Source: Bacteroidota bacterium (GTDB taxonomy: Bacteria > Bacteroidota > Bacteroidia > Flavobacteriales_D > JABDKJ01). Taken from it: a stretch of DNA of 60,999 nucleotides. The position numbers and the translations under genes are program-made. The DNA is taken from positions 1 through 60,999 of the forward strand of contig JBCCIF010000005.1 of assembly GCA_039028335.1 (NCBI GenBank), in the 5' to 3' direction. Positions 1 through 60,999 of the stretch are shown piece after piece. Under the pieces are notes generated by a model. It worked only from the letters and a program-made list of their open reading frames with translations. It was not told the DNA's origin and did no database searches. Position 1 is the first letter of the stretch. The number at the start of each line of letters is the position of its first letter.

Positions 1-251
1 CAGATGAAGAAATCTTTGCATCAAGTGTTCATTGGTTCATAAGAAATGATGTACTTGAAATCCATTCTTCAAAAATAATAAGGGATTTGTACATATATGA
101 CATTTCTGGTCGATTAGTTAGAAAGGCAGGACATTTCGAGAAGGACTCGAGATATTTAAACTTATCTAACTTTCAATCAGGCATTTATACGGGAATTGTT
201 ATTTTTGAACAAGAAAGACCGCAGGCTATCAAATTTTTCTCTTCGAACTAA
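1..251 (+). CDS. 3' end of a T9SS type A sorting-domain protein (partial, runs off window start)
   Basis: Frame from nt 3 is open to TAA 249-251 and reads ...RDLYIYDISGRLVRK...LNLSNFQSGIYTGIVIF...IKFFSSN*, with the YDxxGxxV and LxxGxY motifs of a T9SS CTD. Not in the ORF track. Confidence 0.8.
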   Translation, partial: DEEIFASSVHWFIRNDVLEIHSSKIIRDLYIYDISGRLVRKAGHFEKDSRYLNLSNFQSGIYTGIVIFEQERPQAIKFFSSN

Positions 252-307
252 GAATTAACAGAACTTTAGGGTAATAAATACCTCATTTGTAATGTTAAAT
301 GAAACCA

Positions 308-338
308 TTGTATTAATATTCTTTTAACGTTAACTTTG
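308..338 (+). promoter_or_regulatory. Bacteroidota sigma70 promoter (-33 TTG, -7 TAACTTTG) for the HlyD/VTC/DUF4956 operon
   Basis: TAACTTTG at 331-338 matches TAnnTTTG, with TTG 20 nt upstream; TTG start codon at 361. Confidence 0.55.
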
Positions 339-360
339 CAATAAGTTAGTCTTAGAATAA

Positions 361-1425
361 TTGGCATTGACATTTATTGATAGACATATTGGCAAGATCA
401 TAATTGGCTTTCTACTATTGGCCTTTATCATTGCATGGTTTGGTCCTTTTGAGGTAACGTACAAACTCACGTATTCTGGTAAGGTATATCCTTCAAAGAA
501 ATGGGCCTTAAAACAGGATAACAATCAGTATTTTACCGAGAACAGAAATTTTGTTGATGGCTTCAGTGAATCCATGAGCAGTTTCACTTTTGACAGAGGT
601 GACATAGTCGAATTGACGTTTAACGAGCGTCTAGAAAATGGAACTTATGTAAGTCAAGGAACATCGCTTTTCGAGTTCAAAAGCTACCTTCTAGAGCAAG
701 AAATTGCCGACCTTGAAACGAAAATAAATTCTCAACTGGCCACATTCACAGCAGAAAATACGGGTAGAAAGATCTCCGTAATACAAGAGGCCGAAAAAGA
801 ACTTACCATGGCCAAGCAACAATTGGACTTGGAAGAAAAAAACTTTGAAAGAGGAGAAGAACTTTTTAAGGATCAAATCATAGCTGAAGCTGAATTTCAA
901 GTTATTGAAAACAACTTAATGCTTGCCCAATCCAATGTTGAGCTGGCTGAACAAAAATTGGTCTCAGCCCGAACTGGGAGAAAAATTGAAAGTTTAGATG
1001 TCGTGAATGCACAGTTGGCAAATTTCGAAGCCAACCTGAATATTTTGAATGAAAAGAAAAGAGGATACAATGTCTCTGCTCCCTTTCAAGGAGAAGTGCT
1101 CTTTGATGCATTTAACAATAGCCTTATTTCGCTTGTAGACACCATTCAGCAAGTTGTTATTGTTCCAATTGAAGTTGAAGAAAAAGGATTTATAAATGAA
1201 AGACATGCTCGTGCGTGTTTAGATCTTCCAGGGTGTACAGGAAATTTTGACATGAATGTTGCTTTGGATAAAAAAGTCAATATCATTGATAACCGTCAGG
1301 TAGTCCTCGCTAAAGTTAAAATCCCACATAACCGACATCGAATGGATGAAGGTCTTATGGTGAATTGTGAGATTATTTGTGACACTATTCCAGTAAGAGA
1401 ATACCTGAAGCGCAAAATATTCTAG
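361..1425 (+). CDS. HlyD-like membrane fusion/periplasmic adaptor protein
   Basis: N-terminal TM helix, lipoyl-like halves (ENGTYVSQGTSLF...VSAPFQGEV), long coiled coil, C-terminal GLMVNCEI beta strand. Confidence 0.65.
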   Translation: MALTFIDRHIGKIIIGFLLLAFIIAWFGPFEVTYKLTYSGKVYPSKKWALKQDNNQYFTENRNFVDGFSESMSSFTFDRGDIVELTFNERLENGTYVSQGTSLFEFKSYLLEQEIADLETKINSQLATFTAENTGRKISVIQEAEKELTMAKQQLDLEEKNFERGEELFKDQIIAEAEFQVIENNLMLAQSNVELAEQKLVSARTGRKIESLDVVNAQLANFEANLNILNEKKRGYNVSAPFQGEVLFDAFNNSLISLVDTIQQVVIVPIEVEEKGFINERHARACLDLPGCTGNFDMNVALDKKVNIIDNRQVVLAKVKIPHNRHRMDEGLMVNCEIICDTIPVREYLKRKIF

Positions 1426-1428
1426 TCC

Positions 1429-2214
1429 TTGCGCTACGAATACAAGTATATCATCCCAAATTCTAAATTGTCTCGTCTACGAGAAATGATCTTACCTTTT
1501 GTCAATTTGGATGAGAATGCTCGTCAGCGATCTGAAAAACACTACACTGTACGAAGTATTTATATCGATACCCCAGACTTACATATATATACCGAAAAAA
1601 TAGAAGGTTTTCCGAACCGAAAAAAAGTAAGGCTGCGTGGTTATGACAGCCTTGAGCTTTCTAAAGGTGTTGTATTCACCGAAATAAAAAGAAAATATCA
1701 GATACCTATTCTGAAGAATAGAGCAAAAATGACTTACCAGGACGCGCTTGATCTTTTTTTGAATAAAACAGATCTGCACAGTGTCTTGCAAAAGGATAAG
1801 GCAATTGAAAATGCCAATCGTTTTTTCTATTATATCGGGAAAATGAAATTGAAGCCCGTGGTTCTCGTCACCTATGATCGCGAGCCATTTTTAAGTAAGA
1901 CTGATGACACAATTCGGGTGACCTTAGATAAGAATTTACGCAGTTTGTCTTTTCCCAGATTGGACGATTTGTATGAAGACGATAAACTGAAAATGGCCAT
2001 GCCCGATCACTTTATCCTAGAGGTAAAATTCAATCACTATTATCCTGGTTGGATGAAAGCCATAGCCCATTCACTCAATCTCAAACAAGTTTCTGCAAGC
2101 AAATACTGCATTTGCATTGATTCTCACGGCTTCATGAACAGAAGTCGAAAATTCAAAGTAATTTCAAACGCCAAACTCTTTAGAAAAAGATATGCTGGAA
2201 GAATTATCGAATAG
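1429..2214 (+). CDS. VTC-domain (CYTH-like) polyphosphate polymerase domain protein
   Basis: RYEYKY, YTVRSIYIDT, RKKVRLRGY, EIKRK, YDREPF, IRVTLD, ILEVKF and SKY motifs. Confidence 0.9.
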   Translation: MRYEYKYIIPNSKLSRLREMILPFVNLDENARQRSEKHYTVRSIYIDTPDLHIYTEKIEGFPNRKKVRLRGYDSLELSKGVVFTEIKRKYQIPILKNRAKMTYQDALDLFLNKTDLHSVLQKDKAIENANRFFYYIGKMKLKPVVLVTYDREPFLSKTDDTIRVTLDKNLRSLSFPRLDDLYEDDKLKMAMPDHFILEVKFNHYYPGWMKAIAHSLNLKQVSASKYCICIDSHGFMNRSRKFKVISNAKLFRKRYAGRIIE

Positions 2215-2878
2215 TAACCTGACCAATTTCAATCAAGATCTTAATCTCATTGTTTTAAATATGCTTGTGGCGCTTGCCTGTGGGATTGTTATTTCATTGG
2301 TTTATCGCTATACTTACAAAGGGCCGAGTTATTCTACTTCCTTTACAAATTCATTGGTTTTACTCTCTATGATTACCGCCATCGTAATTATGGTTATCGG
2401 AAACAATACAGCTACAGCTTTTGGACTGGTTGGTGCCATGTCTATTATTCGATTTAGAACTGCAGTCCGTGACGTAATAGATATCGTATTTATCTTCTTT
2501 TCATTGGCAATTGGACTTGCCGCTGGAGTTGGTTTTAAGGGAATTGCTCTGGTAGGAACTGTGCTTATTTCATTAGTGATCATTGTAGTCGTAAAAACGA
2601 ACTTTGCTCGACCTAAGCGTAGAAACTATCTATTGCAAATTCTTTATGACAACAATGATGAAGCTGAGAACGGTATTCAAAAGGAACTAAGAAAATATTG
2701 CAAACAGCTGAAATTAGTTAACCTTCAAACACATGAGCACAACAACAATATTGAAGCTTATTATCACGTAGTTCTGCGGAATCAAGACAAGAGTTCAGAG
2801 CTTTTAAGACAGCTGAAAGAAATTAGGGATGTGGACAAAATCAACTTGTATTTTGACGAGGAAGATTCTCCTCAGTAG
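2192..2878 (+). CDS. DUF4956 membrane protein
   Basis: TM helices with IMVIGNN-x-AFGLVGAMSIIRFRT, a soluble C-terminal domain, and an overlap with the VTC gene. Confidence 0.88.
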   Translation: MLEELSNSNLTNFNQDLNLIVLNMLVALACGIVISLVYRYTYKGPSYSTSFTNSLVLLSMITAIVIMVIGNNTATAFGLVGAMSIIRFRTAVRDVIDIVFIFFSLAIGLAAGVGFKGIALVGTVLISLVIIVVVKTNFARPKRRNYLLQILYDNNDEAENGIQKELRKYCKQLKLVNLQTHEHNNNIEAYYHVVLRNQDKSSELLRQLKEIRDVDKINLYFDEEDSPQ

Positions 2879-4236
2879 TTAATTTTTTCGCGATATAGGA
2901 ATTTTTTCTGGCTGCTTTCAAAGGGCCGATAGATATAATAAGCATATCCATCTCTTATCCGAATTCTTTCAGCATACTTATAATGGAGTTTCTTATTCCC
3001 ACTTACTTCCGCATTCTTTGAATCAATTTTCTTCAAATAGGTAAAACCGTTTCTCGAATAACTGGTCCAAAAAGTTTGTTGAATATCGTCTAAATAAACC
3101 TCTCCATCCCAAGCATTATTCGGCATCCATTTTTCATCGTAGCGCTTGCGTTTATGATAATTGAACTCAATGCTATCAATAGCATTATTCCATTTAGAAT
3201 ACTTCATTAAGCGATCGCTATGATGATCAAAAATTAAAACCGTATCGTTCATGACAAAAAGTGGGGCATTCGGTGTCTCGAAATAAGCCTGTTTATCAAA
3301 GCCTCTCATGTATGCCCCAATAATCTTGCGATCAATTCCTGTTCTGATTGACATATTCGTTGCATCTACCCTATCCCTATTACTTAGATACTTGAATTCA
3401 GATCGCATTAACTCCATTCCAAATTTGTCGCTTATATAGCGTAAAAGGGTATAGGTACTATCTCGGCTATCCAGTGTATAATATTCAAAAGCAGGATATG
3501 AAGGATTGAAATTTGAGAGATAGGTAACGTCCCCAATGGAATCAATTTTAGGCTCCATGAGCTCCGAATAAACGCTCTTCTTTATTTGAATCGTATCGAT
3601 TCGCGCTGAATCCATTTTGAAAAGAATCACATGTTTGTCAGATGACAATATTGGATACTTGCCGTATTTATTTTTGAATTCAAATTGGCCTGAATTTAAT
3701 GGAATGCTATCGCGTATGCGGTTCTCAAAATCCGTACTATAGACCACTACATTCTCGTATATTTCATTCTCGTATTGATCTGCTGACCTTAGGCTTTTTT
3801 CCCTTTGATATGCCAAAACGCATAATCCGCTTTCTGTAAAATCAAAATCACAAACATGCCTTAACTCGTTTGAAAAGACTAACTCGGGCAAGGGATCTGG
3901 AAGAATTTCAGGTCCTTCAAGGATTTTAGAATCGAGGTCCAATTGAAAAAGTTGATTCTGTTGTTCCAAACCCTCATCCAGTGAATTTATCAAACGCTCA
4001 TAGGTCTTATAGGCTACATGCGTTAGTCGAAGTCGCAGAGGAAACTCAATATTCTTCAAAGTAAAAAATCCCTCTTTATTACTCGAGACTCCTCTTTTCG
4101 AATTGAGTTCTATGATATTCACGCCCGCAATCGCTTGACCGGTCTCTTTATCCACAATTCTACCACTGAAGGATTGAGATTTAGCCCAAAAAGGTAATAT
4201 CAAAATCAAGCCGAAGAATATACTTTTGCTTAGCAT
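2872..4236 (-). CDS. Carboxypeptidase-regulatory-like domain secreted protein
   Basis: Signal peptide followed by SGRIVDKETGQAIAGVNI...SNKEGFF...THVAY. Confidence 0.75.
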   Translation of the reverse strand: MLSKSIFFGLILILPFWAKSQSFSGRIVDKETGQAIAGVNIIELNSKRGVSSNKEGFFTLKNIEFPLRLRLTHVAYKTYERLINSLDEGLEQQNQLFQLDLDSKILEGPEILPDPLPELVFSNELRHVCDFDFTESGLCVLAYQREKSLRSADQYENEIYENVVVYSTDFENRIRDSIPLNSGQFEFKNKYGKYPILSSDKHVILFKMDSARIDTIQIKKSVYSELMEPKIDSIGDVTYLSNFNPSYPAFEYYTLDSRDSTYTLLRYISDKFGMELMRSEFKYLSNRDRVDATNMSIRTGIDRKIIGAYMRGFDKQAYFETPNAPLFVMNDTVLIFDHHSDRLMKYSKWNNAIDSIEFNYHKRKRYDEKWMPNNAWDGEVYLDDIQQTFWTSYSRNGFTYLKKIDSKNAEVSGNKKLHYKYAERIRIRDGYAYYIYRPFESSQKKFLYREKINY

Positions 4237-4247
4237 CCTTTTTAAAG

Positions 4248-4751
4248 ATGCGAATTAATCACCAAATCCACAAAATGGGAACTTACGCGTATTATTTAGA
4301 ATTAATGTGGTCTGGGAATCGTCATGAAATTTCAGAAGATCAAGAGAACTATAGCCGGGACTTTGAGGTGACAAGCAATGGAATAAAAACCATATTGGGA
4401 TCGGCAGATCCCCAATTCAAAGGAAATTCAGAAAAAATAAATCCGCATGAGTTGTTCTTAGCTTCGCTTGCTTCAAGTCACATGCTCTGGTATTTGCATT
4501 TGTGCACCATAGAGAAAATCAGCGTAGAACATTATACAGATAGTCCTCAGGGCACTATGGAAATGGAAAGCAATGGAACAGTGCAATTCCAAGAAATCAT
4601 ACTTAAACCGAGAATAATAATAGATCGAGAATCAAAAAAAGCCTTGGCTGAATCACTTCATACCAAAGCTTTGCGTAAATGTCTAATCGCGAAATCAGTT
4701 GACTTCCCGATTCAAATCTTCTCGACTATTGGATCCAGGTCATCCAATTGA
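4248..4751 (+). CDS. OsmC/Ohr family protein (first catalytic Cys appears replaced by Ser)
   Basis: YSRD, GSADPQFKG, NPHELFLASLASSHMLWYLHLC, KCLIAKSV. True start may be ATG 4275 (MGTYAY). Confidence 0.85.
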   Translation: MRINHQIHKMGTYAYYLELMWSGNRHEISEDQENYSRDFEVTSNGIKTILGSADPQFKGNSEKINPHELFLASLASSHMLWYLHLCTIEKISVEHYTDSPQGTMEMESNGTVQFQEIILKPRIIIDRESKKALAESLHTKALRKCLIAKSVDFPIQIFSTIGSRSSN

Positions 4752-5793
4752 ATACGTCTTCTTGTCGACCTGTTCGAATATCTTCTAAAGCATTTTTCAA
4801 TTTCAAGGAATACGGATTTTCTCGCATTGGAATATTGAAGTTTGTCCCATCAATTGAAATGGATTCAACAGGAGCAATTGTCGCTGCAGTTCCAATTCCA
4901 AAAGCTTCTTTTACTCTTAGGTTTTCAAAACACTCTCGCAAAAAACGAATGCTAATTGGAGCTTCGTTCACCTTTACTCCCCATTCTTTCAGAAGTTGAA
5001 TTACTGAGTTTCTTGTTATTCCTTTAAGAATAGAACCTTCTGTTGGAGGCGTATAGAATTCATCATCAATAAAGAATCCTATATTCATAGTACCTGATTC
5101 TTCAACATATTCATGCTCAACACTGTCTGTCCACAGTAATTGATCAAAACCTTCTTCTTTTGCGAGTTTGGCTGGATATAATGAACCGGCATAATTTCCT
5201 GCAGCTTTCGCCTGACCGAAGCCTCCTTTTGCCGCTCTGGAATACTTTCTTTCAACTTTTAATTTAAGAGGATTGTTATAATATGAACCTACAGGGCCAG
5301 TGAATATGAGGAATTTATAAGTCTGAGAAGCTTTAACCCCGATATAGGTATCTGTCGCGAACATAAAAGGTCGAATGTAAAGCGAACTTCCTCTCTTTTG
5401 TGGAATCCAATTGTGATCCATTTGAATCAGTTTACTCAGACCTTCAATAAAAAGATCAACAGGAATTTCAGGCATGCACATACGCACGGCTGATTCATTC
5501 AAGCGCTTTGCATTTTCTCTAGGTCTAAACAAACCTACTTTTCCATCCTCAGTCTTATACGCTTTCATTCCTTCAAATATGGCCTGACCATAATGCAGGA
5601 CACTGGCTGAAGGTGCCATTGGAATGGGACCATATGGACAAATTGATATATTGGTCCACTCTCCATTTTCGTAGTCCATTTGAAACATGTGATCTGAAAA
5701 CACCCTTCCAAAAGGAATGCTATCAAAATCTACCTGACTCAGTCTTGAATTCGAAGTTTCAATTACTTCAATTTCTGTATCTTCCACTATCAT
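4726..5793 (-). CDS. ilvE: Branched-chain amino acid aminotransferase
   Basis: FGRVFSDHM, LHYGQAIFEGMKAY, LYIRPF, KAAGNY, EESGTMN, ILKGITR. ATG 5793 chosen because the promoter element TACTTTTG (5818-5825, minus) overlaps the ORF-track TTG. Confidence 0.95.
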   Translation of the reverse strand: MIVEDTEIEVIETSNSRLSQVDFDSIPFGRVFSDHMFQMDYENGEWTNISICPYGPIPMAPSASVLHYGQAIFEGMKAYKTEDGKVGLFRPRENAKRLNESAVRMCMPEIPVDLFIEGLSKLIQMDHNWIPQKRGSSLYIRPFMFATDTYIGVKASQTYKFLIFTGPVGSYYNNPLKLKVERKYSRAAKGGFGQAKAAGNYAGSLYPAKLAKEEGFDQLLWTDSVEHEYVEESGTMNIGFFIDDEFYTPPTEGSILKGITRNSVIQLLKEWGVKVNEAPISIRFLRECFENLRVKEAFGIGTAATIAPVESISIDGTNFNIPMRENPYSLKLKNALEDIRTGRQEDVFNWMTWIQ

Positions 5794-5869
5794 GTTAAAT
5801 TGGGATTTTGTGTTCTTCAAAAGTACGATAATTTAAAGGAATTATTGCTTTTTTTAGTGCCTTATAGAC

Positions 5870-7783
5870 GTGGCTTTGCATTCTTACGAAGAAATATTGA
5901 ATACATATTGGGGATTTGAAAATTTTCGACCTCTGCAACAAGAAATAATCGAAAGTATTGGCAATCAGAAAGATACAATTGCCCTTTTACCAACTGGCGG
6001 AGGCAAGTCTATATGCTATCAAGTGCCTGGAATGGCATCAAATGGACTCTGTCTTGTCATCTCTCCCCTTATAGCACTTATGAACGATCAAGTCGAAAAT
6101 CTAAAAAAGAAGGGTATTAAAGCTATTTCTGTCACCAGTGCATTGAGCAGTAAAGAAATCGACATTGCACTCGACAATGCGGCATACGGTGATTATAAGT
6201 TTCTCTATATCTCGCCTGAAAGGTTGCAAACAAATCTTTTTCAAGAAAGGCTTTTAAAAATGAATATCAATGTAATCGCAGTTGATGAAGCGCATTGCAT
6301 TTCACAATGGGGTTACGACTTTAGACCCGCCTACTTGAATATCGCTAGCATTAGAGAAATCAAACCTGAGACACCTATAATTGCGCTTACAGCTTCAGCA
6401 ACGGATAAAGTCGTTGAAGACATAAAGGCCCGACTCGGACTGCGTTCACCTGAACTTTTTAAAAAAAGTTTTACGCGCAAAAACCTTGCTTATGTGGTCT
6501 TAAGAGAAGAATCTAAAGAACGTAAGCTTTTGGACATTCTCAATAAAGTTAAAGGGAGCAGTATCGTTTACGTACGAAGCAGAAAACAGAGCAAGGTGAT
6601 TAGTTCATTCCTGAGAGACAATGGCATTAGTGCAGATTACTATCACGCTGGATTAAGCAACCAAGCGCGCAATGAAAAACAAAAAGCCTGGATGAATAAT
6701 CTCATCAGAGTCATCGTTTCAACCAATGCTTTTGGAATTGGAATAGATAAAGCAGATGTACGAACCGTAATTCACTTTGATCTATGCGAAAATCCAGAGA
6801 ACTATTACCAAGAGGCTGGTAGAGCAGGGCGAGATGGGAAAAAGGCTTATGCTGTGCAGCTATTTAATGATCGAGATATAGCTTTGGGAGAAATCAAAAT
6901 CAACAATCAATTCCCAGATAGGTCTTTCATTGAAAGCTGTTATGACGCGATAGGAAAGCACTTTAACCTAGCCTACGGGTCGGGCTCGGAATGCAGCTTC
7001 CCATTTGAACTCAACGAATTTGTTTCTCGTTATAACTTTCCTGTTTTACCCGCCTATTATGCTTTAAAAATTCTTGAAAGGAATAACTACCTAATTCTCA
7101 ACGAAGTCGACTATCAGAATTCTCGTATTAAGATATTGGTCGACAATACAAGCATTTATGATTATCAATTGAGAAATGAAAAATATGCTGCCTTAATCAA
7201 TGTTCTCCTCCGTTCATACGCCCACCTTTTTGATGAATATGTTGGAATAAATGAACGCGAATTAGCGAAGAGACTTCAATTGAACTATTCGGAGATCATA
7301 AAGCAATTACAATTCCTGAATAAACTTGAATTAGTTGATTACAGAGCACGAAATGAAGGCGGGAGCATTTATTTCGTTCAGCCTCGAGTTCCTAAAGAGA
7401 GAATTTTTATTGACAAGAATACTTTTTCGATTAGAAAAAGTATTCTTGAAGAAAAATGGGCAAATATGAAAGCTTACCTTTCAAACGTAGAATACTGCAG
7501 AAGTAAATTGTTGGTTTCTTTTTTTGATGAAAATGACGCCAAGAATTGTGGTATATGTGATGTGTGCTTGGAAAGAAAGAAGATCAACCTCAGCACAAAT
7601 GAATTTAGGCATCTACTCAATGAAATAAAAGATATACTAGAAGAGACTCCCTTGGAAATTGATGAATTGTCAGAACTCATGAAGCATCGAAAAAATGATG
7701 AGTTGCTTTCGGTCATTCGTTGGCTAAACGATCAAAATACGATTCAATTAAGAGAAAATAAGCTTCATTGGAAACAAAATTAA
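5870..7783 (+). CDS. recQ: RecQ family ATP-dependent DNA helicase
   Basis: PTGGGKS, DEAHCISQWGYDFR, LTASA, QEAGRAGRDG and the Zn-binding CR...CGICDVC. Confidence 0.93.
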   Translation: MALHSYEEILNTYWGFENFRPLQQEIIESIGNQKDTIALLPTGGGKSICYQVPGMASNGLCLVISPLIALMNDQVENLKKKGIKAISVTSALSSKEIDIALDNAAYGDYKFLYISPERLQTNLFQERLLKMNINVIAVDEAHCISQWGYDFRPAYLNIASIREIKPETPIIALTASATDKVVEDIKARLGLRSPELFKKSFTRKNLAYVVLREESKERKLLDILNKVKGSSIVYVRSRKQSKVISSFLRDNGISADYYHAGLSNQARNEKQKAWMNNLIRVIVSTNAFGIGIDKADVRTVIHFDLCENPENYYQEAGRAGRDGKKAYAVQLFNDRDIALGEIKINNQFPDRSFIESCYDAIGKHFNLAYGSGSECSFPFELNEFVSRYNFPVLPAYYALKILERNNYLILNEVDYQNSRIKILVDNTSIYDYQLRNEKYAALINVLLRSYAHLFDEYVGINERELAKRLQLNYSEIIKQLQFLNKLELVDYRARNEGGSIYFVQPRVPKERIFIDKNTFSIRKSILEEKWANMKAYLSNVEYCRSKLLVSFFDENDAKNCGICDVCLERKKINLSTNEFRHLLNEIKDILEETPLEIDELSELMKHRKNDELLSVIRWLNDQNTIQLRENKLHWKQN

Positions 7784-8355
7784 AACGGGATTATTATAGT
7801 AATGAGGATGTTGTATTTCTGGCAAAGGATCTTATTGGAAAAGTCCTATGTACAAATATTCAAGGTCAATATAGCGCTGGAATCATTTCTGAAACAGAAG
7901 CTTACAAGGGACCTGAAGATCGGGCATCTCATGCCTATGGCAACAAAAGGACTAACAGGACTGAAATTATGTTTGGAGAACCTGGTTTCGCTTATGTTTA
8001 TCTCTGTTATGGCATACACAAACTCTTCAATGTTGTTTCAGGACCAAAAGATATTCCTCATGCTGTATTAATACGTGGCACAAAACCACTCGAAGGAATT
8101 CCTATTATGGAAAAAAGAAGATCCATGAAGAGCACCAAAAAGAACTTCTCAAGTGGTCCTGGAACGCTTACAATTGCTCTTGGGTTAAATATGCACCATA
8201 ATAAAATGGACTTGGAAGGAGACGAGGTTTGGATTGAGGATAGAAACATTCCAATTAAAGGAAGCGAAATTATTCAAGGGCCTCGAATAGGAATCGATTA
8301 CTCAGGCCCCGACAAAGACCTCCCCTATCGATTTCTTTGGAAATTAGCGAAATAA
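7768..8355 (+). CDS. mpg: DNA-3-methyladenine glycosylase (MPG family)
   Basis: ETEAYKGPEDRASHA, YVYLCYGIH, AVLIRG, GPGTL, PRIGI. Confidence 0.93.
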   Translation: METKLKRDYYSNEDVVFLAKDLIGKVLCTNIQGQYSAGIISETEAYKGPEDRASHAYGNKRTNRTEIMFGEPGFAYVYLCYGIHKLFNVVSGPKDIPHAVLIRGTKPLEGIPIMEKRRSMKSTKKNFSSGPGTLTIALGLNMHHNKMDLEGDEVWIEDRNIPIKGSEIIQGPRIGIDYSGPDKDLPYRFLWKLAK

Positions 8356-8357
8356 CT

Positions 8358-8365
8358 TAGTTTTG
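8358..8365 (+). promoter_or_regulatory. -7 promoter element TAGTTTTG for rlmI
   Basis: TAnnTTTG match 6 nt before ATG 8372. Confidence 0.5.
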
Positions 8366-8371
8366 CAGCCG

Positions 8372-9547
8372 ATGACAGACGTCTTTCTTAAACCAAGAAA
8401 AGAACAATCCCTGGAGCGCAGGCACCCTTGGGTATTTTCAGGTGCCATCAAAAAAATTGATGGGCAGGTTCAGAATGGAGATCTCGTAAACGTCAGGGCC
8501 AATAAAGGCAGATTCCTTGCGAAAGGAGTATATAGTGAAGGGAGCATTGCAATACGTATTCTGAGCTTTGAAGAAGAACCCATTGATGAAGATTTCATCT
8601 TTGATCAATTAAAAAAAGCATGGGAAAAACGGTCCGCCTTAGGATTGGTAGAGAATCAAACGACCAATATTTTCCGTTGGGTTCATGCCGAGGGAGATCA
8701 TCTTCCAGGACTCATCATAGATGTATATGGGGATACCGCTGTTATACAAGCGCATTCCATCGGGATGCACCGTTTGGTATTGCCGGTAGCTGAGCGTTTC
8801 ATGGAAATCAGCCATGGCACAATTAAAAACGTTTTTGATAAAAGCGGTACAACGCTCAAGAAACAAGGAATTGAAATAGACAACAGTTATCTTCTGGGTG
8901 AAAAATCCACTTCTAAATTGATCGAAAATTCTGTTTATTTCAAAATAGACTGGGAAAATGGTCAAAAGACAGGTTTTTTTATCGACCAGCGCTTCAATAG
9001 AAACTTATTGAAACGGTATAGCAATGAAAAAATCGTACTCAACACCTTTTGCTATACGGGCGGTTTTTCACTGTATGCACTCCAGGGTGGTGCGAGCAAG
9101 GTAATTTCTCTCGACAGCTCGCAATCTGCGCTCGAATTGGTTGAAGAAAATATTGAATGGAATCACTTTCAAAGCAAAAAACATGAAACGGTAAAAGCAG
9201 ATGCAGTAGAATATTTAAAGCAATTACCCGAGGATATAGATATCATTGTTCTTGACCCGCCAGCTTTTGCTAAACATATGAGTGCACGTCATCAAGCCAT
9301 TCAAGGATACAAAAGGATTAATAGCCACGCTATTCGACAAATTAAGTCTGGAGGTATCATTTTTACATTTTCTTGCTCTCAAGTGATAGATAAAAAACTT
9401 TTTAGGGACACTGTTCTTGCTGCTGCTATTAATGCGAATCGAAAAGTTCGCATATTGCATCAGCTGCACCAACCGGCTGATCACCCAATAAACATTTATC
9501 ATCCCGAAGGTGAATATTTGAAAGGACTTGTTCTTGAAGTGGAATAG
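8372..9547 (+). CDS. rlmI: 23S rRNA (C1962-C5)-methyltransferase, RlmI family
   Basis: PUA domain RHPWVFSGAI, AEGDHLPGLIID, GQKTGFFIDQR, FCYTGGFS, LDPPAF, FSCS, YLKG. Confidence 0.9.
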   Translation: MTDVFLKPRKEQSLERRHPWVFSGAIKKIDGQVQNGDLVNVRANKGRFLAKGVYSEGSIAIRILSFEEEPIDEDFIFDQLKKAWEKRSALGLVENQTTNIFRWVHAEGDHLPGLIIDVYGDTAVIQAHSIGMHRLVLPVAERFMEISHGTIKNVFDKSGTTLKKQGIEIDNSYLLGEKSTSKLIENSVYFKIDWENGQKTGFFIDQRFNRNLLKRYSNEKIVLNTFCYTGGFSLYALQGGASKVISLDSSQSALELVEENIEWNHFQSKKHETVKADAVEYLKQLPEDIDIIVLDPPAFAKHMSARHQAIQGYKRINSHAIRQIKSGGIIFTFSCSQVIDKKLFRDTVLAAAINANRKVRILHQLHQPADHPINIYHPEGEYLKGLVLEVE

Positions 9548-9580
9548 AATTTGCACAGATTATTCCCTAATTTTACACCT

Positions 9581-10195
9581 ATGAAAAATATTCTCGCAGT
9601 AGCCCTCCTCCTTATAAGCTTTTCTATGAATGCACAAACGGAAAATGATGACCTCAACGAGCTAATTGATTGGATGACCGGATCATTTAGTAGTGCTGAT
9701 CAAGCAGCAAAGGATGAAAATTATTACGATATCGATCTTCATATGACACCCATTTGGGAAGGGATTGATGAAGAAGGTGTATATCTCTATGTTGAACAAG
9801 CTGCTGCAGAAAGTCCGAATAAACCTTATCGACAAAGAGTTTACTATATCCACGAAGTAGATTTAGATACCTACGCTTCAGAAGTTTATCTCATTCCGAA
9901 TGAAGAGAAATATATCGGAGCATGGAAGTTAAAAGATCCATTGTCTGATATAACATTTACTGATTTAACTCAAAAAGTCGGCTGCACCGTCTACTTGGAA
10001 TACGATGGCTTTGCCTCATTTGCAGGAAAAACAGACGGAAAACGTTGTCAAAGCACACTGAGAGGAGCTTCATATGCAACTTCGGAAGTCGCAGTGATGG
10101 AAGGTAAAATCAAATCATGGGATCAGGGATTTGATGACCTCGATTCCCAAGTGTGGGGAGCAACTGCAGGAGGTTATCTCTTTATCAAAGAGTAG
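9581..10195 (+). CDS. CpcT/CpeT chromophore-lyase-like protein with signal peptide
   Basis: WMTGSFSSADQA, YLYVEQA, PYRQRVY, GCTV, C-x-STLRGASYATSEV, SWDQGFD, QVWG; Sec signal MKNILAVALLLISFSMNAQ. Confidence 0.85.
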   Translation: MKNILAVALLLISFSMNAQTENDDLNELIDWMTGSFSSADQAAKDENYYDIDLHMTPIWEGIDEEGVYLYVEQAAAESPNKPYRQRVYYIHEVDLDTYASEVYLIPNEEKYIGAWKLKDPLSDITFTDLTQKVGCTVYLEYDGFASFAGKTDGKRCQSTLRGASYATSEVAVMEGKIKSWDQGFDDLDSQVWGATAGGYLFIKE

Positions 10196-10355
10196 AATCC
10201 AAGTCGAATAAAGGAGTATCGCAAAAGTCCAATTCGTCTATTCTTCAAAAGAATCTTTCGATGCAAATATCATTCATTAGCTCTCTCTTGAAATGATATA
10301 AACGAGAATGACTTAATAATGCTAAGTCTAGGTAGGGAGATGAACACCTTTTAAA

Positions 10356-10712
10356 TTACCGAGAATATCGATAATTCTTATAGTGCGCTAACGTGATCAA
10401 AATTGCACCAATAAAAGAAATGATATAAAACTCATGACCAAAAAGTATGTGGTTCACAACTACGGCTATTAAGCCAACTGAAGCCAATACAAGCGGCAAT
10501 GCTTTCTTATGCTTGCGATAAGAGGGCACCAATGAAAGCAATACAAATACAAAAGCAAGAGCCAAAATTCCAAACTCAAACCAGGGACTTTGCAAGAAAC
10601 TCAAAGAAGCTGTAGCGGCTAAACTCAGCAGAAAGGGCACAGCCGCGCAATGAATAGCGCATATGATACTTGCTCCCATTCCCAATGCATCGAGTTTCAT
10701 TTTCTTTATCAC
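10356..10712 (-). CDS. MerC domain membrane protein
   Basis: DALGMGASIICAIHCAAVP, four TM helices, AHYKN C-terminus. Confidence 0.85.
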   Translation of the reverse strand: MIKKMKLDALGMGASIICAIHCAAVPFLLSLAATASLSFLQSPWFEFGILALAFVFVLLSLVPSYRKHKKALPLVLASVGLIAVVVNHILFGHEFYIISFIGAILITLAHYKNYRYSR

Positions 10713-10740
10713 TTCACAAAATTAAACTTTTATATGAAAC

Positions 10741-10753
10741 GCAACTTTGTTGC
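10741..10753. promoter_or_regulatory. Palindrome GCAAC-ttt-GTTGC, candidate metal-regulator operator for the merC-like gene
   Basis: Perfect 5-3-5 inverted repeat 16 nt upstream of a minus-strand TAATTTTG -7 element at 10717-10724. Confidence 0.5.
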
Positions 10754-10754
10754 A

Positions 10755-11213
10755 TTAGTTTTTTTGTGATGCTCCAGGAAGGCTCTTTTCGAAAGAAAAA
10801 CGTTTGGTATAAAAATTAAAGAGAAACATGATACCCGTAACCAAAACTTTGGTAATAAAGGTATGATTGGATAAAAACTCAATGTATTCTCTCAGTGCTG
10901 AAAACAACCACTGGTTCAATAAAAAACCAATTAAAGAAAACGCAAGTGTCATCAGAAAAACCAAGTAAATATTTCGATTGGTCGAAAAAACAAATCGTTT
11001 CTGTAAGACAAAATTACTCAGCATTCCTGCAGCAACCCCAATTGAATTGGCCAATTTAAAATTGATCCCTCCCCATGCATGTGTAATTTGAATTCCGCAT
11101 ACATTGAGTAAAATAAAGGTCAATCCATAATCAATTCCTGTGGCAATACCTGAGGTGCCGGCAAATTTCAGCTTGGGAATAAGAAAAGCTTTTATACGTT
11201 CTTGGAGGTTCAT
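10755..11213 (-). CDS. GtrA family protein
   Basis: KFAGTSGIATGIDY, ANSIG, NFVLQKRFVF, NFYTKRFSF; four TM helices. Confidence 0.85.
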   Translation of the reverse strand: MNLQERIKAFLIPKLKFAGTSGIATGIDYGLTFILLNVCGIQITHAWGGINFKLANSIGVAAGMLSNFVLQKRFVFSTNRNIYLVFLMTLAFSLIGFLLNQWLFSALREYIEFLSNHTFITKVLVTGIMFLFNFYTKRFSFEKSLPGASQKN

Positions 11214-11346
11214 GAATTTCGCTTCGAAAATAAGTTTTTTGTCAATAGGACTGCAATGCTTGCAACTTTCAATAAGTATTTACTAATCAAGCTCTTATAA
11301 CAAAAAGCTCTGTCAAACGTTATGAATATAGCCCATAAAAGCAATT

Positions 11347-11763
11347 GTGAAAACTGAAATGACATATGAACAGAAGCTTGGTGTGATTTCGCTTTTGTTT
11401 GACTTAGCACAAGCAGATCTGAATGTAACAGAAAGCGAAGACGAATTCATTGAACGCGTGGCTGAATCTTTCGAAGTAAGCATTATAGATACTCAGCGCA
11501 TTCGGGATCGCGAAATTGAGATTGAATTCAATCCTCCGAAAGCCGAATGGGAGCGTATTCCTATTTTCATGCAATGCGTCATGCTCATGGTCATCGATAG
11601 AGGATTTGAAACTGAGGAAGAGAACTTTTGTAGAGAACTCGGTTTTAAATTGGGTCTTCGAGAAGAAATGGTGAACATACTCATACAAATGTGGATTGAT
11701 AGTTATCCAAAACCTGTTCCTCAAAAAGAATTGATGCAGGTCATTTCTCGTTACAGCTCCTGA
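11347..11763 (+). CDS. TerB-like domain protein
   Basis: LAQADLNVTESEDEFI and MVIDRGFETEEENF...LGL, the duplicated TerB motif. Start may be ATG 11359. Confidence 0.75.
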   Translation: MKTEMTYEQKLGVISLLFDLAQADLNVTESEDEFIERVAESFEVSIIDTQRIRDREIEIEFNPPKAEWERIPIFMQCVMLMVIDRGFETEEENFCRELGFKLGLREEMVNILIQMWIDSYPKPVPQKELMQVISRYSS

Positions 11764-11786
11764 TTATTTTTATGAAAAAATAGACT

Positions 11787-12251
11787 ATGAAATTTCATCG
11801 ACATCTTTTTTGGGTGATTAGTATAAGTTTGCTAATCGTTCAGTGTAAAAAGGACGAAGATCAGGACGACATGGAGGAGTTCAATCCGCACATTTCCTGT
11901 ATTGCAAATTCTGTAGACTTTAATACCAATCAACTCGAGATTTTTCCCGGTCAAAATGCACTTCAAATTATTGGCACTTCGGGCTCAGAGACCCTCACTC
12001 TTCAAATTGAAAATCCTCAAATCGAGGGAGCCACGGTTCTCTTAGATGGCACAACAATTAGCAGCGCAGTGTTTGAAGACTTAAACAATGGCATTCAATA
12101 CCTTTCAGACGATGGGTCACTGACCATAAGTCGATATGATACTACCACAGGAGAAATGGAAGGCTCTTTTCAATTTCACGGTATTGAGTTTTTTGGTTCG
12201 GCTGAAATCAATGTTATTAATGGGTCTTTTGCCTGTATAGTGCCCCAATAA
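11787..12251 (+). CDS. Lipoprotein (DUF6252-like)
   Basis: Lipobox LLIVQC followed by KKDED; GSLTISRYD...GSFQF...INGSF. Confidence 0.6.
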   Translation: MKFHRHLFWVISISLLIVQCKKDEDQDDMEEFNPHISCIANSVDFNTNQLEIFPGQNALQIIGTSGSETLTLQIENPQIEGATVLLDGTTISSAVFEDLNNGIQYLSDDGSLTISRYDTTTGEMEGSFQFHGIEFFGSAEINVINGSFACIVPQ

Positions 12252-12252
12252 A

Positions 12253-13089
12253 TTAAAATTGCAAAGCCTGATTAAAAGCCTGCCAAGCTTTTTCTCGATT
12301 TATTTCTCTTCCCGTCCAAATTTCAAATGAACTACAACCTTGATGAAAGAGAATTTCTAAACCGCTGATATATTTACAATTGGACTGAATAGCGGTATTT
12401 AAAAACATCGTATTCTGAGGAGTATAAATCGATTCTATGGCCCACTTGGCTTCCTTAATCAGCCGAATATCGAAAGGCATTTCTAAACTCTCGCCCATGC
12501 CTATAGGGGTGGCATTCATAAGACCATCGACATAGGTATTGGCCGAATACAATATTCTTTGATCTATTGCATTGGCTTCAATTCCAAAGTCACTCAATTC
12601 ATCTGCGAGTTCGATAGCTTTTTCAAATGTTCTATTAACAACAAACACCTCTAATTCATCGACTTCACCCAAAGCATATGCCGCAGCTTTGGCAAAACCT
12701 CCTGCTCCAGCAATCAAGAATTGATCTCCCGGTTTAAAGGGCCCTAGCTTTTCTTTTATTAAGCGCTTCAAAGCAAAAAAATCTGTGTTATAACCTTGAA
12801 TTTTTTGCTCTTGAAGGTTCAGGGTATTGACAGCACCAATTTTTGAAACTTCTATTGATGTTTCCTCAAGAAATGAGCGCATTTCAAGCTTTAATGGAAT
12901 GGTGACGTTTAACCCGTCATAGCGATTGTCAAGACAATAATCCATATAGGATTGACCATCCTTCAAGTCTATTGTAGCGAAATCAATCAAATCGTACGAA
13001 ATGTCAATTTCCGACAATTGCCCCAAAGTCCGGTGCAACAGTGGTGATAGCGAATAACCAATATTTTTACCCAGTAAGCCGAGTTTCAT
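12253..13089 (-). CDS. aroE: Shikimate dehydrogenase
   Basis: GLLGKNIGYSLSP, NVTIPLK, GAVNT, NTD, GAGG, NATPIGM. Start trimmed to ATG 13089 because the ORF-track extension overlaps the divergent gene. Confidence 0.9.
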   Translation of the reverse strand: MKLGLLGKNIGYSLSPLLHRTLGQLSEIDISYDLIDFATIDLKDGQSYMDYCLDNRYDGLNVTIPLKLEMRSFLEETSIEVSKIGAVNTLNLQEQKIQGYNTDFFALKRLIKEKLGPFKPGDQFLIAGAGGFAKAAAYALGEVDELEVFVVNRTFEKAIELADELSDFGIEANAIDQRILYSANTYVDGLMNATPIGMGESLEMPFDIRLIKEAKWAIESIYTPQNTMFLNTAIQSNCKYISGLEILFHQGCSSFEIWTGREINREKAWQAFNQALQF

Positions 13090-13159
13090 ACTTGGTTCAA
13101 ATATCACAAATTTCACGGTAGAATAATTCAAAAGAGTAAATTCGCGCCATTGTATTATC

Positions 13160-13534
13160 ATGAAAGCATTTGAAAAAATATTTCCTATTGCAACAGCAGT
13201 GATTATCGTCCTTTTGGTCGTATACTTTTCACCTACAGACCTCACTGGAAGATACAATCATAAAAAAGCGATGTCTGCTTTGGACAGCAATGGCGATCAA
13301 CAATTAGACAATAGTGAGATTGAAAATTTGGATATTTTTCTAAATAAGCTAGACATGACTAGCGAAGGGATTTCACTAAATTCACTAGACATTGAACATC
13401 GAGACTTAATAAAAGTTATAGATACAGACCATAATGGATTATTGAGTGAATCAGAAATGAAGAATGCCAAAGCACATTTAATTAGTTTGGATAAAGATGG
13501 GGATCAATTGATCTCATTGAAAGAATTAAAATGA
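13160..13534 (+). CDS. Membrane-anchored EF-hand protein
   Basis: N-terminal TM and three EF loops: DSNGDQQLDNSE, DTDHNGLLSESE, DKDGDQLISLKE. Confidence 0.75.
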   Translation: MKAFEKIFPIATAVIIVLLVVYFSPTDLTGRYNHKKAMSALDSNGDQQLDNSEIENLDIFLNKLDMTSEGISLNSLDIEHRDLIKVIDTDHNGLLSESEMKNAKAHLISLDKDGDQLISLKELK

Positions 13535-14310
13535 ATCTAGATTTAAGTCAAAAAAAAGCATTGGTCTGCGGTTCGACCGCTGGAATCGGCTTAGCGGTAG
13601 CACAATCCTTGGCACAATTAAATTGCCAGGTTACACTTGTTGCCCGGAATGAAGAAAAACTGAAATTGGCCTTAGGTCAATTAGATGGAAATGGGCACGA
13701 CTATCTCGTTGCAGATTTTTCTAAACCAGAGGAATTGAAAACGAAAATTTTAGCGCATACTTCTGCGAGAAATACCTATCACATTTTAATCAATAATACG
13801 GGAGGTCCTCCGGGAGGACCAGCAGCTGAAGCTAAAGAGGAAGAATTTATGGATGCCTTTCAAATGCATCTGATGTGCAATCACATTCTTGCTCAAGCTT
13901 TGATTCCCGGGATGAAAGCAGAAAAGTATGGTCGCATTGTCAATATTATTTCGACTTCTGTAAAGCAGCCCATTGCAGGCTTGGGAGTTTCCAATACCAT
14001 TAGAGGAGCTGTTGCCAATTGGTCAAAAACGCTCTCTTCTGAATTAGCACCATTTGGCATTACTGTAAATAATGTCCTACCCGGTGCGACCAATACAGGA
14101 CGCTTGAATGAAATTGCGGCAAATCGAGCTATGCGAAGTGGAAAAAGTAAAGAAGAAGAATTTCAGGCCTTTGCCGATGCGACTCCAATGAAAAGAGTTG
14201 GCGAACCATGGGAAATCGCTGCAGGAGTAGCTTTTTTAGCTAGCCCTTCAGCAGCTTTTATATCGGGCATTAATCTCCCAATTGATGGGGGAAGAACAAA
14301 AAGTTTATGA
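13531..14310 (+). CDS. SDR family oxidoreductase
   Basis: CGSTAGIG, NNTGGP, SNTIR (atypical catalytic motif), NNVLPG, IDGG. Confidence 0.92.
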   Translation: MNLDLSQKKALVCGSTAGIGLAVAQSLAQLNCQVTLVARNEEKLKLALGQLDGNGHDYLVADFSKPEELKTKILAHTSARNTYHILINNTGGPPGGPAAEAKEEEFMDAFQMHLMCNHILAQALIPGMKAEKYGRIVNIISTSVKQPIAGLGVSNTIRGAVANWSKTLSSELAPFGITVNNVLPGATNTGRLNEIAANRAMRSGKSKEEEFQAFADATPMKRVGEPWEIAAGVAFLASPSAAFISGINLPIDGGRTKSL

Positions 14311-14834
14311 AAAAAATATTAGTCATAGGAGCAAGCAATAGCCCTTCTTCAATTAATAAGCAATTGGCTGTTTGGGCAGCCGAACAAATTCAAGATGCTG
14401 AATTAACTATTCTTGACTTGAATGATTTTGAATTACCCCTTTATCACCCTCAAAGGCATAAAGAAGGAATTCCTGAATTAGCTCAGGCATTTTACAATCA
14501 TATAAGTGACTGTGATGGTGTTGTTATATCCTTTGCGGAGCACAATGGCTCCTACACGGCCGCTTTTAAAAATATCTATGATTGGGCCTCGGTTATCAAC
14601 TCAAAGACCTGGCAAGAAAAACCCCTCTTTTTAATGGCTACTTCACCAGGTGGTAGAGGAGGAATCTCAGTATTGGATGCCGCTGCAGCGCGTTTCCCAC
14701 ATATGGGTGGACAGGTCTTGGCTACTTTTTCATTGCCTTCATTTGGTCAAAATTTTGACGATGGCATTTCAAATGATGAATTGCTGATGAAATTTAAGGA
14801 TGCCTTAGATACTTTTGCTGAAGGTATAGGCTGA
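14307..14834 (+). CDS. NADPH-dependent FMN reductase
   Basis: ASNSPSSINKQL, AEHNGSYTAAFKN, TSPGGRGG. Confidence 0.9.
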   Translation: MKKILVIGASNSPSSINKQLAVWAAEQIQDAELTILDLNDFELPLYHPQRHKEGIPELAQAFYNHISDCDGVVISFAEHNGSYTAAFKNIYDWASVINSKTWQEKPLFLMATSPGGRGGISVLDAAAARFPHMGGQVLATFSLPSFGQNFDDGISNDELLMKFKDALDTFAEGIG

Positions 14835-15104
14835 AAAAATCGGTTTTTATCCTATTTGACATTTATCTGTGTAGAATGGAACTTTTTTTGTGAACTAATT
14901 AACTATGCTTTAAGAAGAATCTTCTCTTTAAAGATGAGCTAAAAGTCGAAAAAAATCGAATTACATCAAACAAGAAGTATCGCCACTAATTTGAAACACA
15001 AATCTAGAACATTAATTGCACTTTAAATTTAAGATACTGGAATCATTTCTACCAAAAATCCTTAATTAGACATCTATTATAAGTCGATAAATTAATATCT
15101 TGTT

Positions 15105-18100
15105 GTGCGACTAATGACAAAATCGATGAAATACTTGTATATACAATATTTTTTAGTTTTCGCGCAATTTTTTTTTAGCCAGACTGTTCAATGTCAACAA
15201 AATTGGATTGAAAATGAATTGACTTCATCAACTTGGCGAGCTCGGTTTGTGCATACGGCTGATCTAGATGATGATGGGTTTCTTGACGTTCTATCCGCCT
15301 CTTTTAATGATGATAAGATTGCATGGTATAAAAATCTCGGGGGAGGCTTCTTCGAACCTCAACAAATAATAAGTACTGAAGCTGATGGTGCAACTAAGGT
15401 TTATAGTGCTGATCTAGATGGCGATGGAGATATTGATGTATTGTCCTCCTCTCAGAATGATAACAAGATTGCATGGTACCAAAATCTTGGAGGAGGTGTC
15501 TTCGAGTCTCAACAAATTATTAGCACTGAAGCTGATGGTGCAACTATGGTTCACACTGCCGATTTAGATGGAGACGGAGATATTGATGTATTGTCCTCCT
15601 CTCAGAATGATAACAAAATTGCTTGGTATGAGAATCTAGGTGGGGCAATATTTGGCAACCAAAGTATTATAAGTTCTGAATTAACTGGCCCGAGTGCAGT
15701 TTACACAGCAGATCTAGATGGTGATGGAATGATAGATGTGATTTCAGCTTCTGCCGATGATGATAAGATCGCGTGGTACAAAAATCTGGGTGCTGGCGTT
15801 TTTGGGCCTCAAGAAGTGATTAGTATACAGGCCAATAGCGCTCAATCGGTCTTTGCGGCCGATTTAGATAATGATGGAGACTTGGATGTTCTTTCAGCTT
15901 CATGGTATGATGACAAAATTGCATGGTATGAAAATCTTGGAGGGTTTTTCGGAGCACAAGTGATCATTAATACTGAAGCGAATGGCGCTCGATCTGTTTT
16001 TGCGAACGATCTAGATGGAGATGGAGACATAGACATTCTTTCAGCATCTGATGGTGATCACAAAATTGCATGGTACGAAAATCTCGGAGGTTTTTTCGGG
16101 GGTGAGGAAATCATTAGTTTAGATGCAATTGGAGTAAGGTCAATTCACATAGCAGACCTTGACAACGATGGAAGCTTGGATATACTTTCAGCACATGCCG
16201 GTGATGATAAAATTGCATGGTACAAAAACCAAGGTGGAGGTTTCTTTGGTGCACAAAATATCTTGAATGTAAAAGCTGATCGTGCATATTGTGTATTTTC
16301 AGCTGATTTGGATGGAGACGGAGATCAGGACGTGCTTTCAGCATCTGATAAAGATCACAAAATTGCATGGTATGAAAATCTTGGCAATGGTCATTTTGAG
16401 GTACAACAAATAATTAATCAAACAAATCCATCAACTTGGGTATACACGAGCGATCTTGACGGGGATGGAGACCAAGACATTCTATCAACTTCTTGGAACA
16501 ACGTTACATGGACCGAAAATTTAGGCGGTGGATTATTTGGTGCGGAAGTATTAATAAGTTCAGAGGTTGATTTAGCAAAATCTGTTCATGCTGCCGATTT
16601 AGATGGAGATGGAGATCAAGATGTTCTTTCAGCTTCTATAGATGATGATAAGATTGCATGGTATGAAAATCTTGGCGCGGGTGTTTTCGGAACTCAGCAA
16701 ATTATAAGCGCTCAAGCTGATGGTGCATATTCTGTATTTTCAGCTGATTTGGATGGAGATGGAGACAACGATGTTCTTTCGGCTTCATGGCTTGATGACA
16801 AGATTGCATGGTATGAAAATCTTGGAGGATTTTTTGGGGCAGAAGAAATTATTAGTATTCAAGCCGATGCAGCAAGATCTGTGTATGCAGCGGATTTGGA
16901 CGATGATGGAGATCTTGATGTACTTTCAGCATCTCTAAATGATAACAAGGTAGCCTGGTATGAGAATCTTGATGGTGAATTTGGAGAAGAAATAATTATA
17001 AGTACACATATTGTTGATCCTATATTAAGTGCAGATCTTTCTTATCCTACATCAATATATGCTGCAGATCTTGATGGAGACGGAGACCTTGATGTTCTTA
17101 CTGCATCTTCTGCAGATGACAATATAACTTGGTATGAAAATATGGACAATGGTCTTTTTGACTCATATGAATTAATAAATACTCAAGCTCATGGAGCTAA
17201 ATCTGTTCACGCTGCCGATTTGGATGGAGATGGTGATTATGATGTACTTTCAGCTTCTGGATTATCGGATAAAATTGCCTGGTATACTAATGCTTTGAAC
17301 GAGGGCTGCACCGACCCTATGGCATGTAACTATAATCCTGATTTCTCGATTGAAAATGGCACTTGTTGTTACGGTATCTGTGGTTGTACTGATCCTTTTG
17401 CTGAAAACTATAATGAACAAGCTACTTGCGATGATTTTAGTTGTACGTATTCACTAAGTGGTTTAGTCTATTTTGATCAAGATGAAAATGGTGAATATAA
17501 TGGTGTTGATTATGGATTACCTTTTCAAGAAGTCTCAATTGAACCTTTAGGTCTAATTGGAACAACAAATAATTTAGGAGAATTCTTCTTTGAAGAAATC
17601 GCTATTGGCAATTATAGTATTTCGGTTTCTGAAAATGCTATTTTTCCATTTTATACGACATCAAATCTATTACCATTAAGCATAAATGGCATAGATACTT
17701 CAAATTTTGAATTCGGATTATCTAATGAATTGCCTTTGTATGAAATTGATGTAAACCTATATTCGGATGGAGTTGGTTATCCGTGCGATCAATTGAATAA
17801 CCACAATATCATGTTTCGAAATTTGGGAAATTTGCCCATCGATGGAGTAGTCGAATTAGAATATGACATACTTTTTCAAAGCTATAGCGAAGTTACACCA
17901 ATCGATTCTGTAGAAAACAACAAAATATGGATGAGTTTTGAAAATCTTCTTCCAGGCGAGATGTTTTGTTATGATGTAAAACTTCAAACGCCAACAGTCG
18001 ACTTTTTTGGAGAGTTCTTGAATAGTATTGCTCGTGTTTGGGGCTTCTATGCTGGAGATACTGTTGCATATGGAGAAGATAGTATTGAAATGGAAGTGAC

Positions 18101-19001
18101 TTGTGCATATGACCCAAATGACAAACAAGTTTTTCCTATTGGTTATAGCGATTTACATTATATCCATAATGATACTACTCTTGAGTATCTTATTCGGTTC
18201 CAAAATACAGGGAATGCTCCAGCAACCGATGTACGAATCATTGACACTCTTGACATAAATTTCGATATCTCGACATTTGAGCTAGTTGCCAATTCACATT
18301 CAGTCTTCACAACTGTTGATCTAAACTCGCGGATTGTCGACTTTTATTTCCAAGATATTCAATTACCTGATTCAGTAAACAACGAACCTGAAAGTCATGG
18401 TCTCGTTTCTTTTAAAATTGCCCCCTTAAATGATCTACCACTACTAACAGAACTAAATAATTCTGTTGGAATATATTTTGACAACAATCCTCCAATTTTC
18501 ACCAATACTACATGGAGCACTATTTATGATTGCTCGCTTTTCGAAGTAAGTATTTCGAACAACACCCCTTTATTGATAGCTAGCGAAGGAGACTCTTATC
18601 AATGGTATGTCGATGGACAGGCCATTGCAGGGGCCATTGAGCAAGAATATGAGGTTTTGCAGGATGGAAATTACAGCGTCCAAGTTGGGATTGATTTTCC
18701 TTGTAATGCGCAAAGCGCTTCCGTATTTATATCCATTAATTCGATCGACCAATTCTCAACAAGCCCTTTGAGCTTATTCCCCAATCCAATGACTCAAAGC
18801 GCGTTCCTGAATCTTGAAAAGAGAACAGGAAACTTTTTATTGGAAATCTTCGATATGAAAGGAACATTAATAAGGAAAGAAACTGCGGGACTTAATCATG
18901 GAAATTTTGAAATTAAAAGAAAAACCCTATTTCCAGGGCAATATCTATTGCGTCTAACTAATGATGCAGAAAGTTGGGAATTGATTTTTATAGTCGATTA
19001 A
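15105..19001 (+). CDS. FG-GAP/VCBS repeat T9SS-secreted surface protein
   Basis: 14 DLDGDGDxD...KIAWYEN repeats, two GCTDPxAxNYN repeats, SdrD-B-like region, AYDPNDK...YLIRFQNTG domain, and CTD FPNP...IFDMKG...GQYLL. Start probably ATG 15114 or 15126. Confidence 0.9.
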   Translation: MRLMTKSMKYLYIQYFLVFAQFFFSQTVQCQQNWIENELTSSTWRARFVHTADLDDDGFLDVLSASFNDDKIAWYKNLGGGFFEPQQIISTEADGATKVYSADLDGDGDIDVLSSSQNDNKIAWYQNLGGGVFESQQIISTEADGATMVHTADLDGDGDIDVLSSSQNDNKIAWYENLGGAIFGNQSIISSELTGPSAVYTADLDGDGMIDVISASADDDKIAWYKNLGAGVFGPQEVISIQANSAQSVFAADLDNDGDLDVLSASWYDDKIAWYENLGGFFGAQVIINTEANGARSVFANDLDGDGDIDILSASDGDHKIAWYENLGGFFGGEEIISLDAIGVRSIHIADLDNDGSLDILSAHAGDDKIAWYKNQGGGFFGAQNILNVKADRAYCVFSADLDGDGDQDVLSASDKDHKIAWYENLGNGHFEVQQIINQTNPSTWVYTSDLDGDGDQDILSTSWNNVTWTENLGGGLFGAEVLISSEVDLAKSVHAADLDGDGDQDVLSASIDDDKIAWYENLGAGVFGTQQIISAQADGAYSVFSADLDGDGDNDVLSASWLDDKIAWYENLGGFFGAEEIISIQADAARSVYAADLDDDGDLDVLSASLNDNKVAWYENLDGEFGEEIIISTHIVDPILSADLSYPTSIYAADLDGDGDLDVLTASSADDNITWYENMDNGLFDSYELINTQAHGAKSVHAADLDGDGDYDVLSASGLSDKIAWYTNALNEGCTDPMACNYNPDFSIENGTCCYGICGCTDPFAENYNEQATCDDFSCTYSLSGLVYFDQDENGEYNGVDYGLPFQEVSIEPLGLIGTTNNLGEFFFEEIAIGNYSISVSENAIFPFYTTSNLLPLSINGIDTSNFEFGLSNELPLYEIDVNLYSDGVGYPCDQLNNHNIMFRNLGNLPIDGVVELEYDILFQSYSEVTPIDSVENNKIWMSFENLLPGEMFCYDVKLQTPTVDFFGEFLNSIARVWGFYAGDTVAYGEDSIEMEVTCAYDPNDKQVFPIGYSDLHYIHNDTTLEYLIRFQNTGNAPATDVRIIDTLDINFDISTFELVANSHSVFTTVDLNSRIVDFYFQDIQLPDSVNNEPESHGLVSFKIAPLNDLPLLTELNNSVGIYFDNNPPIFTNTTWSTIYDCSLFEVSISNNTPLLIASEGDSYQWYVDGQAIAGAIEQEYEVLQDGNYSVQVGIDFPCNAQSASVFISINSIDQFSTSPLSLFPNPMTQSAFLNLEKRTGNFLLEIFDMKGTLIRKETAGLNHGNFEIKRKTLFPGQYLLRLTNDAESWELIFIVD
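15230..17300 (+). repeat. Intragenic ~147-bp tandem repeats (14 FG-GAP units)
   Basis: Recurrent gat(c/t)tagatggagatggaga...aa(g/a)attgcatggta; units 2 and 3 are near-identical at the DNA level. Confidence 0.85.
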
Positions 19002-21253
19002 TTCAATTCTTTCAATATCAAATCGGTCATCTCGTAACGCGGAAATTCACCGGTATTGTTCAATAGGATTATGGTAATCTCTTCTTCAGGTTGAATGAGA
19101 AACATGGTGTAAAAACCAAAATCTGTACCTGGATGATAAATGATATTATGCTCTTTTGATGCTCCAAAATAGTGTTCATCTATCATCCAGCCCAAAGCAT
19201 AGGAAGCATCCCAATCGGAATATGCCGCATGCGGCTTTAGCATTTCAGTATGAAAGCTATCAGACACGATCTTTTTCTCTTGCATTGCTTTGCTCCATTT
19301 TAACAAGTCTTCGGCAGTGCTGTGTACACCTCCAGCACCATATATGTTTTGCATTGGATAAGTTTGTTCGTATTGTCCATAAAGAAACCCAGATCTTACT
19401 TTGCTTATATTGCTGGGAAGACCAAGGTGACTTTGTTTCATTTGGAGAGGGCTGAAGATGCGCTGATTGAGGTTCTCCCCCATACTTAAACCCGTGACTT
19501 CTTCAATAAGATGAGCCAAAATAATGAAGCCCGTATTGGCGTAATCGAAATGTGATCCTGGTACATGAATCAATGAATCTGAACAAAATCGGAGAACCAT
19601 TTCTGCTAAATCATATTCTTGAATTAAAATCTTTAACAAATGCTTTTTGTTTTCCAAGACTTCATCTAAACCTGCTGTATGACTCAACAATTGACGAATA
19701 CTTAAATCTCCATGAACGTATTCAGGCAAATAAATCGACAGCGAATCATCGAGTCGCAAACTGCCTTCTTCAACCAATTGCATAATGATGGCAGAGGTAA
19801 ACGTTTTTGCTGTTGACCCAATTCTATATTGACTCCCTAGACTGTTCTGTGTATACCGATTATTAAAAGCTTTGTGCAGAAAAGTCGAATCTCCTTTTTG
19901 AATCAATGCTACTCCATTGAAGAGATCTTTTGCATTGTAAAAATTCAATATGGAATCGATTCTCAATGACAGGCTTCTAGGCAATTTTTGGAGACGTTCT
20001 TCCATTTGAAGCTTCAAATCATTTGCTTGGTTGTTCGCCTCTATCTTTAACGCAATTTCTTGAAAGTCTTCATCAGGTAAAATGACGATAAAATCCTTCC
20101 AAAATTCGGGATCAAAATCTGCGCTTTGTTCTTCGATAAGTGCTTTACTTCTTATGTACTCTCCTTTTTCAAATGGGCTTGAATTGGTAAAATCCATTCC
20201 TGTCACAACATAATCTACACGCGTATCTGCGATAAAATCATAATGATCTCGATTACTTTGAAAATGCAAGCGTGCATCATTTCGAGCAGATTTTAAATAA
20301 TAACGTTGACCAATTTTTCGGTATTCAATCTGATAAACATCCTTGGTCATGTCAATATGAATATCCAAGATCCCCATAAGTGCTCTGGTAGCAGGGTCGC
20401 CATATTTATAATATTCTATACCCTTTTCACTCAATGCTAATTTAGCCTGTACAATCGCAAACGTCTCTTTTTCAATGAGGAATTCCCCGGTATATCCAGC
20501 CTTCTTCGTGCCTTCTTTTTGATCGAATTGAATTTTCCAATACTCAATTCCATCCAGATTTAATGATCCCAGGTATTTGAATTCATGAAGGGCCAAGCCC
20601 TTTTTATTCAATAAATCAAATCCATCCAAATGATTCATGAAATCAAATTCATGAACGCTCTCACTACGTAGTCCCAAATCGAGTCCCTGAGAGGCCCTTT
20701 CATCTTTTAATGCGCGCAATTTATCTAATCTAAACTGCTCTTCTTTATGATCATTATGCAAGGTAAAAACAGCCTCAGAGAGATGAATAAATTGTTGATC
20801 TTTTCTAGAAGTTACGCGATAAAATCCTTGGCTCTTATAAGGAGTTGCAAAGTAATTCTCATCCGCTCTTTTGAGCACTTCTTCAATGATACTTCTGGCA
20901 CTCCTTCCAAGAATTTCGACTTCTTCCAATTCGGCTATTTCCGCTTGCAATTCAAACTCCTTGAGAGAAATTGCTTCATTCAAAGGGACAAAGAAACTGC
21001 GATATCCGACATAAGAAATACGCAATGTATCTTTTAAATCGTCTTTAGAAATAAGCAAACGAAAACGACCTTTATCATTGCTCAAAGTCCCCCTAAAATT
21101 TGCTGTATTTGCAATACTCGCAAAAGGCAACGGTATTCCCGTCTCTTGGTCCTTGATTACAGCTTCCAATTCAATTACCTGACATTGCAAAGAATTGGGT
21201 AAAGCGAAGCATAAAATGCAAAGAGAAATGAATAAGATATTCTTCACACCCAA
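18998..21253 (-). CDS. Serine hydrolase (beta-lactamase/peptidase family) fused to an N-terminal carboxypeptidase-regulatory-like domain
   Basis: Signal peptide, DQETGIPLPFASI...ISYVGY; C-terminal IGSTAKTF (SxxK), LLSHTAGL, YAN (YxN), HPGT. Confidence 0.85.
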   Translation of the reverse strand: MGVKNILFISLCILCFALPNSLQCQVIELEAVIKDQETGIPLPFASIANTANFRGTLSNDKGRFRLLISKDDLKDTLRISYVGYRSFFVPLNEAISLKEFELQAEIAELEEVEILGRSARSIIEEVLKRADENYFATPYKSQGFYRVTSRKDQQFIHLSEAVFTLHNDHKEEQFRLDKLRALKDERASQGLDLGLRSESVHEFDFMNHLDGFDLLNKKGLALHEFKYLGSLNLDGIEYWKIQFDQKEGTKKAGYTGEFLIEKETFAIVQAKLALSEKGIEYYKYGDPATRALMGILDIHIDMTKDVYQIEYRKIGQRYYLKSARNDARLHFQSNRDHYDFIADTRVDYVVTGMDFTNSSPFEKGEYIRSKALIEEQSADFDPEFWKDFIVILPDEDFQEIALKIEANNQANDLKLQMEERLQKLPRSLSLRIDSILNFYNAKDLFNGVALIQKGDSTFLHKAFNNRYTQNSLGSQYRIGSTAKTFTSAIIMQLVEEGSLRLDDSLSIYLPEYVHGDLSIRQLLSHTAGLDEVLENKKHLLKILIQEYDLAEMVLRFCSDSLIHVPGSHFDYANTGFIILAHLIEEVTGLSMGENLNQRIFSPLQMKQSHLGLPSNISKVRSGFLYGQYEQTYPMQNIYGAGGVHSTAEDLLKWSKAMQEKKIVSDSFHTEMLKPHAAYSDWDASYALGWMIDEHYFGASKEHNIIYHPGTDFGFYTMFLIQPEEEITIILLNNTGEFPRYEMTDLILKELN

Positions 21254-21291
21254 AAATAAATGAAAGATTGAAAATGAGTCCTAAAGAAATG

Positions 21292-22587
21292 TTAACTCAC
21301 CGCAGACGCAGTCAAACTCTTCTGAACTGAAAAAATTAATTTCTCTAAATCACTTTCTTCCAATGCTTCACAAATGAACCAGGTCTCGTAGGCAGAAGGA
21401 GGCAGATAGACTCCGTTCTCAAGCATTGCATGAAAGAAGCTTTTGAAATGTTCGTTATCTCCATTCTTTGCAGAATCGAAATCGACTACTGGGTCCTCGC
21501 AAAAATGAACAGATATCATAGATCCCACACGATTGATTTGCACGGGAACGCTGTGGCTTTCAAATTCGTGGCTCAATCCTTTATGCAATTTCTCCGTTTT
21601 TTGCTCCAACGATTTAAATATCTCAGGTCGTGCATTCAATTCTTTTAAAAGTGTAATTCCTGCAGTCATTGCAACGGGATTTCCAGACAAGGTTCCTGCT
21701 TGATAGACGGGTCCTTCTGGAGCCAGAAAAGACATGATTTCATTTCGCCCACCAAATGCGCCAACGGGCATACCTGCTCCAATCACTTTACCATAGGTCA
21801 CCAGGTCCGCCTCTACATTGTATAGCTCTTGAGCACCGCCTTTTGCCAGACGAAAGCCGGTCATGACTTCATCGAAGATGAGTACAATCTTATGCTGATC
21901 ACATAATTCTCTCAAACCTTGAAGAAATCCATTTTTCGGTGGAATACACCCCATATTACCCGCCACTGGTTCAATGATTAAGCAAGCAATTTCACCTGCA
22001 TTGGCCTCCATGATCTCTTTAACATTTTCCAGATCATTGTAACGGGCAATCAATGTATCTTGAGCTACGCCCGGAGTCACTCCAGGACTATTGGGTTCGC
22101 CAAAGGTTATCGCACCACTTCCTGCTTGAATAAGAAAGCAATCTGCATGACCATGATAACACCCTGCAAATTTTACAATCTTGTTTTTTCCTGTGTATCC
22201 CCTAGCCAAGCGAACTGCACTCATACATGCTTCTGTTCCGCTATTGACCATTCGAATTTTTTCAATATTGGGCACCATGTCCGTTATCAAATCGGCCATT
22301 TGTACCTCCAATTCAGTGGGCGTGCCATAGGAGGTTGATTTCTCACTTTGTCTTTTAATGGCTTCAATGACGGGCCCATAAGCATGCCCCATGATCATTG
22401 GCCCCCAAGAATTGATCATATCCAAATAGGCATGACCATCTTCATCGTAGAGATAAGCCCCTTTCGCCACTTTCATGAAAAGAGGTGTTCCTCCTACTGA
22501 TTTAAAGGCGCGTACAGGAGAATTAACCCCGCCTGGAATAATTTTCTTCGCTCTTTCAAAGAGACGCTTTGATTGATCGTAATTCAT
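21292..22587 (-). CDS. hemL: Glutamate-1-semialdehyde 2,1-aminomutase
   Basis: [48 protein letters not shown]. Confidence 0.97.
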
Positions 22588-22593
22588 GAAAAT

Positions 22594-23589
22594 CTATTGA
22601 GTAATTCTGACAAAATCTTTGATAAAATAAGATGCGATCATACTTGCTCCCGCGCGTTTTATAGATGTCAAACTTTCCATCACGGCAGCATCATGGTCGA
22701 TCCAGCCATTGGCAGCAGAAGCTTTGAGCATGGCGTATTCACCTGAAACCTGATAAGCCGATACTGGTGTATTAAAGTCTTGTTTTGCTTGATAGATGAT
22801 GTCTAAATAGGCCATGGCAGGTTTAACCATCACAATATCCGCTCCTTCATCGATATCCATTTCAATTTCACGCAGCGCTTCTATGCTGTTTCCTGGATTC
22901 ATTTGATAGGTCTTCTTGTCTTTGGGAACGTCTTTTTCATCAACAGGAGCTGAATCTAAAGCATCCCGAAAGGGTCCATAAAAACAAGAGGCATACTTTG
23001 CACTGTAAGCCATAATTCCCACTTCCTCAAACCCCTCGTCATCTAATTCTTCTCGGATAGCAGCAACGCGCCCGTCCATCATATCACTAGGGGCAATAAA
23101 GTCCGCTCCTGCTTTGGCATGAGATACGGCCATTTTTGCCAATACATCGCAGGTTTCATCGTTGACAATTTTTCCATTCTTAACGATACCGTCATGTCCA
23201 AAAGAAGAATAAGGATCAAGCGCAACATCTGAAAAGATCAATAATTCTGGACAGGTCTCTTTTGCCATGCGAATAAAGCGCTGCATGAGTCCATCATCAT
23301 TCAATGCTTCCGTTCCAGCATTGTCCTTGCTTTCATCAAGGGCTTTTGCAAAAGGCATAAGTGCTTTTACGCCCATATCTTGGAGAATTTTCAGTTCATC
23401 TTTCGCTGTATCTAAACTGTATCGAAAATAATTGGGCATCGAACCAATTGCTTGTTTTTCATTTTGGCCTTCAATAAGGAAAATGGGGCATAAAAAATCA
23501 TCTATACTCAATCTGGTCTCGTCAACCAAAGAACGAATGGCTCTGCTCGCTCTTAATCTTCGGTTTCTTAAATAAGGAAATGTGCTCAT
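22594..23589 (-). CDS. hemB: Porphobilinogen synthase (Cys-less, Zn-independent type)
   Basis: RNRRLR, DVALDPYSSFGHDG, APSDMMDGR, YGPFRDA, MVKP, YQVSGEY. Confidence 0.97.
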   Translation of the reverse strand: MSTFPYLRNRRLRASRAIRSLVDETRLSIDDFLCPIFLIEGQNEKQAIGSMPNYFRYSLDTAKDELKILQDMGVKALMPFAKALDESKDNAGTEALNDDGLMQRFIRMAKETCPELLIFSDVALDPYSSFGHDGIVKNGKIVNDETCDVLAKMAVSHAKAGADFIAPSDMMDGRVAAIREELDDEGFEEVGIMAYSAKYASCFYGPFRDALDSAPVDEKDVPKDKKTYQMNPGNSIEALREIEMDIDEGADIVMVKPAMAYLDIIYQAKQDFNTPVSAYQVSGEYAMLKASAANGWIDHDAAVMESLTSIKRAGASMIASYFIKDFVRITQ

Positions 23590-24509
23590 ATATTAATTGC
23601 TAATTCTGCCCAATCTCTGGGCTGAAGGTTGTGAACTAAATGTTCTTCTCTGCTCAAAGGCTTGGGATGATGATCGTATTCCCATCGAACCGTTGGAGGC
23701 AAAGACATTAAAATCGACTCTGTTCGTCCATTGGTTTTTATCCCAAAATGCGTTCCGCGATCGTGCAGTAAATTAAATTCGACATAACGCCCCCTTCGGA
23801 TCTCTTGCCATTCTTTTTGTTCTTTCTCCCAGCTCTCATTTTTTCTCCGCCCAACAATTTCAGTGTAAACTGGGATGAACTGGTCTCCTATGGCTTTTGT
23901 AAAATTCAGACGTTGTGCTAAAGAATGCGCTTCATTCTTCTTCAAATAATCAAAAAAGATCCCTCCTATCCCTCTCATTTCAGAACGATGAGTATTGTAA
24001 AAATATTCATCGCATTGCTTCTTAAATTGCGGGTAGAGTTCTTCTCCAAAAGGGTCGCATGCAGACTTCAATTGCTTATGAAAAAAGATGGCATCTTCTT
24101 CCCAAAGATAATAGGGTGTCAAATCTATTCCTCCACCAAACCAGGCTTGAGCGATATTCGATTCTAAATCGTACAATTCAAAATAACGCACATTCATATG
24201 AATGGTGGGAACCATAGGGTTCAAAGGATGAATCACTAAAGAAATACCGCAGGCAAAAAAATCTTCATGTTCTACCTTTAGTTGCTTCTGTGCAAGAGGG
24301 CTCAATTTGCCATGAACAATTGATGTGTTTACACCGCCTTTCTCCACCAAATCACCATTTGACAATATGCGGGTTTTACCACCGCCTCCGCCCTCTCGGG
24401 TCCACAAATCTTCTTTAAATTTTTCCTTCCCGTCTAAATTCTCAAGCCTTGAGCAAATCTGATCTTGTAAAAAATGGATATAGTCTACAAATTTATCCTT
24501 TATGCTCAT
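23586..24509 (-). CDS. hemF: Oxygen-dependent coproporphyrinogen III oxidase
   Basis: [52 protein letters not shown]. Confidence 0.97.
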
Positions 24510-25573
24510 GCCACATATTCTTTTACTGCATTGACAAATGCTTTAGCATGATCTACTGGAATATTTGGAAGAATGCCATGTCCTAAATTGGCGATGTATT
24601 TTTGTGTACCAAAAGCATCGATCATTTCCTTGGTCTGTTTCTCAATAACAGATATCGGGCTGAGCAGACGCGAAGGATCAAAATTTCCTTGCAAGACCAT
24701 ATCATTTCCTACTAGAGATCGCGCATAGTCTGGTGTTGTGCACCAATCGAGACCCAAAGCAGTAGCACCCGTATCGGCTAAGCCCTTGAGTGCGTAATGC
24801 GCTCCCTTTGCGAATAAAATCACCGGAACGCCTTGCACTCCTTTTACGATTTCATCTAAATAGGGCAACGAAAACTCCTTGTAATCAGCAGGCGATAATA
24901 AACCGCCCCAAGAATCAAAAACTTGCACCGTATCCACACCCATCTCAATTTTCTTATTAAGGTAGGAGATTGTGACTTTGGTTATTTTCTTTAACAGTTT
25001 ATGTGCCGCCTCGGGTTGTTCGTAGCAGAATTGTTTGGCCTTATCAAAGTTCTTCGATCCACCTCCTTGCACCATATAGCAGAGGATAGTCCATGGAGAA
25101 CCCGCAAATCCAATTAATGGCACTTCATTATTGAGGGCTTCTTTGGTAAGTACTATTGATTCAAACACATGATTGAGGTGCTCCTCAACATCTGGATCGC
25201 TAAGTCGATCAACATCGGCCATGGACCGAATGGGTTCGGGAAGCACAGGCCCCTGGCCTGTGATGATGTCCACAGGACATCCCATGGCCTTGGGAATAAC
25301 CAATATATCCGAAAACAAAATCGCTACATCGACCCCCACTTGGTGAATCGGCATGACCGTAATTTCAGTTGCCAATTCTGGCGTTTCCGCCCTTTCAAAA
25401 AAGGAGTATTTTGCCTTTAACTTCATAAAGTCTGGAAGGTATCTCCCAGCCTGTCGCATCATCCAAACCGGAGGTCTAGATAATTTCTCTCCTTTCAAGG
25501 CTCTCAAAAATATGTCGTTCTTATACTGAGGCAAGATTGTCGTATTTCGTTCGTATGACTTTGAGTAATTCAT
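24506..25573 (-). CDS. hemE: Uroporphyrinogen decarboxylase
   Basis: [44 protein letters not shown]. Start uncertain: ATG 25573, ACG 25543 or TTG 25534. Confidence 0.97.
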
Positions 25574-26201
25574 ATGTATTCGCTTGTTCTGGAATAATCA
25601 CATTTTCACGTGGAATTTCTTTGGCAGTGGTTTTGCCCATTGCTCCAATTAAACAATTTGGTAATTCGTTGTGTTCTAAAAAGCTTCTTACTCCACTTGG
25701 ACTGAAGAAAAGCAAGGCATCAATCGCATCTAAGCCATCGACAATTGGATTGATTAATTGCGTCTCATAGACTTGTTCTTTTCTGTATGAAAGCCCTTTC
25801 TGCTCGGCAAATTCCTCAATTACTTTTAGGCTTAAATTCCCCACAAACTGGGTCAAAGAAGAGACGTGATTTAGGTCTATTTTCTCAACTAATTCTTTGG
25901 CCGAATTCGCAGAGATGACTTCTGAATAAACATTCGAAAGTTCCTTGTAAGCCGTTTGTCCAACACAATAAACGCTCCTGTCCATTTTCCTGAAATAAGG
26001 CCGAACCTGTTTGAGGGCGTTTGAACTTGTGAAAATCAAGGGTTCATTAGCGTCCATGATCGCCTTCACCCTTTCTTCATTCAAGCTTTTGCGGATAAAA
26101 ATTACCGGTTGAAAAGAAAGGTCCATCCCAAGTTCATTTGCCCAGGCTTCAATTCTTTCTGAGGGCTCTTTTAAACACACTATTTGAGGTCTATCGTGCA
26201 T
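25521..26201 (-). CDS. hemD: Uroporphyrinogen-III synthase
   Basis: [34 protein letters not shown]; lies between hemC and hemE; ATG 26201 overlaps the hemC 3' end. Confidence 0.9.
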
Positions 26202-27099
26202 AACGGATATGTGCAATTATTTCTTCTCCTCCACCCGATAGCATTTCACGCGCAAGCGTTCTTCCAATTTTATCCGCTTCAGAGGCATTGCCCTTTTTCA
26301 ATCCATCAATCCTGTGCATACCATCTTCGGATAGGAGACAAGCCTGAAGCGTCAATTTTTCTTCATTCAATATGGCCAATGCTCCAATGGGCGCAGAACA
26401 TCCACCTTCCAGCTCGTTTAAGAGCGCACGCTCTGCGATGGCAGCATTCATGCTCTTTTGATGGTTGATTTTATCGAGAGCGTTCAATACACTTTGATCT
26501 TCTTCTCTGCAGTATATACCTACAATTCCTTGTGCAGGAGCGGGAATCATCCAATCCAAAATATCGCTTTCTCTTGGCACTGCATTTAAACGCATCAATC
26601 CCGCATTGGCCAAAATAATGGCATCAAATTCTTCTTCTTCTAATTTTCGTAATCGCGTATCTACATTTCCCCGAATTCCCTTAACGGTATGCCCGTTGAA
26701 CTTATTCAACCATTGTGCTTTTCTCCGGATACTTCCCGTTCCTACGACATAGGGAGCCTCTTCATTTAATTCCGTTTTTCGTATGAGAAGATCATAGGGG
26801 TTTGCCCTTTTGAGAACAGCTCCGAGTTTCAATCCTTCTTCAGGAACTGTAGGCGCATCTTTTAAAGAATGAACGGCAATATCAATTTCTTTTCTCAATA
26901 AGGCTTGATCCAATGCTTTGGTAAAAATTCCAACGCTTGACATAGCTTTAAATTCGCTTTTCTGATCGATGTCTCCTGAGCTTTTGATGAGTTTCAGTTC
27001 TCCATCATAAGCAAATTCTTCCAATGCAGATTTCACTGAATTCGCTTGCCATAACGCCAGTTGACTATCACGTGTGCCTATTCGAATTTTTGGAATCAT
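26191..27099 (-). CDS. hemC: Hydroxymethylbilane synthase
   Basis: IGTRDSQLALWQA, AVHSLKD, RGNVDTRL, PAPAQG, EGGCSAPIG. Confidence 0.97.
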   Translation of the reverse strand: MIPKIRIGTRDSQLALWQANSVKSALEEFAYDGELKLIKSSGDIDQKSEFKAMSSVGIFTKALDQALLRKEIDIAVHSLKDAPTVPEEGLKLGAVLKRANPYDLLIRKTELNEEAPYVVGTGSIRRKAQWLNKFNGHTVKGIRGNVDTRLRKLEEEEFDAIILANAGLMRLNAVPRESDILDWMIPAPAQGIVGIYCREEDQSVLNALDKINHQKSMNAAIAERALLNELEGGCSAPIGALAILNEEKLTLQACLLSEDGMHRIDGLKKGNASEADKIGRTLAREMLSGGGEEIIAHIRYAR

Positions 27100-28337
27100 T
27101 CTGCTCTTAAATCAAACAACTGGTTCACCAGCTTCAATTCATCAGAATCCATGTCCTTTATCTTCGTATAAAATGAGCCGGTAATTTTTTTGATGATACT
27201 CTGCGTCAGTTCTTCTACTTCAAACTTATTGAAAGCTTCTTTATCCCTGGGTGTTTTCTTAAGTTCCCTATTGGATAAATGATTCAATTTTTGCTGAATC
27301 GCTTGCATGGTTGGCGCATATCTTCTATTGTCAAGCCATTCAAAAAATTTCATCTTATCTGCTTCAACAATGGCCTCTACCTTAGGTACTTCTTTTAATC
27401 TCAATTGAAGTGTTTCATCGTTCAATCGCGAAAGCTCGTCAACATCCAAAACCGTCTCGCTCTGATACAGTTCTGGACAGATATTTCTGGGAAGAGAAAG
27501 ATCGATCATGTACTTTTCTCCTTTCACTGGAAGCATATCTTCAGTCAAAGTGGGCGCGCTCGCCCCTGTAGCTACCACAATTACATCCGCCTCGGCAATA
27601 GAATCCATTAAATGCGATTCGCTCAAACATTCAATCCCATATTTCTTCGACAGCAATTCTGCCTTTTCAATACTTCGATTGATAATTCGAATATTTTCTT
27701 TGGGTACATGTTTGACCAAATTCTGGCAAACATTTGCTCCGATTTTCCCCGTGCCGTAAATCAAGACTTTCTCATCAGAAATATTTGGAAATCGCTCTCG
27801 GATACATTTTACTGCAGCATATGCAGTAGAGGTAACCCCGGAACTAAATTCTGTTTCATTTTTTACCCGTTTGCTCACCTGCGTAGCAGTATTCATCAAT
27901 CGCTCGAAAAAGGCTGAACTTGGAAAAATTGATTTGGATCGATTAAATGCCTTGCGCAGTTGGCCTATGATTTCGAAGTCACCGGGTATTTGTGACTGAA
28001 GACCCGCAGCTATCGAGAATACATGATCCACAGCCTCTTTGCCTGTCTTTAAATAATGCAAAGCATCAAACTTCTCATAATCATCGCAATTCTGCTCAAA
28101 AATTGCTTTGACTTCTTTGGAATAATCACCTTCGATAAAAAATTCTGTGCGGTTGCACGTAGAAAGAATCATAGCAAAAGGACATTCGCTATCTTTGACA
28201 AGCTTGAGCACTTCTTCTTGACGTTCATTTGAAAGGGCAAACATCTGACGCTCTTCTACGGGCAGCTCGTTGTAGCTAATTCCGACTACTGTAAACTCTC
28301 TCTCTGAAAATAAATAACCTATACCCTCTTGTGTCAT
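27096..28337 (-). CDS. hemA: Glutamyl-tRNA reductase
   Basis: STCNRTE, GLQSQIPGDFEIIGQ, GTGKIG, NRS, IDLSLPRN. Start ATG 28337 lies downstream of the TACATTTG promoter. Confidence 0.96.
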   Translation of the reverse strand: MTQEGIGYLFSEREFTVVGISYNELPVEERQMFALSNERQEEVLKLVKDSECPFAMILSTCNRTEFFIEGDYSKEVKAIFEQNCDDYEKFDALHYLKTGKEAVDHVFSIAAGLQSQIPGDFEIIGQLRKAFNRSKSIFPSSAFFERLMNTATQVSKRVKNETEFSSGVTSTAYAAVKCIRERFPNISDEKVLIYGTGKIGANVCQNLVKHVPKENIRIINRSIEKAELLSKKYGIECLSESHLMDSIAEADVIVVATGASAPTLTEDMLPVKGEKYMIDLSLPRNICPELYQSETVLDVDELSRLNDETLQLRLKEVPKVEAIVEADKMKFFEWLDNRRYAPTMQAIQQKLNHLSNRELKKTPRDKEAFNKFEVEELTQSIIKKITGSFYTKIKDMDSDELKLVNQLFDLRAE

Positions 28338-28352
28338 AGAATAAATGCGTGG

Positions 28353-28360
28353 CAAATGTA
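28353..28360 (-). promoter_or_regulatory. -7 promoter element TACATTTG of the hemA operon
   Basis: TAnnTTTG match 15 nt upstream of hemA ATG 28337. Confidence 0.55.
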
Positions 28361-28423
28361 TAAGGTATAACAGCAAAAAATACCTCAATATGATGAAGAC
28401 ATGCCTCTAAAGTGATGAAATTG

Positions 28424-28448
28424 CTTATTTAGATTTATTCTAAAAAAG
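28424..28448. promoter_or_regulatory. Fur-box-like palindrome between hemA and araC
   Basis: CTTATTTAGATT-T-ATTCTAAAAAAG; the arms match 10/12 and resemble the flavobacterial ATTTAGAATnATTCTAAAT Fur consensus as I recall it. Confidence 0.6.
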
Positions 28449-28529
28449 AAAAATGACAATTTTGCCTTGAATTTCAATGTTTTAAGCCTATTCAAGAACA
28501 ATTAACCTACTTAAATGTTTGTCGTATAA

Positions 28530-29423
28530 ATGGACTTCAAATTTATAAATGAAATAAAAAATACCTCTAAAAAGAGTAGCACGAAATACGTATTAGAAAA
28601 GGACTTTTATTTCTTCAAAATCGCCAACGAAGACAATGCTGATGGAGCGATTCCGCAGGTTATTCCCAAGGGAGTTATTCAATTTTTCTTCTGTTTTGAG
28701 GGTTGGGCAAAATTCAATTTTGGCCCACATTATGCGCGTGAATTAAAAAATAACGAAAGCATGTTGCTCTACAACCCCTCAATGGATTTACCGCATAAAA
28801 TTGATGTTAAACCGGGAGCTAAAATGATCTTCATGTTGATCAGTCCCGAACGCCTTCATCAACTTTTTGTACACGACACGGATGAGTTTCCTTTTTTAAA
28901 AGGAGAGAATTTAAAGGACAAGGTCTATGAGCAAAACGAAATGAACGCCATGCTTTCGCTTTGTTTAAGTCAAATTTTCGATCATCGTTTAGACAATGTA
29001 TCAAATAACCTTTACATGAAAGGAAAGGCTCTCGAGCTCTTGAGTTTGTACTTTAAGAAAAGCGAAAAGGGCTATGCAGATAATTGCCCCTTTCTTCGCG
29101 ATCAAAGTAATGTAGATAAGATCATTCAATCGAAGAATATTATTATCGAACGCATGGCTAGTCCACCTAACATGAAAGAATTAGCCAAAGAAATTGGACT
29201 AAATGAATATCAATTGAAAGTTGGTTTTAAGAATATTTATGGTCAAAGTGTTACCGCATATCTGAATGACTATAAGTTAAGTCAATCCTTGAAAATGTTG
29301 GACTCTGGCACCTATAAGGTAAAAGATGTCGCTTATGCATTGGGATATACCAATCCGAGTCATTACATCAGCGCTTTCAAAAAGAAGTACGGGATTACAC
29401 CTAAGAAACATTTAATGACATGA
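28530..29423 (+). CDS. AraC family transcriptional regulator (heme cluster)
   Basis: C-terminal double HTH: ELAKEIGLNEYQLKVGFK...VKDVAYALGYTNPSHYISAFKKKYGITP. Confidence 0.93.
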   Translation: MDFKFINEIKNTSKKSSTKYVLEKDFYFFKIANEDNADGAIPQVIPKGVIQFFFCFEGWAKFNFGPHYARELKNNESMLLYNPSMDLPHKIDVKPGAKMIFMLISPERLHQLFVHDTDEFPFLKGENLKDKVYEQNEMNAMLSLCLSQIFDHRLDNVSNNLYMKGKALELLSLYFKKSEKGYADNCPFLRDQSNVDKIIQSKNIIIERMASPPNMKELAKEIGLNEYQLKVGFKNIYGQSVTAYLNDYKLSQSLKMLDSGTYKVKDVAYALGYTNPSHYISAFKKKYGITPKKHLMT

Positions 29424-29595
29424 GCGATTGCGCGAATAGCGCAAAATTTATTGAAGAATTAAGAATGATGATATTAGATTTCAGAAGTATTATTTTTGCT
29501 CGGGTGAAATTTCTCTATGGAATGAGCGAAGCTCGAGCATGCGCAGGTCATGAGTTTGAAGCTTTGCTCGCCAGGATGTAGGTTTAAGGATTATC

Positions 29596-29655
29596 ATTTT
29601 GATTTTGATTCAAATTTTGATTTTGATTTGATAGACATTTTAATTTTGATTGAAT
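29596..29655 (+). repeat. (TTTTGA)n degenerate hexamer tract directly upstream of the hemH start
   Basis: cattttgattttgattcaaattttgattttgatttgatagacattttaattttgattgaata followed by GTG. Confidence 0.8.
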
Positions 29656-29656
29656 A

Positions 29657-30682
29657 GTGGATTACAAAAAAAGAGGCGTTTTATTAGTCAATTTGGGATC
29701 GCCAGAAAGTCCTTCTACTAAAGATGTACGCGTGTATCTCAGAGAATTTTTGATGGACGAAAGGGTAATCGATGTCCCCTATCTTTTGCGAAAGTTTTTG
29801 ATTGAATGCATTATTCTTCCCACACGACCAAAAAAATCTGCCGAAGCGTATCGTTCCATTTGGTGGGACGAAGGATCACCCTTAATAGTGCTGAGCGAAA
29901 GGCTCAAAGCAAGACTGCAACCTAAAGTACAATCTGATATCGAATTGGGCATGCGTTATGGAAAAATGTCGATAGAATCGGGTATTGATAAACTGGTTAA
30001 ACGCAATCCTGGAATTGAGACGATTCATTTGGTGCCGCTCTACCCTCATTACGCCATGTCCAGCTATGAGACTGTGGTTGTGAAAGCGGAAGAAATTATG
30101 GCAGAGAAATATCCTGAACTTCGTTTAGAGACTTTGGCTCCTTTCTACAAAGATGAGAGCTATATTTCTGCGCTGTCAAAAAGTATTGAGAAGCATTTGG
30201 AAGCAGACTACGATCACATACTTTTCTCTTATCATGGTATACCCGAACGCCATGTAAAGAAATCGGATGTCACAGGTGAACATTGCTTAAAATGTGAGAA
30301 TTGTTGTGAAGTGAAAAGCGAAGCACATGCAAATTGCTATCGCCATCAGGTTTTTGAAACCACTAAAGCTGTTGCCAAGCAACTTCATCTCGATCCAGAC
30401 AAATTTTCGGTTAGCTTTCAATCTCGACTTGGAAAAGACCCTTGGCTTCGCCCATTTACAGATAAAGAAATCATCCGATTTGCCGAGGAAGGCAAAAAGA
30501 AATTGGTAATCGTGTGTCCGGCTTTCGTTTCAGATTGCCTGGAAACCATTGAAGAAATTGGTATGGAAGCAAAACATGAATTTTTGGAAGCAGGAGGCGA
30601 GCAATTTACTTTGGTGCCCTGCCTCAATACCGATGAACAATGGGTAGACACCTTGGCCAATTGGTGTAACCAAGCGAAGTAA
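29657..30682 (+). CDS. hemH: Ferrochelatase
   Basis: LLVNLGSP, GSPL, GMRYG, PLYPHY, FSYHGIP, FQSRLG, FVSDCLETIEEI. Confidence 0.97.
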   Translation: MDYKKRGVLLVNLGSPESPSTKDVRVYLREFLMDERVIDVPYLLRKFLIECIILPTRPKKSAEAYRSIWWDEGSPLIVLSERLKARLQPKVQSDIELGMRYGKMSIESGIDKLVKRNPGIETIHLVPLYPHYAMSSYETVVVKAEEIMAEKYPELRLETLAPFYKDESYISALSKSIEKHLEADYDHILFSYHGIPERHVKKSDVTGEHCLKCENCCEVKSEAHANCYRHQVFETTKAVAKQLHLDPDKFSVSFQSRLGKDPWLRPFTDKEIIRFAEEGKKKLVIVCPAFVSDCLETIEEIGMEAKHEFLEAGGEQFTLVPCLNTDEQWVDTLANWCNQAK

Positions 30683-30686
30683 AAAC

Positions 30687-30811
30687 GACAGCTGAAAGCT
30701 GAATCAAAATGGCAATCAAAATGACAGTTGAAAGCTGAATCAAAATATCAATCAAAATGAAAATCAAAATGGATAGAGAAGTATTAATAATTGTCTGTTT
30801 TGATTTTGATT
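30687..30811 (+). repeat. 36-bp tandem duplication plus AATCAAAAT/TTTTGATT hairpin in the hemH-hemG spacer
   Basis: 30687-30722 and 30723-30758 are 33/36 identical; aatcaaaatggatag (30762-30776) pairs with ttgtctgttttgatt (30791-30805) using G-U pairs. Confidence 0.85.
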
Positions 30812-30819
30812 ACTAAGTA

Positions 30820-32118
30820 TTGACCACGCCAAAAAAATATTCAACTATCATACTCGGAGGTGGCCTAAGTGGACTCGCTTCGGCTTTTTATCTGAAGCAA
30901 AAAGGCGAAAAGTTTCTATTAATTGAAAAGGAAGAACAGTGCGGAGGAGTCATTCAATCCTTTGAATTAGATGGTGCAATTTTTGACAAAGCAGCCATCT
31001 CTTTCAGCTTGACTCCTGAAATTCAAGAGATGATTTCTGCTTTGGGAATTGAAGATCAATTGCTTTATCCTAAAGAGCAGAGTAAGAATCGCTTCATCTA
31101 TTCTGCAAATCGACTTCATCGCTTAAGACCCAGCCCCCTTTCTATTTTGACAACTTCATTATTATCATGGAAAGCCAAACGCAGGCTTTTAAAAGAAAGC
31201 AAAGTGAGCAGTCGCTCAGATCAAAACGAAAGCGTTGCGGACTTTATCCGCAGGCGTTTTGGAAATGAACTTTACGAGAAAATTGGCAATGCTGTCATGG
31301 GTGGAATCTATGCCGGTGACCCCGAGCAAATGGAAGCCGCTTTCGTCTTAAAGCGCTTTGTTGATTTGGAGAAAAAATACGGTTCACTTACTAAGAGTAT
31401 GAAAGCTGAAAAGGGCCGCAACAAACGAATTAGCGTATCCTTTAAAAAGGGCACGCAGGACTTAACCAAGGCCTTGGAAAAATATGCCAATGAATGTATC
31501 CTATGCAATACTTCAATTGAAAAAATAGTCCGAAAAGATGGACATTGGGAAATTCAATGCGAAAGCGAGACTTACCAAACGGAGCGCATCATTTCCTGCT
31601 TACCATCTTATGTTTTGGCAAATGTTTTAGACGGATTCGAAGATGAAAAAAAGCGCCTTTTAGACATTCGCTATTGCCAAGTGACGCTTTTACACCTTCT
31701 TTATAGCAATCAGGCTATTGGCATGAATCCGAATGGTTTTGGGTTTCTGATTCCCAAAAAAGAAGAAAAACCCATTTTGGGGGCTGTCATGAATTCGACC
31801 ATTTTTAAAGGTCGGGTAAAAGAAGACCAAACAGCCATTACGCTTTTTATTGGGGATCAAAATTTTGATAACCACTCTAAGGAAAATATAAAGGAAGCCC
31901 AAAGATTCCTGGAAGAAACACTGCAGATAAAAGGAGAAGCATTAACAAAAGAAATCACCTATTGGCCAAAAGCCATTCCTCAATTTCACATGGGGTATTC
32001 CGAAAATATTGAAGTATTGAAAAGTCGATTCGCAAAAGAAGATTTCATTCTCAATGGCAATTATGTCAGTGGGGTGAGTGTAGGTGATGTCATTAAATAT
32101 GCAAAAGATTTAATCTAA
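30820..32118 (+). CDS. hemG: Protoporphyrinogen oxidase, HemY-type FAD enzyme
   Basis: GGGLSGL, GGVIQS, ESVADFIRRRFG, GIYAGDP, GFGFLIP, AIPQF, GNYVSGVSV. Confidence 0.9.
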   Translation: MTTPKKYSTIILGGGLSGLASAFYLKQKGEKFLLIEKEEQCGGVIQSFELDGAIFDKAAISFSLTPEIQEMISALGIEDQLLYPKEQSKNRFIYSANRLHRLRPSPLSILTTSLLSWKAKRRLLKESKVSSRSDQNESVADFIRRRFGNELYEKIGNAVMGGIYAGDPEQMEAAFVLKRFVDLEKKYGSLTKSMKAEKGRNKRISVSFKKGTQDLTKALEKYANECILCNTSIEKIVRKDGHWEIQCESETYQTERIISCLPSYVLANVLDGFEDEKKRLLDIRYCQVTLLHLLYSNQAIGMNPNGFGFLIPKKEEKPILGAVMNSTIFKGRVKEDQTAITLFIGDQNFDNHSKENIKEAQRFLEETLQIKGEALTKEITYWPKAIPQFHMGYSENIEVLKSRFAKEDFILNGNYVSGVSVGDVIKYAKDLI

Positions 32119-33876
32119 ATTTTCAAAAACACTCCAATTCGACCAAGGAGAAAGCACGACATTATTTCCCTGCAATCTCTCTGGCAATGGCAAATCAGGA
32201 TTGACCAAACAACCACATCTGACTCTCCACTTATAAAATGCTCCCGGCACCAGTTCAGCTGATATACCATTTGGAAAAAGACTGGTATTGAATAAAGTAA
32301 ATTGCGCGTCTGGAACAAATGCTGGAGAAAAGTCAAAACCATCAGGGTCGCCTAAAACATTATCTCCTTGCACTAAAATGGTTCCTGTTGGTTGGGTGAA
32401 TGTTGCACTCTCATCTAACGTTCCAATTGTACCACCACTTAATAAGCAGGCCGTAGTTTTGTCTGAATAGTGGTTCCATTTGAGTTGAGTTGTTGAAGTG
32501 TTTTGTTCTTCTATCAAACCAATAGGTTGATCAACAAATTCGAGATTAGTGCATTGATTAGAAAATAAAAAATTCTTTTTAAATACCTTGAACTTTGTAT
32601 CTGTCCCCCAAACCAAATTCACACCTTGCTGTATGAATTGTCCATAATCTACTGTCCCTGCAAAAAGAAAATTATTGGCATCTATTCTATGCAATTCATA
32701 AATATCATCATGAGCCATTTCATCCGAGAATTGAATGCGTTCTGATAGAACACATTCACCCGTTATCAAATTCATTTGAAATACGGAATACTCTAAAAAA
32801 GGCTCAATCGTATTAGTGAAAGGCGGGCAAAAATCATCTTGCCAAAAACTAATTCCATAAATATTATCGTCCTCAAAAAGATACTTAGTGTAGTGTTTAT
32901 TCAAAAGTTGGCCGGCTCCTGGATCTGAAAGCGCGCCTAATTCATCACACAATTGCCACCATGGAAATGTTTCATAGATCAATGAATCAGAATCAAAGTA
33001 TTCTATTCGATCAACAATAAAATCACTCGGAATACTGGGACTAATATTCAATACTTTTTCAGAAGAATTGTCGTCAAATCTATGCAGATCAGTCCTTTTT
33101 AAGGTTAAAGGAATTTTTGCAACGTCAATATCACGTATTTGATAAAATTGACTGACTTCCTGTAAATCAAAAATACTTAAAACAAGCAGATCAGAACCCC
33201 ACCCTTCCCATAATGAACCAGGAACAGATTCATCATCGAAATATAATCCACTTATAACTAAGTTAGAATCATTAATTAACTCAATTTGATTAAAGATTGG
33301 TATGGAATCGTAGTTTATAGACAGATTATTGAAAAACGTATCTATACTATCAATGAATTCTTCAAATCCTAAGCCCACCACCTTATCATTCAAAACACCT
33401 CCCTCAGCATTTATCTTATAAACCCTATCATAATTCACCGAAAATAAGGTCCCATCTTCAGCCTCGTCAATATCCACCGAGGCTTGATCCAGTGTCCAAA
33501 TTTCATTACCGTTAGCATCATTGCGTTGAATTTTTTCTCCGCATACTACTAAATCTCCATTATTGGCTTCAATCAATGTTCCCTCATAAGGAAAAACGTT
33601 AAAGCCTAGATCTCGGTACCAAATTGAATCTCCATTCTCTTTGAATTTCAATAAGAAGGCATCGGAATTTTCTGTAAAGGCATTGGTTCCCCCGTACAAT
33701 ACAAAATCTCCATCCTGCACTTGTATCATGTCCAAAGCAAAAGAAGAGTCCGGCAGACCAAAGGTCTTTTCCCATTCGGTTTGTCCCATACCTTGCAGAG
33801 AAAGGAGTAAAAAGAAGTGTAGAGTTAAAGTCGAGCTTCTTATCATAGTGATGTTTTTCCCTTTAAAATTAGTCAA
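32110..33876 (-). CDS. Secreted hypothetical protein (N-terminal beta-propeller-like region, C-terminal FN3-like region)
   Basis: Signal peptide, WEKTFG...DAFLLK...GDSIW and C-terminal YKWRVRCGC...SPWS. Start probably ATG 33846. Confidence 0.6.
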   Translation of the reverse strand: MTNFKGKNITMIRSSTLTLHFFLLLSLQGMGQTEWEKTFGLPDSSFALDMIQVQDGDFVLYGGTNAFTENSDAFLLKFKENGDSIWYRDLGFNVFPYEGTLIEANNGDLVVCGEKIQRNDANGNEIWTLDQASVDIDEAEDGTLFSVNYDRVYKINAEGGVLNDKVVGLGFEEFIDSIDTFFNNLSINYDSIPIFNQIELINDSNLVISGLYFDDESVPGSLWEGWGSDLLVLSIFDLQEVSQFYQIRDIDVAKIPLTLKRTDLHRFDDNSSEKVLNISPSIPSDFIVDRIEYFDSDSLIYETFPWWQLCDELGALSDPGAGQLLNKHYTKYLFEDDNIYGISFWQDDFCPPFTNTIEPFLEYSVFQMNLITGECVLSERIQFSDEMAHDDIYELHRIDANNFLFAGTVDYGQFIQQGVNLVWGTDTKFKVFKKNFLFSNQCTNLEFVDQPIGLIEEQNTSTTQLKWNHYSDKTTACLLSGGTIGTLDESATFTQPTGTILVQGDNVLGDPDGFDFSPAFVPDAQFTLFNTSLFPNGISAELVPGAFYKWRVRCGCLVNPDLPLPERLQGNNVVLSPWSNWSVFENLD

Positions 33877-33926
33877 TAAGCTGATTAATTGTATTTCTTC
33901 CGTGATTTTCTTCCTATGTTTAACTC

Positions 33927-34910
33927 ATGAAAATTCGCAGAATCCTTCTCCTCCTCATCTTGGTTTTGGTTGTTGTATTTTTTATGGGACCAAGTCCAAA
34001 AACGCCCAATTACGCTCAATTGGAAATGGATGAAGTTCCTCAAGATGTTCATCAATTATCAAATTATCTGAACGCTGAAAAAGAAGGCCTGAACATTCGA
34101 CCATATAATGAATCCTTCATCAATTGGGTGAATCCTGATTCATTGTATAAAACCGAATACGCCATGGTTTATTTGCACGGATTCTCTGCATCTCCTCAAG
34201 AAGGCAGTCCAGTTTGCTCAGACATGGCAAAAGAATTTGGCATGAATTACTATGCTCCCTTATTGGCTGAGCACGGTTTGGTCGAGGAAGAACCTCTCTT
34301 GAATTTCACCGCAGAAAAATGGATAGCCAGTGCAATGGAAGCAATAGAAGTGGGAAAGACATTAGGTGAAAAAGTTATTTTGGTTTCAGTGAGCACAGGA
34401 GGAACGGCTTCACTTTTCGCCTCAGCCACTAATGACCCTGCTATACACGCCCAAATCCTTTATTCTCCCAATATTGACTTATACGATCCCCGCTCTTTTA
34501 TCATGGAACTACCTTGGGGATTGGAAATAGGCAGAAAAGTTCTGGGCAGCGATTACTATACCTGGGAACCACCACCTGGTGCAGAAAAATTCTGGCATGC
34601 CAAATACAGGGCTGAGGCATTAATCAATTTAAAAGCCCTTTTGAGCTCGACCATGACTGCCCAAACATTTGAACAGGTTAAAATACCTACGATGGTCGCT
34701 TATTACTATCGTGATGAAAACCATCATGACGATGTCGTTTCAATCGATGCAATGAAGGAAATGATCAGCCAACTGGGAGTGCCGCAAGAAGATCAATACA
34801 TTCATGTTTTACCTACTGTCGAAGCACATTCCATGACCAGTGGATTTATGTGCAAGGATATTGATGCGGTGAAGAAGGTGACGCGTGAATTCTTGCAAGC
34901 CGAACTCTAA
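33927..34910 (+). CDS. Alpha/beta hydrolase (esterase/lipase-like)
   Basis: N-terminal anchor, VYLHGFSAS, nucleophile SVSTGG, DDVV, AH. Confidence 0.85.
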   Translation: MKIRRILLLLILVLVVVFFMGPSPKTPNYAQLEMDEVPQDVHQLSNYLNAEKEGLNIRPYNESFINWVNPDSLYKTEYAMVYLHGFSASPQEGSPVCSDMAKEFGMNYYAPLLAEHGLVEEEPLLNFTAEKWIASAMEAIEVGKTLGEKVILVSVSTGGTASLFASATNDPAIHAQILYSPNIDLYDPRSFIMELPWGLEIGRKVLGSDYYTWEPPPGAEKFWHAKYRAEALINLKALLSSTMTAQTFEQVKIPTMVAYYYRDENHHDDVVSIDAMKEMISQLGVPQEDQYIHVLPTVEAHSMTSGFMCKDIDAVKKVTREFLQAEL

Positions 34911-36353
34911 ATGGCAGGAATTTCCGTAAAAAGATTCGGGCTGGTTCTGGGGCCTGTCGCCTTTCTTATTTTCTTTTTCTGGCCAAATGAAATCATCAAT
35001 GGCCAAGCAGACAATGTAATTGCCTTTGCCCTCTGGATGATCATTTGGTGGATGACAGAGGCCGTCTCTATTTCAGTTACGGCACTCATTCCCATTGTAT
35101 TTTTTCCCGCCTTTGGATTGGCCAGTATGAAAGAAGTAGGAGCTTCTTATGGAGATCCCATAGTCTTTCTTTTTCTTGGAGGGTTCATCATCGCTCTGGC
35201 TTTAGAAAAAGTCAATCTGCACAAAAGAGTCGCATTGGGTATTATCCGATATACAGGCTCGAGTCCCAATCGCGTATTATTGGGCTTTATGATCGCCACT
35301 GCATTCATGAGCATGTGGATCAGCAATACAGCAAGCACGGTAGTCATGCTACCTATTGCGCTTCAAGTTATTCAGCTATTGGTAAAAGATGAAGATGGCT
35401 TTAGTCTTCAGGACCGAAAGTTCGCCCTTAAAATAATGCTCGGTATTGCTTTTGCCGCCAATGTTGGAGGAATTGCGACCATCATCGGCACACCACCAAA
35501 TATGGCCATGATTGGTTTTGTCGAGAAAAGCTATGGACTTGAAATATCCTTTATGAAATGGATGGCTGTAGGCTTGCCCTTTTCATGCGTTATGCTCTTG
35601 ATCATTTATGCGGTGCTTACGCTGTTCATATTCAAGCAAAAGGACTATCGACTCAATGACCCACAAGGCGTCATCAATCGCGAAATACAAGAATTGGGAG
35701 GAATTAAAAGCAATGAAAAATGGGTGATTGCAATTTTCTCTTTAACCATAGCGCTTTGGATATTTAAAAATCAAATCAACGAATGGCAAAGCCTTATTTC
35801 CTTCTCCAATGCCGGCATTGGGATGTTAGGGGCCTTCTTACTTTTCTGTATTCCACTACTGAATTCAAAAGACACTCAGCTTCTCGAATGGAAAGACACG
35901 AAAAACCTACCTTGGGGGATCATCATTCTCTTTGGAGGTGGCTTAGCATTGGCAAGCGCCATGAAGAACACGGGCATAATTGATCTTATCGGATCAAGTA
36001 TAGCAGCTCAGGGACATATTTCGATAATTGCAATTGTTTCGATTTTAATTGCTATCATTCTATTCATGACCGAACTGATGAGTAATGTAGCATTGATAAC
36101 TGTTTTCACTCCTGTTGTAGCAGGAATTGCTCTTGGTTTAGATCAACCCATGTTGGAGTTATTGATTCCCATAACAATGGCTGCGAGCTGCGCTTTCATG
36201 CTTCCAATGGCCACACCGCCTAATGCCATCGTATTTGCCAGTGGTCATGTAAAGGTAGCCGAGATGGCTAAAGCGGGAATCGTACTGAACATCATTTCCA
36301 TTTTGATTTTGATACTCTTCGCCCGCTTTTATATTCCTTATGTTTTTTCTTGA
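34911..36353 (+). CDS. SLC13/DASS sodium-coupled dicarboxylate/sulfate symporter
   Basis: SMWISNTA, GTPPN, TELMSN, FMLPMATPPNA. Confidence 0.93.
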   Translation: MAGISVKRFGLVLGPVAFLIFFFWPNEIINGQADNVIAFALWMIIWWMTEAVSISVTALIPIVFFPAFGLASMKEVGASYGDPIVFLFLGGFIIALALEKVNLHKRVALGIIRYTGSSPNRVLLGFMIATAFMSMWISNTASTVVMLPIALQVIQLLVKDEDGFSLQDRKFALKIMLGIAFAANVGGIATIIGTPPNMAMIGFVEKSYGLEISFMKWMAVGLPFSCVMLLIIYAVLTLFIFKQKDYRLNDPQGVINREIQELGGIKSNEKWVIAIFSLTIALWIFKNQINEWQSLISFSNAGIGMLGAFLLFCIPLLNSKDTQLLEWKDTKNLPWGIIILFGGGLALASAMKNTGIIDLIGSSIAAQGHISIIAIVSILIAIILFMTELMSNVALITVFTPVVAGIALGLDQPMLELLIPITMAASCAFMLPMATPPNAIVFASGHVKVAEMAKAGIVLNIISILILILFARFYIPYVFS

Positions 36354-36356
36354 AGC

Positions 36357-37169
36357 TTATTGAACGATAGTAGTGTCTCTTGAGACCGTATATGCTCCAA
36401 AATATCCCAAGGCACCATTGCTCATATTGGTCTCAACATTAGCCGGGGGAGAATCAAAAAGTCCTCCTCTAAATTCTGTTTCAAAAAGCATTGCCAACCA
36501 TGTATCATTGGCCTGCTCGCTTACAGCATACTGCTCAAGGATAATTGTATCGCCAGGAAAGGCATCCAATTCATAAACAGGGATTCCTTCTAGAAAAGCA
36601 CCGTCACTGCCTTGATCGGAAGTAAAGAAAATATTGGAGAGCGTATCGTTTTCTGCAACCCCATTGATAAACACGCGCCACATGTACCAATTGTCTTCAT
36701 CAGGCGTCTCCTGTGTCCAGAGCAATAAATCGTATTCTCCTGGTTCTTCTCCTTCAGGAGCTTCTGTTTCATCCGTAGCGATCATCAAAATTTCTGGAAC
36801 AGAATACATGATGTCTTTTCCAGTGAATAGCTCACCTTCATAATCGATGGTTAATGTATGTTCACTTAAGGGACTTCCTTGCACATTTACATCGGTATAG
36901 TACCTCCCACTGTTCCCAGCTTCTGTCAAATTGTACAAATTAGTGCCATCTGAAATGGTTACGATCGCACCCGTGACCGGTTCAGGCAATTCATTGACAA
37001 AATAATCCGCTGTCCACGTCAGCTTTATTTCATGAGCTATTTGCTCATTTGTAATTTCGCCTTCAACGACAATCCTGCGATTCTGATTGTCATTTAAATC
37101 CAATTCAATTCGTTCTGTGCATGAAGCAAGAAGGAATACCAATACGATTAGTGCACTTATATTCTTCAT
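36357..37169 (-). CDS. DUF4249 lipoprotein
   Basis: Lipobox LLASC, IVVEGEIT, PPANVETN...ALGYF; directly downstream of the TonB receptor. Confidence 0.85.
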   Translation of the reverse strand: MKNISALIVLVFLLASCTERIELDLNDNQNRRIVVEGEITNEQIAHEIKLTWTADYFVNELPEPVTGAIVTISDGTNLYNLTEAGNSGRYYTDVNVQGSPLSEHTLTIDYEGELFTGKDIMYSVPEILMIATDETEAPEGEEPGEYDLLLWTQETPDEDNWYMWRVFINGVAENDTLSNIFFTSDQGSDGAFLEGIPVYELDAFPGDTIILEQYAVSEQANDTWLAMLFETEFRGGLFDSPPANVETNMSNGALGYFGAYTVSRDTTIVQ

Positions 37170-37173
37170 CTTC

Positions 37174-39510
37174 CTAAAATTTAAAATTGTAAGTGACCGA
37201 TGGAATTATTCCAAACAAATATGTTTTTTCCGCATAGGTGACTTCGGGGTTATCTTCTTCTTGTCTGAAATTTATACTGAATGTATTGTGCCTATTATAC
37301 GCATTGTACAATGAAAACACCCATTCTCCTTTCCACTTCCGCTCTGAATTTTTCTTCTGTTGTAAGGTAAGGGACAAGTCCAAACGATGATAATTAGGTA
37401 AGCGTTCTGCATTTCTGTCTGAATAGACAGGAATAACCTGGCCTAAATAGAAAAACCGTCCAGTAGGCATTGTGACTGCTCGACCTGATTGAAAGACCCA
37501 GTTGAAACCAAGTGTCATTCTTTCATTCAAAAAGTAATTTCCGACAACAGCGAAGTCATGGGTCTTATCGTAATTCGCACGATAAGTTTCTCCTCCGTTT
37601 ATGCCGTCAATTGTCTTTTCCGTTCTAGAGAGCGTGTAACTGACAAAGCCTTTCAAAAGGCCTTTCTTCTTTCTCAAAAGTAATTCTAGCCCATAGGCTT
37701 GTCCCGTCCCTGTTCTGAGTTCTCCCTCTAAATCTTCTTGCAAGAAGAGTTGTGCGTGATCTCGAAAATCGATCACGTTATTGTTCTTTTTGTAGTAAAC
37801 TTCTACAGATGTTTCATAAAGATTGTCCTTTAAGTTCTTAAAATAACCCAAAGCCACTTGATCAGTAGTCTGCGGCTTTACTTCAGGACTTGCAGGGAAC
37901 CAAATATCAAAAGGAGTAGCCGATGTTGAATTCGAGGCCAATTGTATGTATTGGTTCATGCGGTTATAACTTGCCTTAATGGATGTGGAGGAATTCAATT
38001 TATAGCGCGCCCCTAATCTTGGCTCTAAACCGGAATAGGTATTGTAAACATCGCCTTTCTCAAAAAAGAGGGTATCCACTATTTCGTAATTGCTATCATG
38101 TACGAATTCGCGCGCTTCTCCTATATTCTGAAAAAGCGAAAAGCGAAGACCGTATTCCATTGTTAACTTCTTGCCTACTTTTTGCTCATTGCTCACATAA
38201 AGTCCGTGCTCATAAGCGGTTTCATCATCGAGTTTAAAACCTGTAACGATGCTCTGAGGATCATCAGAAGAAACAGTTCCCGGTTCAAATCGATGGTGGA
38301 TTCCTTGATATCCAAATTCAATCGTATTGTTGGGATTCAAGAAATACGTATAATCCAATTTCAAGGATAAATCCTTGATATTGGATGTCCACTTGAAAGC
38401 ATCAACACCTTCATCTTGACCGAGGAAATAATCGTAATTACTTCTCAGCAAAGTAAGGTTAGAAAAGAGCTTTGGTCCGTAAATATGATTCCATCGAATG
38501 GTTCCTGTCGCATTTCCCCAGTCCAATCCAAATGCATCTGCACCGGTACCAAATCGAAAGACATCTCGTCCGAAATAGCCAGAAGCAAAAACACGGTTGT
38601 TGGGATCAATTTCTAAATTGGCCTTAGCGTTCAAATCGTAGAAATACAATTGATTTTCATTAAGATCTGGATTCGAAGAAAGACCTAAAAAGATATCGGC
38701 ATAGGTTCGTCTTCCTGCAATCATGAATGAACCCTTGTTCTTCATAAATGGCGTTTCCAATGTAGCTCGACTACTGATTGTTCCAATTCCACCCGTTGCT
38801 TCAAAACGCTTATCGTTCCCTTCATTCATTCGAATATCCAATACTGAAGAGAGCCTTCCGCCATAGGTTGCAGGAATTCCTCCTTTATAAAGCTGTACAT
38901 CTTTGATTGCATCTGTATTGAAGACGGAAAATATGCCTAACATGTGCGAGGCATTATAGACGATAGACTCATCCAAAAGAACCAAATTCTGATCGTGGTT
39001 ACCTCCACGTACATACATTCCGCTCGTACCTTCTCCAATGGTTTGTACACCCGGTAACAATTGAATGGCTTTGATCAAATCCACCTCCCCCATCAGCGCT
39101 GGGATGGCTTTGATTTCAATAGCCGATAATTTCTCGACACTCATCTGAACATCATCTACATTCTGATCTTGCTTTTCGGCTGTGATTTCGACTAAATCCA
39201 ATGTGGTACTCTCCAAACTGAGTTCAATATCTTTTCGGATATCTTCCTGCAGATCGATTTGAAATTTGACATTTTCATACCCCACAAATCGTGCGATACA
39301 ATTATAGCTTCCGGCCGGGAGACTTATTGAGTAATAACCATAGACATTGGTAACTGCACCCGTTTCCAATTCTTCTACGTAAAGCGTTGCGCCAATCAAT
39401 TCCTCTCCATTTGAAGCATCCTTCATTGTTCCACTTAGGGAATACTTTTGTTGGGAGAAAAGGGCACAGGAAAGACAAACATATACAAGAGAGAGTATTG
39501 TCTTTTTCAT
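37174..39510 (-). CDS. TonB-dependent receptor
   Basis: Carboxypeptidase-reg domain, plug IPALMGEVD...VRGGNHDQN...YGGRLSS, C-terminal TYNFKF; TAGCTTTG promoter at 39528-39535. Confidence 0.93.
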   Translation of the reverse strand: MKKTILSLVYVCLSCALFSQQKYSLSGTMKDASNGEELIGATLYVEELETGAVTNVYGYYSISLPAGSYNCIARFVGYENVKFQIDLQEDIRKDIELSLESTTLDLVEITAEKQDQNVDDVQMSVEKLSAIEIKAIPALMGEVDLIKAIQLLPGVQTIGEGTSGMYVRGGNHDQNLVLLDESIVYNASHMLGIFSVFNTDAIKDVQLYKGGIPATYGGRLSSVLDIRMNEGNDKRFEATGGIGTISSRATLETPFMKNKGSFMIAGRRTYADIFLGLSSNPDLNENQLYFYDLNAKANLEIDPNNRVFASGYFGRDVFRFGTGADAFGLDWGNATGTIRWNHIYGPKLFSNLTLLRSNYDYFLGQDEGVDAFKWTSNIKDLSLKLDYTYFLNPNNTIEFGYQGIHHRFEPGTVSSDDPQSIVTGFKLDDETAYEHGLYVSNEQKVGKKLTMEYGLRFSLFQNIGEAREFVHDSNYEIVDTLFFEKGDVYNTYSGLEPRLGARYKLNSSTSIKASYNRMNQYIQLASNSTSATPFDIWFPASPEVKPQTTDQVALGYFKNLKDNLYETSVEVYYKKNNNVIDFRDHAQLFLQEDLEGELRTGTGQAYGLELLLRKKKGLLKGFVSYTLSRTEKTIDGINGGETYRANYDKTHDFAVVGNYFLNERMTLGFNWVFQSGRAVTMPTGRFFYLGQVIPVYSDRNAERLPNYHRLDLSLTLQQKKNSERKWKGEWVFSLYNAYNRHNTFSINFRQEEDNPEVTYAEKTYLFGIIPSVTYNFKF

Positions 39511-39611
39511 TAAGATTGATTTTAGAACAAAGCTAATTGCTAACGCTCCAAAAAGAAGTTAATTGTGCCAAGTGGCATTTAAGATTTATAGTTGGCAAAA
39601 GAGAATTTAGC

Positions 39612-40373
39612 CTAAACTTTTTCAGCGAAACGCGCTAGCGTATTTTTGGTGTAATCACTCAAAACCAATTTGCCAGACTTCTCTGCGCGTGATTCAAGCA
39701 AGTCATTCCAATGATCTGTGCCTTGCCAAAAAACTTCCTTAAGCAGGCGCTGCGCTTCTGGATTATTGTTTACCAATGTGTTTGCTAAGTTCATAACAGC
39801 TTCATCCATTTCTTCTGCCGAATCAAAAACGTCTGCATAGAGCCCTTTGGATTTTGCCCATTCAGCAGAGTAAAACGCTGTAGCATTGATGGCCATTTGA
39901 GACATAGCGGACATTCCCACCTTGCGCTCAACAGCTGGTCCAACGACAAAAGGTCCAATACCAACTGCCAATTCTGATAATTTTACAGAAGCAAATTTTG
40001 TAGCAAAGCAATAGTCAACTGCTGAAGCAACGCCTACCCCGCCTCCGACTGCTTTTCCTTGTACTCGACCGATGATCAATTTAGGACAGGTCCGGCAGGC
40101 ATTGATCACATTGGCAAAGCCCATGAAAAATTTCTTACCCGTTTCAAAGTCATTAATGGAAATCAATTCATTGAATGAAGCTCCTGCACAAAAAGTACGC
40201 TCTCCTCCACTTTTCAAAACAATTACCACCACCGATTCATCATTGCCTGCATCTGTAATTGCATTCGCTAAGTCAGCCAGGACATTGCTTGGCAAAGAAT
40301 TGTGTGCAGGGTGAAAAAATTCGATTTCTAAAATGCCTTCGGCAAGCCTTGTTGATTTTACGTAAGCTTCCAT
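39612..40373 (-). CDS. Enoyl-CoA hydratase/isomerase family protein (paa-associated)
   Basis: TFCAGAS, VQGKAVGGGVG, LSELAVGIGP. Confidence 0.9.
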   Translation of the reverse strand: MEAYVKSTRLAEGILEIEFFHPAHNSLPSNVLADLANAITDAGNDESVVVIVLKSGGERTFCAGASFNELISINDFETGKKFFMGFANVINACRTCPKLIIGRVQGKAVGGGVGVASAVDYCFATKFASVKLSELAVGIGPFVVGPAVERKVGMSAMSQMAINATAFYSAEWAKSKGLYADVFDSAEEMDEAVMNLANTLVNNNPEAQRLLKEVFWQGTDHWNDLLESRAEKSGKLVLSDYTKNTLARFAEKV

Positions 40374-40384
40374 ATTCCAATTAT

Positions 40385-42922
40385 CTATTTGGCGTTGTTA
40401 GTTAAAAGATTGAATTGCTCAAAATGATGATGGTAGTGCTTGCGCGCTACCAATTCCCAATGAAAATAATCCAAGTTTCCAAAAGAAGGATGATTGGATG
40501 TATGATCCGGATTTTCTTTAAAATGGAGATGATATGCATCAAATGCCTCCATCAATTTCCCTTTCGCTTCTGACAGGTTAGCGAACTGCAATTCTTTGCT
40601 CGTTTTTACCGTAAAAGGCGCTTCAAAATTGCGAGGGAATCCTCTATAGTTATAAAGTGAATCATGGTATTTCTCTAAATGCTCTTTCGGAGTGATAATC
40701 GGCAATTGTTCTTCCGCAATGATCATATGCAACCAATCGTAAAGATGCTCGACCATAGATTGAGGTGTCATCGTTCCCCATTGAGCAGGACTCTCTTCCG
40801 TCAATCGACCCAAAGCATCCTCCAGGTATTCTCTTGTCGGTTCTTGAAAGGGACATTTCTTTTGAACCATGGTTAAGATGGTTGCAATAGCAGCTAGCTC
40901 ATCGTGCTCATCATAGACCTCAACATACCATTTTACAATTCCTGAAGGAAACTCTTTTCCCTTGACATCCCGATCTACTTTCTCTTTGCACGTTAAACGG
41001 ACATAAACCGTATCATTATGATAGATAGGTCGAACGAATCTGCATTCTTCCAGTCCATAATTCGCTGCGACAGGACCTTTATTGGGATATACAAACAATC
41101 CTGCAGCAGCTGCGAGAATAAAGTAGCCATGAGCAGCTCTCTTCTCAAAAATGCTCCCTTCTAAAGAGGTGATATCTGTATGGGCATAGAAATGATCCCA
41201 AGTGAGATTTGCAAAATTAATAATGTCTGAATCCGTTATTGTTCTCTTGTGTGTTTTCAAGGACATACCCGGTTGAATGTCTTCCCAATGGTATTTGAAT
41301 GGGTGACCTTCAGGCGTTTCTTTGTATTTCGCATTGGCTTGATAGATACCGGTAATCTCGGTAATAGTTGTTGGCGTCCCTTGAATGGCGCATCGTTGCA
41401 AATAATGCTCAACTCCGCGCATACCGCCCATTTCTTCTCCTCCTCCTGCTCTTCCAGGTCCGCCATGCACCAACGTTGGTAAAGGAGAACCATGTCCGGT
41501 GCTGAGTTTCGCGTTTTCTCGGTTCATCACCAAAATTCTTCCGTGATGGCTTGCTGCGCCAACTACAAAATCTCTGGCAATATGATCATTGAAAGTTGCA
41601 ATTGAACAACATAAAGAACCCTTCCCCATTTTTGCCAATTGAATGGCATCGTCCAAGTCCCTATACGGCATTAAGGTGCTTACTGGCCCAAAGGCTTCCA
41701 CGTCATGCACAGCAGTGTTCTTATGGGGATCTTTTTCCAACATCAACAAAGGACTCAAGAATGCGCCTTTTTCTGCATCTGCACCGATTAACTCCACTTC
41801 ATCCAAATTCCCATAAACCAATTCACCTGTTTCACTCAACATAGCAACGCGATCTCTTACTTCAGCTACTTGATCTTTACTCGCCAAAGCACCCATGCGA
41901 ACGTCCTTATTCAAAGGATCTCCAATGGTCACTTTTGAAAGTGCTTTACCTAAGGCAATCTGGACATCTTCAAGTAAATTTTCCGGAACGAAAATTCTTC
42001 GAATAGCTGTACACTTCTGTCCGCACTTCACGGTCATCTCTTTGCGAACTTCCTTTATGAAAAGATCAAACTCAGGTGTTCCTGGCTGGGCATCTTCACC
42101 TAAAATTGAGCAATTCAACGAGTCCGCTTCCATATTAAAAGGAACAGCTTCGTTGATGATTCTTTCATGTGCCTTCAACATACGTCCAGTAGAAGCCGAA
42201 CCGGTGAATGTCACGACATCTTGCGATTCTACATGGTCTAATATGCTATGTGCTGATCCACAAATCAATTGCAAAGCTCCTTCAGGTAGAATGCCCGATT
42301 CAATTATCGCTTTGACCACCACCTCGGTTAAATAAGAAGTTGCTGTGGCAGGCTTTACAACAGCAGGAACTCCAGCCATCCAATTGACTGCGCATTTCTC
42401 CAACATACCCCAAACAGGAAAATTAAAAGCGTTGATGTGAATAGCCACTCCTTCTTTGGGAACCATTATATGATGCCCCATGAATGCTCCACCTCTTGAT
42501 AAATCAATCGGTGCGCCATCGACATGAAAAGTCTGATTCGGAAAATTTCTTCTTAGCGATGCATTGGCAAATAAGTTTCCAAAACCACCTTCGATGTCTA
42601 TCCAAGAATCTACTTTAGTCGCTCCTGTGTGAAAAGACACTTTATAAAATTCATCCTTTCTCTTCATCAGGTACATGGCCAATTTCTTAAGCATGTTTCC
42701 CCTTTGCTGAAAAGTCATCTTTCGCAACGCAAGCCCATGATCTCGTCCATATTGAAGGATATCTCCAAAATTCAATCCTTCCGTTGTTGCAAGCGCCACA
42801 ACATCGCCATTTACGGCATTGTATAAGGGTTTACCTTCCCCTTGACCTTCTGTCCATTGGCCTAAAACATAATTTCCTAATTTCATTTTTGTCGCTGTCA
42901 TTGAAGGTGATTCAGTACTCAT
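40385..42922 (-). CDS. paaZ: PaaZ bifunctional aldehyde dehydrogenase/MaoC hydratase with an extra C-terminal DinB-like domain
   Basis: [47 protein letters not shown]; MaoC DHFYAH...AHGYF; extension WGTMT...EHL...HPSFG...HHHFEQF. Confidence 0.95.
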
Positions 42923-44094
42923 TGTTCGATGTGTTGTTCAGTATAAAATTTCTTATTTGCTTTTGCCATAGTGCGCAGCAATCCACAGCATCTATAGCGC
43001 TCTTCATGATAATGTCCATAAAGATCATCTAATCGCTCAACTACTTCGGCTATTCCGATCTCATCTGCCCAAGCCAATAATCCTTTGGGATAATTCACTC
43101 CTTTCGTCATGGCCGTATCGATATCGTCTCTAGACGCGATTCCAAATTGCAATGCATTGGCCGCTTCATCAATCAAGAGGGCCACAATTCTATCCACAAT
43201 TATTTGACCTAAGACGGTATCTTTTTCAGCTTCTGACGTCTCCCCTTCATCGGAATAGTCATAATAGCCGCGCCCCGTTTTTCTTCCATGGTATCCGGCT
43301 TCGCTCAGCCTTTTTTGCGTAAACGAAGGTTTATATCTAGGGTCGTAGTAAAAGGCCGCGAAAACCGTTTCAGTGACCGTATAATTGACATCATTACCAA
43401 TGAAGTCCATCAGTTCAAATGGCCCCATACGGAATCCACCCAGTTCTTTCATCGCCCAATCAATTGTTGCAAAATCGGCTAGGCCTTCTTCGTAAACCCT
43501 CAAGGCCTCGCTATAGAATGGACGCGCTACTTTGTTTACGATGAAGCCCGGAGTATCCTTAGCAATCACCGTCAATTTTTTCCAAGAATCAATAATCGAA
43601 CGTGCCTTCTCTTTGGTTTCTTCCGAAGTCTGGATGGCCGGAATGATCTCCACCAATTTCATCAATGGAACGGGATTGAAAAAGTGAATACCGATGAAAC
43701 GCTCTGGCTTTTCGCAAGCTGCAGCCAATGAAGCAATGGAAAGTGAAGACGTATTTGAAGCAATAATACATTCTTCCGAAACGATGGATTCCAATTCTTG
43801 AAAAACTGATTTTTTAATGTTCAAATCCTCGATAATGGCTTCAATAACCAATCCACAATCTTTCATTTCTTGAAGAGATTGCACGTAAGAGATATTCCCT
43901 TGAATTTTCTCTTTGTCTGTTTCAGAAATGCGTTCTTTCTCAATCAAGCGATTAAGTACTTTATCCAATTTGGCCGCGCTTTTTTCTAAAGCTGAGGCAT
44001 TGGTATCATACACTAAAACTGGATGACCAAAAGTAGCTGCTACTTGTGCAATGCCACTTCCCATTGTTCCAGATCCAATTACTCCTACTTTCAT
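42919..44094 (-). CDS. paaH: 3-hydroxyacyl-CoA dehydrogenase
   Basis: GSGTMGSGIA, EAIIE, SNTSSL, HFFNP, PGFIVN, MGPF; ATG 44094. Confidence 0.9.
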   Translation of the reverse strand: MKVGVIGSGTMGSGIAQVAATFGHPVLVYDTNASALEKSAAKLDKVLNRLIEKERISETDKEKIQGNISYVQSLQEMKDCGLVIEAIIEDLNIKKSVFQELESIVSEECIIASNTSSLSIASLAAACEKPERFIGIHFFNPVPLMKLVEIIPAIQTSEETKEKARSIIDSWKKLTVIAKDTPGFIVNKVARPFYSEALRVYEEGLADFATIDWAMKELGGFRMGPFELMDFIGNDVNYTVTETVFAAFYYDPRYKPSFTQKRLSEAGYHGRKTGRGYYDYSDEGETSEAEKDTVLGQIIVDRIVALLIDEAANALQFGIASRDDIDTAMTKGVNYPKGLLAWADEIGIAEVVERLDDLYGHYHEERYRCCGLLRTMAKANKKFYTEQHIEQ

Positions 44095-44098
44095 ATTC

Positions 44099-44131
44099 AA
44101 TCAAAATCAAAATGAGAATCAAAATTAAAAT
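44099..44131. repeat. Left arm of a 33-bp inverted repeat flanking the OmpA-like gene
   Basis: aatcaaaatcaaaatgagaatcaaaattaaaat; 32/33 reverse complement of 44976-45008. Confidence 0.9.
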
Positions 44132-44219
44132 CAAAAAGTAATTTGACCCTAAGTTGTAAGTGTTGAGTGCTAAATGTTAAGCGAGTATTCAATTTATTTT
44201 TTTTATGCTGAATTCTTAT

Positions 44220-44942
44220 TTATTCATCCCAAGATAAAACCGAAATTTCAGTCCGTTGATTTTTCCTTTTTGCCTCAGATTGTAAATCATCAGGCAATTC
44301 TTCGACTTCTTTTCTAGACCAAACTGGATGTGTATGACCAAAAATGAAAACCTTGAATTTTTCCGGATGTTTATACTCTTTGAAAATATATTCCAGCACC
44401 ACTTCAGTTCTTTCTTTGGATATTCTTTGCGCTTCATTAAATCCAGAGTGCCCTCCTATTGACCAAGTTATCGATGGATTATCTTCGAATACCTGAATCA
44501 ACGTGTCCAAAGTCTTTCTCGTAAGAAAATTTAGTTCGCTTGAATTAAAATCAAATAATACTTCAGAAAGAAATGGAGGATGTGAAACTAAACATTCGGA
44601 CAAAATGAATTCAATTACATAAATTCTGGATTCCGATGCTATTTCTACTTCAATCTCTTCAACTGCCTTCAAGTAATCTTTTCCTACAGCCTCAATTCTA
44701 TATTTTTTCCCTTTTTCAAGAGTGGTTTGTATGGATGAATTCAAGCTGTCTTCAAAAACTATACGCTGATCTTCTAGGTTTATTACGGTTATTTTGAAAC
44801 CCTTTAATTCATTACCCGACTTACTAATAACTTTTGATTCCAATTGGAAAAACTGCGAATCATTTTCTTGACCCAGAATTCGGTCTGCATGGATTATAGA
44901 AAATACTAGAATTAAGAGAATATGTAATATACTGTTTTTCAT
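44220..44942 (-). CDS. OmpA-family protein inserted in the paa operon
   Basis: Signal peptide; VLFDFNSSEL...LDTLIQVFEDNP...IGGHS...SKERTEVV...NQRTEI. Confidence 0.8.
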   Translation of the reverse strand: MKNSILHILLILVFSIIHADRILGQENDSQFFQLESKVISKSGNELKGFKITVINLEDQRIVFEDSLNSSIQTTLEKGKKYRIEAVGKDYLKAVEEIEVEIASESRIYVIEFILSECLVSHPPFLSEVLFDFNSSELNFLTRKTLDTLIQVFEDNPSITWSIGGHSGFNEAQRISKERTEVVLEYIFKEYKHPEKFKVFIFGHTHPVWSRKEVEELPDDLQSEAKRKNQRTEISVLSWDE

Positions 44943-44975
44943 TCCTCAAATTTGAGCTCTCGACTACAATCTAAT

Positions 44976-45008
44976 ATTTTGATTTTGATTCTCATTTTGA
45001 TTTTGATT
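44976..45008. repeat. Right arm of the 33-bp inverted repeat, overlapping the paaD stop
   Basis: attttgattttgattctcattttgattttgatt. Confidence 0.9.
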
Positions 45009-45495
45009 ATTTCAGACATTTAAAATAATCAAAAGGCTCTAAACAATCCTTGCATTGAAAAAGCGCTTTGCATGCAGTCGACCCAAACTGGCTGACTAAT
45101 TTTGTATTTTTCGAACCACACAAAGTGCATTTTACGTGATGCGAATCTCCCAACAAAGCCTGTTTATCCGCACTTTCTTCGAGAGGAGCTGCGATTCCAT
45201 ATTCTTCTAAAGCTTTGCGACCTCTTTCAGTAATCCAATCAGTCGTCCAAGCAGGTGCCAATACCAATTCCACTTCCGACTCGAATTGATGTTCGGCCAG
45301 TATTCTTTCAATGTCATCACCAATAACATCCATAGCAGGACAGCCAGAATATGTGGGTGTGATCTTTACTTTTACTTTTTTGCTCTCAACTTGAACATCT
45401 CTGACTACACCCATATCCATAATAGACAGTACTGGAATCTCAGGGTCATGCACTTGAGCCAATAGCGTTTTGATATGATCTACACTCACTACCAT
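45007..45495 (-). CDS. paaD: Phenylacetyl-CoA epoxidase subunit PaaD
   Basis: DPEIPVLSI, TPTYSGCPAM, PAWTTDWI, CxxC...SQFGSTACKAL...EPFDYFKC; ATG 45495 overlaps the paaC stop. Confidence 0.95.
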   Translation of the reverse strand: MVVSVDHIKTLLAQVHDPEIPVLSIMDMGVVRDVQVESKKVKVKITPTYSGCPAMDVIGDDIERILAEHQFESEVELVLAPAWTTDWITERGRKALEEYGIAAPLEESADKQALLGDSHHVKCTLCGSKNTKLVSQFGSTACKALFQCKDCLEPFDYFKCLK

Positions 45496-46241
45496 TCCAT
45501 ATTGGGATAGGCTCTTTGCATGTATTGCAATTCGGAAAGAATGTATCCCATATTCTCTGAATGCATACCTTTTTTGCCATTGCACCTTCTCCATTTTTTT
45601 TCTGGAATTTCGAGTGTTGCTTCTTTCAATAAACCATCCACTCTTTCGAAATAGGGTTTCTCAATGGTCTTGATATCTCCACCAATTCCTTCTTCACGCA
45701 TATTCTTTTCCAATTCGCTTTCATCAAACAATTCACCTACAAATGGATATAAATGATTGATTGCGTCCTGCATTTTTGAATGGCTTATTTCGGTTCCGTC
45801 TCCGAGCCTTTTCACCCATTCTGAAGAGAAACGCTCATGATAACTGACTTCTTTTATTGCCTTATTGGCAATAGCTGAAATCGTTTCATCTTTGCTATTT
45901 AACAGCTGCTTAACCAATGCCAATTGATAAACATCGAATAAAAACTGTCTTGCAATAACATGCGCAAAATCAGTATTGGGCTGTTCCAACAGAAGGACAT
46001 TGGTGTATTGCCTTTCATTTCTCAAAAATGCAATGTCATCTTCCGTCTTTCCATCATCCGCTAACTTGGCAGCGTATTGAAAGTAATTCCTTACTTGTCC
46101 ATAACAGTCCAAGGAAATATTCGTCAATGCAATGTCCGTTTCTAAATTGGGTCCATGCCCGCATAATTCAGACAAACGATGTCCAAGGATCAGTGAGTTA
46201 TCTCCCAACAGCAAAATATAATCGTAAAGTTTGCTCATCAA
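45489..46241 (-). CDS. paaC: Phenylacetyl-CoA epoxidase subunit PaaC
   Basis: GDNSLILGHRLSELCGHGP, EQPNTDFA, KEVSYH, RLGDGT, QRAYP. Confidence 0.96.
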   Translation of the reverse strand: MMSKLYDYILLLGDNSLILGHRLSELCGHGPNLETDIALTNISLDCYGQVRNYFQYAAKLADDGKTEDDIAFLRNERQYTNVLLLEQPNTDFAHVIARQFLFDVYQLALVKQLLNSKDETISAIANKAIKEVSYHERFSSEWVKRLGDGTEISHSKMQDAINHLYPFVGELFDESELEKNMREEGIGGDIKTIEKPYFERVDGLLKEATLEIPEKKWRRCNGKKGMHSENMGYILSELQYMQRAYPNMEW

Positions 46242-46522
46242 ATGTGTTTTAACTCTTCAGGTAAATCATAAAACGTTGGGTGGCGATATACTTTGTCTTT
46301 CGCAGGTTCAAACATTTCTCCGTTGTCCGCTGGATTGGAAGCATGAATGTTTCTTGACTCAATTACCCATAGGCTGACGCCTTCCATTCTTCTGGTATAG
46401 ACATCTCGTGCATTTTCCATTGCCATTTCAGCATCTGCGGCATGTAAGCTTCCCACATGTCTGTGTTCCAAACCGTTTTTAGACCTTACAAAGATCTCCC
46501 AGATTGGCCATTCTTTTTTCAT
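46238..46522 (-). CDS. paaB: Phenylacetyl-CoA epoxidase subunit PaaB
   Basis: WPIWEIFVR, HVGSLHA, ARDVYTRR, KVYRHPTFY. Confidence 0.96.
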   Translation of the reverse strand: MKKEWPIWEIFVRSKNGLEHRHVGSLHAADAEMAMENARDVYTRRMEGVSLWVIESRNIHASNPADNGEMFEPAKDKVYRHPTFYDLPEELKHI

Positions 46523-46548
46523 AGTGATAATGTTATATGGTTATAGAG

Positions 46549-46926
46549 CTACAAAGACTTCGACTTCTGCTTTTTTAAATAACTGATATAACCGTTCATA
46601 ATTCTTTCTATTTTATCGATTTGCACCTTCATCAGTTCAAATGTATTCTCTGTTATCAACTCACAATCCAGCGCATCCGTTAAGTGATTCAATGTTTCTG
46701 TGAGAGATCCTCGAGCCATTCTAGTAAATTGAATGTTTTCTTGAAAATGGTAACGGCCATGGCCCTCAGCTAGGTTTGCACAGATGGATCTTGTGCTCCG
46801 TATCATTTGGTCAACCATCCTGAATTTCTCTTCATTCGGGAATTTTTTGGTCAGGTCATAGATTTCCTTGCGAAGTTTTCGTGACTCTTTCCATACTTCC
46901 AATTCTGTGAATTTTAGATACGCCAT
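46549..46926 (-). CDS. Four helix bundle protein (23S rRNA intervening-sequence protein family)
   Basis: ELEVWKES, FPNEEKFRMVDQMIRSTRSICANLAEG, ARGSLTE; lies between paaA and paaB. Confidence 0.93.
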   Translation of the reverse strand: MAYLKFTELEVWKESRKLRKEIYDLTKKFPNEEKFRMVDQMIRSTRSICANLAEGHGRYHFQENIQFTRMARGSLTETLNHLTDALDCELITENTFELMKVQIDKIERIMNGYISYLKKQKSKSL

Positions 46927-46968
46927 TCCATATAACCTTTTAACTCTATAACCTAGTATCCATGAGCA

Positions 46969-47922
46969 TTAAGCACTCTTTGCCATGTGCTCTTTCTTCA
47001 ATTCTTGCTTCTCGGCATAGGCCACCGCAGCATCTCTCACCCATGTCCCTTCTTCCCACGCTTTAACCCTCGCTCCCAATCGCTCCTTGTTGCATGGACC
47101 ATTTCCTTTGACTACTTCCCAAAACTCCTCCCAGTCAATTTCACCAAAATCATAATGCCCTCTTTCCTCATTCCATTTTAAATCAGGGTCGGGAACAGTT
47201 AAGCCTAAATATTCTGCTTGTGGAACAGTAATGTCAACAAATTGCTGTCGCAATTCATCGTTCGTCTTTCTTTTGATCTTCCATTTCATGGCCTGTTCTG
47301 TGTGCGGTGAATCCTCATCTCTTGGTCCAAACATCATAAGCGATGGCCACCAAAATCGATTCAATGCATCTTGGGCCATTTCTTTTTGCTCTGGCGTTCC
47401 TTGCGCCAGACCAATCATAATTTCATATCCCTGTCTTTGATGAAAAGACTCTTCTTTGCAAATCCTCACCATAGCTCTGGCATAGGGACCGAAAGAAGTT
47501 CTGGTCAACATAACTTGATTGATAATGGCTGCTCCATCGACCAACCAACCGATAGCTCCAATGTCGGCCCAAGAAAGCGTAGGGTAATTGAAAATCGAAG
47601 AATATTTCGCTTTTCCGGTATGAAGCTGATCAAACAATTCGTCCCGAGAAATCCCTAAAGTCTCCGCTGCAGAATACAAATAAAGACCATGTCCTGCTTC
47701 ATCTTGCACCTTGGCCAACAAGCCCACTTTTCTTCGAAGATTTGGTGCGCGAGTTATCCAGTTTCCTTCTGGTAGCATCCCCACAATCTCGGAATGTGCA
47801 TGTTGAGAAATCTGACGGATATGTGTTTTTCTATACTTTTCCGGCATCCAGTCTTTTGGCTCGATATTCTCGCCTTGATCAATACGCGATTGGAATAGTT
47901 CGTCTAAATTCACTTCTTTCAT
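46969..47922 (-). CDS. paaA: Phenylacetyl-CoA epoxidase subunit PaaA
   Basis: [43 protein letters not shown]. Confidence 0.97.
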
Positions 47923-47933
47923 AAAATCTTCAT

Positions 47934-49001
47934 TTAATTGTCAAAATCGACCACCACCTTATCTGAGCAAGGAATGGCCTGACACGTTAATACATAACCC
48001 GCTTCTACTTCCTCTTGTTCTAGGGCATAATTCAGTTCCATTTTCACTTCCCCTTCAATCACCTTGGCCTTGCATGTGCTGCATACACCGCCTTTACATG
48101 CAAAAGGGAGATCTGCCGAATTAGCCAAAGCTGCGTCAAGGATATTATTGGATCCTTGATGAATAACAAAATTAAAGGAGTTGGCTCCATCCAAAATCGT
48201 CACATCTGATTTCAAACCTACCATTTCATCTTTAATGATTCTTTCACCCTTTTTTCTTTCAGGTGAGCCGAATAATTCAAAATGAATATGCTTTGTATCA
48301 AAGTTCTTCAATTCTAAATAATCCTTCACCATAAATATCATTTCTTCTGGACCGCAAATGAAAATATCGTCCATGGTTTCGACCGGTGTCAAATCTCGGA
48401 AGATCACTTCCAACTTTTCTTGATCTAATCTACCATTGTATAATTCAACGCCTCTTTTCTGCTTTGTTAAAAAATGGAAGACCTCAAATCGCTCCATAAA
48501 TCGATTCTTGAGCGCTTCAATCTCCTCCTTAAGAATTATTGAACCAACTGTTTGATTGATGTAGAAAAGATTAAATGTTGCATTCGGCTCTGCTTCTAGA
48601 TGTGTCTTGATAATAGAAAAAATAGGTGTGATACCGCTACCAGCAGCTATTGCCACATAATTTCTCTTAGATTTTGGATCGCATTCAACAAAGAAATTCC
48701 CATTGGGAGCCATGACATCAAGTTCATCTCCTATTTGAAGTTTTTCATTTGCAAAAGTACTGAACTTGCCTCCCGGGACTTTTTTAATACCCACGCTCCA
48801 TTGACTGTCATGTGGACTCGTGCACAAAGAATAGGAACGTTGAACACTTTCACCATTTATTTCTGCCCTTAATGTTAAATATTGCCCTTGTTTAAAGGCA
48901 AATTCATCAGCTAAACCATTGACTTCAAAAGAAATGATACTGCAATCATTTGTTGTCTTCTCAATATTCGAAATTTTTAAGGTATGAAATCTTGAGCCCA
49001 T
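47934..49001 (-). CDS. paaE: Phenylacetyl-CoA epoxidase reductase PaaE
   Basis: [19 protein letters not shown], 2Fe-2[10 protein letters not shown]...LTCQ. Confidence 0.93.
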
Positions 49002-49023
49002 AAACTATCAATAGATAGAACGA

Positions 49024-49041
49024 AACTAACAATTGTTAGTT
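49024..49041. promoter_or_regulatory. Perfect 18-bp palindrome, putative TetR (PaaR) operator of the paa operon
   Basis: AACTAACAATTGTTAGTT, 22 nt upstream of the paaE ATG. Confidence 0.75.
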
Positions 49042-49167
49042 ACATTTCCAAATTAATCTGATTCGACCTGAACCAAGGAATTTGCAAGCGATTAAAATTT
49101 GAGGCAAAGACTGGACTCGTCTTCTATATTCTTCTAGCTTCGCAGCTTTTTTTAATAAAGCGTCTCA

Positions 49168-50829
49168 ATGAAAAGCTACCTTCTAAGAAATTTCACATTC
49201 AATCCTAAAGACGATGTTCTTTCTGGATTGACAGTTGCACTTGCTTTGGTGCCTGAGGCAGTAGCCTTTGCGTTCGTAGCAGGACTCGATCCTTTGATTG
49301 GTCTCTACGGTGCCTTTATGATGGGCTTGATCACTTCCGTATTAGGTGGTCGACCAGGAATGATTTCTGGCGCGACAGGCGCAATGGCTGTGGTCATGAT
49401 TGACCTTATCTTAAAAGGAAATACTGTTGGACAAGGTCTCGAACAGCCTGCAGAATTCTTGGGAGTAAAGTGGTTATTCATCGCCTTACTTCTTGCAGGA
49501 GCAATGCAAATTGCAGCAGGAATATTCCGCTTAGGAAAATTTGTTCGACTTATTCCTCGACCCGTAATGATGGGCTTCGTGAATGGACTGGCAATTGTTA
49601 TTTTCTTGGCACAGCTTAAAATGTTTCCTGAAGTTCAATCAGAAGAAACTTTTTTGCAAAACCCATTACAATGGCTACAGGTATTTTTCTCTAATGCTCG
49701 AAGTAATTGGATGCTTCTATTTATAGCCTTAACAATGGGTATTATGTACATCCTGCCAAAATTCACAAAGGCCATTCCCTCAGCACTCGTTGCTATAATT
49801 GTCGTTGCCTTGATTTCTGTATTCAGCGGCTTAGGTCTTGACACGGTCGAATCGTTCATACGATCAAAAGGTGGTGCAGACTTATCAGAGTTATCCATTT
49901 CCGATAAACTCCCAGTATTTCAAAGTGGCTTATTCGGATGGCTCGGAACATTAGAAGGACATTGGAGTCAGATTTTCTCAACAGCTGCAATTCTAGCTGC
50001 TGTTGGTTTAATCGAATCATTGCTCACACTAAATCTAGTTGATGAACTAACTGAAACAAGAGGTTCTGGAAACAGGGAATGCGTAGCGCAGGGTATTGCG
50101 AATATTACCAATGGCTTTTTCGGAGGTATGGGAGGATGCGCAATGATTGGTCAATCCATAATCAATGTTAATTCTGGAGGCAGAGGACGGCTTTCGGGAA
50201 TAACTGCAGCCATTGCACTCTTTCTATTTATTCTCTTTGGAGCGAGCATAATTGAAAAAATACCAATCGCTGCACTTGTTGGGGTCATGTTCATGGTGGT
50301 GATAGGCACCTTTGCATGGAGCAGTCTTCGGATCATGAATAAAATTCCATTTGCAGATGCTTTTGTTTTAGTGGCCGTTTCAGCAATTACAGTTATTGCG
50401 GATTTGGCCATAGCAGTAATTTGCGGAGTCATTATATCTGCATTGGTATTTGCTTGGAAGAACGCCAAAATGATTCGAGCAAGAAAACACTTCAAGGATA
50501 AAGACACGAAAGTTTATGAGATTTGGGGACCTCTATTTTTTGGATCTGTTCAAGCCTTTAATGCTAAGTTCGATCCTAAAAATGACCCAGAGAATATTGA
50601 AATTGATTTCATAGAATCTCGTGTAAACGATCATTCTGGAATAGAAGCTATTCGGTCGATCGCCAATAAATATCTAGCACTAGATAAAAAAATCACCTTG
50701 ACTCATTTAAGCCCTGATTGCCGCAAGCTTCTGGTAAAAGCAAACCCTAAATTCAAGAATATTATCGAAAGATCAGTCGATGATCCGCGTTATTATGTTG
50801 TTTCTGATTTTATGGATAAAGAAGTTTAA
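49168..50829 (+). CDS. SulP family anion transporter with STAS domain
   Basis: GLTVALALVPEAVAF, GRPGMISGATGA, GGCAMIGQS, GPLFFG. Confidence 0.94.
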   Translation: MKSYLLRNFTFNPKDDVLSGLTVALALVPEAVAFAFVAGLDPLIGLYGAFMMGLITSVLGGRPGMISGATGAMAVVMIDLILKGNTVGQGLEQPAEFLGVKWLFIALLLAGAMQIAAGIFRLGKFVRLIPRPVMMGFVNGLAIVIFLAQLKMFPEVQSEETFLQNPLQWLQVFFSNARSNWMLLFIALTMGIMYILPKFTKAIPSALVAIIVVALISVFSGLGLDTVESFIRSKGGADLSELSISDKLPVFQSGLFGWLGTLEGHWSQIFSTAAILAAVGLIESLLTLNLVDELTETRGSGNRECVAQGIANITNGFFGGMGGCAMIGQSIINVNSGGRGRLSGITAAIALFLFILFGASIIEKIPIAALVGVMFMVVIGTFAWSSLRIMNKIPFADAFVLVAVSAITVIADLAIAVICGVIISALVFAWKNAKMIRARKHFKDKDTKVYEIWGPLFFGSVQAFNAKFDPKNDPENIEIDFIESRVNDHSGIEAIRSIANKYLALDKKITLTHLSPDCRKLLVKANPKFKNIIERSVDDPRYYVVSDFMDKEV

Positions 50830-51398
50830 GAGCGAATTCCATTGATTAAGTTTTTGATCATTTCCTGCTCGAGAGCTATGGGATTTATATCCGTATTCTT
50901 AGAATACCACGAATAAAGCCATCTCAAAGTCGAAAGCATAGAAAATAAAGCAAGATCAATATTGACATCCTTGATCTCACCTTCATCAATACAGGTCAAT
51001 AAAATGCTTCTGAAATCTTTTTCATAGGCATCTCTCAATTTAAAATAAGCCAACCTGCAATCCCCTTCTAAATGGACGTACTCCGAAGTAATCAATGAAA
51101 TAGAATCTGTATTTTCAATTGTTAAACGCACATGCAAGGCCACCAATCGTTCGAGTTTTTGCAAGGAAGAAATCGGAGCGTTTTTGATCTCATTCATTCC
51201 ACCGATGAATTCTTCTCCCATGTGTATAAGCAATTCCTCTAGTATTTCCTTTTTCGAATTTATATGGTTGTACAGACTTGGAGCTTCAATTCCAAGCGCA
51301 GCTGCGATATCTCTAACCGAAGTTGCTTGATAGCCTCTCTTTCTGAAAAGTCTTGCCGCACAAGCCTTAATTTCCTCTCTCCTCGATAATTTATTCAT
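50826..51398 (-). CDS. TetR family regulator (PaaR/KstR2-like)
   Basis: HTH GYQATSVRDIAAALGIEAPSLYNHINSKKEIL; C-terminal W-x-x-x-WY; shares an operator with paaE. Confidence 0.9.
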   Translation of the reverse strand: MNKLSRREEIKACAARLFRKRGYQATSVRDIAAALGIEAPSLYNHINSKKEILEELLIHMGEEFIGGMNEIKNAPISSLQKLERLVALHVRLTIENTDSISLITSEYVHLEGDCRLAYFKLRDAYEKDFRSILLTCIDEGEIKDVNIDLALFSMLSTLRWLYSWYSKNTDINPIALEQEMIKNLINGIRS

Positions 51399-51408
51399 GT
51401 TCCGAAAA

Positions 51409-51426
51409 TACGAACAATTGTTAGTT
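51409..51426. promoter_or_regulatory. Second operator copy upstream of tetR (autoregulation)
   Basis: TACGAACAATTGTTAGTT, 16/18 identical to 49024-49041, 10 nt from the tetR ATG. Confidence 0.7.
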
Positions 51427-51530
51427 TTTGCTTAACTCATATTATAGCTTTAAAAGAGTACTGTTCTTTTGAAAATAAAATTAGACAGACATATTCAGAT
51501 TCGAAGTAGATTTCGGAAATCTTTGATTTT

Positions 51531-52319
51531 ATGCAAAATTTAATTACGATTTTACTTTCCGTTACATTATTGGTAGCCTGTGTAAATGACCAAGGAATAG
51601 AAAGACAATTACCTGAACTCACACCTCCTATTAAAACGCCCATTGAACTTATCGAGGAGGCTCATAAAAAAGATGAAGTTAACAGCAATAAGGCCATTCA
51701 ATTTGATATCCAGCTTTTCTTTGGTGGGAAGGAGCGATTGAATGCAAATTTGACTTTAGCGGCCAATTCCACAAAGGGTATTATTGAATCCAATGACAGC
51801 TCTGTTGTTTTATACGTTGAGGATAAAGTTTATTATTCAGACTCTCTTAAGAACCCAAAATCTGTCAGGTTCTCTGCTTACACTTGGCCGTATTTTGCGC
51901 TTTTGCCTTATAAACTTTCCGATCCCGGTACCCATTGGGGTGAACCCTTTTCGGAAACGTTAGCAGATAAAAATTTGAATTGTCAAAAACTGACCTTTGA
52001 ACAAGGTGTTGGAGATGCTCCTGACGATTGGTATTTAGTTTATTCCAACATCGAAAATAATTTAATAGAATATGCTGCTTATATCGTCACAGCCGGAAGC
52101 AGTCAAGTAGAAGCCGAAAAAGATCCACATGCCATAGAATACAGAGATTATAAAACCGTCTCAGGTATTCCTTTTGCTCATGAATGGATATTTTGGGAAT
52201 GGAGAGAAAAAGAAGGCTTAACGAAGGAATTGGGCCATGCGAAATTGAGCGATATTCAAGTTGTCGATCTCGATGAAGACAAATTTTTAATTAGAGACTC
52301 CTATCTCACTGCAGAATAG
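51531..52319 (+). CDS. Lipoprotein (DUF6503-like)
   Basis: Lipobox LLVAC; YFALLPYKLSDPG, GVGDAPDDWY, YIVT. Confidence 0.7.
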   Translation: MQNLITILLSVTLLVACVNDQGIERQLPELTPPIKTPIELIEEAHKKDEVNSNKAIQFDIQLFFGGKERLNANLTLAANSTKGIIESNDSSVVLYVEDKVYYSDSLKNPKSVRFSAYTWPYFALLPYKLSDPGTHWGEPFSETLADKNLNCQKLTFEQGVGDAPDDWYLVYSNIENNLIEYAAYIVTAGSSQVEAEKDPHAIEYRDYKTVSGIPFAHEWIFWEWREKEGLTKELGHAKLSDIQVVDLDEDKFLIRDSYLTAE

Positions 52320-52320
52320 A

Positions 52321-53139
52321 TCACTTCTTCTTGCAAATGATTTCAAGTACTGTAGGAGTAATGAAAATGGCATTGGGATTCCGATTCAATTCTTCTATAT
52401 CCTTCATGGCCAATTGGGCCTCCTCATCGCTCATTAAGCCTAATTCCTGTAGACGTTTGATATTGATCTTAATAAAAGAATAGGGCCACTGCCACATGTA
52501 ATCCGCTGGCGAGACAGAAAAAGACAAAGACTTCGTATCAACAATGTCAAAGCCTGAATTAGGTATGATCTCCATTAATTGCAAAGCAACATTGGTCTCT
52601 CCCCCGCTTTCTCTCCAGCTGTTCACGACTTTCCATTTGAAATCTTCCAATGGTCCGCTTACAGGAGAAAAGCGAAAAGCCTCATAGTCGATGTATTCAT
52701 GAAAAATCGCTATTCCTCCGGGCTTTAAAGCCTGATGTACTTTCTCAATCAACTTTTTCCGATTGGGGACAAAAGAATTGACCCATCTGCACCAGGAAAA
52801 ATCAAAATCGGCATCGGGAATTTCATCTTCCATTAAATCGACTTCATGTGATTGAATATTCAAACCTCTCTGCGCATTCATTTCACGCAATGCCTCCAAA
52901 TAATTTGCAGATCGCTCTACTGCTACCACTTTTCCCCTTTCCCCAACAATTTCTGCCAAATCTGCGCTTGCATATCCGGGTCCAGCACCAACATCTAAGA
53001 CCTTATCTCCATAGCCAATCCCGGCTTTATCCCAGGCAGCCAGAACATGTTGTCTCCATACAAAGTGCTGCAAACCCAAACGCTGCAACTCTTCCTTGTG
53101 CGTGCCTAATACATAATCCTTTTCTTCCGTTGCAGACAT
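52321..53139 (-). CDS. Class I SAM-dependent methyltransferase
   Basis: YVLG...ELQRL-x-LQ, VLDVGAGPG, FDFSWCRW, LKPGG. Confidence 0.88.
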   Translation of the reverse strand: MSATEEKDYVLGTHKEELQRLGLQHFVWRQHVLAAWDKAGIGYGDKVLDVGAGPGYASADLAEIVGERGKVVAVERSANYLEALREMNAQRGLNIQSHEVDLMEDEIPDADFDFSWCRWVNSFVPNRKKLIEKVHQALKPGGIAIFHEYIDYEAFRFSPVSGPLEDFKWKVVNSWRESGGETNVALQLMEIIPNSGFDIVDTKSLSFSVSPADYMWQWPYSFIKINIKRLQELGLMSDEEAQLAMKDIEELNRNPNAIFITPTVLEIICKKK

Positions 53140-53255
53140 ATTAAAAATTTTAGGAAAGTTAAAAATAGATTCGTTTAAATTGTTAAAATTTACCCTCGCG
53201 AATTCAACTAACTCAAAAGTAAATTCTGCGCATGTTAAACTAAGAAAACATCACT

Positions 53256-54878
53256 ATGCTTTCTAAAGAAGAAAAGAAAATCTTACGTTCCGATTTATTC
53301 CGTCATTTAGATGGAATTGTCACTGCTCCCACTGCATATTGTTTGCACAAACACGGCATACTCGATGAGTTATTGAATAAAGAAAAGTGCTCGGTAAATG
53401 AATTGGCCTCTGAATACAAGGCCAATGAAGGAAATTTGAATGTTGCATTGCGCGTGCTATGTTCTCAAGGTTGGCTTGATGCCTCTTTAGACAATGAAAG
53501 CAATGAAGTTAGCTATGCAATCAATGAGAAAAGCAAATGCGCCTTTGCTCACGTCCATCTCTACGAAGATGCTGTTCATCTTATTCAACTTTCTGGAAAA
53601 TTCCACCCAAGAAAATTCGAGAAAGAACCCTTCGAGGCTATGGCATCCATTTTCGACAAATACCTAAAAGATTATGGTATAGAATGGTCTGAAAGTAATC
53701 TAGAAAAGGATGTACAAGGTCAAATCCTTAAACATATAGAAGGGGTACTTGTCGGCCCCACGGCCGTTGCTCTGGGAATGGGAGGAATGTTTCATAATTA
53801 CTTTATGAAGGCCAGTTTCAAAGCAGAGGAATTCCATCAAGATCCAGAAAGTTTTGGAAGATTGTTGAATTATTTTTCTCAAATCGGATGGTTTGAAAAA
53901 AGTAATGGCAAGACCTTTGCCTTCTCTGAAAAAGGGCTCTTTTTTGCGAAAAGAGCAAGTGCCTATGGCGTGACCGTGAGTTATCTTCCCAATTTTAGAA
54001 AATTAGACGAGCTCATTTTTGGCAATGCCAAGGTACTTTGGAATGTGCCTGAAGGATCTGCTGAAATACATGTGGATCGAGAAATGAATGTCTGGGGTTC
54101 AGGCGGAGCACATTCAACATATTTTAAAAAAATCGATGAAATTGTGATGTCCATCTTCAATCGCCCAATACACGAACAGCCCAAGGGTATTGTAGATATG
54201 GGATGTGGAAATGGAGCATTCTTAGAACATTTATTCAATGTTATAGACCAGCGCACTCTGCGTGGAGAAATGTTGGACGAGCATCCATTATTCTTAGTAG
54301 GGGCAGATTTCAATCAAGCTGCCCTTAAAGTTACACGAGCCAATTTGATCAAGGCAGATATCTGGGCCAAGGTGATTTGGGGTGATATTGGTAGGCCAGA
54401 TAAATTGGCAGAGGACTTAGAAAAGGATTATAATATTTCATTGAATGACTTATTGAACGTACGGACTTTCTTGGATCACAATCGCATGTGGGAAGAACCT
54501 ACAAATGATTTCCAAGACCGATCGGCATCCTCTTCAGGAGCATTTTCTTATCGCGGAAAACGACTTTCGAATAAGGCAGTTGAGCAAAGTTTAAAAGAAC
54601 ACCTTCAAAAATGGTCACCATTTGTTCAGCGTTTTGGTTTATTGTTGATCGAACTCCATACGATTCCTTCATCGATTACTGCCAATAATCTAGGACGAAC
54701 TGCAGCGACTGCATATGATGCGACACACGGCTTTTCGGATCAGTATATTCTCGAAGTAGATGTATTCAATCGAATAGCGGCAGAAGCTGGACTCTTTCCT
54801 GATGAAAATTATTTCACCAAATTTCCAAATTCTGAGCTGGCAACAGTCAGTATTAATTTATTGAAAGGGCGAGATTAA
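53256..54878 (+). CDS. Stand-alone AprA-related methyltransferase (winged-helix + class I MT)
   Basis: ANEGNLNVALR-x-L-x-SQGW, HVDREMNVWGSGGAH, QPKGIVDMGCGNG, GDIGRP, VRTFLDHNR, LIELH, YDATHGFSDQY. Confidence 0.75.
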   Translation: MLSKEEKKILRSDLFRHLDGIVTAPTAYCLHKHGILDELLNKEKCSVNELASEYKANEGNLNVALRVLCSQGWLDASLDNESNEVSYAINEKSKCAFAHVHLYEDAVHLIQLSGKFHPRKFEKEPFEAMASIFDKYLKDYGIEWSESNLEKDVQGQILKHIEGVLVGPTAVALGMGGMFHNYFMKASFKAEEFHQDPESFGRLLNYFSQIGWFEKSNGKTFAFSEKGLFFAKRASAYGVTVSYLPNFRKLDELIFGNAKVLWNVPEGSAEIHVDREMNVWGSGGAHSTYFKKIDEIVMSIFNRPIHEQPKGIVDMGCGNGAFLEHLFNVIDQRTLRGEMLDEHPLFLVGADFNQAALKVTRANLIKADIWAKVIWGDIGRPDKLAEDLEKDYNISLNDLLNVRTFLDHNRMWEEPTNDFQDRSASSSGAFSYRGKRLSNKAVEQSLKEHLQKWSPFVQRFGLLLIELHTIPSSITANNLGRTAATAYDATHGFSDQYILEVDVFNRIAAEAGLFPDENYFTKFPNSELATVSINLLKGRD

Positions 54879-55543
54879 TCATCGTATACACATCTGAATC
54901 CTAAGTGATTGAGGCCACTGTCCTTGGGTGTTCTTTGATATTTGTCTGGAAAATATCCAGAACAAAAACTTTCATCACAGAGATAAGATCCTCCTTTAAT
55001 GATCATTTGACCTCCCTCAACAGTGCTCGTCCATTCCCAAACATTTCCAAATAAATCGAAAATCCCTAATTGATTAGGTTGGAATGTACCGACAGGCGAA
55101 GGAACTCTATCGAAACCATCTTTTGCCAAATCATTCACAGGAAAAACACCTTGCCAAACATTGCCTGGGGACACCACAGCACCTGCAATTACATCCCACT
55201 CTACGGCAGTAGGTAATCGCCCATTCTTCCAATCACAATATGCGCAAGCATCATAATACGATACTTGCGTAACAGGAATATCTTCATTGGCTAAATTCAC
55301 TCCATCGGGTTTTTCCCAATTCGCCATTGGAAAAGGTTGCCAAATATTATTGTCCAGATTAAATACTGCAGACCATTGCAAGCTATCTGCTGTTGTTGAG
55401 AATTGGGTTTGCCTCACAAATTCTGCGAATTCTCCAGTTGTGACTTCATAAATATCTACACTTAAAGTCAATTCAGGAATGGCAATTTTGAACTCCTTGG
55501 AAGAAGAAGAGCAAGAAATTAAAATAAGCAAAACAATATGCAC
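54875..55543 (-). CDS. Formylglycine-generating enzyme (SUMF1) domain lipoprotein
   Basis: YEVT, PVTQVSYYDA, RLPTAVEW, GNVWEW, KGGSYLCDESFC, HLGFRC. An in-frame CTG at 55558 would give a better signal peptide (KRIFVHIVLLILISC). Confidence 0.85.
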   Translation of the reverse strand: MHIVLLILISCSSSSKEFKIAIPELTLSVDIYEVTTGEFAEFVRQTQFSTTADSLQWSAVFNLDNNIWQPFPMANWEKPDGVNLANEDIPVTQVSYYDACAYCDWKNGRLPTAVEWDVIAGAVVSPGNVWQGVFPVNDLAKDGFDRVPSPVGTFQPNQLGIFDLFGNVWEWTSTVEGGQMIIKGGSYLCDESFCSGYFPDKYQRTPKDSGLNHLGFRCVYDD

Positions 55544-55638
55544 AAATATGCGTTTCAGTGTCTTAATATTTGCTTAAAGAAAAGCAAACAATTTGAATGC
55601 GATAAAGAATAGAAAAATCAAAATTTTTATTTCGAATA

Positions 55639-57306
55639 TTGCCGACTTTTGAGAAGACTATTGTTGTGATCGATTTTTTAAAAAATACATTAGCCGAATA
55701 TCCATTGGTGCTTCTATTCGTAGTGGCCTCTCTGGGTTATCTTTTTGGCACCTTTAAGATAAAGGGAAATGCACTTGGTTTAGCTGCAGTTCTCTTCACT
55801 GGATTGGCCATTGGTGCAATGGATGAGCGATTTGCAATTCCGGATATCATTCTAAATATGGGGCTTGCCCTTTTTGTTTATTCGATAGGCTTAAGCTCAG
55901 GTCCCGCTTTTTTCAAGTCCTATAAAGAGAATGGAATAAAAGATTTCATCTTTATTATTTCCATGCTTGGTGTTGCTGGTTTGGTGGCGGCTGCTTTGTC
56001 CTTCATATTTGATTTCTCGGCAGCAGTAATCACAGGAGCCTATGCAGGCAGTTCTACCAATACGCCTGCTTTAGCGGGCATCATTGATTATATCAAGGTT
56101 GCGTATTCTGAGCAAGAAGGAGCCTCATTAATCGAAGATTCTGTTATCGGTTATACCTTTTCTTATCCAATGGGTGTGTTAGGCGCCATGATCGCAATTA
56201 TAATTTGTGAACGATTTTTAAAAATCGATTATGAAAAAGAAAAGAAAGAGCTGAGAAGACGATTTCCCAGCAATGAAAAACTTTCCAGTGCAACAGTAAA
56301 AGTCTCCAACCCTGAAGTAATCGGTGTTCAGCTGAGAGACCTTTGGGCAAAGTACGACTGGAATATTTCCATGGGCAGAATTTATTCGAACGGCAAGGTA
56401 AACCTTGTCAACTGGAGCACTTCTTTTGAGGAGGGAGACACGGTCATGATAGTAGGCGCTTTGGAAGACATCAAATCAACGATTAAGGACATTGGAGAGA
56501 AAATTAAGTCTCCTTTATCTTATGATCGTACGGAATTTGACACCCGTAGAATATTTGTTTCTAATCCAAAAGTTACTGGTCAGACTTTGGCCTCATTGAA
56601 TCTAGATCAGAAATACAATGCCGTTATTACCCGTATCAGAAGAGGAGATGTCGATATGATTGCTAAAGGAGATACCGTATTAGAATTGGGAGATCGCATA
56701 CGATTCATTGCAAGAAGAAAAGACTTGAGAAAGCTCTCTCAATTTTTTGGTGACTCTTATCAGGCGGTAGCCAAAATCAATATATTTTCTTTTGGACTTG
56801 GAATAGGTCTTGGTCTTATTCTTGGATCATTGGAATTCCCCATTAGCGATACATATACGTTTAAATTAGGTTATGCCGGTGGCCCTTTAATCATGGGGCT
56901 TATTTTAGGTGCTATGCGCAGAACAGCTGGCATTGTTTGGACACTTCCTTATGGTGCAACCATTACCTTGCAACAACTCGGATTAACCCTATTGCTTGCA
57001 GCAATAGGTGTTAGCTCAGGTTCCGCTTTTATCAGTAGCCTTTCAATGCAAAGTTTTTGGATTTTCATTGCCAGTATATTTATCAGCCTTTTTACAGCTT
57101 TTTTCGGATTGGTGATTGGATATAAAATTTTGAAAAAACCTTTTTCTATTTTAATGGGAATGGTATCCAATCAACCTGCTATTCTAGATTTTGCAATGAA
57201 CAGGTCAAACAACCGAATTCCGCTTTATGGATTCACCATGATCTTCCCTATTGCCTTGATAATTAAAATTTTAATCGCTCAAATTTTATTCTTGGTATTG
57301 CAATAG
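55639..57306 (+). CDS. AspT/YidE/YbjL family transporter with TrkA-C domains
   Basis: GLALFVYSIGL, GSSTNTPAL, YPMG, two RCK-C domains, GYAGGPLI. Confidence 0.9.
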   Translation: MPTFEKTIVVIDFLKNTLAEYPLVLLFVVASLGYLFGTFKIKGNALGLAAVLFTGLAIGAMDERFAIPDIILNMGLALFVYSIGLSSGPAFFKSYKENGIKDFIFIISMLGVAGLVAAALSFIFDFSAAVITGAYAGSSTNTPALAGIIDYIKVAYSEQEGASLIEDSVIGYTFSYPMGVLGAMIAIIICERFLKIDYEKEKKELRRRFPSNEKLSSATVKVSNPEVIGVQLRDLWAKYDWNISMGRIYSNGKVNLVNWSTSFEEGDTVMIVGALEDIKSTIKDIGEKIKSPLSYDRTEFDTRRIFVSNPKVTGQTLASLNLDQKYNAVITRIRRGDVDMIAKGDTVLELGDRIRFIARRKDLRKLSQFFGDSYQAVAKINIFSFGLGIGLGLILGSLEFPISDTYTFKLGYAGGPLIMGLILGAMRRTAGIVWTLPYGATITLQQLGLTLLLAAIGVSSGSAFISSLSMQSFWIFIASIFISLFTAFFGLVIGYKILKKPFSILMGMVSNQPAILDFAMNRSNNRIPLYGFTMIFPIALIIKILIAQILFLVLQ

Positions 57307-58401
57307 TCAATCGCCAAATGTAATTCCTGTCTCTCGAGCTGTCTCAATAAGGTAATTGTCCATAGCTATGTGATTATATTTAGCTATGGCATCTTTTAAT
57401 GGAACTATTTCCATTCTATTGTTCTTGAATGAAACCATTTTACCAAAATCGCCATGCTCTGCCATTTTAAAGGCCTTCACTCCCATAGCAGTGGCCAAAA
57501 TTCGATCAAAAGCAACCGGAGTGCCTCCACGTTGAATGTGTCCTAGAACTGTTGTTCTGACTTGTGCTTCAGGGTATTCTTGCTCTATTTGTGCTCTAAG
57601 AACACTTCCTATTCCCCCATATTTGAAATGAGGATCTCCAGCATCCTTAGAAAGCTGACCACTGTTTTGCCCATCTTTGGCTTTTGCTCCTTCAGCAATC
57701 ACAATATTTACAAAATTTCGTTCTGAATTGTATCTCGCCTTTACTTTGTCTACTACAGATGTTATTCGATATGGAATTTCGGGGATTAAACAGATTTCAG
57801 CACCTCCTGCAATAGCTGTATGGAGCGCTATCCAGCCAGCATCCCTTCCCATAACTTCCATAATCAATACCCGATTATGACTTGCCGCAGTGGTTACTAA
57901 CTTGTCAAAACTTTCAGTAGCTATTTGAACAGCAGTATTGAATCCAAAAGTTAAATCTGTGGCAGATAGGTCATTGTCAATTGTTTTTGGCACTCCTATG
58001 ATATTAACTCCTTTATCATGCAACATAGAGGAAATCTTTTGACTTCCATCTCCTCCAATATTGATAACAATGTCAAATCCTTTCTCACGAATGGATTTTA
58101 TCAAATAATCCGAACGATCAACTTTCTCCCATTTTCCATTTTCATTCTGAACAGGATATGAGAAGGGATTTCCTCTATTGGTCGTTTTAATGATTGTCCC
58201 GCCTTTTACATGAATCCCCGCAGTGTTTTCAAAATTCAATTTAATGAGTTCTGGCGGATCCCTCATTATTCCATTAAAGGCCTCTATACTTCCCCAAACT
58301 TCATATTCACCTGACTTCTCTGCCGAACGAACAATAGCTCGAATAACAGCATTCAGCCCTGGGCAATCTCCGCCTCCTGTTAGAACTAAGATTTTTTTCA
58401 T
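57307..58401 (-). CDS. pfkA: 6-phosphofructokinase
   Basis: TGGGDCPGLN, GGT, IGGDGS, PKTIDND, EVMGR, LGHIQRGG. Confidence 0.95.
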   Translation of the reverse strand: MKKILVLTGGGDCPGLNAVIRAIVRSAEKSGEYEVWGSIEAFNGIMRDPPELIKLNFENTAGIHVKGGTIIKTTNRGNPFSYPVQNENGKWEKVDRSDYLIKSIREKGFDIVINIGGDGSQKISSMLHDKGVNIIGVPKTIDNDLSATDLTFGFNTAVQIATESFDKLVTTAASHNRVLIMEVMGRDAGWIALHTAIAGGAEICLIPEIPYRITSVVDKVKARYNSERNFVNIVIAEGAKAKDGQNSGQLSKDAGDPHFKYGGIGSVLRAQIEQEYPEAQVRTTVLGHIQRGGTPVAFDRILATAMGVKAFKMAEHGDFGKMVSFKNNRMEIVPLKDAIAKYNHIAMDNYLIETARETGITFGD

Positions 58402-58411
58402 GCGGTTGAAA

Positions 58412-58443
58412 ATAAGAAAACCGCCTCACAAGTTGCAAGGCGG
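58412..58443 (-). terminator. Intrinsic terminator downstream of the LuxR-type gene
   Basis: Minus strand CCGCCTTGCA-act-TGTGAGGCGG followed by TTTTCTTAT. Confidence 0.65.
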
Positions 58444-58526
58444 CTCATCCATTATTCCCGTATAAATATTTTATTCCTTCTACGAATAAATCCAATTTAA
58501 ATGGACAATTCAATAGTGATTTCGAA

Positions 58527-59309
58527 CTATATCCAACCGTTCTTCTGCGCCACTGATATCAATTGCGCAGTATTTCCAGCTGATGATTTTTTGAGCAAAC
58601 TACTACGAAAATTATCAACTGTATTCTTGGCAATGCCCAATTTATCTGCAATCATTTTACTACTTAAACCCTCTTTCAGGTATTGCAATACTTCCAGTTC
58701 TCTTTTGGTCAAAAGTACTGACATTCGTTTTTTCATTGACTCTTTGAATGACTGCACCAATTCTGGATCACCGGTAATGTCCCAACCAAAATTAAAGGAG
58801 TCTGCCATCCCGTGTACCAATGTACATTCGTAATATCCTCCTGCAAAAGCACCATTGCTTTTCGCTACAAGGGTAGGCCCAGAGGAAACGAAGAACTTTA
58901 GGTATTCACCACTTTTACTTTTGACCATTAATTTAAAGTGAATAGAAACCGGATTGTGTTTGTATTTCGAAAAATCAAATTCTAATGTACTTCTGATGAT
59001 AGAGTAGAAATGAATCAGATGATCTGGATGAATGAAATCCGAAAAAAGTAAATGATCAACATTCCATGTTTCCTCTTTGTAGCCAAGTGTCTCTTCGAAG
59101 CCACACATGTTAAAAACACGGTTATTACTCAAATCAACAAAAAAGGAAAACCTGCCGTGAAATGGAAAGGTATTGGTAAACGAATCAGGAAAAAGATCAA
59201 CTACTTCTTCTTTTTCCAAATCGCGAATGTACTTGTCCCAAAATTCCTTGAATTTTGATAAAATGTTTTCTTGCTGTTCCCTCACAAGATTATAGAGATA
59301 AGTCTTCAA
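58527..59309 (-). CDS. PAS-fold/LuxR HTH transcriptional regulator
   Basis: LGY...DFIHPDH (PAS-like); LTKRELEVLQYLKEGLSSKMIADKLGIAKNTVDNFR. Confidence 0.85.
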   Translation of the reverse strand: MKTYLYNLVREQQENILSKFKEFWDKYIRDLEKEEVVDLFPDSFTNTFPFHGRFSFFVDLSNNRVFNMCGFEETLGYKEETWNVDHLLFSDFIHPDHLIHFYSIIRSTLEFDFSKYKHNPVSIHFKLMVKSKSGEYLKFFVSSGPTLVAKSNGAFAGGYYECTLVHGMADSFNFGWDITGDPELVQSFKESMKKRMSVLLTKRELEVLQYLKEGLSSKMIADKLGIAKNTVDNFRSSLLKKSSAGNTAQLISVAQKNGWI

Positions 59310-59618
59310 ATGTAATTCTCAGTTAATCGTATCCAAAGGTTTTTACTGGTTATTAATGACTATAGTTATGTAGATAATCGAAAATTAGTTTTTCTAGAAT
59401 CCCTTAGTATAATTTTCTACTGAGAAGTCTTAGGTATCTAATTCAATACTTTTGAAAAGAGAAACTAAGTTTCCATTTGTAAAGTTTTAAGCATAGCATA
59501 TGTTTTGAGGAAAAATATTCGATTAAATCAACTTTTTAAAAGGATAAAATCACCTCATCGAAAACGCGTAACAAATTGGATAATCACATGAATGCTGTAT
59601 TCAAATAGCATTTAGCTT

Positions 59619-60317
59619 TCAAACATCACCTTCGTTTTGATGTCTTGAATACATGTATTTCTCGATCACAACTGCAGTAATGATGACCAAATAGAACTGA
59701 CCGGCCAGACCAACGAGCACCGCAGCTTTTTGTGCAACTGTGGTTGCCGGAATAATTTCACCGTAGCCAATAGTCATTAATGTGATGTATGCATAATACA
59801 TAATTCCATCTACACGTAAAGCAAACTCTTCTGATTCGAGCACCTTTCCAACGAAAGAACCCGGATGAAGCAATTCAATGGCCATGAAGAGAAAGAATGC
59901 CAAGAATCCTAATGAGATATATCCACTCATTAGTCCGAAAATAACGTTTCTGTCTACACTCTTCATGCTCCATATTTCTCGTATAATATTCCAAGTCACG
60001 ATCAAATAGAAAATGGAATAGATCAAAAGTCGAATCAAAATGCCATCATCTTCCTGCCTTGACAGCATGGCCTTCCCAAAGTATATGACTGACACCAGAA
60101 AAAGAAGAATACAAAACCACATGAGTCTCTTTGACTTATGGATCAGAATTATACCAATTCCTATGTTGAGCAAAAAGAGCAATGGAAGCAGCGTCTCTTC
60201 GTGAATTGTCTGAGGAACAATGATGGAACCGAATAAGATTAAAAGCTGAATAATGAAAAATACCTCAAACCGATAGATGTATATTCTGTCAAATGTATCT
60301 TTCAATAAACTCTTCAT
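59619..60317 (-). CDS. Potassium channel family (Ion_trans_2) membrane protein
   Basis: YYAYITLMTIGYGEIIP selectivity filter; GQFY. Confidence 0.88.
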   Translation of the reverse strand: MKSLLKDTFDRIYIYRFEVFFIIQLLILFGSIIVPQTIHEETLLPLLFLLNIGIGIILIHKSKRLMWFCILLFLVSVIYFGKAMLSRQEDDGILIRLLIYSIFYLIVTWNIIREIWSMKSVDRNVIFGLMSGYISLGFLAFFLFMAIELLHPGSFVGKVLESEEFALRVDGIMYYAYITLMTIGYGEIIPATTVAQKAAVLVGLAGQFYLVIITAVVIEKYMYSRHQNEGDV

Positions 60318-60413
60318 CCTTTTTGAAAGCGGAAATATACAAATTCACTCATAGAGGATTGAATAAAGAGGAGGATTGGGCAAATTGAATTCAATAGTGC
60401 CTCTTAAATTTTA

Positions 60414-60529
60414 TAGCCCAAATTTTCAAGCAAGATTACCTGCGGTGATCTTGAGGAAGGGGTGATTCAATGAAAAGCCTTATTCGCTGCGCTCTTGGTC
60501 TTTTTCTGTAGCCCAAATTTTCAAGCAAG
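60414..60529 (+). repeat. 21-bp exact direct repeat downstream of tRNA-Pro
   Basis: tagcccaaattttcaagcaag at 60414-60434 and 60509-60529. Confidence 0.8.
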
Positions 60530-60545
60530 CTTCAATTTGAGCTAT

Positions 60546-60580
60546 AAAAAAGCCCTTCACTACGTGAAAGGCTTTTCTTT
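60546..60580 (-). terminator. Terminator hairpin after tRNA-Pro
   Basis: aaaagcccttcac-tac-gtgaaaggctttt flanked by A and T runs. Confidence 0.7.
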
Positions 60581-60581
60581 G

Positions 60582-60656
60582 TCGGGGTGGCAAGATTCGA
60601 ACTTGCGACCTCCTGCTCCCAAAGCAGGCGCGATAACCGGGCTACGCTACACCCCG
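60582..60656 (-). tRNA. tRNA-Pro (TGG)
   Basis: CGGGGTG acceptor stem, anticodon arm CCTGC-TTTGGGA-GCAGG, GTTCGAATC T-loop; CCA not encoded. Confidence 0.97.
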
Positions 60657-60748
60657 TATTTGTATTCCAAAAAATGGAATGCAAATAAATGACTTTTAAT
60701 GAACGGATGCAATAAAAAATAGTTTCCTTTTTCCTTCCGTTTTCATTA

Positions 60749-60870
60749 TTCATTCATCCCTGGCTTCTCCAAGGAATGAATCAAAACATGCTAATATTTC
60801 AATATCCCTTGAAAATCCCCTTTGGGATTAATTTCATTGATCCTCGGCTTCTCCGAGGAATGGATCAAAA
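60749..60870. repeat. Two 38-bp palindromic repeats between the tRNA genes
   Basis: 60749-60786 and 60833-60870 are 33/38 identical, each with a tccYYgg-cttct-ccRagga hairpin. Confidence 0.75.
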
Positions 60871-60888
60871 AAATGAAGCCTTTCGCTT

Positions 60889-60918
60889 AAAAAACTGAAT
60901 GCTAGCTTTCAGTTTTTT
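60889..60918 (-). terminator. Terminator after tRNA-Arg
   Basis: aaaaaactgaa-tgctagct-ttcagtttttt. Confidence 0.7.
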
Positions 60919-60953
60919 CTCTTCAGCCTTCAAAGATTTTTTTGATCACCAAG

Positions 60954-60999
60954 TGATCGCGCCAGGATTCGAACCTGGGACCGTCTGCTTAGAAGGCAG
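60954..60999 (-). tRNA. tRNA-Arg (TCT), 3' half; truncated by the window end
   Basis: Minus strand CTGC-CTTCTAA-GCAG anticodon arm, CCAGG-TTCGAAT-CCTGG T-arm, CGCGATCA 3' end. Confidence 0.9.

Follow-up and report, generated by a model that had tools for sequence, protein, structure and literature searches.

An OmpA-like gene between the arms of a 33-nt inverted repeat at the paaD-paaH junction: a candidate IVS-type intercistronic cassette in a Bacteroidota genome

The locus raises the question of how an unrelated gene can sit inside the paa operon, and why the inverted repeat that brackets it begins at the stop codon of paaD and ends just before the start codon of paaH. The window, which is the whole stretch of DNA that was analysed (60,999 nt), belongs to a genome of 3.4 Mb that is 91.7% complete (G000). 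To find how unusual the arrangement is, 2,634 crude gene calls of this genome were tested for flank inverted repeats. The features of the locus are listed in the order of transcription.

46549..46926, minus strand: second guest of the operon, a PF05635 (23S rRNA IVS protein) gene between paaA and paaB
45007..45594, minus strand: paaD, upstream host gene (Pfam Zn_ribbon_PaaD 77.8 bits, FeS_assembly_P 59.7 bits)
44976..45008, minus strand: 5' arm (sense), AATCAAAATCAAAATGAGAATCAAAATCAAAAT, whose first 2 bases are the last 2 of the paaD stop
44943..44975, minus strand: leader from the 5' arm to the cargo ATG, 33 nt of unique sequence
44220..44942, minus strand: cargo, a 240-aa ORF for a putative secreted protein of OmpA_C type (Pfam OmpA 27.5 bits)
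44132..44219, minus strand: trailer from the cargo stop to the 3' arm, 88 nt
44099..44131, minus strand: 3' arm (sense), 32/33 complementary to the 5' arm, with 4 nt (GAAT) to the paaH ATG
42919..44094, minus strand: paaH (3-hydroxyacyl-CoA dehydrogenase), downstream host gene (Pfam 3HCDH_N 208.9 bits)

The anatomy was established computationally, and it agreed with a sequence-only reading that had placed an OmpA-like gene between paaD and paaH inside a 33-bp inverted repeat of AATCAA hexamers. The repeat search returned arms of 33 nt, complementary at 32/33 positions (97%) and separated by 844 nt, and both Pfam and Foldseek supported the OmpA-like assignment. The geometry at the stop and start codons was also as that reading had given it. 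When read on the minus (sense) strand, the paaD stop TAA lies at 45009-45007 and the 5' arm starts at 45008, which gives a 2-nt overlap, and the 3' arm ends at 44099, 4 nt before the paaH ATG (44094-44092). The listed paaD ORF overlaps paaC, so its true start is probably further downstream. The paaH stop overlaps the start of a paaZ-like gene.

Both arms are composed of AATCAA hexamers and one odd central hexamer, AATGAG, and the odd central triplet is common to them in complementary form (GAG/CTC). This non-repeat centre differs from the other 5 copies in G000. The lone mismatch between the arms is A-C, without a wobble pair, and yields TAATTTTG in the sense strand of the 3' arm. At a tolerance of at most 3 mismatches, three matches to the 33-mer were observed in the window versus none in 100 dinucleotide shuffles (0/100).

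The whole unit measures 910 bp with its 240-aa ORF, and only the arms are repeated elsewhere in G000; the 844-nt interior had no other match in that genome. The ORFs of the interior were limited to the 240-aa ORF and a nested 73-aa ORF, and a remnant of PF05635 was not found within the cassette. The absence of a transposase and of an obvious target duplication, also noted earlier, was confirmed: no transposase gene was found in the cassette and no target-site duplication at the arm ends, where the flanks (GAAAT and GAATA) differ. A simple scan of the sense strand found no terminator-like site inside the cassette, trailer included, and no Rfam family scored above threshold at 43800-45300.

Among the 2,634 gene calls, the cassette had the highest flank inverted-repeat score (30). 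The second rank (20) was taken by a PF05635 gene on contig C164 of the same genome, flanked by the same arm family. The cassette arms were also the sole inverted repeat in G000 with a spacing of more than 300 nt within 5 kb (BLAST E<=0.1). The expectation of a genome-wide enrichment of gene-bracketing inverted repeats failed, as the score distributions of inverted, direct and shuffled pairs were alike save 2-3 outliers. Contigs of a second assembler, from the probable source run, crossed both joints between arms and cargo, which argues that the arms are not chimeric assembly joins. The cassette is known from one genome only.

The cargo protein scored barely above the Pfam OmpA cut-off of 27.2 bits. 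Its AlphaFold model (pLDDT 86.8) matched peptidoglycan-binding domains of OmpA, Pal and PorE (Foldseek probability 1.00, TMt 0.6-0.78), and the named matches at probability 1.00 were PorE-C, OmpA-C, Pal and OprF-C. Ahead of this domain, the model placed a signal-type helix and a 7-strand beta-sandwich. R178, N228 and R230 of the cargo were invariant in a 25-sequence alignment. Judged by the model, the cargo has an OmpA_C-like peptidoglycan-binding fold, and this fold assignment is firmer than the Pfam score. No relatives of more than 30% identity were found among 1.84 billion representatives, and a search of 5.8 billion sequences returned only the cargo protein itself. The cargo gene has a GC content of 33.2% (GC3 27%) and is AT-richer than the paa genes (38-44%, GC3 34-41%). 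Thus, by composition and homology, it appears to be a foreign AT-rich gene that is an orphan at the sequence level.

We consider, with modest confidence, that the locus is probably an IVS-type intercistronic cassette, in which the cargo gene occupies the loop of a lineage-specific palindromic element. Such a cassette would be co-transcribed with the paa operon. Pairing of its arms would then give a helix some 27-33 bp long, which would loop out about 850 nt and bring the paaD stop to the paaH start. The helix would insulate the operon from the insert, most likely via RNase III processing, by analogy with rRNA IVSs that encode PF05635 proteins. As a second or additional route, ribosomes ending at paaD might open the base of the stem that holds the paaH initiation region and so couple the two genes. 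The cargo may have entered by insertion into a pre-existing junction hairpin, or the arms and cargo may have moved as one unit.

The predicted fold agrees with the pairing step. The computed minimum free energy structure paired the arms (z = -2.6), with 27 contiguous arm pairs predicted at P 0.65-1.0 in the 1.0-kb and 1.5-kb contexts alike. The predicted energy of the arm duplex was -34.7 kcal/mol, and each arm by itself was predicted to be nearly unstructured. The earlier proposal that the arms pair and loop out the insert is therefore borne out in the predicted fold. An RNase III gene is present in G000 (105.7 bits). If this enzyme cut the stem, paaABCD would be separated from paaH and the later genes, an outcome that need not be harmless.

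A search of genomes for further copies showed that the arms are not peculiar to the cassette. Each is a copy of a palindromic repeat that occurs across the lineage, and these copies make up a small family of arrays of AATCAA hexamers. The full 33-nt unit, allowing at most 2 mismatches, occurs in 7 copies in G000. It is present in 6 of the 301 genomes of the order, 4 of these 6 being among the window's own family (8 genomes), and a reversed-sequence control gave 0 matches in the same 301 genomes. A 15-mer of the family formed about 30 clusters in G000. Arrays of at least 18 nt were mostly intergenic (13/20), versus 13.7% non-coding DNA. In a wider survey, which reported 118 matching stretches, 80 loci were examined. 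Units with a non-microsatellite centre were present at 12 of them, in 11 MAGs labelled Saprospiraceae and 1 labelled Chitinophagales. Seven of these 12 loci were bare hairpins; the loop measured about 18-27 nt in six of them and about 90 nt in the seventh (L099). A bare hairpin with a loop near 25 nt was the usual form in the Saprospiraceae-labelled MAGs. Two further members of the family lie in the window.

30750..30811, plus strand: bare hairpin with arms of this family, in the spacer between the ferrochelatase and protoporphyrinogen-oxidase genes, loop 26 nt
29596..29651, plus strand: three T-type units of the same family, with 5 nt between their end and the GTG start of ferrochelatase (29657)

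The 3' arm of the bare hairpin lies 8 nt ahead of a putative TTG start (30820, putative hemY). Upstream of the T-type units at 29596..29651, no partner arm was found. Contig C164 carries another bare hairpin of this family. As far as these copies indicate, the usual forms of the element are a bare intergenic hairpin or a hairpin carrying a PF05635 gene, and the cargo at paaD-paaH is the unusual one.

Arms of this family also flank PF05635 genes, either genuine or near-threshold ones. On C164, the layout runs from the stop of a TfoX_N gene through an arm, a PF05635 ORF (46.4 bits), the other arm and 5 nt to the ATG of an HTH gene, and the host genes are co-directional. Three relatives (G007, G005 and G002) carry PF05635-like ORFs between paaH and paaZ, with 49-53% identity to the C164 protein and PF05635 scores of 24.9-29 bits, which is under the Pfam cut-off of 33.8. 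The arms of these three cassettes have the AATGAG centre too. G003, G000 and G001 have an empty paaH-paaZ junction. Arm complementarity is much poorer in G007 and G005 (about 9 + 9 bp around mismatched central positions), so strong pairing is not conserved. The second guest of the present operon, at 46549..46926, has a short split inverted repeat of different sequence on its flanks (10 + 9 nt).

Across the order, the flank inverted-repeat score reached at least 10 at 20/28 PF05635 loci and at least 12 at 17/28, versus 2/28 at 10 or more for the direct-repeat control. In the G000 background, the corresponding counts were 187 and 22 of 2,634 genes. Among the 20 positive PF05635 loci, a co-directional ORF stop lay within 24 nt of the 5' arm in 16 and a co-directional start within 36 nt of the 3' arm in 15. 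The earlier interpretation is partly supported. The part that receives support is the description of the paaD-paaH unit as an IVS-like cassette, since the same arms bracket PF05635 genes in the same order of stop, arm, arm and start.

The paaD-paaH junction was compared computationally among relatives, as had been proposed earlier, and bare hairpins, a gene-less spacer and other genes were all found. In G003 and G007, the junction holds a cargo-free hairpin with 14-15-nt arms of ATTCAA hexamers and loops of 82-84 nt. Its 5' arm overlaps the paaD stop in both genomes. Its 3' arm stops 4 nt short of the ATG in G003, and in G007 it lies at the start of paaH. In the sister species G001, the spacer is gene-less and 294 nt long, with no hairpin of that kind. 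An APP1-type phosphatase gene occupies the junction in G005 and G002, and an enoyl-CoA hydratase gene in other families.

These cargo-free hairpins occupy the same junction and share its stop/start geometry. They raise the possibility that the hairpin came first and that a gene landed in its loop while the arms did not move; the hairpin would then be a normal intercistronic element of the operon RNA that serves stability, processing or coupling. The bare hairpins of the identical arm family at 30750-30811 and on C164 point the same way. So does the unique sequence of the 33-nt leader and 88-nt trailer within the arms, as the PF05635 cargos begin 0-1 nt past the arm. However, the hairpins of G003 and G007 are built of a different hexamer, and G001 has neither hairpin nor cargo. 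The 32/33 match of the arms in G000 points to a recent inverted duplication and not to an old hairpin, and the same arms accompany one PF05635 subfamily. This order of events is a real but minor possibility.

Alternatively, the arms could be the terminal inverted repeats of a non-autonomous transposon of the MITE or mobile-insertion-cassette type with a passenger gene, and RNA pairing a by-product. The arm family is multi-copy, with MITE-like bare copies and semi-conserved loops in the Saprospiraceae-labelled MAGs. Among relatives, a cassette is either present at or missing from an exact gene junction. The cargo is an AT-rich orphan, and one PF05635 subfamily has the same arms in two unrelated contexts (C164 of G000 and the three relatives). 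We nevertheless regard a transposon as unlikely. A target-site duplication was absent at every copy read, and no Y1/RAYT transposase was found in G000 (PF01797, 0 matches, at 91.7% completeness). The arms of the PF05635 cassettes across the order are unrelated in sequence to one another, a misfit with one end-recognising transposase. Furthermore, the present arms lie exactly at stops and starts and supply the stop codon of the host gene, and the joint of an empty site was not seen in the metagenome contigs.

A third explanation holds that each arm works alone, single- or double-stranded, and that complementarity is incidental to one module used in both orientations. The T-type arm would then be a portable leader (a U-rich initiation region or an outward promoter) and the A-type arm a leader of the cargo. 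T-type arrays were found 3-8 nt before about 10 start codons, including those of paaH, ferrochelatase, putative hemY, tadA (G000 and G001), the HTH gene on C164 and paaZ (G002, G005 and G007). The arrays before ferrochelatase and tadA have no partner arm, which suggests that an arm may act alone as a leader or promoter piece and that the geometry may have reasons other than juxtaposition of stop and start. Both G000 and G001 have retained the tadA array, with an identity of only 73% between the PaaD proteins of the two species. The octamer made by the arm mismatch, TAATTTTG, recurs upstream of the ferrochelatase, tadA, C57 and C11 genes and resembles what we take to be the Bacteroidetes -7 promoter box. 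However, no -33-type motif was seen upstream of paaH at the spacing that we assume for such promoters. Neither the odd centre shared in complementary form nor the excess of inverted over direct flank repeats in unrelated PF05635 cassettes is explained by arms that act singly, and this explanation is quite improbable. Chance, by which two independent AATCAA microsatellite-like arrays flank the gene in opposite orientation, is barely credible. Pure (AATCAA)n arrays do occur in many phyla and arm-like sequence is frequent in the source metagenomes (depth spikes at the arms), but the 32/33 identity with its shared centre, the 0/100 shuffles, the top rank with a second-ranked gene of the same architecture, and the second-assembler contigs that speak against a chimera all oppose it.

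An IVS-type intercistronic cassette therefore remains our preferred reading, and the cassette looks built to sit in operons without breaking them. A doubtful extension is that the PF05635-type IVS forms a general class of operon-dwelling, arm-looped cassettes in Bacteroidota and is no mere rRNA curiosity. The arms, as short tandem repeats exactly between stop and start, would then provide a portable, operon-safe junction with exchangeable cargo. In RNA, RNase III or coupling would remove or neutralise the cassette. As a passenger other than PF05635, the OmpA-like gene would be the first example. In a bolder version, an Avd-like PF05635 protein would help the cassettes to spread through an RNA intermediate.

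If the arms neutralise the 850-nt insert in RNA, they would offer a natural design for placing a foreign gene in an operon without polarity. The reading, if true, would link rRNA IVSs, PF05635 'four-helix-bundle' genes and transcribed palindromic repeats, which are usually treated apart. To our knowledge, the PF05635 genes are very common in Bacteroidota and cyanobacteria and have no assigned function. For annotation, short repeat-flanked guests in conserved operons are easily mistaken for operon members. If the descriptive part alone holds, the locus remains a clear example of genes hosted in the loop of a lineage-specific palindromic repeat.

Several known systems resemble the cassette in part. 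An integron cassette is likewise a promoter-less single-gene unit in a co-transcribed array, with imperfect palindromes and interchangeable cargo. It has attC on one side only, beside an intI/attI platform, whereas the present gene has an arm on each side and is hosted by a catabolic operon. Mobile insertion cassettes carry a passenger gene without a transposase between the ends of a known IS family, and they make target duplications. These, or a cargo-bearing MITE, share with the present unit a transposase-less passenger between inverted repeats and a patchy occurrence among relatives. Unlike them, the unit has no known IS ends and no target duplication, and it shows exact stop-start insertion and an arm-supplied stop codon.

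Correia/NEMIS elements of Neisseria, ERIC/IRU of enterobacteria and REP/BIME of E. coli are transcribed intergenic palindromes, forming RNA hairpins that are possible targets of RNase III or RNase E. They are inverted repeats between genes within operons, their copy number is lineage-specific, and they have no gene in the loop. Correia elements produce a TA duplication, and REPs have hundreds of copies paired with RAYT transposases. The bare copies of the present arm family look like these hairpins. The present arms differ from all of them in being tandem hexamers, not unique sequence, and in a loop that carries a gene. They also differ from Correia elements in lacking a TA duplication, and from REPs in having about 10 sites without a Y1 transposase found. 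MITEs and Correia-like elements occur as many near-identical, non-coding copies of less than about 500 bp, a description that fits poorly with a 910-bp unit with a unique interior, a 240-aa ORF and no target-site duplication. REP/BIME with RAYT is not supported, as a search of the 91.7%-complete G000 for the cognate Y1 transposase gave no match.

A close comparison is the 23S rRNA IVS with an S23p/PF05635 ORF of Coxiella burnetii and Leptospira (PMC4990558). The present unit is not a true 23S rRNA IVS, because it lies in a protein-coding operon instead of helix 45 of 23S rRNA, and its cargo is of OmpA_C type and not of the PF05635 family found in the large IVSs. Unlike those of the 23S IVS, the present arms abut stop and start codons and are copies of a genome-wide hexamer-array repeat. 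Both are inserts of a few hundred nt in a transcribed unit, AT-richer than the host, and the PF05635 family is shared through the sibling cassettes and not through the paaD-paaH cargo. The stem of the Coxiella 23S IVS measures 28 bp, interrupted by one mismatch and one bulge, and RNase III cuts it in the middle (PMC4990558); the enzyme encoded in G000 might cleave the present stem in the same way. Complementary ends of about 28-33 nt with about one mismatch are common to both, and the long stem formed by complementary termini, by which an IVS is recognised, was found here as the predicted pairing of the 33-nt arms.

The phenylacetate (paa) cluster lies on the minus strand of the window. Its genes were assigned by Pfam as follows:

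47934-49001, minus strand, reductase with PaaE-type domains (FAD_binding_6, NAD_binding_1, Fer2)
46969-47922, minus strand, paaA
46549-46926, minus strand, PF05635 '23S rRNA intervening sequence protein' gene (117 bits)
46238-46522, minus strand, paaB
45489-46241, minus strand, paaC
45007-45594, minus strand, paaD
44220-44942, minus strand, cargo ORF of 240 aa (Pfam OmpA)
42919-44094, minus strand, paaH
40385-42922, minus strand, paaZ-like fusion
39612-40373, minus strand, enoyl-CoA hydratase

The sequence-only reading had described a 33-bp inverted repeat that brackets the OmpA-like gene and joins the paaD stop to the paaH start, and both its coordinates and its description were confirmed by a repeat search and by reading the sequence. 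The arms (44099-44131 and 44976-45008) are 33 nt long, complementary at 32 of 33 positions and 844 nt apart, and the 33-mer was absent from every shuffle of the window. On the sense strand, the final 2 nt of the paaD stop codon already belong to the 5' arm as its first bases, and 4 nt separate the end of the 3' arm from the paaH ATG. If the single nucleotide preceding the 5' arm were joined to the two that follow the 3' arm, they would make an in-frame stop codon separated by two bases from the paaH ATG downstream. Therefore, a formerly tight paaD-paaH junction is conceivable in the window. The paaD ORF overlaps paaC by 106 nt (45489-45594) when taken from its first ATG; its Pfam domains begin at residue 40, and thus translation probably starts at a more downstream codon. 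As the earlier reading had also stated, no target duplication was found at the arms and no transposase in the cassette, nor was a RAYT (Y1) transposase found in the genome.

The PF05635 gene between paaA and paaB (46549-46926, minus strand) is a second guest in the paa operon, with a split inverted repeat on its flanks (GGTTATAGAG/CTCTATAACC plus GTTATATGG/CCATATAAC). Its protein shows 54.5% identity to the counterpart in the sister species (G001), where the gene is not adjacent to paaB. Orthology is therefore uncertain, and a covariation analysis through this gene common to both species was dropped.

The cargo reached 27.5 bits with Pfam OmpA, against a cut-off of 27.2. A structure model built from an alignment (A1) of 25 distant relatives had a pLDDT of 86.8; besides a signal-type helix and a sandwich of seven strands, it contained an alpha/beta domain resembling PorE-C, OmpA-C, Pal and OprF-C (Foldseek probability 1.00). 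No close kin were found: the cargo retrieved only itself among 5.8 billion clustered sequences and, in a set of 1.84 billion representatives, no relative with more than 30% identity (next best E-value 1.4e-13). The best match in the sister species was 27% identical and lay on a different contig, and the cassette interior had no other match anywhere in its own genome. The GC3 of the cargo was 27%, compared with 34-41% for the paa genes. No PF05635 remnant was found inside the OmpA cassette.

The proposed folding of the minus strand of 44080-45030 gave a predicted minimum-energy structure in which the arms pair (z = -2.6). The 27 pairs nearest the stop and start had predicted probabilities of 0.65-1.0 in both 1.0-kb and 1.5-kb contexts, and the predicted energy of the arm duplex was -34.7 kcal/mol; either arm alone is predicted to fold barely at all. 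Helices of such length are typical targets of RNase III, and the genome contains an RNase III gene. No terminator-like site was found on the sense strand inside the cassette, and an Rfam scan gave only two sub-threshold miRNA matches.

The paaD-paaH junction was then compared among relatives, where the sequence-only reading had named empty sites, bare hairpins or different cargo as possible states; bare hairpins, a gene-less spacer and different genes were found. Loci were available for 30 of 38 paaD matches, and paaH lay inside the 1.5-kb flank in 8 relatives. In two members of the same family (G003 and G007), ATTCAA hexamers make up a bare hairpin that occupies the spacer of 115-117 nt, with arms of 14-15 nt (at 86-93%) and loops of 82-84 nt. 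The first arm overlaps the stop codon of paaD, and the second is located at the start of paaH, with 4 nt between it and the ATG in G003. The spacer of the sister species (294 nt) has other inverted repeats and no gene; a part of it (locus L014, 2120-2235) is a different GC-rich palindromic stretch, CCCCGATTAAAATCGGGG..., which resembles another small repeat element. Two further members of the family carry an APP1-type phosphatase gene at the junction (G005, and G002 on the longer stretch L176). Four genomes of other families (G009, G018, G028 and G032) have a 258-260-aa ORF there, which a scan identified as enoyl-CoA hydratase in G009, the other three copies being alike by eye.

At E<=0.1, self-BLAST of the window's 3.44-Mb, 202-contig genome yielded seven inverted repeats with both arms within 5 kb, among which only the cassette has an arm spacing above 300 nt. 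Each of 2,634 gene calls was scored by comparing its 150-nt flanks for their best inverted match without gaps. These calls, like those for the intergenic count of arrays, were crude and ATG-only and miss paaD and some real starts. The OmpA-like gene ranked first (score 30), followed in second place by a PF05635 gene of contig C164 (score 20), and the window's ferrochelatase gene scored 14. A genome-wide enrichment of gene-bracketing inverted repeats was not borne out: the distributions for inverted, direct and shuffled-pair scores were alike save for a few outliers. Therefore, inverted-repeat bracketing is no general habit of this genome, and the few outliers have one repeat in common. Elsewhere in the genome, perfect inverted repeats at C83:13936-14224, C22:38544-38784 and C21:39140-39473 have arms of 126, 99 and 61 nt and loops of 38-213 nt, and similar ones stand at the starts of contigs C31, C112 and C111. 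These large repeats could be real palindromes or assembly artefacts.

On C164, the stop of a TfoX_N-like gene is followed directly by an arm, one base and a 124-aa PF05635 ORF (46.4 bits), and then by the complementary arm, five bases and the ATG of an HTH gene. This short contig (4.4 kb; loci L052 and L055) carries three PF05635 genes. The one at 3681-4079 has eight tandem GTCTTGG heptamers before it and a complementary CAAGAC motif after it, which is another tandem-repeat arm type.

Between paaH and paaZ, G007, G005 and G002, from two other genera of the family, contain a 141-146-aa ORF whose protein is 49-53% identical to the C164 protein; it covers most of the PF05635 profile but stays sub-threshold (24.9-29 bits). 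The paaH stop overlaps an arm with an AATGAG centre, as in the window, and a T-type arm (the complement of the AATCAA array) ends 3-5 nt before the paaZ ATG. An extra bare hairpin follows the cargo in G005, and one stands on either side in G002. In the cassettes of G005 and G007, the complementarity of the arms has decayed. The paaH-paaZ junction has no insert in G003, which belongs to the genus of G005 and G007, as well as in the window's genome and its sister species.

PF05635 was present in 32 of 41 genomes of the order, with five matches in the window's genome itself. The flanks were tested on the best match per genome with a locus. Thirty loci were fetched and 28 were usable, including the window's own (L200); L195 (internal stop) had been left out beforehand and L190 (contig edge) was dropped. 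The flank inverted-repeat score was at least 10 in 20 of the 28 loci and at least 12 in 17, and the direct-repeat control reached 10 in 2. By crude ORF logic, 16 of the 20 positives had a co-directional ORF ending no more than 24 nt from the 5' arm (no more than 5 nt in 10), and 15 had a co-directional start no more than 36 nt from the 3' arm. Arm sequences varied by locus, and most were quasi-tandem 6-8-nt units. The arms around PF05635 genes in the order are unrelated in sequence, the flank repeats are inverted and not direct, and the arms either contribute the adjacent stop and start codons or touch them. These three features speak for a structural role of the arms through pairing rather than a sequence-specific one.

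The arms belong to a wider repeat family. Its 15-mer core, with at most one mismatch, occurred 44 times in 30 clusters in the window's genome, and 13 of 20 arrays of at least 18 nt were intergenic, against 13.7% non-coding DNA by the crude calls. The 33-nt unit, defined as two 15-mers around a free triplet with at most two mismatches, was found in 6 of 301 genomes of the order (reversed control, 0): seven times in the window's genome, once each in G001, G003, G005 and G144, and as two overlapping copies in G039. At least 118 stretches in a species-representative collection matched the free-centre unit. Among the matches listed, 80 loci (L056-L135) were examined, and 68 were set aside as plain (AATCAA)n microsatellites from many phyla. 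The other 12, with a non-microsatellite centre, came from MAGs labelled Saprospiraceae (11) or Chitinophagales (1). Seven of them form hairpins in which a loop separates an arm from its complement; the loop is about 18-27 nt in six and about 90 nt in one (L099), and the loops resemble each other within a single MAG. Bare hairpins of the family also occur at 30750-30811 in the window and on C164. The A-rich arm comes first in all hairpins, and the odd triplets at the arm centres tend to complement each other within a hairpin (3, 2, 3, 2, 2 and 1 of 3 in a small sample of six, by eye). The Chitinophagales MAG locus L120 (1287-2953) has seven same-orientation hexamer-unit arrays spaced 150-550 nt apart. 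Other arm pairs in G003 and G001 (L177-L180) were same-orientation arrays only, with no cargo pattern.

A search of sequencing runs turned up no RNA run with the stretch and a single DNA run, a marine metagenome that is probably its source. A metagenome scan returned no stretch with the exact 33-mer and 87 with a 21-mer. None of the 80 examined among these had an inverted partner within 4 kb, and 47 of the 80 were rejected as cassette arms because a single unrelated continuation was common to them. Among contigs of three marine metagenome runs aligned on the locus (contigs only), no joint skipping the cassette, as from an empty site, was found. Contigs piled up on the arms only (44973-45023 and 44099-44136; summed depth up to 757), and these spikes come from other organisms' contigs; thus, arm-like hexamer arrays are common in other community members.

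A leader or promoter role is another reading of the T-type arrays. Three T-type units (29596-29651) end 5 nt before the GTG start of the ferrochelatase gene, and several A-type units (AATCAA arrays) and a bare hairpin follow its stop (30700-30811). Across the gene, these arrays are complementary with the T-type array leading, opposite to the order in the hairpins, and alternative pairings are therefore possible. The leader of a tadA-like deaminase gene has this hexamer-array unit in both members of the genus (C1:78364-78383 in the window's genome; C1:515117-515149, L045, in the sister species), kept 5-8 nt before the ATG though without a nearby partner arm. Since T-type arrays precede these two starts without a partner arm, such a role is allowed. 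A sigma-70 promoter scan found 3 sites against 4.5 expected, with a model that does not cover Bacteroidetes promoters. Bacteroidetes use SD-less translation initiation and have their own promoter consensus.

An intervening-sequence (IVS)-type cassette with a non-standard passenger is the best-supported description of the locus, and only one genome carries the OmpA-like version. That single occurrence calls for caution, as do the decayed arms of G005 and G007 and the T-type arrays at starts that lack a partner arm. Its cargo could have been inserted into the loop of a hairpin already present at the junction, or arms and cargo could have moved together. A literature search covering few subscription journals, without supplements, found no report of inverted repeats around PF05635 genes within protein-coding operons, no description of the hexamer-array repeat, no tandem-repeat-array arms set at stop and start codons, and no such cassette with a non-PF05635 cargo; nothing relevant was found in passages of PMC11637426, PMC8700078 and PMC8491059. 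Neither rRNA intervening sequences nor palindromic repeats that are transcribed are new. Systems for comparison are Correia/NEMIS, ERIC, REP/BIME/RAYT, MICs and integron attC. According to PMC4990558, the Coxiella IVS has an S23p ORF and is cut mid-stem; its stem is 28 bp with one mismatch and one bulge.

Follow-up and report, generated by a model that had tools for sequence, protein, structure and literature searches.

An intact PF05635 four-helix-bundle gene between short complementary arms, probably an old cassette, separates paaA and paaB in a Bacteroidota genome

The 60,999-nt stretch of Bacteroidota DNA analysed here (the window) carries an intact four-helix-bundle (4HB) gene of family PF05635 between paaA and paaB, with short, mutually complementary arms on its two sides. 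We consider it fairly probable that this is an old, weak, stem-bracketed PF05635 cassette that inserted at the paaA-paaB junction, and that longer-armed members of the same class are cleaved from their host transcripts. Two observations are new: such cassettes occupy four different paa-operon junctions within one bacterial family, and cassette-type arms also occur around an OmpA-like gene and as gene-less hairpins.

All three genes lie on the minus strand. paaA (46969..47922; PF05138, E = 2e-100), the host gene upstream of the cassette, and paaB (46238..46522; PF06243, E = 1.5e-42), the host gene downstream, are separated by a 446-nt spacer (46523..46968), whose counterpart in relatives is anything between a TGATG overlap and 112 nt. 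The spacer holds the 4HB gene (46549..46926, 125 aa) in the sense orientation relative to the operon. The gene matched PF05635 with an E value of 4e-34 and 117.4 bits (cut-off 33.8) over profile positions 2-106 of 106, and TIGR02436 with an E value of 1.6e-31 and 108.8 bits (cut-off 24), in agreement with the sequence-only reading, which had placed an IVS-protein gene between paaA and paaB. By sequence match, the closest solved structure was 2GSC (XCC0516; E = 1.6e-10). The family motif has been named as GxxRxxxSxxxNxxE (PMC3936711); the translation contains RxxxSxxxNxxE as RSTRSICANLAE and lacks the leading G, and among ten family members Q40, S47, N51 and E77 were invariant and E54 nearly so. 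No rRNA match was found in 44000-48000; the cassette lies outside any 23S rRNA gene, whose helices 25 and 45 are the sites of the ORF-bearing rRNA intervening sequences. The search for known RNA families at the locus returned a chance sub-threshold snoRNA match only, and defence-system profiles (PADLOC) gave no match. Between 46200 and 47100, no terminator-like site was found on the minus strand and promoter-like sites were not in excess.

Inverted repeats in two registers had been proposed around the gene, and both the letters themselves and a repeat search bore this out, the helix being short (12-13 bp). The main arms, GGTTATAGAGCTA (46539-46551) and TAACTCTATAACC (46941-46953), pair at 12 of 13 positions, the remaining one being a G.U on the coding (minus) strand. 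On that strand, the upstream arm reads GGTTATAGAGTTA and lies 15-27 nt before the ATG, while the downstream arm reads TAGCTCTATAACC and includes the TAG stop codon of the gene; both arms were recovered by repeat search and by folding. In the alternative register, a second GGTTATA-type unit, GTTATATGG (46928..46936, minus strand), which ends 1 nt before the ATG, is fully complementary over 9 bp to CCATATAAC (46532..46540, minus strand), which has 2 nt in common with the main downstream arm. The CC of the downstream arm belongs to both registers, and neither is nested in the other; only one of the two can therefore form at a time, and a single long stem is not built. Upstream there are two GGTTATA units, 16 nt apart, and downstream two TATAAC units, 8 nt apart; TRF detected no array of at least four copies.

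When the gene's own short flanks were shuffled, the repeat score was reached 20 times in 5000, and a duplex energy of -21.6 kcal/mol 11 times in 2000. Measured against mismatched flanks of other cassettes, the complementarity of the paa copy was only marginally above chance: its score was 23 against a 95th percentile of 22, and 4.5% of 3000 mismatched flank pairs, taken in larger windows, scored as well. RNAduplex, when applied to the whole flank windows (162 x 215 nt), had no discriminating power, with -61.5 kcal/mol for this locus and a median of -60.8 kcal/mol. Folding of the RNA of 46515-46975 (minus strand) gave a 12-bp closing helix in both the MFE and the centroid structure, and the whole-cassette fold was no more stable than shuffles (z = -0.28). 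By arm score the paa copy ranks 83rd of 111 loci, and it is a weak member of its class.

The results of comparison with relatives showed that the paaA-paaB junction is without any gene in all seven relatives of the family, whose spacers are an overlap in two, 11-12 nt in two, and 40, ~89 and 112 nt in the others. The earlier view of the 4HB gene as an insert withstood this check: none of the seven carries it at this junction, and vertical conservation at the site, the outcome named beforehand as speaking against an insert, was not seen. In G002, a relative of the same genus with a 96% identical PaaB, and in G005, a cassette lies at the paaE-paaA junction instead, and the 4HB protein of G002 at that junction is only 53-55% identical to the paaA-paaB copy. 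The best match to the latter among 401 genomes of the order was 58% identical, and a metagenome scan with the same protein gave nothing above 51% identity. The insertion at paaA-paaB is probably independent of the relatives' cassettes at other paa junctions, and the cassette is probably an old member of its class. Since one operon has been hit at four junctions in one family, gain and loss must be frequent. No target-site duplication was detected on filled versus empty paaA-paaB or paaE-paaA junctions and no recombinase gene is linked to the cassette, so that mobility is read solely from presence and absence. The 112-nt paaA-paaB spacer of G002 was also considered as a gene-less remnant hairpin and rejected, as its fold was no better than shuffles (z = -0.5).

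PF05635 genes were present in 46 of the 61 sampled genomes of the order, often in several copies. A census of 111 loci from 61 genomes, with thresholds taken from 3000 mismatched flank pairs, revealed complementary flanks at or above the 95th percentile in 96 loci and at or above the 99th in 63, compared with 22 and 12 of 111 in the direct-orientation control. The metagenome scan supplied a replication set of 53 loci; after removal of 13 that had short flanks or broken ORFs and of 7 with duplicate proteins, 27 of the 33 retained also exceeded the 95th percentile. The other 4HB copies of this genome, whose flanks the sequence-only reading had singled out for testing, carry inverted repeats in all four cases, each with its own repeat unit. 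In 61 loci, the arms had a median length of 30 nt, ended 24 nt before the ATG and began 17 nt past the stop codon. Both neighbours were co-oriented in 78 of 101 loci, compared with 51% for genes of this genome. Significant inverted flanks were absent in 15 of 111 loci and the upstream neighbour was divergent in 15 of 103, indicating that neither arms nor read-through transcription is obligatory. A literature search for the stem-bracketed PF05635 cassette layout outside rRNA found no paper.

Cassette-type arms were also observed away from 4HB genes. An OmpA-like gene shows the same architecture, bracketed by 33-nt arms that are 97% complementary, and the likeness to the paa insert that had been suggested earlier therefore stands; the OmpA-like cassette occupies 44099-45008. 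Homologues of the OmpA-like gene turned up in 88 of the 201 genomes searched, none of them above 33% identity across the aligned part and most embedded in ~700-codon open frames, and the idea of the gene as a recurrent alternative cargo was set aside. Gene-less hairpins and solitary arrays of cassette-type arms exist in the genome, and the C164 cassette has a ATCAAAAT unit whose arrays are found again at several other loci there. Arrays with a cassette's unit thus occur alone or around other genes as well, indicating that the arms are not exclusive to 4HB genes.

The common design, an intact PF05635 gene between two mutually complementary arms of short repeat units, is that of the ORF-bearing 23S rRNA intervening sequences (IVSs). 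In the explanation we favour, the 4HB gene, which has no recognisable promoter or terminator, would be transcribed together with the paa operon, and in the transcript the arms would close a 12-bp helix beside the start and stop codons. To judge from the rRNA copies, whose stems RNase III cuts, longer-armed members are probably cut out of their host transcripts; the insertion would then be tolerable and the cassette mRNA set free. The RNase III gene (rnc) is present in the genome. Because the helix of the paa copy is short, we rate RNase III-type cleavage of this particular copy, which the sequence-only reading had taken for an mRNA-level intervening element, as possible but on the doubtful side. 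Arm sequences turn over fast while staying complementary, and their complementarity seems to be upheld by a DNA-level process, such as inverted duplication or arm conversion, rather than by selection in the RNA for individual base pairs.

Alternatively, the arms may act at the DNA level only, as inverted duplications made or used by some insertion or conversion mechanism, resembling terminal inverted repeats and later decaying, with the cassette co-transcribed and translated and the arms having no role in RNA. We regard this as a serious but rather unlikely reading. RNA-level selection on the stem would favour G.U pairs; among 109 stems, sense-strand G.U was not in excess over A.C (112 versus 96, share 0.54, 95% CI 0.47-0.61; 236 transversion mismatches), which counts against RNA-level upkeep. 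Irregular units appear in the two arms as exact mirror images, as for an inverted copy; the GAGAAT interruption appears in this way in both arms of the OmpA-like gene. Orthologous cassettes also have differing arms. At a site shared by two genomes (G000:C29 and G002:C10), the neighbours are 91.5% and 85% identical and the 4HB proteins 71%; the arms of the two cassettes differ in sequence, but within each cassette the pair is complementary, and a 21-nt direct repeat before both ATGs at G002:C10 is missing from its ortholog. The arms of three paaH-paaZ cassettes differ by indels and register shifts, these sequences being too few for a covariation count. Arms diverge faster than the 4HB protein, the short arms here and a closest relative at 58% identity fit an old insertion, and arrays and hairpins without a gene do occur. 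On the other side, the arms differ in sequence from cassette to cassette, so that no sequence-specific transposase could recognise all of them, and neither a linked recombinase nor a target-site duplication was found at the two paa junctions compared. Moreover, stems in rRNA are described as demonstrated RNase III substrates, and complementarity of the arms is retained in cassettes that have diverged to ~50% protein identity.

A further reading takes the repeat arrays as putative binding sites of a pentameric 4HB protein, which would regulate its own gene and act in trans on gene-less or other-cargo arrays of the same unit, the part of a trans-acting factor that the sequence-only reading had suggested for it; we judge this improbable. 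It would accommodate the finding that the GGTTAT/ATAACC unit recurs with unchanged polarity in relatives of ~50% identity at unrelated loci, and that among 98 pairs at 45-55% protein identity 10% share arms in the same polarity versus 1% in the opposite one (background 0.4-1.3%). The further C164-type arrays and the five-fold ring of a solved relative (Lin et al. 2006, cited in PMC4990558) would also suit it. However, common descent of gene and arms explains the shared units equally well, and the GGTTAT unit of the paa copy shows no dispersal across the genome, with 5 close pairs against an expectation of 3.5. No arm sequence is shared in 90% of the pairs at 45-55% identity, and among pairs of proteins at least 70% identical an arm score of at least 20 was reached in only three of eight, leaving five without shared arms; such unlike arms speak against a strictly sequence-specific reading of the repeats.

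The favoured explanation can be extended into a bolder one, to which we give little credence. PF05635 cassettes would then be ubiquitous promoter-less selfish genes on rRNA and operon mRNA, self-excising via a long-range stem and host RNase III, and the pentameric protein would renew or move the arms and serve gene-less and foreign-cargo hairpins (e.g., the OmpA-like one) in trans. If true, this would make them a protein-coding 'intervening element' of bacterial mRNAs and an autonomous element serving non-autonomous ones.

It is very unlikely that the gene is an ordinary, vertically inherited paa accessory gene with AT-rich flanks that match by chance: the short stem, the share of mismatched flank pairs equalling its score and the unremarkable whole-cassette fold would permit this, against which stand the gene-free junction in all seven relatives, the rarity of equal scores among shuffles of its own flanks and the complementary flanks of 96 of 111 family members. 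The assignment to the S23p/IVS-protein family with a relation to Avd was upheld to the extent that Avd profiles did match, below their cut-offs; a role as the Avd accessory protein of a diversity-generating retroelement (DGR), for which weak matches (bAvd, E = 6e-4; Avd equivalog, 24 bits) and three reverse-transcriptase matches in the genome could be cited, is scarcely credible, with an equivalog cut-off of 80 bits, the reverse-transcriptase matches on short contigs (C177, C189 and C196) where none adjoins any of the five 4HB genes, and paaA and paaB as the neighbours at the locus.

To our knowledge, PF05635/TIGR02436 is among the largest bacterial protein families without a known function. 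One packaging rule inside and outside rRNA yields a testable hypothesis, namely a stem-bounded cassette processed from host transcripts, which would explain PF05635 genes in unrelated operons (capsule, cas and paa), and sites with and without a cassette occur naturally in the paa operon. Other cargo, or no gene at all, can stand between such arms, and the wobble test, which gave no sign of RNA-level selection, is a caution against simply assuming the RNase III route.

MITEs, REP elements and the cyanobacterial heptamer STRRs are short, dispersed, intergenic, palindromic or tandem repeats. The cassettes resemble them, from what is generally known of these elements, in having gene-less copies beside gene-bearing ones. 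Unlike in these repeats, each cassette has arms peculiar to it, with no consensus shared across the genome; neither a transposase nor a RAYT gene is linked, and the arms enclose a specific gene family. The cassettes are also not classed as insertion sequences or MITEs, as the arms differ between copies and filled versus empty junctions show no target-site duplication. A search for literature linking STRR or heptanucleotide repeats to PF05635 found no paper.

Avd of BPP-1 (PDB 4DWL) is described as having a homologous four-helix-bundle fold, forming pentamers and working with nucleic acid (PMC10053308). The 4HB protein shares this homologous fold, the relation being as given in that source, whereas the paa locus contains no reverse transcriptase or template/variable repeats and its Avd profile match is far below the cut-off. 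PF05635 genes have also been described inside cas loci in 18 cases that include a position between cmr3 and cmr2 (Zhang and Ye, NAR 2013, PMC3936711), and the paa gene is like them in being a family member wedged between operon genes. They are read there as possibly CRISPR-associated, and the available part of that paper mentions neither flanking repeats nor insertion.

In the 23S rRNA IVS of Coxiella burnetii (helix 45), a 28-bp terminal stem is cut by RNase III and tandem heptamers (GACAGAT) stand just before the S23p ATG; ORF-bearing IVSs are described as selfish, with mobility unknown (PMC4990558). The paa copy differs in that its host transcript is an operon mRNA and not rRNA, its stem has 12-13 bp versus 28 bp, and its excision is proposed by analogy only, whereas that of the Coxiella IVS by RNase III is reported as shown. 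The paa copy also has an intact ORF, in contrast to that of Coxiella, described as decaying and thought untranslated. Like the 23S IVSs of Coxiella burnetii and Leptospira, the paa cassette encodes a protein of the same family from an ORF in the loop of a terminal-inverted-repeat stem and, as in Coxiella, carries short repeats right before the start codon.

The phenylacetate-degradation operon lies on the minus strand of the window, where a PaaE-type reductase gene (47934-49001) is followed by paaA (46969-47922), a 125-aa ORF (46549-46926), paaB (46238-46522), paaC, paaD, an OmpA-like ORF (44220-44942), a 3-hydroxyacyl-CoA dehydrogenase gene and a PaaZ-like gene, all on the same strand. Profile searches matched the 125-aa ORF over its full length to PF05635, "23S rRNA intervening sequence protein" (E 4e-34), and also to TIGR02436, "four helix bundle protein" (4HB). 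The sole solved relative of the protein by sequence was 2GSC, Xanthomonas XCC0516, and matches to Avd profiles fell far below the cut-offs.

The sequence-only reading had taken this gene for an insertion, and we compared the junction across the bacterial family (relatives G001 to G007, of which G002 belongs to the same genus). paaB was present in 8/8 family genomes examined, and no gene separated it from paaA in 7/7 relatives. The stop and start codons overlap (TGATG) in G004 and G005, and the spacer measures 11-12 nt in G007 and G006, 40 nt in G001, about 89 nt in G003 and 112 nt in G002, whose PaaB is 96% identical to that of the window. G002 instead carries a 4HB cassette, that is, a 4HB gene with complementary arms, at paaE|paaA, where arms of its own, 19 nt long, match at 17/19 positions; the copy at this junction in G005 is broken by an in-frame TGA and TAG. 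The 4HB protein of G002 shares no more than 53-55% identity with that of the window, and the closest match in 401 genomes of the order reached 58%; the two cassettes were therefore acquired independently and not by a local hop. A further cassette occupies paaH|paaZ in G001, G003 and G004, and these two genes overlap in the window's genome. Including the OmpA-like insert at paaD|paaH, four junctions of the operon are occupied in one or another member of the family.

The paaE|paaA spacer of G001 (L009, G001:C68, 434-500; ~66 nt) holds short TGACT/AGTCA inverted motifs and may be a cassette remnant. At paaH|paaZ of the same contig (L031), an identical, directly oriented copy of the 46-nt downstream arm lies 58-104 nt ahead of the cassette's own 4HB gene. 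Direct arrays were also seen on both sides at several further loci (G058:C30, G041:C37).

On the coding strand of the window's copy, GGTTATAGAG-TTAAAA-GGTTATATGG-A-ATG leads into the gene, and the stop region is TAG-CTCTATAACC-ATATAAC. The four repeat strings previously quoted are present where they had been placed, and a repeat search recovered them as well. The main register forms a helix of 12-13 bp with one G.U pair, and the second register (9 bp) is an alternative to it, because two bases are common to both and the two are not nested. The MFE fold and the centroid fold of the entire cassette RNA each contained the main helix, but this RNA showed no extra stability over shuffles (z -0.28). 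When the copy's own short flanks were shuffled, its repeat score was reached in 20/5000 cases and its duplex energy in 11/2000, but 4.5% of 3000 mismatched flank pairs (from other cassettes, with larger windows) matched the score; the repeat is therefore real yet modest on its own. Its GGTTAT unit was not dispersed in the genome (5 close pairs vs 3.5 expected).

The genome contains five PF05635 genes, and inverted short repeats of differing units were found at the ends of all other four (ATCAAAAT/ATTTTGAT; (GGTCTTG)x8 vs CAAGACG x2; TTCAAT/ATTGAA). We then assembled a census of 115 loci, consisting of all 28 family matches, 27 new loci from 61 genomes of the order and the next 60 rows of the order table; outside it lay three rows skipped because a contig start was no more than 450 nt away, and the remaining rows, about 70 listed and 16 unlisted. 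Four loci with flanks that were too short were dropped, leaving 111. For each, a 162-nt stretch around the start was aligned to the reverse-complemented 215-nt stretch around the stop under a flat mismatch penalty, with 3000 mismatched flank pairs as the null and the same flanks in direct orientation as the control. The results showed that inverted flanks reached at least the 95th percentile in 96/111 loci and at least the 99th in 63/111, compared with 22/111 and 12/111 in the control. The 99th percentile was reached by 4/10 broken and 59/101 intact genes. Among the intact loci, 61 had strong arms; there the median arm length was 30 nt (range 14-53), and the median gap was 24 nt between upstream arm and ATG and 17 nt between stop and downstream arm. 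Metagenome contigs supplied an independent set of 53 loci, 40 of them usable and 33 with distinct proteins, and 27/33 lay above the 95th percentile. The empty junctions and these family-wide complementary flanks support the view that the paaA|paaB gene is an inserted, stem-flanked cassette of the intervening-sequence (IVS) type, as the sequence-only reading had proposed.

The nearest protein relatives (~50% identity), from other families of the order and unrelated loci, have arms of GGTTAT(T/A) / ATAACC type with matching polarity. Among 98 protein pairs at 45-55% identity, 10% had arm sequence in common in the same polarity and 1% in the opposite one, against 0.4-1.3% for unrelated proteins, which demonstrates that the arms travel with the gene. 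Recognition of the repeat by the 4HB protein is at best weakly suggested, because most related pairs have no arm sequence in common.

With regard to transcription, the upstream neighbour was on the cassette's strand at 88/103 loci, the downstream neighbour at 88/107, and both at 78/101; in the genome background, from crude ORF calls, 70% of adjacent pairs share a strand and 51% of genes have both neighbours on theirs. In 46200-47100, terminator-like sites were absent from the minus strand and promoter-like sites were not in excess, by sigma-70 rules that fit Bacteroidota poorly. Together these patterns fit a promoter-less gene that would be carried on host transcripts.

The earlier proposal went further, to excision from mRNA with the protein as trans-acting factor, and the wobble test lent this no support. 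Across 109 stems, sense-strand G.U mismatches (112) were not commoner than A.C (96; G.U share 0.54, 95% CI 0.47-0.61), beside 236 transversions; the genome set alone gave 96 vs 81. Irregular units recur in the opposite arm in exactly mirrored order, as in an inverted copy. Arms also turn over faster than proteins: only 3/8 protein pairs at >=70% identity had common arm sequence, and at one site shared by the window's genome (G000:C29) and G002 (C10), where the neighbours are 91.5% and 85% identical and the 4HB proteins 71%, the arms are mutually unlike, each pair being still self-complementary. These three features do not fit a stem kept by selection at the RNA level, and we read them as renewal at the DNA level, in which complementarity would be restored by conversion between arms or regenerated at insertion. 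The genome has an rnc gene, and in rRNA-borne members, according to PMC4990558, a 28-bp stem is cut at its middle by RNase III. By analogy, cleavage would be a likely consequence for long-armed copies and is uncertain for the 12-bp copy of the window.

We also ran a genome-wide search for inverted repeats separated by 60-2500 nt (score >=40). Besides nine contig-end fold-backs and one palindrome at the window end, only paired arrays of ATCAAAAT type were recovered: around a 4HB gene on contig C164, where the left array also pairs with C164:2273-2298; around the OmpA-like ORF (44099-44131 / 44976-45008; 33 nt, 97% complementary); and around a ferrochelatase-like ORF (29590-29622 / 30738-30770). 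The contig-end repeats (C111, C112, C177, C190, C21, C22, C31, C54, C83) are near-perfect, non-repetitive, 46-110 nt long and ~400 nt or less from contig ends, and look like fold-back assembly artefacts.

The OmpA-like gene (PF00691, 27.5 bits, barely above cut-off), flanked by paaD and the 3-hydroxyacyl-CoA dehydrogenase gene, has arms of AATCAAAAT units that are similar to those of the paaH|paaZ cassettes in G003 and G004. The paaD|paaH junction of G002 holds no gene; the OmpA-like gene is therefore an insert too, as had been supposed. The G002 spacer there (L126, G002:C17, 140-430) is about 290 nt long, with no ORF and with G+C-rich hairpin-like stretches. The ferrochelatase-like ORF (29657-30682, plus strand) lies between a ATTTTGAT array (29590-29655) and an inverted AATCAAAAT array (30702-30770), the latter forming with a short TTTTGATTTTGATT run (30797-30812) a gene-less hairpin (30738-30812) directly before the next ORF. 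C164 (4405 nt) holds three PF05635 genes, a gene-less ATCAAAAT hairpin (2222-2305) and dinB between ACTCAAG x4.4 (2026-2056) and GTCTTGG x8.3 (3590-3647), the array of the next 4HB cassette. Solitary arrays with units as in an arm of a C164 cassette occur at C30:31333-31422, (TTGGGTC)x12.9, and C26:34389-34455, (ACCCAAG)x9.6; neither has a 4HB gene close by or an inverted partner within 3 kb.

Among the passages found by full-text search, none reported complementary repeat arms around non-rRNA copies, and we found no paper that links heptanucleotide or STRR repeats to the PF05635 family; subscription journals or supplements could hold one. A Riemerella capsule-locus table places one PF05635-type gene between two capsule genes (PMC13688083), a 2013 survey reports 18 inside cas loci (PMC3936711), and a DGR survey likens PF05635 to Avd (PMC10053308). 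The Coxiella IVS, as described in PMC4990558, has tandem heptamers ahead of the S23p start codon. The window's copy, rank 83/111 by flank complementarity in the order census, is a weak example of a class of stem-flanked cassettes related to the known rRNA IVS.
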